A stretch of 64,000 nucleotides of DNA, taken from positions 3,164,001 through 3,228,000 of the forward strand of contig OZ249436.1 of assembly GCA_965235115.1 (NCBI GenBank), in the 5' to 3' direction. Every line of letters starts with the position of its first letter. Position 1 is the first letter of the stretch. A program made the translations under genes and the position numbers. Below are positions 1 to 64,000 of the stretch, piece by piece. The notes under the pieces are model-generated. The model saw only the letters and a program-made list of their open reading frames with translations, ran no database searches and was not told where the DNA came from. The DNA comes from Laetmonice hystrix. Its lineage: Eukaryota.

Positions 1-136
1 ATTTGTGTGAGGAGTCTTAGAATGTATCGCATGGTTTGTGGATTGAAAAAAAGAGAGAACAGAAACTATTGCTCCATTTGTCATACACACACACACGGGA
101 TGAAATACCAGAGTAACAAGTGAACAGTGAAGACTT

Positions 137-424
137 CACCAAGATAATTGTGTACAAATATTGCTGAACAAGGTATGAATGAACCCATGTAAGTGTACAA
201 ACCATCTCAACATGCTAACTCCACCAAGTTTATCATATTATTTGTGTACACATAGTGATAAACAAGGTATGAATGAACCCATGTAAGTGTACAAACCATC
301 TCACCATGCTAACTCCACCAAGTTTATCATATTATTTGTGTACACATAGTGATAAACAAGGTATGAATGAACCCATGTAAGTGTACAAACCATCTCACCA
401 TGCTAACTCCACCAAGTTTATCAT
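137..424. repeat. Tandem repeat, ~94-bp unit, ~3 copies
   Basis: AACAAGGTATGAATGAACCCATGTAAG... recurs at ~167, 261 and 355. Confidence 0.85.
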
Positions 425-806
425 TACTCCGGTATTATTACCAAGATCTAGTTGTTGGTACAGACAGTATAATTTTGGTGGAGCTACCATGGACGTGAAA
501 GTGGAAAGATTACCTTTATAAAGTTTGTGACTGAGTGCATGAGTGTGGGTGTGTTTGGGAGACGGGCATGTGGGTGGGTATGTTTGGGAGACGGGCATGA
601 GTGTGGGTGTGTTTGGGAGACGGGACTCTCCGGAACTTCTGACGATATACACAGTCTGGTTTTATTTTAGATGTGCTAGGTTCGCCTAAATCTCTCTTGA
701 TATCTGTGCTGGTCACTTTTCTCAAACACTGCAAACAAGATGAACCTTTGACAAAAAAAGGAACCCTTCCTCGCCTTCTCGATTACCTGGGGCACAGTCT
801 GTGTAA

Positions 807-846
807 CCAACGAGTATAGAATAAATTATTATTCTATACTCGTTGG
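807..846. mobile_element. 40-bp miniature hairpin insertion (mini-MITE)
   Basis: Perfect 18-bp inverted repeat CCAACGAGTATAGAATAA/TTATTCTATACTCGTTGG with 4-nt loop; 5-bp direct repeat TGTAA on both sides (802-806, 847-851). Confidence 0.7.
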
Positions 847-3800
847 TGTAACATAGACTGCTCTGCGTGAATCAGGAGTGGACAAATTTTCATGCCAAAA
901 CAAACTTTCGCTCATTGCTTCTTTTTACCTTGTCCACATGCCTAGACGGAACCTGAAATGGACAAGGCTGTCCCTGATCTAGACTCCAAAATCTCTTCTT
1001 GCTTTTCAACGTAAGCAGTTTTGGTGCGTTTGTTCCAGTCCCCTTGCATGGGTAGATACACGATTAGGATATGAGACCTGGGAATTGATAATGATATTCT
1101 CGGAATCGTAAAGTTCAGATCATTTTAAGGAAATGAGAACAAAATGAGACCAAGCACAGCAGTGTTCTTTTTCAGCTTGAAATTTGACATTTTTGTTCAC
1201 CGTGAATAGATTTGGTTTGATTTAATCAAGTTATATTTTCATCCTCTCTAGAATTGATTACTTAAACTGGTTTAGCAGCCCTCCCTGTACATATCCAATG
1301 TTATATGAGATTGACAACTAGTCAAGACTAACACCTGTCAAACTATAGCAACAGGGGAAAAAGTCAACACGATAGTTTTAACCTTTGTATATGCAAGCCG
1401 CAGGAGGCTATTTGTATAAAAACGACATATTGTCTTGCCACTGACTGACGTGTTGCCTGTTGTTATTGCCTTGTGTTAACCCATCGTTTGCTGGGTACAG
1501 GTTAGAGACCAAACTATGATGAGAAACCTCCGACCCAGTGGTGAGTGGCTCGAGCCCTAAGTATCGTATATTATATATACTAGTGCAGTGTTTGTTCAAT
1601 CATCCATTAAGTTTAGTACTGGTAGTTGTTGGTGTTCAATCATTGCCGTGCGGCACTGTTCTAACACACAAACACTTGTCAATAATACATTGTCAATTCC
1701 AGAGGATTTTTTCTGTTTTATTATCAATTGCTTTTATGATTCACGTGGGGCTTGCAGACAAATTTTCAACTCTTTGCATTTTGTCTATTCTTGGTACTTG
1801 GGATCTCTCTCTCTCTCAAAAAAAAAAAAACAAAAAAAAAACGAAAAAAATTATTTCTCCAAACACTTGAGAGGGTTCAATCCTAAATTCTTTGTATTCT
1901 ACACAAACACTGCAGCCAAATTTTACTGCCCCTTTGAGTATACGTCACAGCAACACTAACTTTCCACTCAGATCTTCGAGGAGTCCCCCCCCCCTCTGAC
2001 CATTCCTAACCCTAGTTACATGGTACTCCTTTCCGAACCCCTGTACCAGACCTTCCCTCTCTGGTAGCCCTGTGTCCTTCAGTCTTATCCTGAAATCAGT
2101 TTGATGTTTGTGTGTGTTGTAGGACAGGTGGTTACAAGTTCCACTGTAAACAAGACATATGTACTCAATCAAGGAGATGATCCCTTCAATGTACCCCGAT
2201 CAACACTAATCTGGTCAAACCCTGGCTAACAGTAACCACTGTCGCCGCCAGGTGGCACTTATAAAGCCCGAATCCCATCAACCTTAGCAGGTGCCCGTGG
2301 CGCCCCCTACTGGACGTCTCTGTATGTTTTGTTACGTGTCAATCCGGAACTGGTTGACTCTTTCTCTCCTCTTCCAGTGAAGACCGCCCCACCTGGCCGC
2401 TGGACGTAGAATGGCCACCTGAAACACTAAGGGATCCTAGGCTATATTGTCGGGAGACCTGTGTTTGAGGAGATAGAGGGACAGGCAATAGCCAGGTGAT
2501 CCACTTCAGTGTTTCTGCCGGTGGCTGGGGGTATTCCTCTTCCCGTCTCGCTTCTATTTTTAGAGACCTTTTTCTATAATATACATGTATATAACATGCT
2601 GGATAACCCAAGTTTGTTCTGTGATGCCCTTTACCTCCCGTTTGTGATGTTGGAGATATGCACTAGTCTGACCTGTAAACCTTAGAAATCGGGATTGGGA
2701 AAGGTCAATGGGAAAGGGATGCAAACAATGTACCCCCCATGTCTTGGCCTCAACCCCAGTGGAACCTTTTACTGCGGCAAAGGTCCACATGGTAGAGCAT
2801 GTCCCCAGTGTATATAACACGTGGTAGGCATATACTTTAGCTCCGATTTCATCCTCTATTACCGCGACACGGATGTCATCCCACGTCACCGTTTGTGTAC
2901 CCTTGACCTTCCCGACCTTGACCTTGACTCAGATCTGATACTAACCAATCAACAACAAGCATTAAATCATTGAAATCACATGTTTTGAATTTTTGCAATA
3001 ACATTTATAAGATATTTTTGATGCCTCGCTGTCTCATTTTAATGACTAAGTTTTCCTAAGTTTAAAACTGAAAATATTTATTGAATTTAGGCTACCAAAC
3101 TGCTACGTTTACTCATAGTCGAACTTTACCATTTCCCCTAGCTTAAGTTGTAAGGAATTTTGTTTTTGAGAAAGAAGCCCCCCCCCCGACCCATGTGCCA
3201 GATATTGGCAGTGACAGATCTGAGAGGAGAACCAGGACTTCCAGTGTCCTTTCTCTCCAAGCACAGAGTCATACTGCTTCTCCCCTCTTTACTGCCACTC
3301 CAAATACTCGGTTAACTGTAGAGCAAGGAACCTTATCTCTAAGCCAGTTTTTAAGACAGCACTTAAGACAGCACTTAAACTTGTAGTGACTGCTTGAATA
3401 CAAATCACGGACGGACATGTATACATGTACACAACACAAGGAACCCGACAGATAACTTGGGAAGCTAATACAGCATTCATCTACCACCAAGACGCACAAC
3501 ATCCTCTGATGCTGTCCTTCTCATCAGAGCGAAAACACAACCCTGGCAGTTTTCCAGAGTACGGTATTCTATGGAAGTCAATGTGGATATCGAAATGGAG
3601 GACATGTAAGACCATGTTCCTATCTCAATACAACGCACCATTCAACTTGGTTATATTTTTACCTGAATTCCCCAAACACATTTTCACTTTTTTTGTCTTC
3701 TCAAAATATCACATTTTGACAACCCGCGCACACCGACACGCTTTTTTTCTTTTTTTAAATATCCGAACAGTAATGTAACTTCACACTGCAAGGTTCACCA

Positions 3801-5096
3801 ATGTCGGGCATATACAGCTAATTGTACTGTTAGTAGATTTAATTGTAGTTAGTTTTTCACATAATCTTGATTTTTACTGGGATTAGCTCTTAAGTTCACC
3901 AGGACCGTAAGTGTTCCAAGGTGGGATTCCAACCATCGCAGTGACCAAAATTAATTTGATGAAGAAAAATAAAAAACATTGATTAAAAGTCGTGTTGACA
4001 CTTGGAACATTTATGCACGTCGTTAGACATTTGGTTTACTGGTCACATATTTGGTTTACTGGTCACATATTTGGTTACTGGTCACATTGAGGGATGGCAA
4101 GGGTGCGACTTGCCTTTCTTCCATGTGGTTGGACATACCGCTTGCATCAAATCGCTTTTTACTGCATTTTCTTGCAGACCTTGCATGCAGAGATACTATC
4201 TTGGTTGGTGTTGCCTGTGTTTTCATGTCTAGATGGGTGGTAGTCAAATCAAATACGGGCATGGCTGCTGCTCCGCCTCGCTGCTTCTCATGTATCTTCC
4301 ATTGCAATTAAAAAAAAACACATGGCAGCTTGGGTGTAACTTCTAGAGGGATGATTTGGATTGCTCTTTGTACTTGATTTGTAGTTAATATGAATCATTT
4401 GATTGTATTACTTTAGTATTGGTTTTCAAAATATAATTGTTTCATTTGTTTATAGAGTAACAGTAAAACTATGTACAAAAAAATATAGAAGATCTAACTG
4501 TTTTTTTTATCGTTCTACATGAAGTTTGTGATAGCGTCTTTATGTGTAATATTTCCTGTTGATCTGAAAAGATTCCATTTAGGCCTAACAAAAACTGTCA
4601 GTACTGATCGATATTATTGGGAATATATAAAAGATCTCGATATCCTGCCAGTGAATCTTTTTAACGTAACAACTGCTATTGCAGTATGTGCTTTTCCTTT
4701 TAAAATTTCTACAAATATCTAGCTTTGAGTATGCCACCGTTCTTTTGCATGTAATGTAGGTGTCCTAAGAGATTGCTGTATCTTAAAAATGTTGTCTTCC
4801 AGAGTATCTCTGTAATCATGATCGGATCAATTTATGTAAAGATTTCTCTGTAGGTCGTAAGGTTTCTTCAGTTTGCTTTATTTTATGTTGGTGGTTTTTT
4901 GTTCTTTTCCTGAAGGAGGGTGAACTGCAACCCCAAATCGAGCTGGCCAAGCGCCGTTGTACTACTGCAGAGGTATCCAGCAAATGTCTCCCCAGCCCAG
5001 CGTGGCACGCCAGTTTGACACACAGATCATTCCGTTTTTATTATCATCAGTGACCAACTGACTAATCCGACTGGTTCCTGTTAGCTTCGTGTGCCC

Positions 5097-5450
5097 AGAA
5101 CCAGATGAAACTGACCAGATGCGACCAAGTCCAGCCAGAACTGGCTAGGACCAGCTGAAACTGGCCAGATGCAACCAGTACCAGCGAGAACTGGCTAGAA
5201 CCAGCTGAAACTGGCCAGATGCCACAAGACTAGCCAGAACTGGCTAAAACCAGCTGAAACTGACCAGATGCCACCAAGTCCAGCCAGAACTGGCTAGAAC
5301 CAGCTGAAACTGGCCAGCTGCCACCAAGTCCAGCCAGAACTGGCTAGAACCAGCTGAAACTGTCCAGATGCCACAAGACTAGCCAGAACTGGTTAGAACC
5401 AGCTGAAACTGGCCAGATGCAACCAAGACCAGCAAAAACTGGCTAGAACC
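5097..5450. repeat. Tandem repeat, ~50-bp unit, ~7 copies
   Basis: GATGCCACCAAGTCCAGCCAGAACTGGCTAGAACCAGCTGAAACTGGCCA-type unit at ~50-bp spacing. Confidence 0.85.
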
Positions 5451-8236
5451 CAGGGCCCAATTGGAAACCCTTAATAACTTGGTATCTGACTGCGCTTGTT
5501 GTATGTGAGGAATACCGTGCTGTCTATGAAACCCATCATAGAAGTCGTCAAGATTTACAAACTGGATTATGAGGTGAAGAGATCAGGAAACTAACCTGCG
5601 GGAAAACTGATCCCAGATGATATCAACTGTTTACAATGATAGCAACGACCCGAATGACAGTGAAAGATATATTTTTCGATGATGCTTTAAAAAAAGCAAA
5701 TGTCCCAAAGGCAGTGGTTTCCATACACAGAGTCTGTCACTGGAGGCAAGCAGGTTCTTTACGTAACTGAATATCTCATCCCATACCTGACATAACATAA
5801 TAGGAACATGATAGAGCTATTCTCACGAATCCTTTTGTAGGAATCTATTGCAGGCTTATCAAAGTAGGCCTACATTGTAAACAAAAATCAAAAGATGCAT
5901 GGATATTGTCCAGAGTAAGGGGACGCTGCATTACGCGATGAAGGAAGGACAATTGAGGAACTCTCCATGAAGATTTCGGACGCTGTGTGCGCATGCGCCA
6001 ACCTGCTGAGGCCAAGGCCGGTCTGGTGGCACTGAATGCTGTACAGCATGTCGAGTATAAATAGTTTTAATAACCCAACTAACTGTATGCATGGGGTAAG
6101 TCAGTTGGCTGTCTGCACGGCCAGACCTCTGGGCCGGCCACTAACGAATCCAGTGTTGGTGAAACCTGTTGTAGTGAACCTCAGATTCGGGGACAGTGGG
6201 ACCGGAGGCTGAACTTCATATTTGTATGTGCTCATACTCTGAATATAGTGCAATATCATATGTAGGCAGTGTTTACTGGAAGGAGTAACCATAATTTTTG
6301 TGTTGCTTTCTGTCAACTGTGTGTGTTTTTGATAATGATAGGTTAATGCACAATGCTTCATTGAAACCTAAACAGACGTAATTTAATTAGGTCAGAGATG
6401 TAAATGCAAGCAAAATATTTTTATTTCTGCTATAAGATGGTTAAGTGTTGTATGTCTTAACCAGTCATTCATTTGAGATTTTAACACTAAATGGGCTTGA
6501 TGCTCATTTAAAGCAGGACTCTGCTTTGTATTTTGATAAACGATGGGGCATCCATATTTTGTAGTCAACAATAACTTGGTTCTTATAATTGGCCCTATTT
6601 ATTTCAACTTCTTATTGCAAAATAAAAAGAAGCTAACGCCCGTGCCTAAATCTTTAGTTGTCTCGCGGGATTGGAGCCAGAGTTATTTTAAGATTTAGGA
6701 CTCGCAGTTGTCTGGTATATAGCAGAAGTATGAAGACAATTTATTGGCCAATGTGGTAGTGCCCCCTGGTGGACCTGGCTGACGTGACCAAATGATGTGA
6801 TATTGCCGTTGTCGATGATGCTTTAATTTTGTTTGTCCGCGCAACGTTACGTTAGCCTTCACATGTTCTAGGGGTCACGCGATGTCTTCACATTTAGTAG
6901 AGGCCTACTTGAATGGCATCGCAGAAACGAAGCGGTTATCAATCCTCAGTTCTGAAGTGTCCCTTCTCAAACGTACTAACTCTCGGGAAAGTAACGGTGT
7001 TCCGTCATCCAGTCAAAGACGTATTGTAAGGATACTATGAAAAGTTTCATAATAAACGGGACGCGAAACTAGTCGATTTTTCGTAAGCATCGTACCAGAC
7101 GAAACAAAGTGAGAATAGACAGAAGCCTACCGAAGGGATTGATTGGGATGGGGTTCTCGTGCAGTGACTGTTAGTACTGCACCCAAACCTCAGCCTGGCT
7201 TGTAACTTTGTGTAAGGCTGATCCTATCCCCAGTAGAAGGGTGTAAATAGTGGTCAGCGATTGTCTCGTATGTGTGTGTTATAGGAAGGATTAATGGCAG
7301 TCACGGGGAGTGAAAATTGTTAGAAAATCATGTAGTTTTCGTCGAATATCATAGCCCACCAGCCGACACCAGCCGACCCTTAGCAGCAGGGTGACCGCAG
7401 TACAGCGAAACCAGGGAAACTGACCCAAAAATATCTTTACAGGAAAAACACGGGGAATTTCTAAAACATGCGGGGGGGGGGGGCCAGAAAACATTAGGCA
7501 AACGATATAAGCCGAGCCGATCTAGTCGGATCAAAATTATGGCGGTCTAATTCAAAACGACCGCCATATTTGATGAAAACACTAAATAGTGACCACATTG
7601 TCACAGGAAAAATTTCATGTGGGGCAGGAAAAACGCAGGTATTTAAAAAATGTAATTTGTGTGGTCACCCTGCCGGGGGGCGAAATATTTTTTCCCAAAC
7701 AGGTTTGCCAGGACGCTTGGAGTCAAATTGTTCAAAAAGGGTTAGAGTTAGGGTTAGAGTTAGGGATAGCATTGGTTATTACAAAACTTAAACTCTTCGG
7801 GATTTACGGTTAGTTAGGGATAAGGATAGTGATATTCCAACACAGTTGAGAGCAGCTAGGCTATCTGCCACGTGCGTCCTACTCGGCATTTGATTGGACG
7901 AAATGGCAAACCTGTTTGGGAAAAAAAAATTCGCTGCGGGGGGGGGGGGGGGTGATATTGATATGTGGTGATTAGTTCACAGTGCCGATGAAGGTGAAAA
8001 GGTCATTAAATTTGTGAGTCTCGTCAACACTGTCGCGGATACGGTCACTTTTCCTGACCGCCTTTCTCGGAGGACCTTCCGTCGTAGAGATACGCGGCAA
8101 ACACTAAGTGCATCTGTTGATTCCTTGGAAATATCATGTTGTTTTTATTATGTTTGGGTTTCAGGATTATTCCTGTTGCCGTGTCTTTATACGTCATCCA
8201 TTCTCCCGGCACTGTAACGGTCCAACGTTAGTAGTA

Positions 8237-8270
8237 CCATAGACCTACACTGAATAATCTACGTCTATGG
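8237..8270. mobile_element. 34-bp miniature TIR insertion
   Basis: Termini CCATAGAC...GTCTATGG; 5-bp direct repeat TAGTA at 8232-8236 and 8271-8275. Confidence 0.65.
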
Positions 8271-9349
8271 TAGTACATCAAAGTGGGCCTACAAGTCAGG
8301 CCACGTATAGACCAAAGTCAAATCTGGTGATTTATCTAATAAATGCCAATGTTTGCAGTATAGAAACGTTATGGATTTAAAACGATTGCGCTTGTCAGTC
8401 AGTTCATACTGAATGGTTGACATATTATTTGTTGAGCGATGTTTGTCACACTTCCTGTAGTAGACATGAAGAGACTGAAGTCCTGTATCGCTATAGGTAT
8501 ATAACCAGCGATATATACAGTGCTGTTCTCGTCTCAATGTTGCCGTTAATGGCCCAGTATTCCGGGCCAAGTCCACATGTAATGTGAATCGTGGTCAATA
8601 TCGAGTATAGTGAACTTCCGGCTTGTGTACATTACAGGAACTTTGAAATATGAATGTGTGCTCAGTGACAGAATGAAGTCTTTCTATGAGGTATGTGTGA
8701 CTATGAATCTGTGCTCAGTGACAGAATGAGTCTTTGTATGAGGTACATGGTAGCTGAAAGTAAGTGTGCTACATGGAGTTATGTATGAGACAGAACGACC
8801 TATTTAGATATATGTGGTGTGTAATAGAGTGTGTATGTGTGGGGGTACACGTGTGTGGGGGGCTATGTGTAGGGGTGTGTGTATGTGGGGGTACACGTAT
8901 GTGTGGGGCTATGTGTATCAGTGTGTGAATGCAAAATACGCAGGCTTTAGTTGATAAAAGTGAAGCAGTCACTTTGGCTGTGGCAACCTTTGTACAAGGA
9001 TACTGTAAAGGTATACAACTGACATGTGAAGCATGGTAAATAAAGACTTTAGAGCAAGAACTACTCGTTCTAGTTATAAATTATAGTAAAAGGAGAATAT
9101 AATCTGGACAATATTCGGTTTATAACTTGTCTGTAGATACAACTTATACATTTTAACATCCAGACAGATGATCTTCCGTCAGAATGTCTCGGAATAAATT
9201 ATATTTCCTTTTAAAATTCTGTTCGGAATATTTACTTTAACCATTGAATAAAAAAACGAGGTTTTCAGATGACGGGGGGGGGGGGGGTTGCACGGTTAAG
9301 ACGCCTATACTACCGGAGGGCGCTACGATCGTAGTGCCTATGATTACAT

Positions 9350-9411
9350 TAGTTTGGTTCCCTCTTTCTCCGCTAGGGCGCGTAGCCACCTAGGGGTAGG
9401 GAACCAAACTA
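9350..9411. mobile_element. Short TIR element (TAGTTTGGTTCCC family)
   Basis: TAGTTTGGTTCCCT...AGGGAACCAAACTA inverted ends; partial related copy at ~16985; TSD not clear. Confidence 0.5.
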
Positions 9412-10950
9412 TAGACTAGCGCCGATGTGGCTTGGGCCAACATCTTGTATCCCATCCCCTGGCAATGAAAATCACAGATACATTAATCATTATCATGTGA
9501 GACTACCTCCATGTCATCGATAGGCCCGTAGATCGAAAGAGCATATATTATTTGTTCCTATATGACCTCAATAATTAATATTGGTCATCTATCAATGACG
9601 TCATTGTCACGTAATAGCCTACATCACCCTACATAATAGATTTTGTTATCTTTTGAAAGAACATGTTCCTATTATAGCTTCAATAGTAACCATAGCTGTA
9701 CCTGGCCCCCTTTCAGAGTTATAGCTGTTTCAATAATATTGGTGATCTATCAACATCGATTTTCATTTTCATTTCGATTTTGGAGAGCCCTCTGCCGAAA
9801 ATCCTGGGCCCGTGGCTGTATTTTGAGTTAGCCTAACAATAATTTTTGTCAATTCTTCAAAAAGAAAGAGTGGGGATAGGGCCTATATAGAGGGTGCCCA
9901 CGCCAGGCGGCGCCAGGCAGGCCCTTCAGTGCTAGCGACTACCGCCCGGCAATCAATTTTTTCTTTCCTATAGCTATTTCTTCTTTCCTACAGCTATATT
10001 CTCACTGTGATCTCACCATTTGATCTCTCACTGTGAGATCATTTTGACATCTCTCTGACATAAAACAGTACCAATATATTTTTGAAATGACGTTGTCGCA
10101 CCACCTTCCTGGGTTCCCACAGGGACATTCTAGAAAAAATCCTGGCTTAACCAGTTCTAACCATTGCGTGGGCACGCTGTAGTACCTCCTGTGCCAGTTA
10201 AGCACTGACGCTTAAAACCCATACCCCCGTCCTCACTATTGATGTTTCCCGTCGGAAATTCAAATTGGTGTTTTCTATACTGGGTTGTTTAAAAAAAAAA
10301 AAAAAATATCATCTCTACGCCCCTGTATTGTTCTTTTCACAATTAGCGAAAAAATAAAGTGTAATTTTACACAATGATATACGGTGGCCGATTAGTGCCA
10401 ACGACGAATACAAATTCAAAACGACGAATACAAAAGCAAAACGACAAATACAAAAGCAAAACGACAAATACAAAAGCAAAACGACAAATACAAATTCAAA
10501 ACGACGAATACAAAAGCAAAACGACAAATACAAAAGCAAAAACGACGAATACAAATTCAAAACGAAGAATACAAATTCAAAACGACAAATACAAAAGCAA
10601 AAACGATGAATACAAATCCCTCTCACACCACAAACAACAACTTGGCGTGAAGCACATTTACAAAAAGGATATCCATGTTCCGGGCCGAGAGTCGACCAGG
10701 ACGAGTCTAAGTGTAAATGTGGGACAGGGGTGAGCTGAGGTGACATCTACTGAGGCCTGCTATGGAATACCTGAAGGGAAATTCTTCGACTTCCAGCTCG
10801 ACGTACATACGTTTACTGAGACACCGACCATAACTTCGACTTCGACTTCGACGTAAACTTCGACTTCGAGTTGGGAGGCACATTCTCAAACTCGTTCTAA
10901 AGGCAACCTTTTTAGCGTGTTAGGGCTTTGGCGTGGCTCCTCCGTCCATG

Positions 10951-11071
10951 CAGTGGCGGATCCAACGGGCCAGGCGCGGAGGGGGGGGGGGGGGCATTGT
11001 CGGGGGGGGGGGGGGGGGCGGGGGCGTTGCCGGGGCGGGGCGGGGGCACCGGGCGGGGGTACCGACCCCCG
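10951..11071. mobile_element. Truncated CAGTGGCGGATC-type MITE fragment
   Basis: Same terminus as the copies at 17991 and 32503, followed by G-runs; other end not found. Confidence 0.45.
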
Positions 11072-11879
11072 CACCGGTGTGACTAATTACCGAAATCTAC
11101 CGAAATCTACCGGAATCTACCGGAATTCAGAAACCCCATGACTAATTACCGAAATCGACCCCCAAACTTACCGAAATCGACCTCTAGTTGTGTTTGGGAG
11201 CCCCCAAACTTCCCGAAATGGACCTCTAATTAGGTTTATAGGAGCCCCCAAATTACCGAAATCGACCTCTAGTGTTGTTTGGGAGCCCCCAAACTTACCG
11301 AAATCGACCTCTAATTGGGTTTGGGAGCCCCCAAACTTACCGAAATCTGGGGGCTCCCAAACACAACTAGAGGTCGATTTCGGTAAGTTTTGGGGCTCCC
11401 AAACAACACTAGAGGTCGATTTCGGTAATTTGGGGGCTCCTATAAACCCAATTAGAGGTCGATTTCAGTAAGTTTGGGGGCTCCCAAACACAATCTAGAG
11501 GTCGATTTCGGTAAGTTTGGGGGCTCTCAAACACAACTAGAGGTCCATTTCGGTAAGTTTGGGGCTCCCAAACACAACTATAGAGGTCGATTTCGGTAAT
11601 TTTAGGGGCTCCTAAACCCAATTACAGAGGTCGATTTTGGTAAGTCTCGGGGCTTCCCAACACTATTAGAGGTCGATTTCGGTAAGTTTGGGGGCTCCCA
11701 AACACAAAGTTCTAGAGGTCAATTTCGGTAAGTTTGTGGGCTCTCAAACACAACTAGAGGTCGATTTCGGTAATTTTGGGGGTCGATTTCGGTAATTAGT
11801 CATGGGGTTTCTGGATTTCGGTAGATTCCGGTAGATTTCGGTATATTCCGGTAGATTTCGGTAATTAGTCACACCCGTG
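11072..11879. mobile_element. Foldback-type element with modular internal repeats, nested in the IS3EU-like element
   Basis: CACCGGTGTGACTAATTACCGAAATC...GATTTCGGTAATTAGTCACACCCGTG inverted ends; ~40-bp subunits switch orientation at ~11346. Confidence 0.75.
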
Positions 11880-12486
11880 GACAGTTTCCGCCCTAGTAGG
11901 AATTGGAACGAGTTGCGCATGTCCGAGACTTTGGCTCCCTTATGCCAATCTCCTACCGCAGCGTCTCAGTATCGCCAGAAGTAGTCAGAGTGCAAACACC
12001 CCTGTCCACTTAGACTCGCCCTGGTCGTCCCTGGGCCCCGAACATGGATACCATTCTTGTAAGCGTGCTACACGCCAACTTGTTGTTCGCGTTTGTGATC
12101 TCTCTCTTGCATTTGCGTGTTTGAATTTGTTTTCGCGGTTTTTGTTTTGTAATTGCCGTTTTGGCGTTTGCGTTTGTGTTTTCTCTTTTGTTTTTGCGTT
12201 TTTGAATTTGTGGTCGTGGTTTCTGTTTTGTAATCGCCGTTCTAACTTTTGAGTTTGTGTTTTCTCTTTTGCATTCGTCGTTTTTAATTTGTAAACGTGT
12301 TTTCTCTTTTGCATTCGTCGTTTTTAATTTGTAAACGTGTTTCCTCTTTTGTAATCGTCGTTGGCACTAACCGGCCACCGTAATGATAGCTGTTTTGAAT
12401 GACACGTGAATTATTTGAAGTCGCTAGAAGTTCACCTATAGCCTGTGTTTCGGACAGTCTAGTCAATCTCAATGATAACAGCGCCA

Positions 12487-12805
12487 CCACCTGAGATTTA
12501 CATGATGTCAAGGTGATGTCGGAATTTTATAACATTCTGACATCAGAAAGGTCTCAATATTTGTTCTTACATAGTGAAGTCATTATGAGATTGCTGTGAG
12601 ATCAATGTGTGATCTTACCAGCTGAGATTTACGTGATATCAAGGTGATGTTGGAATTTTATAACATTCTGACATCAGAAAGATCTCACTATTTGTTCTCG
12701 CATAGTGATATCATTATGGGATTGCTGTGAGATCAATGTGTGATCTCACCAGCTGACATTTATGTGATATCAGGGTGATGTCGGAATTACATCTCATTCT
12801 GACCT
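12487..12805. repeat. Tandem repeat, 131-bp unit, ~2.4 copies (probably part of a TE)
   Basis: CTGAGATTTA...TGTGATCTCACC at 12491, 12622 and 12753. Confidence 0.75.
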
Positions 12806-14145
12806 CATGAGATCATACTGACATCATAATGATTGCGACTTCACAACTGTGAGGAAAAAGTGACCTCACTGTGATCTCAGCGTTAGCTCACTTCAGGATT
12901 TAGCTAGGCCTATGGCAAATTGTCCCTTTGTGTATTCTGAATACACAATCACATTCCTCCAACCCCTCCCTGACTGGGAGTAAAATATAGGGCGCAAGAA
13001 GACGGCTTAATATCATCAGTGTTGTTTTATTCCGCTGTCCTCCAATATAAGATTCAAGAATATAATATATTAGACAGTATATATTAAGTACCTACAGTTT
13101 TATATAAATACAAATGCCCAGCTATTCAATTAAGTCTTTTCCCAGCACAAGGGTCCATCAACATCAACCCATCCTGACTGGGGGGGATGGGGCAGTCACC
13201 GCCCGACCTTATCAGCAGCACTTATCAGCAGCAGTTACGTAATGCTGCCAACACCGGGCAGGGAGGGGCGGCCGGCCATGCACAGCGGGTGGTTTGTGTA
13301 TTGAGAGATGCCAACCGTCAGTGTAAAAATATTATTCTTATCCATTAAAACTTACAATTCTGGCCAGATTACCTTTCCAAAAAAAAGAACTAAACAATCA
13401 GTGGTATACCTGAATCTATAGACTTGGTAATTGTTGTATTTGTATGTGGCTACCTTAAACCCGTTTCAAGGTAGAGCCAATGTCAAAGTCAGATTAGATA
13501 TTTCATCATAAATTAAAAAGTCTTGGTAAATTTATGAAAAGAATTATGCAAAGTGATCAATCGTCAATAGCAGCACATATCTAATGACCAAATCCACGAT
13601 TCCTATATCACTGAAGCAGTTTTAGGATAAAATGTCAAAAGTGAAAAACTTCAAAGTCACGTGGTTCGGCGAAAATAGGTCATATTGCTTATTCCCTGCT
13701 CCCTCAAAGAAACCTCCCTTCAGAAGGCCTGTCCACCAAATATTATCATATTTTCTCAAAAAATGGCAGAGGAGATACGATTTGAGCACATTCGGTTATG
13801 TGACCTACTTTACCATGACATCAAAGGTCAAAGGTCAAAATAATGAAGATTGGTAAAAAGGGTCTATGCCCGATTATTAGGCTATGAAAGGTTTTGGGAA
13901 ACTATGGATTATGACTTCAAGAAATGCCTATGAGTTTAAAATGCAAAAATACGTCATGACGTCATGACGTGACGTCGTATGACGAAATAATTACAAAGGT
14001 CGATTCTCTCTACCATGCCGGGTGAATGTCCCTGCCAAGTTTCATTTGGATATCTTTATCAATGACTGAGATACACGTGCAAATGCAACTACTCCAACTA
14101 CAGGAATAATACGGAAGACGAAACCATAGGCCCTACAACTTTAAG

Positions 14146-14174
14146 ATCCCATCCCCCTCCATGGGGGATGGGAT
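14146..14174. other. 12-bp stem-loop, possibly the 3' hairpin of a Helitron/Helentron-derived element extending upstream
   Basis: ATCCCATCCCCC-TCCAT-GGGGGATGGGAT followed by AAT; element assignment is inference only. Confidence 0.35.
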
Positions 14175-14214
14175 AATTACATGTACACAGCGTTTCAGTG
14201 TGCAACCCGGCCAG

Positions 14215-14289
14215 TAAGCTGGTTCCCGGGTCCCTCGCTAGGTGGCTCGACCATAGAGCCACCTAGTGAGGGAGCCGGGAACCAGCTTA
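14215..14289. mobile_element. 75-bp palindromic MITE with 9-bp TSD
   Basis: TAAGCTGGTTCCCGG...CCGGGAACCAGCTTA near-perfect hairpin; flanks CCCGGCCAG / CCCGGCAAG (8/9 match). Confidence 0.65.
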
Positions 14290-14331
14290 CCCGGCAAGTA
14301 GCTAGCCGGGTCCCCAGCTCTATATTAACTT

Positions 14332-16479
14332 CAGGGGGGGGGGGGGGGGTATCCACGTTCGCAGCGCCATCTAGGTCGAGCGATAATAGAGAACCAAAAC
14401 AATGCGGCCGAGACGACTCAAAGTAAAATCGAGTGCTTTGACAAAAATGCTGTCTATACGTTAAAACGTAATCAATTTGCCAAATTCGAGTTAGAGTCGC
14501 TTACACAGTAGTATCTTCTTTCTAATTATATCAGATTTGTGAGCTTTTGTGCTCTAAAAATATATATTCAACCAATTCATCGGACGTCGTCCGCCATTCT
14601 GCCATGACTGATAAATTGGAACTAGTGCACTTTAGGGGTCCCCATTTCATGGCGCTAAATTAGAACGTTTACTGGTTGTCAAGGCCATATATATATATGA
14701 AGGCCGCCATGCGGCCAGTCAAAATGTTCCAGAGACGTTTTAGAGCCTTCTAGAGGTCATTTTTGAATTTGCCATGACAAAGTATGGTTAATAGGAACTA
14801 TTAACCTGGAATTGAAGCAATAGTACGTACGTTGCGTGTGAAAGTTAGTCTTGGCTGCTGAAAAAATGCGAGATGATGTCTTGGCTGCCGGAACTATTTG
14901 CACCACTTGTCACTCTGGCGGTGGCCTGCGCCTGCTCGCCCCGCCTCTGTCTGCCTAGCCCTAGACATGTATCAAGCTAGTTCTAGCAGTACTATTCTGG
15001 CTTAGAACCTGGCCTACGTAGAACGAGACGTGTTGACAATCGCAAACGTCAAAAATGATTGTTTATAGGCCTAACAGGTTACTTCTATAATACGTGTCTA
15101 TCTGACCTAGAAATCATAGGCTGCTAGTGCTATGCTGAACTAGTGAAAGTGTAGATTATCCCAGGCAGCATTGGCAGGCAAAGGGCAAGACAAAGACGTG
15201 GGGGAAATCCCCCACACCCCCTCTCTTTGACCTCACGTAGGCCTAAGCCGGTGGGGGAAACCCCCACACCCCCATTACATATTTTAAGGCCTTCTAGTCC
15301 TAGTCCTAGTCTAGACAGGCAAAGAGAAGGCCTATGCCAGGCTATGGCTATGCTAAACACGACCGTCAAACAGGCAGGCACAACAGGCAGTGGAGCCTGC
15401 TTCAGCACTTGGGGCAGTTTTGACAAATAGTTTTAATTATGAGGTGTGGGATGTTCCCAAATCCTATAATAGTTATATACATGTCTTTTCTACAGAAAAT
15501 GAGCACATTTTAATTTGTTTGAGAGCTGCAAATTACTTTACTATGAAGAAATAGTCCCAAGTCATGAATGGCGTAGGAATATTCTGACATTTTAAACCGC
15601 CATGTTGGATTTAAACCACATCGGGTTTCTTGGCAGTGGAATTGAATGCTGAGCACCTGTTATTAGGATGTTTCTGACCAGTCTGGAAGAGTAGGTTAGT
15701 GTGATAGCGTGTAAGAATAACCTGGGTCGAATTTGGAAGTGTATCTGTCAGTTTAACTGGCATAAATTCCAGTCGAAAAAGTCGAAGCGACGATCGTTGG
15801 ACAGTAAAAGGGGCGGGGCCGTTGCTAAGAAAAATTCCTTTGGAATGCATGACGTGATTTTCGATTTGGCGGGACTTGGGGACCCCTAAAGTGCACTCTA
15901 CCCGATAAATTGCTAAAAAATGGTTAACTTTAGACGCTGACCATACGTTAACTAGACGAGCGTTAAAAAATCAGTTACCACCGTTGGAAAGCTCATCATT
16001 TTTTGTATCTAATTCTTCAACCCCGCTCGCAAGCGCTCCAAGATTTCTGTGTCATTAGAGCACTTTTTGGTAGTCTGTCTTTGCCACTGGTATCGGAGAG
16101 ACGGCCAGGGATGTCCGGCTAGTACTCGCGTCGAGTCGCGGTAAGCACCCGGGCTCGAGTCGCTGTCAGTGTCAGCCGACAATCAACTCGTAATTTTTCA
16201 TACACTGCGCCAGGAATCGTTATCAAACTTACCACCCACAAAGGCTCAAATATGTTCTAAAGCTATAGGAGCATGTTTTTTAATACCTCAGACTGGTAAA
16301 ATTGTTAAAAAACGAGTGAAGGCTAGATCCTGTCCGACGCGTGAACATGGCTGCAGGGCGCACGGGAGTGCCGGCTCACGCTCAGCTCGAGTCCCGCTTG
16401 GTACTGGCACGCTCGGTCTCTGCGACCGCTATTATGTTTGGTCGTATAGAGGGCGCTGCGAACGTGGACACCCCCCCTG
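14332..16479. mobile_element. Non-autonomous TIR DNA transposon with 9-bp TSD (Mutator-like TSD length)
   Basis: CAG(G)nTATCCACGTTCGCAGCGCC...GGCGCTGCGAACGTGGACAC(C)nTG; perfect TSD TATTAACTT at 14323-14331 and 16480-16488. Confidence 0.75.
14624..15897. mobile_element. Nested non-autonomous TIR element (~1.27 kb)
   Basis: Perfect 21-bp TIR AGTGCACTTTAGGGGTCCCCA / TGGGGACCCCTAAAGTGCACT; possible 2-bp TSD CT. Confidence 0.65.
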
Positions 16480-17304
16480 TATTAACTTCGTATATAGGCT
16501 ATAGCCTGGTGACGGCCAATCGAAGCAAGCGTTGTGATTCGCCCATTAAAAACATGGACGCAAACGAGGTATAGTTCCGTACCCTCCGTATTTCTCCAAC
16601 AAGACACAAATATTTTCGTCCATCCCTTTAAAATACAAGTGTTAAATGTCCTCGCTTTTCTGGATGTAAACATAGCGTCAGCAGTCCCCATACCTGCTAC
16701 GGTCTGCATACGCAGGGGTATGTTGCTATTGTTGGCCACTCCCGGCCACTCTCCAAGCAGAAGTCAATCACTCTGTTAACGCTGACCAACGGACCGGAGG
16801 CGGAAGTGATTAGCTCCGAGGCGGAAGTGCTTGGAGCTCACCACTTCCGTTTTACAGCTTTCTGTTAGCCATCACCGGGCCTAACATCAAGCGGATGCGT
16901 ATGGTAAGGCACCGGGGACCAGGCTAGCAAGTAGCCATCTGATGCACTGCCGCCATCTACCGGCTAGCGTCATTACTGTCTCCTTAGTTTGGTTCCCACT
17001 TTCTCCGCTAGGGCTATTTGCGCGTTGCCACCTCCTTTGCCCCCAGAACAGAGATGAACAAATCTGTGCCACCTTTACCGATAGGGGGCAGCACCTACCA
17101 TCGTCGATACTTGTGTAACACTGTACACTCCCCTTTCTTATGGTTTATCAGTTTATAATTGTCCCATGAGAAAGTAAGTCATTCTATAACTCGATCTTAA
17201 TTATGTTAAATAATGTATATTTCAGGAAAACCTTACTTAAAATTATATACCCATGCGAAAAATATATATACCAAGCATAACTATGAGTAGCGGTACAGAA
17301 AACA

Positions 17305-17320
17305 CCACTGTGACGTATCT
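17305..17320 (+). promoter_or_regulatory. Putative snRNA proximal sequence element (PSE)
   Basis: CCACTGTGACG, resembling the TCACCNTNA(C/G) PSE core, about 55 nt upstream of the U11 start. Confidence 0.5.
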
Positions 17321-17360
17321 ATCTGCCCGGTACGTATACAAGGATACTGCGATGTTCGGC

Positions 17361-17490
17361 AAAAGGGCCTTTGCCGTGATTGGTACATTGACCTGGCAAC
17401 GGGTCAGTGCGGAATCGCAATCAAGAGATTTCGGAGGCGTAATTTTTAATACCATAGTGGCAGTTGTTGTCCGATCAGACACGACGCCCG
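17361..17490 (+). ncRNA. RNU11: U11 minor spliceosomal snRNA
   Basis: 5' AAAAGGGC (pairs with the U12-type 5' splice site); SLI GCCGTGATTGGT; SLII CATTGACCTG-GCAA-CGGGTCAGTG; SLIII GCGGAATCG..ATCAAGAGATTTCGGA; Sm-like AATTTTT at 17441; 3' hairpin GGCAGTTGTTGTC...GACACGACGCCC. Colinear with human U11 as recalled. Confidence 0.9.
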
Positions 17491-17990
17491 AATAATGAAA
17501 TCGAAAGAAAGAGTTCAGAATCGTTACTCCAGACAGGTGGGGGAGAGGATTATTGCAGTACAAGTAACAATTCGACAGAAGAGAGGAAGTTATTCCATCT
17601 GTCTTTCCTGAATAAATATGTGAAGAAAAATATTCAGAGAGAGCCGGGTGCGTTCCTCATCTGTCGTTATCTTGTCGTGCGTTAAAATCCCCATTGAAAA
17701 TACATTGGAGTTAACGATACGACAAGCTAACGACACATGTATAGACCGTTGTATTCCCTGGCATGAAGGCAAGAATAGCGATTCATCTTTTTGAAGGGGG
17801 GAGCGGGAGAAACCAATTAGGCCTAATGTATATACCGGAACGTATCTTTAGAATATTCGACTCGACTATCTGAGATTCCTTTTCCACAAATAGGCCTAGA
17901 TCTAATCATACTCGGAGAGTCATGTTCGACTCTTAAAACGTCGTTAAGACTTAAGTAAGTATCGGGGTGTGTTTAAGGACGCCATGATCT

Positions 17991-18180
17991 CAGGGGCGGA
18001 TCTAGGGTCTATGTTCAGGGGGGGGGGGGGGTCCAGCATAAAAAGGGCAAATCGAGGGGGGTCCGTTGTAAAAACAATAAGGCATTTTGGTTATAAAAAA
18101 ATAAATTTGGCAAATTTGAGGGGGGGGGGGGGGGGGTCCGGACGTCGCCGACAACCCCCCCCCCCCTGGATCCGCCACTG
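17991..18180. mobile_element. MITE, CAGGGGCGGATC family
   Basis: CAGGGGCGGATC...GGATCCGCCACTG; flanks GATCT/GATTT; homologous to 32503-32606. Confidence 0.7.
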
Positions 18181-19678
18181 GATTTTAACAAGTTCAAGGC
18201 TTTTCAAGGCTGATTTCAGCAGATTTTCAAGGCTGCTAATGACAAGATCGGGGGCCGTAGTGACCGTCGCACATTAGTCAATGCTATACCTCTCGCTAGA
18301 TGGCAGGGACTGCATCATGTTATACTTACCACGCCCATAGATAGCGCTACAAGGACTCGACCTCGTGCCGTAATGGTCCCTGAGCCAGTTCTGATAACTT
18401 CATGTGTGTGTCAGGCGGGAGGGTGGGGGGCAAAGTGTACAGGAATTTTTACGTTTTTCGAAAAAATTCAAGGCCAATTTAAAGATTTAAAGATTTTCAA
18501 GGCTATTCCTGGCCTTGAATTTTTCAAATTCAAGGCTTTTCGAGGCCCCTCAGAGACCCTGTATGTTGGAGGAATAAAACAAACCGTATCGGGACACAGC
18601 AGTTCATCTACAAGATAATAGATTACCACAGCTGCCTTCCCTAAATTCGACTTTAGATGATTTTCGTTTTGTCAGAAGATTGCAATTTTTGTAGTAAGAT
18701 TTTGCTTTTTTCTTTTTTAAATTTTTTTTTAATACATTGTATAAAGAAAGCCCTTCGAGGAATATACCATGCACAGTATAGATCTTGGTAAAGTTATGCT
18801 GTAGATATGTGCAAGAAATATTTCTTGATAAAGTGTTTCATATAGAGTAGGAATGTGAAAGAAAAAACAATGTTCAACTTTGTCAGACAGACCGAGACAC
18901 CACAGAAACAAGTCTGAAATTATTTTGGTACACAAGATAGGAGAAAGGAGTGAAAGAAACACTAAACTTATACTGTTACAGGGTCCGTACAGCTTTGGCT
19001 GGAAGAATTTCAACAAATGGGAGTTCAAGACTGATCTGGTTACTGAAACTAAAAACTACAGCTGAAACACTACTTTATTAAATTAACAGGTTTAAGCAGG
19101 AACGTGATAAATTTCCATAACTTTTCCAGAGCCCATGACAAAAAACTTGATTTTCCAAGACTTTCCAGGTCCTGGCAAACACAATGATCACTTTCCAAAA
19201 CCCATACGAACCCTTCAAACAAGCAGTATAATCCATCTGCCAACTAAATATGGGATACGCAGCAGGTTGACGAGGGTATCGGGGCACGAGAGTGGTGGAC
19301 TAGGTTCAATTTGTATCTCCTCGCCAAATAAACATAGGTCAACCTACATAGCCCGTTTTTTTGCACAGGGCCGTTATTTTTTATTTTGCAGGTTATGTGC
19401 TTTTAAAGAAATCAAGGTAACTTCTCAGTTCCCCCCTCCCCCAATATAAAAACTTGGGACACAAACTTTAAAGCTGCACCACACCAACTTCGAAAATAAT
19501 GTACATCTTGGCATGGTAGTTTGTAATAGTCATCATATTGATGAGATTCTTCTAGAGTTTTAATATCAAAAACTCTTAAAATGATATTTAACAGTTAAGG
19601 ACTTTTACTATGCAAGAATTTTAAGAGGAGAACTTAACAAATATAAAAAAGAGAAAACAGTTTTTTCTTTCTTCACAT

Positions 19679-19684
19679 TTTACT
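19679..19684 (-). terminator. Probable RPS14 polyadenylation signal (AGTAAA variant)
   Basis: AGTAAA about 42 nt after the RPS14 stop codon on the minus strand. Confidence 0.45.
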
Positions 19685-19726
19685 GCGCTCATAGATCTTA
19701 CATAGGATAATGTCACAAGCCACAAT

Positions 19727-19825
<99 letters not shown>

Positions 19826-20349
19826 TTATCTGAAGTTAGTTTAGCAGGTGTTTACATAGTACTCTCTGTTCATGGCTAAACAGAAACCCTCTTTCAAATT
19901 ATTATCAGGATAATTTAAAAAAAAACAGTGCTCAAACATATCAAGCACTTAGCCACAAAAGTTACTAGAAAATTAGACACTATTTGATGTTGTGTATAGG
20001 GCTAGCAAACATAACTGCCTTATCTGCTCATTTGCATCATTGTATGTACAAATACATTGTACAACAATACAGCATGAGAGACAAACTATTGCTACTTGAA
20101 CCCTAATCAATACTTTAGTGACCTTTACACCTAGTACACATGCGACTTATGTTGGTATGTCAGAGTGGGAAAGTGATTGTTGCCCAGAGACAGAGGACAA
20201 AAACCAAAAGATGCTCTTCTTTCTCTTGCACCCACATGAAAGTTCAAACTCATTGTATAGGAGAAGGAACAGCAGGAGAGTGCCTTAACATAATTACAAC
20301 ATTCAACTATGATCAGACAATGATGAAACAAGGTAAACTGTTTATATCA

Positions 20350-20757
<408 letters not shown>

Positions 20758-20864
20758 CTATTCTACAGCAATTGTCACTTTCACTAACTGTTTTGAAAAC
20801 TCTAGGCAACCTAAAGCATCTCTTTCCCAGGTAAGCTATTATCTGATAATTGTTCAGCTTCTTT

Positions 20865-21163
20865 CACGATAATACACAATATATAATCCAGGACCCTCAC
20901 GATAATACACAATATATAATCCAGGACACTCACGATAATACACAATATATAATCCAGGACACTCACGATAATACACAATATATAATCCAGGACACTCACG
21001 ATAATACACAATATATAATCCAGGACACTCACGATAATACACAATATATAATCCAGGACACTCACGATAATACACAATATATAATCCAGGACACTCACGA
21101 TAATACACAATATATAATCCAGGACCCTCACAATAATACACAATATATAATCCAGGACCCTCA
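20865..21163. repeat. Minisatellite, 33-bp unit x9, in RPS14 intron
   Basis: CACGATAATACACAATATATAATCCAGGACACT repeated. Confidence 0.95.
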
Positions 21164-21410
21164 CTTGCTTTCAAAACTGATTAACCAATAACCTAGGTGC
21201 TTTGTTTTTTATCCACTACCATTTGCAAGAAATTTACCAATATGGATTTTATCTAGCCAATTTGACAAACTAATAGCCATGGGCCACGGAATAGTATGGG
21301 CCTTGATAATCTTTTGGACATGCAGAAAATGAATATTTATAGCCGTCAACGTGTCAATGGTTTGCAAGGGCAAAGACCTGCCAGAGGTGAGACAAATAAT
21401 ATGTACTTAC

Positions 21411-21559
21411 TTTCCAGAGAGATCAGTGACGTGAACAAAGGTATCATTGAAGCTAGCATAGATGTGAGCGACACCGAATACGTTCTCGCCATCTACAACC
21501 TGGGGGCCGAGCGACACCTGCTCCTCTTGCTTCACAGCCTTCCCTTTACGTGGTGCCAT
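21411..21559 (-). CDS. RPS14: 40S ribosomal protein S14, first coding exon
   Basis: [49 protein letters not shown](K); acceptor AG at 21566-21567, donor GTAAGT at 21410. Confidence 0.98.
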
Positions 21560-22271
21560 CTTGGCCTGCAAACAGAAATTAATGTAGATTATGAAACATT
21601 TGCCGCCATGATATGACTTGCTGGATAATTGTAAAGTTGTAATTCTAAACATAAATTCTGACCAGACAGTGCAGACACCAACACATTCCTCAACCTCCCC
21701 AGGGAGAAACTTCACCTTGCATTGCATGTGATGATGCCTTGAATGCCTTAACTTACATCATGTCACAAATTCAAGGGTTTTTGAAAGGATTAATCTGATT
21801 TATGGGTTGCTTATGGATAAATTTACCAAAAAATTCCTTCCCAATTCCCGGTCTGTTCAATCAGAGGGCTGCTTCAATGCTGAGCGATAATAAGGGATAT
21901 CAAAATTAATGCACGTTTTAATTTTGTCAGGTAGGCCTATCAAAACACAACAAAATCAATAGGAGAACACTGGCATCATGCCAAAGTCCCATACAGGGAG
22001 GCACCAATAAGACTTCAAAAAAATCTCCTAGTTTAGTCTATATCGTTGTCAAATATCTTGACAACATGGCACTGCATGGTTTGTCATCAGCAATGAGACA
22101 TGTCACAGTAAACAAACATCTGTAGGACAAAGTATAGAACAATAACTGAAAATTCACCTTCAAATCGACTCTGGAGATATGAGGTATACGAACACTCTAG
22201 TTCAGTAATATTTTGTTCATGCGTTATCGTCCGATGGACACTGATTTTATTCTATTCCATAAACATCTTAC

Positions 22272-22300
22272 CTACTGGAAATATGGCTTCCGGAAAAGAG
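22272..22300 (-). other. RPS14: RPS14 non-coding exon 1 beginning with a 5'TOP tract
   Basis: Minus strand C-CTCTTTTCCGGAAGCCATATTTCCAGTAG|GTAAG: TCT initiator/TOP, ETS and YY1-like motifs, strong donor. Confidence 0.8.
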
Positions 22301-22657
22301 GTCGGTCTCGTTCCCAGCGAGTAAGCACGAGACTACGGAGAAAACCGGAAGGTGCCGAGTGTTTCCGAGTGCTTTTGTTATTGTTGTGCGGGAACAAGCA
22401 TGCCCAGTGTATACGGTCCGGATTTTTATCCAGATTTTCAGACTTGTGTGATCAAATGCTAAAATGATCATGTAGGTGTTTACTGGAAAGTCTTAGCTAC
22501 ACAAAATACCGAGGATAGCGGCCCTCCAGCCGAATTTTCGTGAGAAAATCGGCTGAGGCCGGCGACCGATTGTAAGGTTGACTGTCCTCGGTGCAACGAG
22601 AAAATCCTGAATTTCAGGTGTTGCAAATTCTGTTTGTGTAGTGACTACTCGTGAAAG
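22280..22657. promoter_or_regulatory. Bidirectional promoter region RPS14/ZSWIM8
   Basis: Inferred RPS14 TSS ~22300 (-) and ZSWIM8 ATG 22658 (+); CpG-rich; CCGGAAG ETS motifs at ~22288 and ~22345. Confidence 0.7.
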
Positions 22658-22841
22658 ATGGACTTTATGTTTGACTGGGAAGCGGAGGGAGATAGATTTT
22701 CTTTTGAGGATAGCGACAGATTTGAAGAAGACTCCCTGTGTTCATGGATTAGCGAGCCTGAAAGTCTTTGCAACAACTGGAGGGGCTGGCGAAAGCAAAA
22801 TGGAGGACCGCCTGGTTCAGTATCGTCGACGGGTCGATGCG
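22658..22841 (+). CDS. ZSWIM8: Zinc finger SWIM domain protein 8, coding exon 1
   Basis: MDFMFDWEAEGDRFSFEDSDRFEEDSLCSWISEPESLCNNWRGWRKQ, the characteristic ZSWIM8 N-terminus; donor G|GTAAGT. Confidence 0.95.
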
Positions 22842-24524
22842 GTAAGTCAGAGTTTTCTTTCTATTCTCCCACGATTTTACCGTTAACTTCGAGGCGAGCG
22901 TGTTGGGCACATATTGGTGTTTATTTTGGGGTGTCTTTTTATAGCTTAGCGTGTGCTTTGTTTGCTCATTGTATGAAAGAATAAGGAGGTCAGCTGTTTT
23001 AGCGGCAGTGCCAGGTGGCTGTCACTGTCAGTCAGTGGCCCACAGCCCACACTGCCGCCCGTACCTTTCCCGTTCGCCTCGCTCAACTCATTCCAGTCGC
23101 TTTCAGAATTTATGAATAAAAAACAATATTTATCTCGATTCTATAATATAAGGGTGTAGCCTACACTTAGTGTACTGAATGACCTGTTTCCAGTAAGCTA
23201 GATTTGAGGGTGTAGGTCGTCCTGCGGACGGCAGCTGGGCGGCGGTTTGAGTAGGGCCACCTCGACCGCCACCGCTCGGGTTACGCCGCGAATACATGTT
23301 CGGGTTAATATGACCCAGTATGATCAGCTGATTACAGGAGGGCCATGGTTTTGAGACGGTGCCCTTGAGACGCTTGTCCCAGCTAAAGTAGAGCTTTGTT
23401 CTTTGTGTATACCGTTCAATTAGCACCAGAATGATGGGAGGGATTGGATGTGTACTAAACTAAAGCAGGGGCAGCACACTATCACCATCTGTTGCACCGC
23501 GTTTGTACTGACGCCGGTCACTGTCGGCGACGACCCGTTGAACAGTGGGGACGGGGACTATGGACATCTCGTCCACTACACAAAGTGACAATGGGCTCTG
23601 CCATTGACAGGGCGGGTCACAGTCAGCGGTCGGGTACATTGGTGACATGCACATAGCCTGAGCCGCCCCCCCCCCCCACACCGTGTGAATAGGCTTGGGT
23701 CAGTGTGTTGGGTTCATTCCCCTTTGGCATTGTGATTGAAGTTGAACTTTCTTACTTTGAAGTCTGGAGTGGAGGTTATAGCTAGGTTTGAAAGTTTGGA
23801 AGTCATTGGCACTGCCTCTTTGAAACTATAGACTTCACAGTCATGTTGTATAAATAAATAGACTAAACGCTGGCAGAACATTCAGGGACATTTGGTTAAC
23901 CATATCTTCCCGGAAATCCTGCCCAAATAGTTATCAAGGTATTAAACTTTAAATTCTGAGTGCAGTTAATGAAAAAATGGGCACAGCATATTAGCAAGTG
24001 TATTTCACAGTAATTCGTAAAAAAAAACAGTGCAAGGTGTATTTTTTGCACTGAACGATATGACCTTTCTAGCCTACTTTCTTTTTTTTGGTACAACTTT
24101 TGTCATTTAAACTGCATGCTGTCACTATTTTGTTCTAAAGAACAGCCCATCTACATGTTTAAAGCCAGGGGAGAGACGTCACCCATCAGACATGATTCCA
24201 TTGTGAACAGTGCCATCCAGGGAAAGGTTACTATCAGATTCAGAGACCTCCACAGACAGTGTGTGCACCCACTTAGATTGGTTTCTCTAGGTGGGTGACC
24301 TTGCCTAGATCAAACACTCTCAGTCTGACTTGACACACATTGAGTGGATTAGATCCTGGCCTGCCATGGCTGCTCAGTTAACACCTTTGGTCAGAGGGAA
24401 GGGGCTAGGGAACTCGGGCAGTCCTTGTTGTTTTTCGAGGCGGTTTTTGGAACCTCTGTTTGTAGTTTCTTGTGGAATATGGTCTGTAAAATGGGCTCAT
24501 TTCATGGTGAGGTAAATTATATAA

Positions 24525-24850
24525 ACAGTGGCAGAAATTTAAATCAAGATTTAAACCATGGCAGAAATTTAGTTTAATTTAACCATGGCAGAAATATAGT
24601 TTAAATTTTTTTTTCCAAATCCGAAATAACTGTCGTTCAAGGTTGCATCCTCGGGCTGATAAGATCGCTTTTGCCTCGTCTCACATACAGAAATATAGTT
24701 TAATTTAAACCATGGCAGAAATATAGTTTAATTTATACCATGGCAGAAATATTGTTTGATTTAAACCATGGCAGAAATTTAGTTGATTTAAACCATGGCA
24801 GAACTCTAGTTTGATTTAAACCATGGCAGAAATCTAGTTTTTTTAAACCC
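24525..24850. repeat. Minisatellite, 27-28-bp unit (TTTAAACCATGGCAGAAATTTAG), with an ~83-bp interruption
   Basis: Direct inspection; also repeated at 25369-25465. Confidence 0.8.
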
Positions 24851-26581
24851 CATGCTATCCCTGGTCCTGTTCCTAACCCTCGCCTCCCTGCCTGTCCCTT
24901 ACACCCCCTGGTCACAGTGCTATCCCTGGCCCTGCTCCCCCCCCATGCCTGTCCCATACGCCCCCCCTGGTCACAGTGCTATCCCTGGCCCTGCTCCCCC
25001 CCATGCCTGTCCCATACGTCCCCCCAGGTCACAGTGCTATCCCTGGCCCTGCTCCCCCCCATGCCTGTCCCATACGCCTCCCCCTGGTCACAGTGCTGTC
25101 CCTGGCCCTGCCCCCCCCATGCCTGTCCCATACGCCCCCCCCCCAGGTCACAGTGCTATACCTGGCCCTGCTCCCCCCCCCCATGCCTGTCCCACACGTC
25201 CCCCTGGTCACAGTGCTATTCCTGGCCCTGCTCTGCTGCTAACCTCCCCCCCCCCCCATGCCTGTCCAATATGTCCCCCCCCCCCCCGTGACAGTGAGCT
25301 ATCCCTGCGCCGAAATCCTCACCCCTGCCCCCTCCCATATTTCATGGGAGGATTGTTACCTTGTCAGTGTTGTTTGATTTAAACCATGGCAGAAATTTAG
25401 TTGATTTAAACCATGGCAGAACTCTAGTTTGATTTAAACCATGGCAGAAATCTAGTTTTTTTAAACCCCATGCTATCCCTGGTCCTGTTCCTAACCCTTG
25501 CCCCCCCTGCCTGTCCCTTACACCCCCTGGTCACAGTGCTATCCCTGGCCCTGCTCCCCCCCCATGCCTGTCCCATACGTCCCCCCAGGTCACAGTGCTA
25601 TCCCTGGCCCTGCTCCCCCCCATGCCTGTCCCATACGTCCCCCCTGGTCACAGTGCTATCCCTGGCCCTGCTCCCCCCCCATGCCTGTCCCATACGCCCC
25701 CCCCTGGTCACAGTGCTATCCCTGGCCCTGCTCCCCCCCATGCCTGTCCCATACGTCCCCCCAGGTCACAGTGCTATCCCTGGCCCTGCTCCCCCCCATG
25801 CCTGTCCCATACGCCTCCCCCTAGTCACAGTGCTGTCCCTGGCCCTGCCCCCCCCCCATGCCTGTCCCATACGCCCCCCCCCCAGGTCACAGTGCTATCC
25901 CTGGCCATGCTCCCCCCCTTATGCCTGTCCCATACGCCCCCCCTGGTCACAGTGCTGTCCCTGGCCATGCTCCCCCCCTTATGCCTGTCCCATACGTCCC
26001 CCTGGTCACAGTGCTATCCCTGGCCCTGCTCCCCCCCATGCCTGTCCCATACGCCCCCCCCCTGGTCACAGTGCTATCCCTGGCCCTGCTCCCCCCCATG
26101 CCTGTCCCATACGCCCCCCCCCTGGTCACAGTGCTATCCCTGGCCCTGCTCCCCCCCCCCATGCCTGTCCCATACGTCCCCCCAGGTCACAGTGCTATAC
26201 CTGGCCCTGCTTCCCCCATGCCTGTCCCATACGTCCCCCCTGGTCACAGTGCTATCCCTGGCCCTCCCCCCCCCATGCCTGTCCCATACGTCCCCCCAGG
26301 TCACAGTGCTATACCTGGCCCTGCTCCCCCCCCATGCCTGTCCCATACGTCCCCCCAGGTCACAGTGCTATACCTGGCCCTGCTCCCCCCCCCCCCATGC
26401 CTGTCCCATACGTCCCCCCAGGTCACAGTGCTATTCCTGGCCCTGCTCTGCTGCTAACCTCCCCCCCCCCCCCATGCCTGTCCAATATGTCCCCCCCCCC
26501 GTGACAGTGAGCTATCCCTGCGCCGAAATCCTCACCCCTGCCCCCTCCCATATTTCATGGGAGGATTGTTACCTTGTCAGT
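24850..26581. repeat. C-rich ~60-bp VNTR in two duplicated blocks
   Basis: CCTGGTCACAGTGCTATCCCTGGCCCTGCTCCCCCCATGCCTGTCCCATACG unit with variable C-runs. Confidence 0.9.
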
Positions 26582-27566
26582 TTGGGGGAATAACCGACTT
26601 TAAACCTTCATGCTGCAAAATATACTTGATGTGAACTAAAGACTTGCTCACATGGTACAGAAGAAGGTCGGAAGGGACTCGGAATCAAATTGTTAAAAGT
26701 CTAGGAAGATTTTGTTTCTGAAAAGCCAGCCATCCATATAAATGTGAGGCTGCTGTGTCATCTAGTAAGAGTTGGCAGCAGATGATATATATACCCCCCT
26801 ATGTATAATGTTATATTGAATGGAAGAGACTTTAATTTTTAAAAAAATAATGAAAAGTCCCAAGAAATAATGCCAAGTTGCTCTTTTTGACTGGTTGTGT
26901 GATTGTTTTAGGCCCAAACTCTGGTTTTCTATGTCCTAAACAAAATTTGTTCTAGAGTTGCCTTGTTGAACAAATTCCCTGGCATGCATCCAGTTTTTAT
27001 TTTTAAAGGGGCACAACTTTTTGACGGACTTTTCTTATAATATGTTCTTATAATATCTTATAATAATAATATGTTACAGGGCATAATTTACCCCATATCG
27101 CATCACAGTTTGCTACCCCTTTGCGATTCAAAAACAGTACGCTTCGCAATGAATTACTATTCAAATCCCTTCAGAGTAGCAGTCACTGTGAATCAATTCT
27201 TCTGAAGTAAATTATGTCCTGTGTTATATGAAACCATAAAGAGCTCCGTATTAAATATTCCTAGCAGTTATCCTATCAAGCCCCAGCCAGCCCCCAAAGT
27301 GAATTTTGCCATACATGTACACCAAAATTCCGTAGAGAGGGGCGTGGTCCCAAGTGGCCCTGTTTGAAGAACTTTATGCCATTTCTTGGCCAAGACAACG
27401 GTTTTCGCCCAAATTTTTATGGTTTGCATTTTTAACTATGAATGGATTCAAAAGCCGTTTGAAAGTACTATTCTTCCAATTGTGTCCCTTTCAAGCATAT
27501 TGTGCAAAGAGAGAGAGGGGTGAAAAATCAGCCACATTAGGATTTATCTTATTTGTTTTTTGGCAG

Positions 27567-27717
27567 GCCCGGTTCCATCGTTGGTGGAGTTGGGGTCACA
27601 GGCAGTGGCCTTACACATCCCATTTGAAGTGGTTGAACACTTCTACCCACCAATACCAGAGCAACTCCAGCTCCGGATTGCCTTCTGGAGCTTTGCTGAG
27701 AACGAGGAGGACATCAG
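27567..27717 (+). CDS. ZSWIM8: ZSWIM8 coding exon 2 (BC-box/Cul2-box region)
   Basis: PVPSLVELGSQAVALHIPFEVVEHFYPPIPEQLQLRIAFWSFAENEEDI(R); AG/GT, phases match. Confidence 0.93.
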
Positions 27718-28744
27718 GTCAGTATAGGTTTCTTGTTTGGGACAGGATTTACATAGTCTCCGTTGTTTTGGTTTACATATATAAATTTGCATTTTACTGT
27801 TTACACTGTCTTAATAATATGTTCTGCTCACTGATGAAGAAACATGTAAAATGTTTTATGGGCCCTGCGGGAAAATGACAAAAGAGCCTTTACTTAGCCT
27901 CAGTATACAATGGGGCTGGGACTTATTTGTTTCTATCACACTTAAATCCTGATGAATTCCAATAATTTTGGCATCCAGAATTCTTCACCTGTATCAAACT
28001 TCTGGTAGATCATCTATCTGATCTTAGAAAGATGAATTTAACTGGAAGGCAGCAATAAACGTCTTGTTCTTGGTGCTCTATTATTGTTAGAAACAAGCAA
28101 GAACTAAGGCTGAGAGTGAGATTTCAAACCATCTGCCAACCCTTTCTGCATTCTGCGGAATCTTTCCGCATTTGTATGAGGTATTCCGCATTACTCTCTA
28201 CCTATTACGGAATCATAAAATTTACAGAATAAGTATAGATTGCCTCCAAATACATGTTAAATCTCTCGCTCATGGCAGAGTTTCACTGGCAAAAAGATCG
28301 TTTATGGTCCCTGCCATATAACTATAGATCTCGAGACTAAGTTTATTAAATCAGAGTTGTGCTTTCTGTCAGTAATGGAGAGGAAGAGAGAGAGATGGAT
28401 AAAAGAAAGAGGACCCATAAGTTATTTAGAGAGAATATCAAAGGTCAATTTGGGATGAAATCTTCCGGATTCTGTCGACCAAATGTTGGCAGGTATGTGA
28501 ATGAGAGTGATTGTATTGTGAAAGATGATCAAGCCATATTGACTCATGCCCGATGCCTTCAGTATCGTAAACAATTCCTTGGACTAAAATTGTACATGTG
28601 CTTCTTGCAAAGTATGGATTCTTCTACATGAACGATCTTCAGACAATTAACCATCTAATTAGCCATCAGTTAGATTTTTAAAAGATCAAGTTTGTTACTT
28701 TTTGTATATATAACGACTGGTAATTGATGGATGTAAACCTCTGT

Positions 28745-29328
28745 CTGCACAGGCCAAGTTTATATGAAAATATGCTCACTAAAGGCACAGGCTAAGTTTA
28801 TATAAAAATATGCTCACTGAAGGCACAGGCCAAGTTTATATAAAAATATGCTCACTGAAGGCACAGGCCAAGTTTATATAAAAATATGCTCACTGAAGGC
28901 ACAGGCCAAGTTTATATAAAAATATGCTCACTGAAGGCACAGGCCAAGTTTATATAAAAATATGCTCACTGAAGGCACAGGCTAAGTTTATATAAAAATA
29001 TGCTCACTGAAGGCACAGGCCAAGTTTATATAAAAATATGCTCACTGAAGGCACAGGCCAAGTTTATATAAAAATGTGCTCCTTCTGTGCTCACTGAAGG
29101 CACAGGCCAAGTTTATATAAAAATATGCTCACTGAAGGCACAGGCCAAGTTTATATAAAAATGTGCTCACTGAAGGCACAGGCCAAGTTTATATAAAAAT
29201 GTGCTCACTGAAGGCACAGGCCAAGTTTATATAAAAATATGCTCACTGAAGGCACAGGCCAAGTTTATATAAAAATGTGCTCACTGAAGGCACAGGCCAA
29301 GTTTATATAAAAATGTGCTCACTGAAGG
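28745..29328. repeat. Minisatellite, 38-bp unit x~15
   Basis: GCACAGGCCAAGTTTATATAAAAATATGCTCACTGAAG repeated. Confidence 0.95.
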
Positions 29329-31312
29329 CTTTAGAGACTTCTTGATTGATGCATTGTATACAAACAACTAGCTTGACAAGCTGTTCAAAAATTAACCAAT
29401 TCAAATCTGATATTGATCAGTAAGAGTGAGCAGCACTTCGAGTAGACCTACGAAATAGGGACCTGCAAAATCTTAGTGATAGAAATCTATGTGGGTCTAC
29501 CAACCAGGTATGAACCGTGAGGTCACACGGTACGTTCACTGGCTGTCATCGACAGGGGCATGATTTATTTGTACAACTTACAAGTACAAAAAGTGTTCAG
29601 ATGGCTGACCAGATGGATGGCGTCGCAGCATTATTCAAAGTTCTATTTTTGTTGACGTCTAAAAATGTGTTGTTTTTTACATTGAACAATGTGTTGATCC
29701 TCTGGAAGATCCAAATTGACTTTTAAATGGGGAAACATCAGTCCTGGGCTGCTTTTGTAATGACTGATCTACGAGGCAAATTTTAATAAATAGCAATATC
29801 AACAATGGCTTTGTGCACCACTTAGGGTTAGAAATATCAACAATTGTTTGGTGCCCCCACTTAGGAACAGTAGAATATACCACTTAAGTTAATCTAAAAT
29901 CCTGTTGATATCATGACATGAATTCCCAAAAATTAGCCATTTCCTGACGTTATAATTCCCAAGACAATGAAAGCTAAAAGATTGTTACCTCACAGGATTA
30001 AAGTTTGCCTGTCTGGCTTCAGAATCCTAAATGTTTTGAGAAAACCCAGACAGATATTGTATTAGTATTGACAGTGTTTAGCATCGAATTCCAGTAAAAG
30101 CTATTTTGTTATCAAAGAATACTAGAAACAAGAGCAAGGAACCTACGTTATTACATGGTCAATCTGAAGATAGTTAGAACATTAGAGTATTGTTTATAAT
30201 GGCATGACATTTCCAGCTGAAATCTCTACTCATGCTGCTTTTTTTTACATCAGAGAACACCCCATAAATTAAACGTACCAGTAATTAAAACCTTGAGTGT
30301 CGGTTCTAATTTTTATACAGTGGGAAGTGATGTTTGACTCCAGTAATTATGTACATGGCAGCTTGTTTTTATTTCTTTTTATCTCAAGTGTGTGTCTAAA
30401 ACAGCTCTCTAAATCCATTAGTATGATTACTAGGAACTGAATTAGCGAAGAAAATTATGTTTCATCAAAAATGGTTAAGTGCTGATTTCTTGTCAGGCAT
30501 AATTGCGAGGTTAGTAAGTAGGTAGAAGCATAGAATGATAAGAACCAACCAGAGATATTTTAAAGTAGATACAAGCTTTGGCTGACATGGTTTAAGTCAA
30601 GAGTTGTGGCGGCCACAGAGAATGAACCAGGAGAACTTTGGCCCCACCCAGTGTTATCCTATTGTGAAAAGAGGCCACAACCCAGTTCTGTCATATTGTC
30701 TTTCTATCTGGTGTGGCGCCCAAATACCAGCTTGTCATCATTCACGGCTAGGTGACAGTCTTCTATCCGGTCAGTCTCGTATCTCTGAGTTAGATCATCC
30801 ACAACCAAACGATTGTGTTACAGAATCTCTGTGAGAATTGTTAATAATCTTCATGTGTAGTGAACATCCCTTCAGTGATTAGGAGTTCATAAATCAAGGA
30901 TAGTCAGGCATGATAAAATGTGGAAATATACTCTAGAAATAAAAAAAAAACACACAAAGAAATAAAAACAAGACAAGACAGAGTAACATGTTGGGTTGAA
31001 AAAGTGTTAATTTTCTGCCAGCCTGCTTAATGTTGTATCTTAGACTGAAGATTTGGCATGAAGCAGTCATCTACAGAGCTTTAGCAAGCTTCAGGCTGCA
31101 TATAGATGCTATCCAAACATAACAAAGAAAGCCCAGTTTTGAGGTTAGCACTAAGATAGAGAGTGTTGTGTCATATTTATTGTGTCATGTATCGGTGTCA
31201 GTCCAGTTTGTCAACCTGTCAGAATACAGCCTTCCTCGGTCCAGCTACCATAGTTCTTCATCAATATGTCCATAAAGCAAAAATAAATGATTTATTCTGT
31301 CTCTTTGTTTAG

Positions 31313-31407
31313 ATTATATTCGTGCCTTGCCAATGGTAGTGCCGATGAATTCCAGAAGGGGGAGCACCTGTACAAGGCACGAGGGGTACGGGATGCCTTA
31401 CAAATAG
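31313..31407 (+). CDS. ZSWIM8: ZSWIM8 coding exon 3
   Basis: LYSCLANGSADEFQKGEHLYKARGVRDALQI(G); ttag| ... |gtgagt. Confidence 0.93.
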
Positions 31408-31582
31408 GTGAGTATATATCATCTACTTTTTTCATCACAAGCTAATAATGAGAGTGAATGGCTCATGTTTGGAAAAGTTCGGCTTGGTGGTCAAAATATT
31501 CCGATCTTGATGAATTTCGTTTCATGCCAGTAGGTGAGCTCCTATGTAAGAAATGATCATTTACATGGTATTATTTTTTCAG

Positions 31583-31755
31583 GGTTCCATCTAAGTGCAA
31601 CAGTTGTGCCACCCCAGAACCTTACCCAGGCTAAAGGGGCGTTCAATGTGGCAGTGATGTTTGATCGACGTCGGATCACGTCGTGTAGCTGTACGTGTGG
31701 TAACGTCTCATGGTGCGCACACGTCGTAGCGCTCTGCCTCTTCCGTATCCATCAG
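31583..31755 (+). CDS. ZSWIM8: ZSWIM8 coding exon 4 (SWIM zinc finger)
   Basis: FHLSATV...FNVAVMFDRRRITSCSCTCGNVSWCAHVVALCLFRIHQ; CxC...CxH motif. Confidence 0.95.
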
Positions 31756-32502
31756 GTATGTTTGACCCATGGGAGCTGGGCAGCCGGAGATAACTTTTGG
31801 ACTCGCTTTCCGAAGTTAAAACAAAACAAGACATGATGCAGTTTTATGTTGTCCATGATTTTTTAGGTTTCCCAGGTACCAGAGTGGACCGGGCCTGGAT
31901 CTTTTCAACACTCTTCCTGTTTAAAGGGTCGCTCATAATTTTCTTGGAACATTAGACACATAAGGCCAGTGTTCTCCAAAATTCTGGATCTAGCCACACA
32001 GGCAGCGAGTGTTTGCTGGACAAAATGACCAATGTAACCGTGAAAATGTAGAATAATGTCGACGACCAGTCCTGACCGAATGTGCAAAGTATTTCAGGAG
32101 CATTGAATTTGGTTAAAAGGTTCATATGTAATACTGGTGGGTTCTGGTGAATTCAGATAATTTTTACCGCTACACTGTTCCAGTAACAGTGTAGTGTACC
32201 TAGTGTAGTGGTTTTAAAAGCAAAAAGCGTTGAACAATGTCGATGACCGTCGGTCATGACTGAACATTTTTCGGGAGCACTGATATTGGCTAAACTGGAT
32301 CTTAGGTAGTCAGTAGGTTCATATGTAATACTGGTGGGTTCTGTTGAATTCAGATAATTTTTACTGAGCACTGTTCCATTAACAGTGTAACAGTGTAGTG
32401 TACAGTGTAGTGGTTAACAATGTGGTGGATCGTTAAGCTGAAGTAAGCTCATGAGAACTCATGAGGTACATTGATGGTGCTGACACCCCCCGTCTTGTAT
32501 TG

Positions 32503-32606
32503 CAGGGGCGGATCTAGGGTCTATATTCAGGGGGGGTCCTGGGGGGGGGGGGGGTCCAGCATAAAAAGGGCAAATTGAGGGGGGGGGGGTCCTGGATCTG
32601 CCACTG
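32503..32606. mobile_element. MITE, CAGGGGCGGATC family, 5-bp TSD
   Basis: CAGGGGCGGATC...GATCTGCCACTG flanked by TATTG on both sides. Confidence 0.75.
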
Positions 32607-33364
32607 TATTGAACTAAAATCTGAACGATACATCCGGTTTTGACCCATTCGAAATATTTGTTAACAAACAAAATGTAAACTGTGTGATAAAAACCATGTT
32701 GATCTGGTTTATAAAAGATTCACCTAAGCGAACAGTACATTGACCAATCTATGCGACAGTCAGAAGGTCACACAAGTAATGCTCACTTTAATAGAGTATC
32801 CATAGACGTGTGTTGTGTACTCGAGAAAAGTGTCAGTAAGACGGAAGGATATAAACAGGTGAAGAAAGCTACAATCTAGATTCTGTGATCTCCAGTCAGT
32901 CAGTTAAAACATTTCTGTTTGTGAAAGCTTTTGTGGATTTTGTCGAGTTGCCATCCTCAAACACCCAGTTTTAGGTCAGAGAGTTTTCCTAAGATCTGGG
33001 TCGACAATAAATCTTCCGAATTAATGTTTACGGACGAGTCTCTGTTCTCTAAACCAGGTAGAATTTCAATACGTTCATTCACATTGTTTTATATTTTTGC
33101 CCATAGACGGAGAGTGTGTCAGTTTTCATTTAAATATTATAGAATCGTGGCAGTTTGTGGAGATTTGTACTGAGGATGACTAAATGATTTGGTAGAACTA
33201 GGGAGGAATGGATGGTCGACCTGTGGAGACACGAGAAAGTGTGCCAATTGAGTGCATCCAGGTCAGTGAATCCAGCGATCATGACGAAGATTGATTGATT
33301 TAATTGATCAATTGGTTTGAGCTCATCATCTGCTAATGATTGGTTGAGGCAGGCCGGACATAGA

Positions 33365-33505
33365 CCTGGGCCCGGTCCTGGGCCCGGTCCTGGGCCTGAT
33401 GCTGGGCCTGGTCCTGGGCCTGGTCCTGGGCCTGGTCCTGGGCCTGGTGCTGGGCCTGGTCCTGGGCCCGGTCCTGGGCCCGGTCCTGGGCCCGGTCCTT
33501 GGCCC
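33365..33505. repeat. Short tandem repeat (GGTCCTGGGCCY)n
   Basis: 12-bp unit; generates the spurious poly-GP ORF. Confidence 0.9.
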
Positions 33506-34074
33506 GCTGGGTCGTACTTGGTTCATTTCATTAAATTTTCATTCACACTCTGGGCTTACTGCTGCGTTCAACCATACTTTACGTGGTGCACTCTCAGGTG
33601 ACCTATGACCTTTGACCTCAGGGCTCAGTTTCCATGCCTTTGAAAACATTGTTGAGTGTTTTTTGAAGGAGTGAGGCTGTTCTTGGTCCAGCTGTCTGTG
33701 GGCCAGCTGTGTTTACTGTAAATATAAAAGTTTGAGTTGAGATACGGATGTAACCTCCTACAGAATGAAGTCGAGGGGGGAAAATGACTCAGTCTTTGTA
33801 CATGGCTGGGATGTATGTCCCGTGGTCTGCACTGTAACTCTGTATAACTAAGTTATATCAAGAAACATGATATTGCTGTGACTACCGGTAGTTTTGGTGT
33901 GCTGTTTTAATTATGATGAACATAATGATCAAGGCCAGGTCATCTGTAATTAGTGATCAGCATACCCATGAGGAAACAGATGGGCGGCAGTTAACATGAG
34001 CCCAGATCATCTGTTGAAACTAGAGTGGCCTGTACCTATAACGTCTGATGTCCTGTGGGCCTGTAGGAAATTAT

Positions 34075-34485
34075 AACGTTTGCTTGCTCAGTTACTTACT
34101 ATGTGACTGCAGCAGTTGGCCATGAGGTGTACGTTTGCTTGCTCAGTTACTTACTATGTGATTGCAGCAGTTGGCCATGAGGTGTACCTTTGCTTGCTCA
34201 GTTACTTACTATGTGACTGCAGCAGTTGGCCATGAGGTGTACGTTTACTTGCTCAGTTACTTACTATGTGACTGCAGCAGTTGGCCATGAGGTGTACCTT
34301 TGCTTGCTCAGTTACTTACTATGTGACTGCAGCAGTTGGCCATGAGGTGTACCTTTGCTTGCTCAGTTACTTACTTACTATGTGACTGCAGCAGGTGGCC
34401 ATGAGGTGTACCTTTGCTTGCTCAGTTACTTACTTACTATGTGACTGCAGCAGTTGGCCATGAGGTGTACCTTTGCTTGCTCAGT
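34075..34485. repeat. Minisatellite, 55-bp unit x~7
   Basis: TTTGCTTGCTCAGTTACTTACTATGTGACTGCAGCAGTTGGCCATGAGGTGTAC repeated. Confidence 0.93.
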
Positions 34486-37149
34486 ATTGCTCCCTGGGAC
34501 CTGGGCCCTAAGTCTGACTGCGGTTTATACATGGGAGTGACTTACACATGGTCTGGTGCCAGGTGATGAGGGAGGGGACCTTCTTTGTTCTGACATGGTT
34601 GGTGAGATCACTGCAGCATCATTTCTATTGGGTCAATCGGTCACTGAGTCCCGGACCCAAACACATCGGATTCTTACCTGTGGACCCCCCCCCCCCCCCC
34701 CCAAATGTAATGGTAGCGCCGTACACACATGGAATGAACTCATTGACCACTCACTGCCCATTGACCACTTCCTGGATGGACATACATAGGCGGGTTGGCA
34801 ATATGTTAATGAGGGTTAGGAATTCCCCAGAGGTGGAGGTAATAATTGCTGCAGTCCACGCATCTGTCCTCACACGGTAACACGCGTGTGGCCGGCCTTG
34901 ACCTCATGACCGCAGCCTTGACCCCAGGCGGCTGCCTTCAGCAGGTTGAGCATGGCGTTCATGTTATCATGTCTCCCCCCCCCCTCCCCGCCCACAATGA
35001 CATCAGACACACCTCGACAATCATACCTTGTTATAATGACAAGATGCCAGCCACACAAAAACAAAGTCTTGAATTCCTTTTCTTTCACTCCTTTGACTTT
35101 GCAAGAAATGTTGAATTTTTCGAATCGCTTTAAAGATGAAAATTGTTTCTGAATGTTTGTCTTACTCACATTATGTAATATTTATTATTAAGTGATTGTA
35201 ATTCTTACAAGATAACGTTTTATGTCATTAATGTTCATTCAATTATTTGAAGTATGGAGCATTTGGAATGTATAGGAATACTTAGAATACTAAATATTGT
35301 ATAGAATCTGTTAATGAGGACAAGCTCCGTCATGTTATGCACAAAGGTTCACAATGTAAGGTCCCCGTACGGGGCGCAGCGGTCATAGGCAGACCAATTG
35401 AATTTCCCAAATTGATATGTCTATCTGTAATTATATAAAAAACTAATTGAATCCCCCCCCCGCAAAAAAAAAGAAAAATCGTGTGTACGAGGAGTATTTC
35501 ACTCAGATAACTTCAATCTAAACACGTTGTTCCATAAACAGTTTTGCATATAAGTAAATTTAAAGTCATAGATTGGAATAAGAATTTATTGAAACCAATT
35601 ATAATGCCATAATTCTAATTTAGCATTTTATGACTTTTTCACTAGGTTTATTTTAGGAAATTTAAGGTCATCAGATTGTGATTGGTCAAGCATGTTGTCT
35701 GAGGCATGATCCTCCGGGCCAGTTGCTTACAATAATCATTTGTGAACTTCAGTAAGGAGAGTGGTAGAGTTCCATGGTAGGATTTCCTGAGTGAGAGACT
35801 GCATTCTGTGCTGAGGTCACGGTGGGTGTAATTAAAGGTGCACAGAGAAAGGTATATACCTGCAGGAAAGAGCCATTGCTATAGACTGCTGCCCTGGAGG
35901 TGTTGCCAGTTTTATGTACATTTTACTAAAGGGTCTGAAACCTTTAGTTCGCATCTGGATTTCATCATGGGCAGAGAGAGGGAGGCTCTTCACCAGTAAA
36001 TCTAGGTCACACTTCACCCCGCGTGACCTGCAGAGGTCGCTAGTGTAGCTCTCCTCGTGCCAGTCAGGGAGTTGGACCCTGGAGAGAGACAGTCTTACCA
36101 CAGTGGGCCTTTAGATCACGTGACAGCTCAGGGCCAAATAAAGTGGAACAGAAAGATCACCTTCTTCAACTCTGATGATTGATATATTCTTCAACTCTGA
36201 TGATTGATATTTAGTCTTTTTACTTGGCTGGCAGAAATTTACAAAAGTTAGGGTGAGGGTGGAAAATATAGCCGTGTCGTAAAACTCTGTCAGATTAAAC
36301 TAGGTTTTAAAACTCGCAAGATCTGGATCAAATACACAAAATAAGTTGTAATCTTCAGAGCTGACGTTTAAAATTAAAGGATCTACAGGCGATCTGATCA
36401 GTGTTTCAAGCAATCTTTAATGAGATTTTGGTTTGATCTTACGTATGATCCTTGGACTACTTCATAGTAGTTGAATGGTGAGAGGAGGAGGAGGATTAAA
36501 CTTGTCTGGATGAAGGAGACTTGGGTCCTGTTTTAGTTTTCCTTGTCAGTGGGTCACCTTGTAAAGTGAATCCCAGACAGTGACAGTCTACCAGTGACCC
36601 CATCTGGCGGTGACCCCATGTATCGGTGACCCCTATCTACTGGTGACCCCTATCTAGGGGACGGTTCCAAAACATAGTTTTTTTATGGTTTTTGGTTATG
36701 GGATAGTTATGTACGTACCAGAACTTGTACTGTAAATGGTGACATATTCACAATACATTCTCATTTGGACCTTTCACGTACGTCTGTTCTACGTAGATTT
36801 TACTATTTGTACATGTATATTCCAGTTTATGCATTTGCTGGCGTAGTAGTGAATGCGTGAATTTTTGTGTGCAAATTCCATCACGTAAAATAACTGAAAA
36901 TTTCTGCATGCGAAAATCTGAGGGTTTACAGTGTTTCATCTTGCCTCCGAGCATGAAGGCAAACATGTCTCTGTACTGCCCCGGGACATAAAGGGATGTA
37001 GACTTGTCTGTCAGTGCCAACAATTGGTTTCTTCAGTTGTCATTTCCGTCAACCATGAGGGAAAAAACGCAAGGAAAAAATGTTGATGCCTTCTGTAGAA
37101 CTGTAGCAGCATATTTGTGAGCCAAACCATATCTGTAACCTTTAGGTGT

Positions 37150-37475
37150 TGTGTGTCAGTTTGCAACCTTTGTTTTGAGACACGTGTGTCAGTTTGCAAC
37201 CTTTGTTTTAAGACACCTGTGTCAGTTTGCAACCTTTGTTTTAAGACACGTGTTTTTAAGACACGTGTGTCCGTTTGCAACCTTTGTTTTAAGGCACGTG
37301 TGTCAGTTTGCAACCTTTGTTTTAAGACATGTGTGTCAGTTTGCAACCTTTGTTTTAAGGCACGTGTGTCAGTTTGCAACCTTTGTATTAAGACACGTGT
37401 GTCAGTTTGCAACCTTTGTTTTAAGACACGTGTGTCAGTTTGCAACCTTTGTTTTAAGACACGTGTGTCAGTTTG
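37150..37475. repeat. Minisatellite, 33-bp unit x~10
   Basis: GTGTCAGTTTGCAACCTTTGTTTTAAGACACGT repeated. Confidence 0.93.
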
Positions 37476-38053
37476 TCTGATGACAATTAAGTTATTACAT
37501 TGACCGTTTTTATTTAAAAAGAGGCTAGAGGATAAAAGAGGACTAGGTTCTTTATTGTAATCTTTTCCCTGGTATTTAAAACAGAAAGAAAATGTGGTAG
37601 TTCTGTGTGAACTCTCACACTGGTAAATCTAGAGCATTGTATGTCAAAGGTCAAGTCTGAGCAAGTTCTGAGAACCTTTTTCAGGGACGGTCTTGGGGAA
37701 CTTAGGAATGAAGATTCTCTCAGTAATGAGGAATGAAGGTTCTCGCAATAATTGTTGAGGTCGTCCATGACAGGGCGTATCTATCAGGAATTCTCAACAT
37801 TGTGCAGTTGGTGCAGTTGTTCAGGTCAGATCCCTTCTAAACATTCTGACAGAGTGAGGTTCTCGTCTACCTTTGGGACTCAAGAAGTAACAGTTTTTAT
37901 ATAGGGTGACACGAGTCAGGAAAAAGACTTTCATGTGAAGTCTAATCACTAACCAGTGTTATCTAATGTAATATCACTGTCCAGTTAAAGAAACAACATT
38001 TGACTTGGTGCAGTCAGCCGGCAGGCCACAACAGTTGAATGTGATTGTGTGCA

Positions 38054-38532
38054 GCAAGCTTTACATTGACCAACAAGTTTTACATTGACCAACAAGTTTT
38101 ACATTGACCAACAAGTTTTACATTGACCAACAAGTTTTACATTGACCAACAAGTTTTACATTGACCAACAAGCTTTACATTGACCAACAAGTTTTACATT
38201 GACCAAGAAGTTTTACATTGACCAACAAGCTTTACATTGACCAACAAGTTTTACATCGTACCAACAAGTTTTACATTGACCAACAAGCTTTACATTGACC
38301 AACAAGTTTTATGTTGACCAACAAGCTTTACATCGTACCAACAAGTTTTACATTGACCAACAAGCTTTACATCGTACCAACAAGTTTTACATTGACCAAC
38401 AAGTTTTACATCGTACCAACAAGTTTTACAGTGTCCTAACAAGTTTAACACTGTGCCCCACAATCCTAACATTGTGACCACAAGCTTTACGTTATCTCTG
38501 GCAAGTTTTACATTGTTCCTAGTTTTACATTG
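38054..38532. repeat. Minisatellite, 19-bp unit, decaying toward the exon 5 acceptor
   Basis: CAAGTTTTACATTGACCAA repeated. Confidence 0.9.
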
Positions 38533-38550
38533 TGCCCGTCTGTGTTGCAG

Positions 38551-38658
38551 GCGTCTTCGGTGTGCCTGCGGGCGCCGGTCTCCGAGTCCCTCAACCGGTT
38601 ACATCGAGATCAGCTCCAGAAGTTTGCCCAGTACCTCATCAGTGAGTTACCTCAACAG
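38551..38658 (+). CDS. ZSWIM8: ZSWIM8 coding exon 5
   Basis: ASSVCLRAPVSESLNRLHRDQLQKFAQYLISELPQQ; ttgcag| ... |gtgagt. Confidence 0.94.
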
Positions 38659-39019
38659 GTGAGTCCTTAACCTCCACTCAGCCTTACTCCGAACACACAC
38701 TTAGATCTTTCAGTTTCATCCATTCATCCTCTCCTGGCCCTGGTTTCATAAAGCTAAGGAGAGCTACAGCAGCCCATAGGGCCGTGAAAATATCCATGAA
38801 AATCAATGCAAAAGTTAAAGTGTCTGTGTCCTCGTGAGCCACCGTAGCCCTGCTTAGCTTAAAGCTTACTGCTTAGAACCTTTAGGCTTAACTTAGAAGC
38901 ACGTTACATTTAATGAGTTTCCAAAGACTGGACAGTCTGGGTTAGTTATATTTCAGTTGACATGACTGCAGGAAGCCAGGAGATAAACAGAGTTTATAAA
39001 ACATGTATGCTGGTTTCAG

Positions 39020-39101
39020 ATCCTGCCGACGGCCCAACGGCTGCTGGACGAACTGCTCTCCTCCCAACATGCCGCCATCAACACAGTCTGTGGAGCACCG
39101 G
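39020..39101 (+). CDS. ZSWIM8: ZSWIM8 coding exon 6
   Basis: ILPTAQRLLDELLSSQHAAINTVCGAP; tttcag| ... |gtgagt. Confidence 0.94.
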
Positions 39102-39552
39102 GTGAGTGAACTGCCTTGGAATACTGGATCAAAGAGGGGTCCATTATCATTATAAAAAAAATATCACATTAATTGTCCTGAGTAAAAAGTCGTCTGGATG
39201 AGTGTAAAATGAAGCGGTCCATGTCGATAAAAGAGTTACTGTGTTTAAATCCTATTTGCCTAATATATGCAGAACTTTAGGGGTTCGAACATGAAAATTC
39301 AAACACGTCCACCTCATTTCATACCTTCCCCTGAGATTTTTAACCTTTGGTAAATGGTGACACACAAACTCTTGTTCTTATAAATCCACCTGAAATTGTG
39401 AGTAGACCGAAGGATCCTGGGAAAGCAGTCAGTATATAGACATTGTTGAACATATAAGTGTTAAAAACAGTTTCAGTCTGAACCCTACATTGAGGGTCTG
39501 TCTCTAGACAGCCAGATTACTGGACTCAACTTGCGAACGTTTGTCCTGGCAG

Positions 39553-39673
39553 ATCCGACAGCAGGCGCGTCAGCCAGCGAACAGACGTCCTGGTGTTTGG
39601 ATGAATCAACTCTACATGACAACATCAAGAAAACCCTCATCAAATTCTGTGTTCCATCACCGATTGTCTTCAG
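39553..39673 (+). CDS. ZSWIM8: ZSWIM8 coding exon 7
   Basis: (D)PTAGASASEQTSWCLDESTLHDNIKKTLIKFCVPSPIVF(S); donor CAG|GTTAGT. Confidence 0.93.
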
Positions 39674-41000
39674 GTTAGTGCTCAACCAGGTTACTAAGGG
39701 TCTTTAAGTCCTCACTTATTAAAGGTCTTCAGGCGAAGGGCTCAACCAGGTTACTAAGGGTCTTTAGGTCCTCAACCAGACTTATTAAAGGTCTTCAGGC
39801 TCAGGGCTCAACCAGGTTACTAAGAGTCTTTAGGTCCTCAACCAGACTCATTAAAGGTCTTCAGGCGAAGGGCTCAACCAGGTTACTAAGGGTCTTTAGG
39901 TCCTCAACCAGACTTATTAAAGGTCTTCAGGCGAAGTGCTCAACCAGGTTACTAAGGGTCTTTAGGTCCTCAACCAGACTTATTAAAGGTCTTCAGGCGA
40001 AGGGCTCAACCAGGTTACTAAGGGTCTTTAGGTCCTCAACCAGACTTATTAAAGGTCTTCAGGCGAAGTGCTCAACCAGGTTACTAAGGGTCTTTAGGTC
40101 CTCAACCAGACTTATTAAAGGTCTTCAGGCGAAGGGCTCAACCAGGTTACTAAGGGTCTTTAGGTCCTCAACCAGACTTATTAAAGGTCTTCAGGTCAAT
40201 GCTCAACCAGGTTACCAAGGGTCTTTAGGTCCTCAACCAGACTTATTGAAGGTCTTCAGGTTAGTGCTTAACCAGGTTACTAAGGGTCTTTAGGTCCTCA
40301 ACCAGACTTATTGAAGGTCTTCAGGCGAAGTGCTCAACCAGGTTACTAAGGGTCTTTAGGTCCTCAACCAGACTTATTAAAGGTCTTCAGGTCAATGCTC
40401 AACCAGGTTACCAAGGGTCTTTAGGTCCTCAACCAGACTTATTGAAGGTCTTCAGGTTAGTGCTTAACCAGGTTACTAAGGGTCTTTAGGTCCTCAACCA
40501 GACTTATTGAAGGTCTTCAGGTTAGTGCTTAACCAGGTTACTAAGGGTCTTTAGGTCCTCAACCAGACTTATTAAAGGTCTTCAGGTTAGTGCTCAGTCA
40601 GGTTACTAAGGGTCTTTAGGTCCTCAACCAGACTTATTAAAGGTCTTCAGGTCAATGCTCAACCAGGTTACCAAGGGTCTTTAGGTCCTCAACCAGACTT
40701 ATTAAAGGTCTTCAGGTCAATGCTCAACCAGGTTACTAAGGGTCTTTAGGTCCTCAACCAGACTTATTAAAGGTCTTCAGGTCAATGCTCAACCAGGTTA
40801 CTAAGGGTCTGTAGGTCCTCAACCAGACTTATTAAAGGTCTTCAGGTTAGTGCTCAGTCAGGTTACTAAGGGTCTTTAGGTCCTCAACCAGACTTATTAA
40901 AGGTCTTTAGGCTAAGCTGAACTAGGTTACTAAGGGTCTTTAGGTCCTCAACCAGTCTTATTAAAGGTCTTTAGGCTATAGCACAACCAGGTTCAAAGGG
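39666..41000. repeat. Minisatellite, 65-66-bp dimeric unit x~20, starting across the exon 7 donor
   Basis: GGTCTTCAGG....GCTCAACCAGGTTACTAAGGGTCTTTAGGTCCTCAACCAGACTTATTAAA repeated. Confidence 0.93.
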
Positions 41001-42444
41001 CCTTTAGGGTTAGGGCTCACCAAGGATTAGTGGTCAACCACGTTCCTTAGAGGGCAGCTAAAACTGTGGAATGAAGGGCTTTCGTTCCCACATCCTGATC
41101 CGACTCATCTGCAGTTGGTACAGAACTTTGTATATCAATGGCACTTCACAGGTTTTTCTTGGCTCTAACAAGTTTTCCAGATAAGATGTCATTATAATAT
41201 TATGTCTGAGTCCAGGGAGACTTTGAACTGGTGGATGTTGTAGTAGTCATCCCTTGACCCCAAGTCTCCTGTGTGGTGGCAGACCAGGCTCTTCACCACA
41301 GTCCTGGTGCTGGTTACAGTCATTATGTAGAACCCAGTGTTGGGGAAAAAAGGAACAATTGTTAATGTAACACATGATGTTTCCACAGTGGTCTGTGGTG
41401 AAGAACCAATTTTCTTCCGTACCTATTCACAGGAGATCAAAGTATGTGGGAGGGTCATGCACCCAGCTAGTGCCTCGGTCATGTCATGTTTAATATCATG
41501 CTTTGTCCGACTACACCTCAGAAAACGCTTTGAATCGCATTATACAGATACTAAGATGGGATCTTTAGTTAGGATTATGTAGAAGAACCTTGGCAGCAGG
41601 CCAAGGACTGATTATGGCTTTCAACACGTGTGCTTAATGATGGTAAATTAGAGGTCGAGCCATAGAGAGATGTTTTTATGGTAATATCACCAGCTCGGTG
41701 TGTACTAGCCTGCAGGCACGGGCCAGTTTTTATTACTACACCTCAGTCGCTCGACCACGTGGGAGGTAGGTTTTATGGTGCTGGCCGAGGTGTTTTCATA
41801 TGATCTATGAATACAAGTAGTTGTCTCTCCATGCCAGGTTCTCTATCAGCTAAACCATTCCCCGGAGGTGAAAGCCATTTGCGCTGACACCTCCCAACTG
41901 ACTGTTGTATGTTGTACTGGATCAGTCCCTGTGATGAGGAAGACCTTGAAGGATTCCTACCTGATATGATGCGGCAAGGATAGCTCTGCATCACATATTG
42001 ATGCTCGGGGGTTTGTAACGAAAGAGGCAGAACTGGTGTTCACTTGTAGGCCATCAATATCTCAACTCTTATATGAATTTGGCAATTTACTGTTAGGTCA
42101 TTGGCCTTGACCCCTGGCCTTGACCCCTGGCCTTGACCCCTGTCAGCCTTCTGTTGATATTTCCTATATTTTCTGAAGGATTAAAGTTAGGGGTTAACCA
42201 AGTGAATGTGACATGAAAGACATGAAATCCAGACTGTACTACAAACAATTACCTAATACGTAGTGTGGTTCTCTGGCCAGGTTTGACCTTGGTGAAGGTC
42301 ACGGACTGTGGATCCACATAGAAGGCTGTCACAGATCTCTAGCCTTCAATAGGTCGGTCTGGTCCATTGTCGTATCCTTGAACCTTCAGGATCTTATATA
42401 AAGGCCAAGGTCAGAGGTGGAGTCGACCATTTGAAGTCAGCCTC

Positions 42445-43433
42445 CTGATATCCTACACAAAGTGATGTCAGCAACCACTGGTCATAACTAAACAACAAAC
42501 CATAACAATAAGTCATAAAGTTGAGATAATTCAATCTGACATGATGCCATGTGATTTAACCAGCAACCACTGGCCATAACTAAACAACCATAACAATAAA
42601 TTATAAAGTTGGGATATATTCAATCTGACATGATGCGATGTGATTTACCATGATATCCTACACAAAGTGATGTCAGCAACCACTGGCCATAACTAAACAA
42701 CAAACCATAACAATAAGTCATAAAGTTAGGATATATTCAATCTGACATGATGCCATGTGATTTACCATGATATCATACACAGAGTGATGTCAGCAATCAC
42801 TGGCCATAACTAAACAACAAACCATAACAATAAATTATAAAGTTGGGATATATTCAATCTGACATGATGCCATGTGATTTACCATGATATCCTACACAAA
42901 GTGATGTCAGCAACCACTGGCCATAACTAAACAACAAACCATAACAATAAGTCATAAAGTTGGGATATATTCAATCTGACATGATGCCATGTGATTTACC
43001 ATGATATCATACACAGAGTGATGTCAGCAATCACTGGCCATAACTAAACAACAAACCATAACAATAAATTATAAAGTTGGGATATATTCAATCTGACATG
43101 ATGCGATGTGCCAGCAACCACTGGCCATAACTAAACAACAAACCATAACAATAAGTCATAAAGTTAGGATATATTCAATCTGACATGATGCGATGTGATT
43201 TCCCATGATATCCTACACAAAGTGATGTCAGCAACCACTGGCCATAACTAAACAACCATAACAATAAGTCATAAAGTTAGGATATATTCAATCTGACATG
43301 ATGCGATGTGATTTACCATGATATCCTACACAGAGTGATGTCAGCAATCACTGGCCATAACTAAACAACAAACCATAACAATAAGTCATAAAGTTAGGAT
43401 ATATTCAATCTGACATGATGCGATGTGATTTAC
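42445..43433. repeat. Tandem repeat, 117-bp unit x~9
   Basis: TGATATC...CAGCAACCACTGGCCATAACTAAACAAC... at 42651, 42768, 42885 and further copies. Confidence 0.92.
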
Positions 43434-43711
43434 CCCCCCCCCCCCCCACCCACCCCCAGGAAGGACCAACAATAGAATATCATACATCAAACAGTCCTGT
43501 TGAAAGCTAACAGGTCGGAGTGAGTGATATTAAGGTCCGTTATGTGTGGATGTTCAGAAGTAGGTGGCTCAACCAGACATTTCCTTTGAGGTTCATCGTG
43601 CTGCTCCAACAACCACTGGATTGTTCCTTTACATTTAGTGGTTCCTTTACAGTCATAGTATACAACATGTCAATAAGTCACTTGTGTGGGTCAAATCAGT
43701 GCTTATTGGAG

Positions 43712-43902
43712 GGTATATCGCTCATGATAACATAAACCCCACGAAATTTGGTGGAAAGTAAAGATCCATGGCCCTGACCATATCCCTAACCCCTAACCCC
43801 AGTCCCTAAACCTCCCAAAAACATATCCCCTATCCTATCCCTATCCCTATCCTTGACCTTAACCCTAACCCCTGCCCAAACATTTCGTGGAAAGTTATCA
43901 TG
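43712..43902. mobile_element. Short interspersed element with subterminal inverted repeats and CCCTAA-like core
   Basis: CATGATAAC..CACGAAAT / ATTTCGTG..GTTATCATG; second copy, inverted, at 58814-58969. Confidence 0.6.
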
Positions 43903-44679
43903 GGGGAAGAACCTATTGGAGAGAATGCAGGGGCGGATCCGGGGGGCGTTGAATAAATAGATGAGTAAATTCCTGGGGTTTTCTGAAACATGATTAATAG
44001 AAATAGAAAGGGGTTGTTTGGGGACCATTGAGCGAACATTGCTTTCTGTATGTCAGTATGTATTATACAGGAACCGGTATAGCGTCAGAAACTAACGTAT
44101 TCAAATCCTCACCAAAATGATCTTCACAATATTTAAATGATATCACATGCTGCCAAACTTCAGTTCTATATCGGTCAAAGATACCTGAATATAAGCTAAA
44201 CGCGATCGAGACTGATAGTGCAAAAAGTAGTGGTCGGAAAGTATAGTTTATGTGACACGTGATATAGGGTTGGCCAGGTGGGATATTGAGGTGGACAGGT
44301 AAGAGATAGAAGTGTTTCGAATGATGACTTGTGGCCAGCTGACCTCGCCATTGTTCCTTACTGGGTCAGCAGAGAACAAAGACAATAGCTGAGGTCCAGC
44401 TCTTTGTGTGCCGGGGCGACCCCCCCCCCCCTCCCCTCCCCGTGCATAACCGACAGCTGACCTGGTCAGTCGGTGATGTCTGAAAGAATACCTCGTTATA
44501 AATGTAAATCATTAGATCAAGACAACAGGGCCCTGGCTGGGTCGGTGGCGGGGGCCCTGGCGGGGGCCTCCAGCCAACCATTGTCTGGCCGACTAGCCTG
44601 CCATAGGTGGCGGGGGGCCCTGGCGGGGGCCTCCAGCCAACCATTGTCTGGCCGACTAGCCTGCCATACTCGGACCGTC

Positions 44680-47600
44680 ACCTCCCGCCCGGGTCCTGGT
44701 ATAAACTAGTCGAGGAGGTCGGACCTCTAACCTCACGTCACTGAGCTGTGTTAGGTGTGGGTGGAGGTTGTCTGAGAGCACTGAGGGTCCGGTGGGAACC
44801 TCCCGCCCGGGTCATGGTATAAACTAGGCGAGGAGGTCGGACCTCTAACCTCACGTCACTGAGCTGTGTTAGGTGTGGGTTGTCTGAGAGCACTGAGGGT
44901 CCGGTGGGAACCTCCCGCCCGGGTCCTGGTATAAACTAGTCGAGGAGGTCGGACCTCTAACCTCACGTCACTGAGCTGTGTTAGGTGTGGGTGGAGGTTG
45001 TCTGAGAGCACTGAGGGTCCGGTGGGAACCTCCCGCCCGGGTCCTGGTATAAACTAGTCGAGGAGGTCGGACCTCTAACCTCACGTCACTGAGCTGTGTT
45101 AGGTGTGGGTGGAGGTTGTCTGAGAGCACTGAGGGTCCGGTGGGAACCTCCCGCCCGGGTCCTGGTATAAACTAGACGAGGAGGTCGGACCTCTAACCTC
45201 ACGTCACTGAGCTGTGTTAGGTGTGGGTGGAGGTTGTCTGAGAGCACTGAGGGTCCGGTGGGAACCTCCCGCCCGGGTCCTGGTATAAACTAGGCGAGGA
45301 GGTCGGACCTCTAACCTCACGTCACTGAGCTGTGTTAGGTGTGGTTGGAGGTTGTCTGAGAGCACTGAGGGTCCGCTGGGAACCTCCCGCCCGGGTCCTG
45401 GTATAAACTAGACGAGGAGGTCGGACCTCTAACCTCACGTCACTGAGCTGTGTTAGGTGTGGGTGTAGGTTGTCTGAGAGCACTGAGGGTCCGGTGGGAA
45501 CCTCCCGCCCGGGTCCTGGTATAAACTAGGCGAGGAGGTCGGACCTCTAACCTCACGTCACTGAGCTGTGTTAGGTGTGGGCGGAGGTTGTCTGAGAGCA
45601 CTGAGGGTCCGGTGGGAACCTCCCGCCCGGGTCCTGGTATAAACTAGGCGAGGAGGTCGGACCTCTAACCTCACGTCACTGAGCTGTGTTAGGTGTGGGT
45701 GGAGGTTGTCTGAGAGCACTGAGGGTCCGGTGGGAACCTCCCGCCCGGGTCCTGGTATAAACTAGTCGAGGAGGTCGGACCTCTAACCTCACGTCACTGA
45801 GCTGTGTTAGGTGTGGGTGGAGGTTGTCTGAGAGCACTGAGGGTCCGGTGGGAACCTCCCGCCCGGGTCCTGGTATAAACTAGTCGAGGAGGTCGGACCT
45901 CTAACCTCACGTCACTGAGCTGTGTTAGGTGTGGGTGGAGGTTGTCTGAGAGCACTGAGGGTCCGGTGGGAACCTCCCGCCCGGGTCCTGGTATAAACTA
46001 GGCGAGGAGGTCGGACCTCTAACCTCACGTCACTGAGCTGTGTTAGGTGTGGGTGGAGGTTGTCTGAGAGCACTGAGGGTCCGGTGGGAACCTCCCGCCC
46101 GGGTCCTGGTATAAACTAGACGAGGAGGTCGGACCTCTAACCTCACGTCACTGAGCTGTGTTAGGTGTGGGTGTAGGTTGTCTGAGAGCACTGAGGGTCC
46201 GGTGGGAACCTCCCGCCCGGGTCCTGGTATAAACTAGGCGAGGAGGTCGGACCTCTAACCTCACGTCACTGAGCTGTGTTAGGTGTGGGTGGAGGTTGTC
46301 TGAGAGCACTGAGGGTCCGGTGGGAACCTCCCGCCCGGGTCATGGTATAAACTAGACGAGGAGGTCGGACCTCTAACCTCACGTCACTGAGCTGTGTTAG
46401 GTGTGGGTGGAGGTTGTCTGAGAGCACTGAGGGTCCGGTGGGAACCTCCCGCCCGGGTCCTGGTATAAACTAGGCGAGGAGGTCGGACCTCTAACCTCAC
46501 GTCACTGAGCTGTGTAAGGTGTGGGTTGTCTGAGAGCACGGAGGGTCCGGTGGGAACCTCCCGCCCGGGTCATGGTATAAACTAGGCGAGGAGGTCGGAC
46601 CTCTAACCTCACGTCACTGAGCTGTGTTAGGTGTGGGTGGAGGTTGTCTGAGAGCACTGAGGGTCCGCTGGGAACCTCCCGCCCGGGTCCTGGTATAAAC
46701 TAGGCGAGGAGGTCGGACCTCTAACCTCACGTCACTGAGCTGTGTTAGGTGTGGTTGGAGGTTGTCTGAGAGCACTGAGGGTCCGGTGGGAACCTCCCGC
46801 CCGGGTCCTGGTATAAACTAGTCGAGGAGGTCGGACCTCTAACCTCACGTCACTGAGCTGTGTTAGGTGTGGGTGGAGGTTGTCTGAGAGCACTGAGGGT
46901 CCGGTGGGAACCCCCCGCCCGGGTCCTGGTATAAACTAGACGAGGAGGTCGGACCTCTAACCTCACGTCACTGAGCTGTGTAAGGTGTGGGGGAGGTTGT
47001 CTGAGAGAGGGTCCGGTGGGAACCTCCCGCCCGGGTCCTGGTATAAACTAGATGAGGAGGTCGGACCTCTAACCTCACGTCACTGAGCTGTGTTAGGTGT
47101 GGGTGGAGGTTGTCTGAGAGGGTCCGGTGGAAACCTCCCGCCCGGGTCCTGGTATAAACTAGGCGAGGAGGTCGGACCTCTAACCTCACGTCACTGAGTT
47201 GTGTTAGGTGTGGGTGGAGGTTGTCTGAGAGCACTGAGGGTCCGGTGGGAACCTCCCGCCCGGGTCCTGGTATAAACTAGACGAGGAGGTCGGACCTCTA
47301 ACCTCACGTCACTGAGCTGTGTTAGGTGTGGGTGGAGGTTGTCTGAGAGCACTGAGGGTCCGGTGGGAACCTCCCGCCCGGGTCATGGTATAAACTAGGC
47401 GAGGAGGTCGGACCTCTAACCTCACGTCACTGAGTTGTGTTAGGTGTGGGTGGAGGTTGTCTGAGAGCACTGAGGGTCCGGTGGGAACCTCCCGCCCGGG
47501 TCCTGGTATAAACTAGGCGAGGAGGTCGGACCTCACGTCACTGAGCTGTGTTAGGTGTGGGTGGAGGTTGTCTGAGAGCACTGAGGGTCCGGTGGGAACC

Positions 47601-48299
47601 TCCCGCCCGGGTCCTGGTATAAACTAGACGAGGAGGTCAGACCTCTAACCTCACGTCACTGAGCTGTGTTAGGTGTGGGTGGAGGTTGTCTGAGAGGGTC
47701 CGGTGGGAACCTCCCGCCCGGGTCCTGGTATAAACTAGACGAGGAGGTCGGACCTCTAACCTCACGTCACTGAGCTGTGTTAGGTGTGGGTGTAGGTTGT
47801 CTGAGAGCACTGAGGGTCCGGTGGGAACCTCCCGCCCGGGTCCTGGTATAAACTAGACGAGGAGGTCGGACCTCTAACCTCACGTCACTGAGCTGTGTTA
47901 GGTGTGGTTGGAGGTTGTCTGAGAGCACTGAGGGTCCGGTGGGAACCTCCCGCCCGGGTCCTGGTATAAACTAGACGAGGAGGTCGGACCTCTAACCTCA
48001 CGTCACTGAGCTGTGTTAGGTGTGGTTGGAGGTTGTCTGAGAGCACTGAGGGTCCGGTGGGAACCTCCCGCCCGGGTCCTGGTATAAACTAGACGAGGAG
48101 GTCGGACCTCTAACCTCACGTCACTGAGCTGTGTTAGGTGTGGTTGGAGGTTGTCTGAGAGCACTGAGGGTCCGGTGGGAACCTCCCGCCCGGGTCCTGG
48201 TATAAACTAGACGAGGAGGTCGGACCTCTAACCTCACGTCACTGAGCTGTGTTAGGTGTGGGTGGAGGTTGTCTGAGAGCACTGAGGGTCCGGTGGGAA
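44680..48299. repeat. Satellite array, 118-bp unit x~31
   Basis: CCTCCCGCCCGGGTCCTGGTATAAACTAG.CGAGGAGGTCGGACCTCTAACCTCACGTCACTGAGC... highly homogeneous. Confidence 0.97.
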
Positions 48300-48704
48300 G
48301 TGTTGAGGGTGGAAGGCTGGGGTGCAGGAATGGGGTACTGAAAGGCGAGGGGGCACAGGGGGACGTGGAGAGCAGCGCTCTGCAGTTATCATTGAAATGT
48401 CAAATAATAAAGTGTCATTTACAGAAGAATAAAGGAGTGTGTCCCAGAGAGGATTTCTCCCGTAATGAGATCGTCATACGCTAGAATCGTCCTGAGAGTA
48501 CATCCAGTTAGCAGGATTTGTTGTCAACATGGGTGAATCAAACTGCAAGCCACAACCTATAACATGACATAGACAGAGAGCGTGGAGGGTTACCGTGTTA
48601 CCTTGCCCTGTACATGGTGCTATTGTTATAGGGTCGGGGGGGGGGGACGCTGCCCGAGCAGTGGTCAGAATTCATCTACCGACCCGCGGTGCCCGTTAAT
48701 GACA

Positions 48705-49447
48705 CGCCCGTGTGCAGTATGCCCTGGCCTGTACGCCCGTGTGCAGTACGCCTGGCCTGTACGCCCGTGTGCAGTACGCCTGGCCTGTACGCCCGTGTGC
48801 AGTACGCCTGGCCTGTACGCCCGTGTGCAGTATGCCTGGCCTGTACGCTCGTGTGCAGTATGCCCTGGCCTGTACGCCCGTGTGCAGTATGCCTGGCCTG
48901 TACGCCCGTGTGCAGTATGCCCTGGCCTGTACGCCCGTGTGCAGTATGCCAGGCCTGTACGCCCGTGTGCAGTATGCCCTGGCCTGTACGCCCGTGTGCA
49001 GTATGCCCTGGCCTGTACGCCCGTGTGCAGTATGCCCTGGCCTGTACGCCCGTGTGCAGTATGCCCTGGCCTGTACGCCCGTGTGCAGTATGCCTGGCCT
49101 GTACGCCCGTGTGCAGTATGCCCTGGCCTGTACGCCCGTGTGCAGTATGCCAGGCCTGTACGCCCGTGTGCAGTATGCCCTGGCCTGTACGCCCGTGTGC
49201 AGTATGCCAGGCCTGTACGCCCGTGTGCAGTATGCCCTGGCCTGTACGCCCGTGTGCAGTATGCCCTGGCCTGTACGCCCGTGTGCAGTATGCCCTGGCC
49301 TGTACGCTCGTGTGCAGTATGCCAGGCCTGTACGCCCGTGTGCAGTATGCCCTGGCCTGTACGCCCGTGTGCAGTATGCCCTGGCCTGTACGCCCGTGTG
49401 CAGTATGCCCTGGCCTGTACGCTCGTGTGCAGTATGCCCTGGCCTGT
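48705..49447. repeat. Minisatellite, 28-29-bp unit x~26
   Basis: GCCCGTGTGCAGTATGCCCTGGCCTGTAC repeated. Confidence 0.96.
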
Positions 49448-49687
49448 AACAACACCTCTCCACTCGCTATTGATTTAAAGTATTCACCGATCTCCAGTTT
49501 TACCATCCGAAACGCCATGATTTACTCCGTGCCTGTCATTCCCATTCAAACCGTAGAATGTATACGTATACTGCAGCAAATTTATCCCCAAACAATCGGT
49601 TTATGGCAGATTTATGACATTTCTGGCTCGCGAACTCCAAAGGTTCATTGACGGTTTCACATCTCAACAGTTCTATCAGGACTATAA

Positions 49688-51355
49688 GAATACCAGGTAG
49701 CATTCACAGGTGTGAATCATAGGAATTTGTAATCTGAAATACCAGGTATCATTCACAGGTGTGCATCATAGGAATTTGTAATCTGAAATACCAGGTATCA
49801 TTCACAGGTGTGCATCATAGGAATTTGTAATCTGAAATACCAGGTATCATTCACAGGTGTGCATCATAGGAATTTGTAATCTGAAATACCAGGTATCATT
49901 CACAGGTGTGCATCATAGGGATTTATAATCTGAAATACCAGGTATCATTCACAGGTGTGCATCATAGGAATTTGTAATCTGAAATACCAGGTATCATTCA
50001 CAGGTGTGCATCATAGGAATTTGTCATCTAAAATACCAGGTATCATTCACAGGTGTGCATCATAGGAATTTGTAATCTGAAATACCAGGTATCATTCACA
50101 GGTGTGCATCATAGGGATACGTAATCTGAAATACCAGGTATCATTCACAGGTGTGCATCATAGGAATTTGTAATCTGAAATACCAGGTATCATTCACAGG
50201 TGTGCATCATAGAAATTTGTAATCTAAAATACCAGGTATCATTCACAGGTGTGCATCATAGAAATTTGTAATCTAAAATACGAGGTATCATTCACAGGTG
50301 TGCATCATAGGGTGTTGTAATCTGAAATACCAGGTATCATTCACAGGTGTGCATCATAGGAATTTGTAATCTAAAATACCAGGTATCATTCACAGGTGTG
50401 CATCATAGGAATCTGTAATCTGAAATACCAGGTATCATTCACAGGTGTGCATCATAGGAATCTGTAATCTGAAATACCAGGTATCATTCACAGGTGTGCA
50501 TCATAGGAATTTGTAATCTGAAATACCAGGTATCATTCACAGGTGTGCATCATAGGAATTTGTAATCTAAAATACCAGGTATCATTCACAGGTGTGCATC
50601 ATAGGAATCTGTAATCTGAAATACGAGGTATCATTCACAGGTGTGCATCATAGGAATTTGTAATCTGAAATACCAATTATCATTCACAGGTGTGCATCAT
50701 AGGAATTTGTAATCTGAAATACCAGGTATCATTCACAGGTGTGCATCATAGGAATCTGTAATCTGAAATACCAGGTATCATTCACAGGTGTGCATCATAG
50801 GAATTTGTAATCTGAAATACCAATTATCATTCACAGGTGTGCATCATAGGAATTTGTAATCTGAAATACCAGGTATCATTCACAGGTGTGCATCATAGGA
50901 ATTTGTAATCTGAAATACCAATTATCATTCACAGGTGTGCATCATAGGAATTTGTAATCTGAAATACCAATTATCATTCACAGGTGTGCATCATAGGAAT
51001 TTGTAATCTGAAATACCAGGTATCATTCACAGGTGTGCATTATAGGAATTTGTAATCTGAAATACCAGGTATCATTCACAGGTGTGCATCATAGGAATTT
51101 GTAATCTGAAATACCAGGTATCATTCACAGGTGTGCATCATAGGGATTTATAATCTGAAATACCAGGTATCATTCACAGGTGTGCATCATAGGAATCTGT
51201 AATCTAAAATACCAGGTATCATTCACAGGTGTGCATCATAGGAATTTGTAATCTGAAATACCAGGTATCATTCACAGGTGTGCATTATAGGAATTTGTAA
51301 TCTGAAATACCAGGTATCATTCACAGGTGTGCATCATAGGAATTTGTAATCTGAA
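49688..51355. repeat. Minisatellite, 49-bp unit x~34
   Basis: GAAATACCAGGTATCATTCACAGGTGTGCATCATAGGAATTTGTAATCT repeated. Confidence 0.97.
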
Positions 51356-51848
51356 AGTTTACCCTAAGTGTCCCTTTGACCTTGGAGACAAAGGTAGAAC
51401 AGTCAGTGGAGAGAATAGAAGGAACAGATAGAAAGGTCAGACCGAGGTCAATGGTGACTTGACGGTGACCCCTGTGACCTTCAGAAATCCTGTACCTTTG
51501 CTGGATACAATATCTAACGTAGTGAAGAGATTGGCAAGTAAGAATATACAAGCGTCAGATTGTCAGAATGAGCAGTGAAGGTACGCATGGTTATGGTTAT
51601 GGGTGGCTGGGTGCGTGATGCCATGTCAACGGTCGTCACGGGAACCAGACCGCCCGGGATCAGAGGTCAGGGCGGGTCACGTGACGCCTCCACGTGCGTG
51701 TTCACGTGGCGAGCCGTGAATCAGTTATCACGGTTCGTTGGTTATCACAGTCTGGTTAACCTTCGAGGATTGAACAAAATATCGATTCCTGCCTTTCTGC
51801 CTTTCTAATAATTAAGCTGTCTAATTAAGCTCATGTAATTAGAATATT

Positions 51849-52460
51849 GATATCGTACAGATATTTTACAGCTGCTTATAGACATTACTTGATAACATTT
51901 CTGCAAACCTCCTTCGTTTTAAACTTTAATGTGCCTCTAGCTTTAATCTTGAGTCATGCTAACAGCAATCTAGACAGTGTATGCCGAAAGGACATTGTGT
52001 TCTCACATGGTGTGGATGGCAGCTTTGATACCAGAATTGGTCTAACAATAGTAGCAGGACATCTATAGGCGCCCAATTAGAGAACCTTAATTCCCCGTGT
52101 TTTAGCACCTGTTTGATGCAGCGTCCAGCGTCAATGTGTCCGTTTCACAACTGACTATTCCATCTCCTCTATATCTTTGTTCAGTCAAGCGTATTCAGTC
52201 CTTTGAGTCTGGCAACAAGATAATTTCAGTACAAGCAGGCTGCCCACTAAGGGCTTGGGCCAATAGCTGGTCAGGGTTATTTTGTTCTATTTTATTGGTC
52301 GGTTTGGGACCAGCCATTTTCCTTATATACTGATGTTATACCTTGAAACCTCACTTGGAGTTTTGGAATCGGAAATAAACAACCATCGTTAAACAACCAG
52401 GCTCCGTCCTTCTGCCCAGCAGTCTTCTGAAGGTCGTGGGCATACCAAATCCTGACGACA
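51849..52460 (+). repeat. 5' LTR
   Basis: Matches 53758-54369 at constant offset 1909 with no mismatch seen. Confidence 0.9.
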
Positions 52461-52462
52461 AA

Positions 52463-52480
52463 TGGTGGAGTTAACCCGGG
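52463..52480 (+). other. Putative primer-binding site (tRNA-Ala-like)
   Basis: TGGTGGAG, 2 nt after the LTR, is complementary to the CUCCACCA 3' end typical of tRNA-Ala; match beyond 8 nt is imperfect. Confidence 0.55.
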
Positions 52481-52563
52481 TAGTTGGCACTTTCTAGTTG
52501 CTAACAATCCCTCATGTGAACTATCACAACCCAGAAGACACAACCTTGCCTGAAGATACAACC

Positions 52564-53655
52564 ATGGACGGATTTCTTCCAGAACCGGTGTTGGCTTACT
52601 TGCGATCTGCCAACAGTTTGGGATTCACCTTGAACTGGACAATCTCCAGCACACAGGACAAGAAATCGGTACTTCTCGAGTGGATTTCCCCATCGGAGAA
52701 GCGTTCCAGTGGACCAGCAAGTTGCAGTCAGAAGTCTCCCAGCAGACGGAGACGAGACGGCAAACGCTACCAGGCATGGATGAATGAGCAGAGGACAAGT
52801 GGACCAGCAGCCAGGACTTATAAGGTCCACCAAAGTGAGGAATTAGACCGAAAGCAGCCAACACATGTAAAACCGACGCAGAAACGGACAAACGACAAAC
52901 GCACACCAAGAAGGGCTGAAAGTGATCCCTCCCGACAAAACCAAGACCTTCGTCCTGAAGTTTGTGCTGCTTCACTGCAACCCATTAAGGCAACATCTAG
53001 TTCTACTCAAACCAGCAAACAAGAAAGTAATTCCCGTGTCACACAAACAACTGGCAGTGTGAAGTCGAGCTCAGCTCAAACGGTCAGACCGCCAATGTCA
53101 GCCAATGACGCGACTCAGACCGAGCAGTTAGACTCAGCCAGTGTGCCAACACAAACTTGGATCATCAGATGTGACATGGGTACCCAAACAGGACAAGAGA
53201 ATCAAGCAACGTCACGGATAGATCCATGGTATCCGGTGTGTGAAGAAACCAAGCTTCCCGATATTTCATTTCATGACCGACTAATAGCTACAAGACAGAA
53301 TCCACAGAAACTACCCAAACTGAAGATCTTGCCGGAAAGTAACAAACCAGGGAAAAACATGATGATCAAAGTCAACATGTTCTATGGTTCCCTCCTATAT
53401 ACAATAGATGCCCCTGTGTCGATGTCCATTCCAGTCGTCCTTGCAGACTTTGCATGGGAAGAGATAACTGACAGAGGGGAGAAACCTATTCCTGAGCAAA
53501 AGAAGATGTACCTTCTCACAAAGTTCAGAGGAGATCACTACGTGATACCTGAGAATGTACAGTTCAGGGACATTGTGCAGTTTAAAAGACATCACAATTT
53601 CTCAGTGACACTATTCCTGTATGATAAACGCAAAAGGACATACTCTTTTGGATGA
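52564..53655 (+). CDS. Uncharacterised 363-aa LTR-element protein (basic KSPSRRRRD motif, TQT-motif array, possible ubiquitin-like C-terminus)
   Basis: Uninterrupted ORF filling the internal region; first ATG in ACCATGG context; no CCHC knuckle, protease, RT or integrase motif visible. Confidence 0.75.
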   Translation: MDGFLPEPVLAYLRSANSLGFTLNWTISSTQDKKSVLLEWISPSEKRSSGPASCSQKSPSRRRRDGKRYQAWMNEQRTSGPAARTYKVHQSEELDRKQPTHVKPTQKRTNDKRTPRRAESDPSRQNQDLRPEVCAASLQPIKATSSSTQTSKQESNSRVTQTTGSVKSSSAQTVRPPMSANDATQTEQLDSASVPTQTWIIRCDMGTQTGQENQATSRIDPWYPVCEETKLPDISFHDRLIATRQNPQKLPKLKILPESNKPGKNMMIKVNMFYGSLLYTIDAPVSMSIPVVLADFAWEEITDRGEKPIPEQKKMYLLTKFRGDHYVIPENVQFRDIVQFKRHHNFSVTLFLYDKRKRTYSFG

Positions 53656-53757
53656 CCCTCCACAAAACGATAAAAATGTTGGTATATTTCTATGTGTGCA
53701 TTGTATAGCCAAATTTTATATATAAGAGCCGGGACGTCTCTTTTAAAGAAAGGGGAA

Positions 53758-54369
53758 GATATCGTACAGATATTTTACAGCTGCTTATAGACATTACTTG
53801 ATAACATTTCTGCAAACCTCCTTCGTTTTAAACTTTAATGTGCCTCTAGCTTTAATCTTGAGTCATGCTAACAGCAATCTAGACAGTGTATGCCGAAAGG
53901 ACATTGTGTTCTCACATGGTGTGGATGGCAGCTTTGATACCAGAATTGGTCTAACAATAGTAGCAGGACATCTATAGGCGCCCAATTAGAGAACCTTAAT
54001 TCCCCGTGTTTTAGCACCTGTTTGATGCAGCGTCCAGCGTCAATGTGTCCGTTTCACAACTGACTATTCCATCTCCTCTATATCTTTGTTCAGTCAAGCG
54101 TATTCAGTCCTTTGAGTCTGGCAACAAGATAATTTCAGTACAAGCAGGCTGCCCACTAAGGGCTTGGGCCAATAGCTGGTCAGGGTTATTTTGTTCTATT
54201 TTATTGGTCGGTTTGGGACCAGCCATTTTCCTTATATACTGATGTTATACCTTGAAACCTCACTTGGAGTTTTGGAATCGGAAATAAACAACCATCGTTA
54301 AACAACCAGGCTCCGTCCTTCTGCCCAGCAGTCTTCTGAAGGTCGTGGGCATACCAAATCCTGACGACA
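53758..54369 (+). repeat. 3' LTR
   Basis: Copy of 51849-52460, directly after the polypurine tract. Confidence 0.9.
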
Positions 54370-54469
54370 TTAGCCATATTCCACTTCTGTCTCATTGTGA
54401 GTTATCAGTAAATTAGGAATAATTAACGAGGAACAAATAAGCGCAGTTCAGGACAGTTTGAAATGACTG

Positions 54470-54683
54470 TTTCATGTTTGTGTACCATTGTGTACATGTT
54501 TGTGTACATGTTTGTGCACATGTTTGTGCACATGTCTGTGCACATGTTTGTGCACATGTTTGTGTACATGTTTGTGTACATGTTTGTGTACATGTTTGTG
54601 CACATGTTTGTGCACATGTTTGTGCACATGTTTGTGTACATGTTTGTGTACATGTTTGTGTACATGTTTGTGTACATGTTTGT
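54470..54683. repeat. Short tandem repeat (CATGTTTGTGYA)n
   Basis: 12-bp unit x~17. Confidence 0.93.
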
Positions 54684-55080
54684 GGGACACGCATCACCGA
54701 GATGACAGTAAGACATGATGTATTGTGGCTTTGTTCTACCTGCCCAGTCCATGCGAGGTTACCACTCTCACCTCACCATGGACAGTCACCACCTCAGCCG
54801 CGCTGTTAGGAGAAACGGATATCTGGGTCTATTTGTTTAGAAAGGAAATCTGAAACCCGTATTTTGTTATGATATCAGAGTAATTGGGCAAATGGTCACT
54901 AAACCATACTGTTATCTCCGTGCCGGTGAAATCCCAGCTGTGAGAGATATTATTGAGGCGAAGTGATGGCACCGGTGTAATGGCACCGATGTGGTGGCAC
55001 CTGGGTGATGGCACCCGTGTGATGGCACCCGTGTGATGTGAACGTGGCCCATCCTTTATACTGGAGTGGGCATCTTTGTC

Positions 55081-56491
55081 TGAACATGACCACAGTCCAC
55101 GGCTCTCAGTCTGTGTGAACATGACCACAGTCCACGGCTCTCAGTCTGTGTGAACATGACCACAGTCCATGGCTCTCAGTCTGTGTGAACTTTACCTAAG
55201 TCCACGGCTCTCAGTCTGTGTGAACGTTACCTAAATCTACGGCTCTCAGTCTGTGTGAACGTTACCTAGGTCCACGGCTCTCAGTCTGTGTGAACATGAC
55301 GACAGTCCACGGCTCTCAGTCTGTGTGAACGTTACCTAGGTCCACGGCTCTCAGTCTGTGTGAACGTTACCTAGGTCCACGGTTCTCAGTCTGTGTGAAC
55401 GTTACCTAAGTCCACGGTCTCAGTCTGTGTGAACATTACCTAAGTCCTCGGCTCTCAGTCTCTGTGAACGTTACCTAAGTCCACGACTCTCAGTCTGTGT
55501 GAACGTTACCTCAGTCCACGGCTCTAAGTCTGTGTGAACGTTACCTAAGTTGAAGACTCTCAGTCTGTGTGAACATGACCACAGTTCACGGCTCTCCGTC
55601 TGTGTGAACGTTACCTAAGTCCACGGCTCTCAGTCTGTGTGAACGTTACCTCAGTCCACGGCTCTAAGTCTGTGTGAACGTTACCTAAGTTGACGGCTCT
55701 CAGTCTGTGTGAACATGACCGCAGTCCACGGCTCTCAGTCTGTGTGAACGTTACCTAAGTCCACGGTTCTCAGTCTTTGTGAACGTTACCTAAGTCCACG
55801 GTTCTCAGTCTGTGTGAACGTTACCTAAGTCCACGATTCTCAGTCTGTGTGAACGTTACCTAGGTCCACGGCTCTCAGTCTGTGTGAACGTTACCTAGGT
55901 CCACGGCTCTCAGTCTGTGTGAACGTTACCTAGGTCCACGGTTCTCAGTCTGTGTAAACGTTACCTAGGTCCACGGCTCTCAGTCTGTGTGAACGTTACC
56001 TAAGTCCACGGCTCTCAGTCTGTGTGAACGTTACCTAAGTCCACGGCTCTCAGTCTGTGTGAACGTTACCTAAGTCCACGGCTCTCAGTCTGTGTGAACG
56101 TTACCTAGGTCCACGGCTCTCAGTCCGTGTGAACGTTACCTAAATCTACGGCTCTCAGTCTGTGTGAACATGACGACAGTCCACGGCTCTCAGTCTGTGT
56201 GAACGTTACCTAGGTCCACGGCTCTCAGTCTGTGTGAACGTTAGCTAAGTCCACGGCTCTCTCTGTGTGAACATGACCACAGTCCACGGCTCTCAGTCTG
56301 TGTGAACGTTACCTAAGTCCACGGCTCTCTCTGTGTGAACATGACCACAGTCCACGGCTCTCAGTCTGTGTGAACATGACCACAGTTCACGGCTGTCAGT
56401 CTGTGTGAACGTTACCTAAGTCCACGGCTCTCAGTCTGTGTGAACGTTACCTAAGTCCACGGCTCTCAGTCTGTGTGAACGTTACCTAAGT
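55081..56491. repeat. Minisatellite, 35-bp unit x~40, two interspersed variants
   Basis: TGAAC(GTTACCTA/ATGACCAC)AGTCCACGGCTCTCAGTCTGTG. Confidence 0.96.
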
Positions 56492-56629
56492 CTCCCCCAC
56501 CCCGGCGTGCCCTCCCCCAGGGAGCCGGGCGGTCGCCGTGGGCGGCCGTGACTGACCCATGTCTTTGTGTGCCGAGGCGGACGGCCCTCATAATGAAGGG
56601 TAACTTGTAACCTGACAGAAGGCACTGAT

Positions 56630-56876
56630 AACAGAGCAAGACCTGAGGCAGGTCAGTAGTTATCTAACAGAGCAAGACCTGAGGCAGGTCAGTAGTTATC
56701 TAACCACCCACACGGGCCCCCTGAACACCGCAAGAACAGAGCAAGACCTGAGCCAGGTCAGTAGTTATCTAACCATCCACACGGGCCCCCTGAACACCCT
56801 GAACACCGCAAGAACAGAGCAAGACCTGAGCCAGGTCAGTAGTTATCTAACCACCCACACGGGCCCCCTGAACACC
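56630..56876. repeat. Composite tandem repeat
   Basis: AACAGAGCAAGACCTGAG.CAGGTCAGTAGTTATCTAAC x4 with variable extension. Confidence 0.8.
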
Positions 56877-56926
56877 CGGCACTCCGGCGGCTATTTACGG
56901 CACAGATCGCCTCTAATCTTCACTCC

Positions 56927-57176
56927 CAGTCTGATCTATAACCACTGTCAACTCAAACAGTCAAACAGTCTGAGCTATAACCACTGTCAACTCAAACAGC
57001 CAAGCAGTCTGATCTATAACCACTGTCAACTCAAACAGTCAAACAGTCTGATCTATAACCACTGTCAACTCAAACAGCCAAGCTTATCTTCTATCACCAC
57101 TGTCAACTCAAACAGTCAAACAGTCTGATCTATCACCACTGTCAACTCAAACAGCCAAGCTTATCTTCTATCACCA
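56927..57176. repeat. Minisatellite, 39-bp unit x~6
   Basis: CAGTCTGATCTATAACCACTGTCAACTCAAACAGTCAAA repeated. Confidence 0.88.
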
Positions 57177-57582
57177 AACTTACTTTCTTTCAAGGGGTGA
57201 TGACACACTAGACTACTTAATTTAAAACATCACTATGTTTATGTGGTTTCTTTTTATCTTTAAAGTTTTTAAGATTGTGGTTATTCCCAACTTGTATTTT
57301 AAAAACTGGGTAAATGATGATGACATATAATAACGTCATCTAAGCGAATCCCTGACCGGCATGCCGTCGTCAACCTTGACAGGGTAACATTTTGAGGTGA
57401 GGTTGAAGGGGTTAGCATGAGGTCAACCTTGGAATGAGGTCAAACTGACCTCCCGTTGCCATCTGTTGTGATCTGGTTGGAGAACCTTTAACCCCGAGTT
57501 CATCCAGAACTAGGTGGAAACCAGCGCACTGGTCAAAACTGGTCAAAAATTTAATTTTTTTACTCCTGTTTTCAGCGATGTT

Positions 57583-57837
57583 AATTGCAGGATATGACCT
57601 CTATGGTCATAGGAACAATGTGTGAAAAGGGCAGGGCCATACCTGTTACGCGTGAATGAACCTCAATTACATGAAAAATGACGCGTTTTAAAAATAACAA
57701 GATGGCTCACCAAGGCGTCAACAGTGAATGTCACTGGTAGTGTGGGTCATACACTACAACTGAGTACATACTGAACGATGCCACGATTGTGCTTTTCACG
57801 CATTGTACCTATGATATAAAGGTCATATCCTATAATA
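57583..57837. mobile_element. MITE (~250 bp) with ~40-bp imperfect TIRs
   Basis: AGGATATGACCTCTATGGTCATAGGAACAATGTGTGAAAAG / CTTTTCACGCATTGTACCTATGATATAAAGGTCATATCCT. Confidence 0.65.
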
Positions 57838-58029
57838 AAGTCCATATAAAGTTACATGGCATTGTGGTGGATACTTTAGAAAATATGACCAATTATTTAG
57901 GGGGAAACTTACTTTTGTTGAGGTACAATTCGCGAAGAGGCCATCGTATTCAAACCAAGGTTGAATGAAGACTAATATGTCGGATTCATTACAACTGTTT
58001 CCCTGGAGATCTTCGATTAGACGCTGGTG

Positions 58030-58805
58030 AGGGTGGGGTGTGGGTGGCCGGGGGGTGGGGGTGGCCGGGGGTGGGGGTTAATTAACAGGTGGGTGGTAGG
58101 ATCAAGGTAGTACAGGTGAGAAATGAGACACACACACCTGCCCTTACACACACGCTGTGGTAAAGTGGTATTACCACAAATACCAAAATGTGAGACGAGA
58201 ACTAGGTTAGCGAGAGGGGTGGGGGTGGCCGGGGGTGTGTGGGTGGCGGGGGGGGGGGGGTGGCCGGGGGGGGGGGGTTAATTAACAGGTGGGTGGTAGG
58301 ATCAAGGTAGTACAGGTGAGAAATGAGACACACACACCTGACCTTACACACACGCTGTGGTAAAGTGGTATTACCACAAATACCAAAATGTGAGACGAGA
58401 ACTAGGTTAGCGAGAGGGGTGGGGGTGGCCGGGGGTGTGTGGGTGGCGGGGGGGGGGGGGGGGTGGCCGGGGGGGGGGGTTAATTAACAGGTGGGTGGTA
58501 GGATCAAGGTAGTACAGGTGAGAAATGAGACACACACACCTGACCTTACACACACGCTGTGGTAAAGTGGTATTACCATAAATACCAAAATGTGAGACGA
58601 GAACTAGGTTAGCGAGAGGGGTGGGGGTGGCCGGGGGGTGTGGGTGGCCGGGGGGGGGGGTGGCCGGGGGTGGGGGTTAATTAACAGGTGGGTGGTAGGA
58701 TCAAGGTAGTACAGGTGAGAAATGAGACACACACACCTGACCTTACACACACACGTTGTGGTAAAGTGGTATTACCACAAATACCAAAATGTGAGACGAG
58801 AACTA
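58030..58805. repeat. Tandem repeat, ~200-bp unit x4 with G-tracts
   Basis: TTAATTAACAGGTGGGTGGTAGG... at ~58078, 58278, 58480 and 58677. Confidence 0.92.
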
Positions 58806-58813
58806 TTCCCTCT

Positions 58814-58969
58814 AAATGTTTGGGCAGTGGTTGCGGTTAAGGTCCGGGATAGGGATATGTTTTTGGGAGGTGTAGGGACCGGGGTTAGGGGTTAGGGATA
58901 AGGTCAGGGCCATGGATCTTTACTTTCCACCAAATTTCGTGGGGTTTAAGTTATCATGGGCGATGTACC
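58814..58969. mobile_element. Inverted copy of the 43712-43884 interspersed element
   Basis: Reverse complement matches CCCCACGAAATTTGGTGGAAAGTAAAGATCCATGGCCCTGACC...CCTCCCAAAAACATATCCC. Confidence 0.7.
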
Positions 58970-60577
58970 ACTGTAACAGTGGAAGAGAAAGAGAGACGTG
59001 CCTGAATATGTAGGATACATGAGTACAGTGCTATTGTTGTCTTCGTCCCTCACCCAGCACCGACCGGGCAGGTTGTAGATTAACAACCTTTCCAACCGGC
59101 TGATTACATTAGACAGGTCGAGGCATTGTTCGTAATAATATCATGATGTCGTATTGATTTAATTAAAGCACTCATAATGTGTCCCGATGAAGGTCTGTAG
59201 AAACCAGACCAGATGGTTAATCTGTGCGTATCTGGATCTGTGGATACCTTGGGTATAGACCAAACGTTCATCTCGGGTCACAATCTGGGACTGCAGGCTC
59301 TGTGACCTTTGACCTTGGACGGTATAATTGATAAGACCTCAGACCCGTTTCTCCTTGCTGATGGCGCGAGTGATACTCTCAGCTTCTTACGTGTTAATTG
59401 GAAATTAGATTTCAATTTCAAAAGAAACTCCTGTACTGATGATGACCTTGAAAAGACTGTTCCAATATTACGTTTACTCACTCCGCGCCCTATATTAGGC
59501 AAAGGTAGAAAGAAGATGATCACTTGCCAATTCTCTTTGACCTCAGAAAGACAGATGTAATTGGTGGAACTATAGATCAAGGCCCAGTTTGTAAAAACTA
59601 CTTCTGAATGGCTGGTTACAGCAGACTAGCCAATCAGAAAGTTTATGCTAATGCAAGATCATAAGTTTTTTAAAACTGGACCCAGTTGTTGAGTTTGGGT
59701 TGAGAACGCCCAGAGTACACGTGGGGTGATTAATGTGTGTGTCCGCATCATCACCATGGTGATTATAATAACTGAATATGTGTACACAACATTCTGTTTG
59801 CTAAGTCCACCCAAACAAGTGTATTTAACAGTGTTTCGATTCTGCAGTAGCTAAACAGGAATATTTACCTGCATACAGATCCTCAGTGTTCCTTTACCGG
59901 CCTTGTCCTTTGAAAACCATTGAGGGAATGGGAATCAGGCATGTGGAAAATTATGCTGCTGATGTGCTTTGTCAAAGCCAGAAAAGGGTTAGTGTTAGTG
60001 ATAGATGGCAAGAATTTATAACATGTTCAAAGGGGTTCAGTTACCTGTACATCTATGTCGCTAGGAGAACAGGGGAACCGCCTAAAAACGTCGGGTACCT
60101 GGTTAATGTTAGTCAGGGCAAGAAAGGGATGACAACTCGTCTAATCTAGGGGGTCAGGGGGCATGCTCCCCCAGAAATTGTGTGTATTCTGGGCGTCAAA
60201 TCGTGCATTCTGAGGGTCTACCTAAGGCAGGGAGGGTGAAATGTGACACTTTTAGCACTGGAAAAAAAGTCATTTAAACACAAAAGTCAGATACTTTAAG
60301 TAACAGAAATCTGGGGAATGAGAGACGAGGCATGACCTGCCTCAATGCGTTTTACGGCACTGTTAGTGTTTTATTGTATTCTACAGAACAAAACTCTTGT
60401 TGGGTTAGCAAATGATGGTAAATGATGTAAAAAGCTTCCTTAAAAACAATATGCAAGAATGACACTGCTGCTAAAATATAAATAAGGGATAAAAAAATAA
60501 ATAAATAAAATAAAAAATATAAACAAGGAATAAATCTGCATCTCTATTTCAAAAGATCAAAGAAAATCTGCCTTTTA

Positions 60578-60822
60578 GAAACACATTAATGTAACATAAT
60601 GTATGTAACACATTAATGTAACATAATGTATGTAACACATTAATGTAACATAATGTATGTAACACATTAATGTAACATCATGTATGTAACACATTAATGT
60701 AACATCATGTATGTAACACATTAATGTAACATAATGTATGTAACACATTAATGTAACATCATGTATGTAACACATTAATGTAACATCATGTATGTAACAC
60801 ATTAATGTAACATCATGTATGT
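60578..60822. repeat. Minisatellite, 27-bp unit x~9
   Basis: AACACATTAATGTAACATMATGTATGT repeated. Confidence 0.93.
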
Positions 60823-61830
60823 AGTCAGTAAATGGCCACACATCATGTGACTGTGCCCTGTAAAAACACATGAAATATGGAGTGAGAATGGAAGCCTGGT
60901 TTGTCGCCACATTGATTTGTCCATGGTAAACTGGTCTACTACGTCTACTACACAGGCTGTGTGATATGGACCGTAGGATGAGGAAACAAACATTTGGCTG
61001 CCTGGAGTTTACCTTGTGTCGCGGCCAGTCAAATAGCCGGCCCTGCATGACGAACAATACTTGCTCTACATGTTGACCCTCATGATGCTAGAAGTAGGGC
61101 TTGTAGACATGATAGTGGCCAAGTCGGCAGCACTGTGCCAGGGATGGGGGATGGGTAATGAATCATATTTCAAATTATTACTCTAATTACTGAGCTGGTA
61201 TAGTATTGGGGCACCATACACATTCATCGTACATTGAAATAGCACGTGTGAATTAAAGGTATCTGGTTTCCCACAAATTGTATATAAAACTAAAATTAGA
61301 AGGTATATTAATAGTTGGAGGAATGTAATTTGAAGGATCCTTGCTGCTGGCTACTGGCCTCTGGTATACACTGACCCAGTTTTAAATTCAATCAATAATC
61401 GATTATTTTATGGAAAGGCGGCGGTGAAGCAGCATCAACAACTATTAATAATCTGCCAGACTGGGCTAGAGTTAGTCCCACGGGAGTAGCTCAATGTAAG
61501 CAGTGTATAGGCACCATCCGTCCCTATATCATGCAGCATTTCCAATAAAAACTTGACATGTGAGAGATATGAGGCTTTGTTGAATTCAGTTTTTCTTCAT
61601 GAATCAGTGCTGGGGAATAACGTCGTGTTGGTCAGGATATATCATACTCTTGGTATTTTAAAATGGTGATGAATTTTCGTTGTTTTAATGAATAAGTGAA
61701 TAAAAAGAAAATGTTAAGTTTTTTCCCCTCACCTGGTTGTACTTGCGATGAATACATAAGAAAGATCCAAGGTAAAGATGTGTACAAGATTCATCAAATA
61801 AAGTATGTTGAATTTATTCTGCTGTTACAG

Positions 61831-62026
61831 TGATGTCAACTACTTGTCATCAACTGCTCCACCGGCTGCATCTGAATGGCAGAGTCTGCTGCGGCCATTA
61901 CGAGGTCGCGAACCAGAGGGTATGTGGAACCTCCTGTCGATCGTTCGTGAGATGTTCCGGAGAAACGACAGTAATGCTATCCCTCTCCTGGAGATTCTTA
62001 CGGAGGAAGTTCTTACGTGTGAACAG
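61831..62026 (+). CDS. ZSWIM8: ZSWIM8 coding exon 8
   Basis: DVNYLSSTAPPAASEWQSLLRPLRGREPEGMWNLLSIVREMFRRNDSNAIPLLEILTEEVLTCEQ; phase continues exon 7. Confidence 0.95.
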
Positions 62027-62360
62027 GTAAGGGGTATCGTGTTTCTTACGGAATCGTGGAGATCGCTCACATTTCTCAAGTTCTTACGTGTGAACAGGTA
62101 GGGGTATCGTGTTTCTTACGGAATCGTGGAGATCGCTCACATTTCTCAAGTTCTTACGTGTGAACAGGTAGGGGTATCGTGTTTCTTACGGAATCGTGGA
62201 GATCGCTCACATTTCTCAAGTTCTTACGTGTGAACAGGTAGGGGTATCGTGTTTCTTACGGAATCGTGGAGATCGCTCACATTTCTCAAGTTCTTACGTG
62301 TGAACAGGTAGGGGTATCGTGTTTCTTACGGAATCGTGGAGATCACTCAGGTTTCTCAAG
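62007..62360. repeat. Tandem repeat, 70-bp unit x5, containing the exon 8 end and donor
   Basis: AAGTTCTTACGTGTGAACAG|GTAGGGGTATCGTG...; donor-like GT at 62027, 62098, 62168, 62238 and 62308. Confidence 0.95.
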
Positions 62361-62365
62361 TCATA

Positions 62366-62482
62366 TTGTCATCATTCACATTGTCTTATGCCCAATTTCC
62401 ACCGGATGCAAGCGAGCGATTTGCGACACCCACTCGCTCTCGCGTCCAGTGGAAATCGGGCATAAGTCGTGAATGATGACAA
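62366..62482. mobile_element. 117-bp foldback hairpin (MITE-like)
   Basis: TTGTCATCATTCAC..CTTATGCCC.ATTTCCAC.GGA / TCC.GTGGAAAT.GGGCATAAG..GTGAATGATGACAA. Confidence 0.65.
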
Positions 62483-62615
62483 CATTCCTATTTGGTCAAT
62501 GGAAATGATGGAAGAAAAGTGAATGGATGCATGGAAATATATTCATAAAAAAAGAAAGATTGTTTTTGTAATAAGTCTTCCTTTCTACAGATTATGGTTG
62601 ATATTTCTTTGGCAG

Positions 62616-63851
62616 ATCCTCATGTGGTGGTTCAACACCAAGATCTCAGCATCCCACAACAGTGCCAACAACCACGGTAACCGAGGCAACCAGAACAGTA
62701 GCTCCTCATCCCAACACGCTGCCTCCAGTATGTGTGATGAAATCGTCACATTATGGAGACTGGCCGCATTAAATCCAGGATTGTCCCCAATCCAGCGAGA
62801 CGACTTGTGCACCCAGTTGAAAGACTGGCACATTAAAACAATAGACAAAGTACGGAAAGCCCGGGGTAATGTCTCGGCAGGAAATTCTGGTATAAAAAAG
62901 ACAGACATTGAAATCTTTACCGGTTTCAAGGCAGCCATAGAGGGGACACAGTTAGACTGGAAGGATTATCCCATTCCAGGGTTAACGTACATGGAGCGGG
63001 ATCGACCCCGCTGGAAGTTTTCATTTGGCAAGTCCCAGGAGGTAGACTGCCGGAGAGGGGGGAGGGGGAAATGCCATGCTATGTCAACTGTATCTGGGAG
63101 TACGGCTATACATAATGGTGTACAAAAACTAGGTTTGGAGGCAGCCTTGGCACACGCTCAGGCTCACCTTCATGCTCACAATGCTGCGTATGCCCACAAA
63201 CATCATCCTCCCTTACAAACAGGGCCGTCACAGGAATCTAACACGTCTGATCTAGAGCCGGGATCAGCTCAGACAGACGGAGCCTGTAGTTCCAGCTCCG
63301 AGGGATTCTGTGAGAATGAGAAGGATGGCTCACACCAACATGACTCGGACTCAGATCTCGGCGAGGGCAGTATGCACTGCCACAAACTCGCGCTTCCGCC
63401 ACCAGGTGGCGCAGTTGGTGGTGTCAAAAGTAAGAAAGATCACAGCCGTGCCGGGCCTTTACCTCCCGGCCCAGTGTCGGTGGCGCCATCTACCTCTAAA
63501 TCAGAGGAATCATGTGCATCCATGTCATCAACAAAGGGTGCCGGGAAGGTACGAGATCCTCTGCTTGACGCTGCAACTCTGAAAACAGACGACCAGGATT
63601 CAGACAGCTCCCTGCCTGGTACGTACCAGGCCAGCTCCAGTAAAGGCTCACCCAATCAGGCTGGAGCAGCGGCTGCTGCTGCGGGCCTAGCAAAGGGTGA
63701 TCAGTCGGAGTCCCAACAGTCCAGTGATGAGTACCAAGTATACTTCTATGATACCAAGGCTAAGGTTTCCGACTCAGGTGCAGATAAGAAGAAAAAATCT
63801 GATGAGCCAAACTATTTTGCTGGTATCAAGAAATTGGAAAACAAGCAAGAT
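62616..63851 (+). CDS. ZSWIM8: ZSWIM8 coding exon 9 (gene continues beyond the window)
   Basis: ILMWWFNTKISASH...HAASSMCDEIVTLWRLAALNPGLSPIQRDDLCTQLKDWHIK...; 1236 nt, ggcag| ... GAT|gtaaga. Confidence 0.9.
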
Positions 63852-64000
63852 GTAAGACTTTTAATATCTTTGTGTTCGTAGAAAATAAACCTTATTTGAT
63901 CATGTACAATACCTATTCAGAAGTTATTTTAAAAAGACACAGAAAGGGTTTAAAAATCTTATACATGTATATGCTAAGTTCTAAAATGATTTTCTTATTA

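Follow-up and report, generated by a model that had tools for sequence, protein, structure and literature searches.

LC8 ladders are already known from host scaffold proteins. Certain viral proteins also carry LC8 motifs, and the P protein of rabies virus and VP35 of Ebola virus both bind LC8. In the accounts of yeast Nup159 and human KANK1 L2, glutamine-anchored motifs are strung through disordered sequence with short uniform linkers (3–5 residues) and imperfect sites (PMC12803091, PMC10046861), and folded or binding modules stand at both ends of the array. Nup159, a rod-forming LC8 client, is given linkers of 4–5 residues (PMC12803091, PMC10046861), and KANK1, with linkers of 3–4 residues, is reported to build its rods from individually weak sites (PMC12803091). 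ASCIZ (ATMIN) combines a multivalent TQT array and a possible nuclear role with zinc fingers, uneven linkers and heterogeneous complexes, the last two as described in PMC10046861. LC8 also drives dimerisation in transposon–host conflict, in the Panoramix–LC8/Cut-up complex of flies (PICTS or SFiNX; PMC7861614). Among mobile elements, the TRIM, Helenus and Ajax groups are described as having two LTRs, a PBS (primer binding site) and a PPT (polypurine tract), lacking gag and pol, and having their PBS in common with autonomous Gypsy elements; the same account gives TRIMs as shorter than 1 kb and without a mobilisation protein (PMC10886601). A protein other than gag or pol can serve an LTR element: CERV, from the autonomous Caenorhabditis elegans element Cer1, is reported to be nuclear, to export element RNA and to form rods, which shows that export of RNA from the nucleus can be the task of an accessory protein of an LTR element (PMC10309623).

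The protein described here, P0001, is encoded in a 64,000-nucleotide stretch of the Laetmonice hystrix contig OZ249436.1 (positions 3,164,001–3,228,000; hereafter the window). It resembles Nup159 and KANK1 in array design, linkers and terminal modules; for those two, structural proteins of the host, binding has been measured, whereas a mobile element encodes P0001, whose binding is predicted. With ASCIZ it has in common the multivalent TQT array and possibly a nuclear role, but not the uneven linkers or the zinc fingers. Panoramix belongs to the host silencing side, has two motifs and comes from flies; P0001 stands on the transposon side with six. The likeness to CERV is one of analogy only; CERV belongs to an autonomous element, and the cited parts of its description (PMC10309623) make no connection to LC8.

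P0001 is the sole gene of a 2,519-bp LTR element that has an LTR pair, a PBS and a PPT but no gag or pol, in agreement with the original prediction of a retroelement protein. The features of the element are as follows.

51851..52460, forward strand: 5′ LTR, 610 bp, identical to the 3′ LTR
52463..52480, forward strand: primer-binding-site-like sequence starting TGGTGGAG, after the 5′ LTR
52564..53655, forward strand: single ORF of 363 residues (P0001), without a Pfam family
52564..52800, forward strand: conserved N-terminal module, dN/dS 0.08–0.26
52801..52992, forward strand: basic/polar disordered linker (about residues 80–143), poorly conserved, dN/dS 0.35–0.82
52993..53193, forward strand: array of six LC8-type motifs, with 3–5-residue linkers between 8-residue motifs
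53008, 53044, 53077, 53116, 53152 and 53185, forward strand: starts of the array Q codons (Q149, Q161, Q172, Q185, Q197 and Q208)
53233..53652, forward strand: folded C-terminal domain (residues 224–363), predicted beta-grasp core at about 263–359, without a C-terminal diglycine
53745..53759, forward strand: polypurine tract, directly 5′ of the 3′ LTR
53760..54369, forward strand: 3′ LTR, 610 bp, identical to the 5′ LTR

The LTRs start with TATCGT and end with ACGACA, an imperfect terminal inverted repeat. The PBS-like sequence presumably fits the 3′ end of tRNA-Ala, and its core is common to all subfamilies of the element and to an autonomous Ty3/Gypsy copy. No gag or pol was found in the 1,299-bp internal region, which holds the 363-residue ORF alone and matches nothing in Pfam even at E values as high as 1; the element likewise contains no Rfam match and no tRNA detectable by ARAGORN. 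This anatomy is that of TRIM, Helenus and Ajax elements, and the 4-bp target-site duplication of the family is as in animal Helenus (PMC10886601). We nevertheless reject membership of these groups, whose members are shorter than about 1–1.3 kb, non-coding and, in Helenus and Ajax, equipped with LTRs derived from small RNAs: the present elements measure 2.5–2.9 kb, carry one selected ORF and have LTRs without tRNA- or 5S-like sequence. The window copy itself is flanked by TTGA (51847–51850) and TTAG (54370–54373), a mismatched target-site duplication in which the first two bases agree and the closing dinucleotide of the 5′ flank is the same as the one just before the 3′ LTR; a second copy, L018, repeats the pattern (GATA versus GAGA). 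An overhang of 2 bases at the cDNA end may have survived repair, or the PPT junction may have been the donor in a gene conversion. Dense, unrelated minisatellites surround the element (44680–51356 and 54473–57176, with units of 118, 29, 49, 12, 35 and 39 bp).

Searching the 627-Mb assembly with the P0001 protein gave 64 matches, 51 full-length and stop-free and 13 partial, and the full-length copies form subfamilies that are 30–89% identical. An LTR pair accompanies 47 of 53 ORF rows, at 96–100% LTR identity, and a 4-bp target-site duplication is present in 35 of those 47 (several of the rows that lack one belong to tandem or truncated copies). The family is a recently active non-autonomous LTR retrotransposon. 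We rejected a captured host gene as the origin of these matches, all of the full-length ones examined sitting behind the element's PBS. Tandem arrays with shared LTRs occur (L041, three copies 2,081 bp apart on contig C21), as do duplicated and partly truncated copies (L027, L030 and L032 on contig C29). The window LTR (51851–52460) is 89.5% identical over 486 nt to that of L051, whereas their ORFs are only about 34% identical: subfamilies have exchanged LTRs and ORFs. In contigs of two sequencing runs from one sample, summed depth reaches about 12,000 on the LTR body (52030–52350), compared with 52–60 on the flank and 295–640 on the ORF; depth is not copy number and carries no information on expression here, and the pile-up suggests a much larger family with this LTR sequence.

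A Ty3/Gypsy element of the L064 type is a plausible candidate for the helper that copies the element. L064, one of three PBS-like loci, contains gag, protease, RT, RNase H and integrase. Its PBS core and LTR end match those of the element, with no further LTR similarity. The stretches examined at the other two loci, L063 and L065, contain no gag or pol, a search through the RNase H family identified no helper among 150 scored of 1,191 candidates, and a loose first look did not find the N-terminal module of P0001 inside loci of the L064 helper family. In the candidate helper Pol (L064:2184–6500), one LC8-like motif (SVACQTD) lies between RNase H and integrase, and the tail, which Pfam does not recognise, is chromodomain-like. 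In this autonomous Ty3/Gypsy copy an extra 223-residue ORF follows pol (L066:187–858), without a TQT array and with no visible relation to P0001. Near the PBS-like site of L063 lies a single long open frame (L063:3942–4673), possibly a retrocopy, which we take to resemble ribosomal protein S2.

The array comprises six xQT motifs, five TQT and one AQT (SSSTQTS, SRVTQTT, SSSAQTV, NDATQTE, SVPTQTW and DMGTQTG), all in frame of the ORF at 52564–53655 (forward strand); both the motifs and their Q-to-Q spacing of 12, 11, 13, 12 and 11 residues are exactly as first listed. Five TQT were never reached in 100,000 shuffles of residues 79–226, of residues 140–215 or of the whole protein (means 0.17–0.27). 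The six QT dipeptides alone give p = 0.001–0.011 in the same shuffles, and, for motifs placed at random in 148 residues, spacing as even as this has p = 1.5e-5. The segment had also been called probably disordered and its DNA something other than a simple tandem repeat, and both statements hold. Residues 100–226 lie below pLDDT 50 in an AlphaFold2 model, without secondary structure (low pLDDT being used here as a proxy for disorder). TRF reports no tandem array at 52990–53193, nucleotide identity at lags of 30–75 is 0.23–0.39, and identity between motifs upstream of the anchors is only 0.25; we reject a DNA tandem repeat as the explanation of the array. All other TQT clusters in the six frames of the window are translated DNA tandem repeats, such as the TQTC repeats in the minus-strand translation of the 12-bp array at 54473–54684, a DNA-repeat artefact.

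Six database homologues at 34–40% identity keep the array. Across 15 representatives at 29–39% identity (10 from this genome and 5 from the database), the glutamine is present at motifs 1–4 in 15 of 15 and at motifs 5 and 6 in 13 of 15, the two exceptions belonging to one subfamily with a different C-terminal half, and the spacing is kept at 11–14 residues. Motifs 5 and 6 are lost in one still-active subfamily (7 of 49 distinct coding sequences). Both CAA and CAG are in use for the array glutamines. Comparison of the window subfamily with the L016 subfamily gives, over the 18 anchor codons, 10 synonymous differences against 4 that are non-synonymous (dN/dS about 0.05). The ratio is 0.89 in the motif flanks, 0.80 in the upstream linker, 0.19 in the N-terminal module and 0.38 in the C-terminal domain, all of these values being rough given synonymous sites near saturation. 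Closer subfamily pairs show a weaker contrast, with anchor dN/dS of 0.16–0.60. The intact frames of young copies were not counted as evidence of selection, but this contrast between subfamilies was, and it speaks against a neutral reading by decay. Judged from these sequence comparisons, the array anchors are under purifying selection. The original view that the motif is kept at the protein level is thus borne out, as is conservation in homologous ORFs, a check proposed with it: the glutamine is fixed, the anchors change synonymously and the flanks have diverged.

The published LC8 pattern reads D/S at −4, K at −3, any residue at −2, T/V/I at −1, Q, T/V at +1 and D/E at +2, in the form given in PMC3078936. 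As motifs were picked on the anchor alone, positions −4, −3 and +2 lie outside the selection. Among 47 distinct motifs of the close family, D/S occupies −4 in 28 (background 0.16), K/R occupies −3 in 13 (background 0.13) and D/E occupies +2 in 13 (background 0.10), and none has a large hydrophobic residue at −4; in the motifs of distant relatives the corresponding counts are 11, 8 and 7 of 32, all of these statistics counting related sequences as independent. The claimed fit to LC8 motifs therefore extends past the TQT anchor, family-wide, at all three positions. With a Q0 anchor, T/V/I-type residues at −1 and +1, disorder and family-wide flank preferences, P0001 has the predicted make-up of a multivalent LC8 client. 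The six window sites are mixed by the position rules of PMC6607443, two having a hydrophobic +2, two a small −3 and one a proline at −2; one of the six has an acidic +2. Isolated TQT peptides are often non-binders, 31 of 53 phage-display hits being reported without LC8 binding (PMC6607443). Three single-exon canonical LC8 genes, each of 89 residues, are present in the host genome.

AlphaFold-based prediction of LC8 sites is described in PMC12057147, and a complex model with LC8 was among the checks first proposed for the array. Four LC8 chains with two chains of residues 138–216 score 0.53, versus 0.23 for the best of three controls, a weak result in that scores of 0.60 or less comprise 5 of 78 solved complexes together with all four passing mismatches, and disordered partners fall outside the calibration. 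At least 57% of contacts agree between runs, with partner pLDDT of at least 41. The pass may reflect likeness to LC8–TQT complexes already solved. Overall, LC8 probably binds the array. Of the two outcomes proposed for LC8 recruitment, oligomerisation fits better, having rod-type spacing in its favour, than dynein trafficking, which is disfavoured because LC8 is now seen as a dimerisation hub and not as a dynein cargo adaptor, according to the discussion in PMC6607443.

The array is flanked by two modules. Residues 1–79, the best-conserved part of P0001, form a helix–strand–strand unit (1–41) followed by an Arg/Lys-rich helix, KSP..RRRD..R..W (57–79), and the modelled module is a possible nucleic-acid-binding or NLS segment. 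Its best match in solved chains has Z 2.8, no viral model falls under E 0.17 and the ESM Atlas returns nothing for residues 1–80; missing fold matches do not make the fold new. Residues 224–363 have a confident predicted fold (pLDDT mostly 77–88), with a core predicted to be a beta-grasp of ubiquitin/SUMO/RBD-like type: the predicted model matches the PI3K RBD with Z 8.8 (rmsd 3.0, 99 aligned) and SUMO with Z 8.1 (rmsd 1.9–2.0, 73–75 aligned). Structure lists for this domain are filled mostly by ubiquitin-fold chains, with no Foldseek E below 0.001, and ESM Atlas leads for residues 225–363 are all below 0.9, including Rad60-SLD at 0.81. A conjugatable ubiquitin-like modifier is rejected, the C-terminal diglycine being absent (P0001 ends in SFG and homologues end differently). 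No longer or fused form of the domain was found, which is weak evidence, and no coiled coil or other dimerisation domain is demonstrated in P0001. Pfam has no family for P0001, nor for 11 of 12 homologues.

Queried on its own, the N-terminal module retrieves 41 proteins: 7 of the close family, 21 Mytilus-named and 13 unnamed distant relatives. The 13 share the N-terminal module alone, with unrelated spacers and with C-termini unrelated to the beta-grasp domain of P0001. Eight of them, from about four lineages, have 2–5 strict anchors downstream, often 11–12 residues apart and including VQC, IQT and CQT forms; the anchor classes of this set were defined after the sequences had been seen, and it was a profile containing the array that first brought up six of the eight, three of these six with their best-scoring stretch in the N-terminal part. 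In 20 of the 21 Mytilus-named carriers there is one strict anchor or none, and in the other there are two, separated by 59 residues; the module can therefore function with no ladder attached. One distant relative, P0017, has a weak Chromo match (PF00385, E 0.00098) below the curated cut-off, and comparison with PDB sequences confirms a chromodomain in neither P0017 nor P0046; the tail of P0046 and P0048 bears a faint resemblance to a chromodomain-like pol tail (p 0.013–0.025). Trees of the two ends of the P0001 family conflict, and database sequences interleave with the subfamilies of this genome, a pattern indicative of lineages that are old and of domains that have been shuffled. We infer that the distant relatives are transposon-borne. 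No relatives were found in viral contigs, and none of P0017 in JGI metagenome contigs. The module is also fused into the Mytilus models P0050, P0051, P0053, P0056, P0061 and P0068, under names such as OBSCN, TTN, HEPH, ENAH, BEN-domain protein and MAO; these are probably repeat ORFs merged by gene prediction. A distant match within the genome (G000:C4:38683918–38684199, reverse strand) covers the N-terminal module only, at 42–44% identity, in a long open frame.

On balance we favour the reading that P0001 is a multivalent LC8 (DYNLL) ladder, the sole protein of a non-autonomous LTR family copied by a Ty3/Gypsy helper, and a self-serving adaptor. Host LC8 dimers would bind two parallel chains cooperatively, at up to six individually modest sites, and would make a stiff rod of two chains, about 20 nm long by scaling from KANK1, out of the disordered segment; if LC8 does bind, this role as a rod scaffold is probable. 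At one end of the rod, two basic N-terminal modules would provide a bivalent hold on the element's own RNA or DNA, probably in the nucleus, and at the other two beta-grasp domains would contact a host or helper protein. As such an adaptor P0001 could promote expression, export or packaging of the element, and this service would be why an element without gag and pol keeps the gene.

The same LC8-zipped modular rod might instead counter host transposon silencing, its basic head, LC8 ladder and swappable chromatin- or SUMO-type effector marking an undescribed class of coding 'satellite' LTR elements in marine invertebrates; we hold this to be unlikely. It would mirror the LC8-dimerised piRNA silencing complex of flies. 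To our knowledge Panoramix occurs in flies only, and we know of no LC8-dependent silencing complex in this host. Counter-silencing in which the ladder acts as an LC8 sponge or competitor, or tethers a SUMO/ubiquitin-like decoy or a chromodomain to element chromatin, seems improbable. It does accord with the report that Drosophila LC8/Cut-up dimerises the PICTS piRNA complex and that repression of transposons requires it (PMC7861614), with a swappable C-terminal domain (a ubiquitin/SUMO/RAWUL-like fold in P0001, the weak Chromo match in P0017), and with rapid divergence off the anchors and domain shuffling, as would suit a conflict protein. However, LC8 is described as abundant and broadly distributed (PMC6607443), making a sponge costly, a trans-acting suppressor would help non-coding copies equally and so weaken selection on the gene, and the chromodomain evidence is the unconfirmed P0017 match and the faint P0046/P0048 resemblance.

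LC8 is a dynein subunit, and foamy-virus Gag has been linked to LC8, but we consider it quite unlikely that LC8 ties an element RNA–protein particle to dynein so that it is carried to the nucleus or germ plasm: the number of sites, six, and their rod-type spacing indicate structure over transport. LC8 motifs are reported in the viral proteins HPV E4 and rotavirus VP4, and the same source has clients and the dynein intermediate chain occupying the same symmetric LC8 grooves (PMC6607443). Q0 alone is truly invariant, with variation at −1 and +1 (L, C, A, S, Y), and the complex model with LC8 is weak; another partner, or self-assembly into, for example, a cross-beta or stacked filament, could be read from this, yet we give it little credence, as the preferences at −4, −3 and +2 are specifically LC8-like. 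RHIM-type cores carry a conserved glycine, which is absent here. Clustered S/TQ sites are targets of ATM and ATR, and five of the six window motifs contain TQ, but a phosphorylated SQ/TQ cluster tied to DNA-damage signalling is very improbable: of the 49 distinct coding sequences, those with neither S nor T before Q number 49 for motif 3, 31 for motif 2 and 25 for motif 4, and distant relatives use IQT, VQC and CQT. The conserved S/T that defines an SQ/TQ cluster domain is absent, with V, A, L or C at −1 in many homologues while Q stays fixed, and these codon data already go most of the way to refuting the reading. Least credible of all is a chance pattern, or an unselected leftover of some old tandem duplication within a captured ORF that is decaying. 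The regular spacing of 11–13 residues hints at an origin by duplication, and young copies would appear intact even if unselected; the shuffle tests, the absent DNA periodicity and the anchors that stay fixed between subfamilies at near-saturated synonymous sites oppose it, and the contrast in dN/dS between anchors and flanks refutes it.

In the open-access literature we found neither a transposon-encoded LC8 ladder nor, in the same literature, a gag/pol-less LTR element kept alive around an LC8-ladder gene. P0001 adds an unannotated protein family without a Pfam entry, whose N-terminal module is also present in many Mytilus gene models. If LC8 binding holds, the ladder would offer cooperative multivalency studies a natural six-site array of 70 residues with dozens of natural variants, and would make it possible to ask in concrete terms why an element that is not autonomous bears the cost of a protein.
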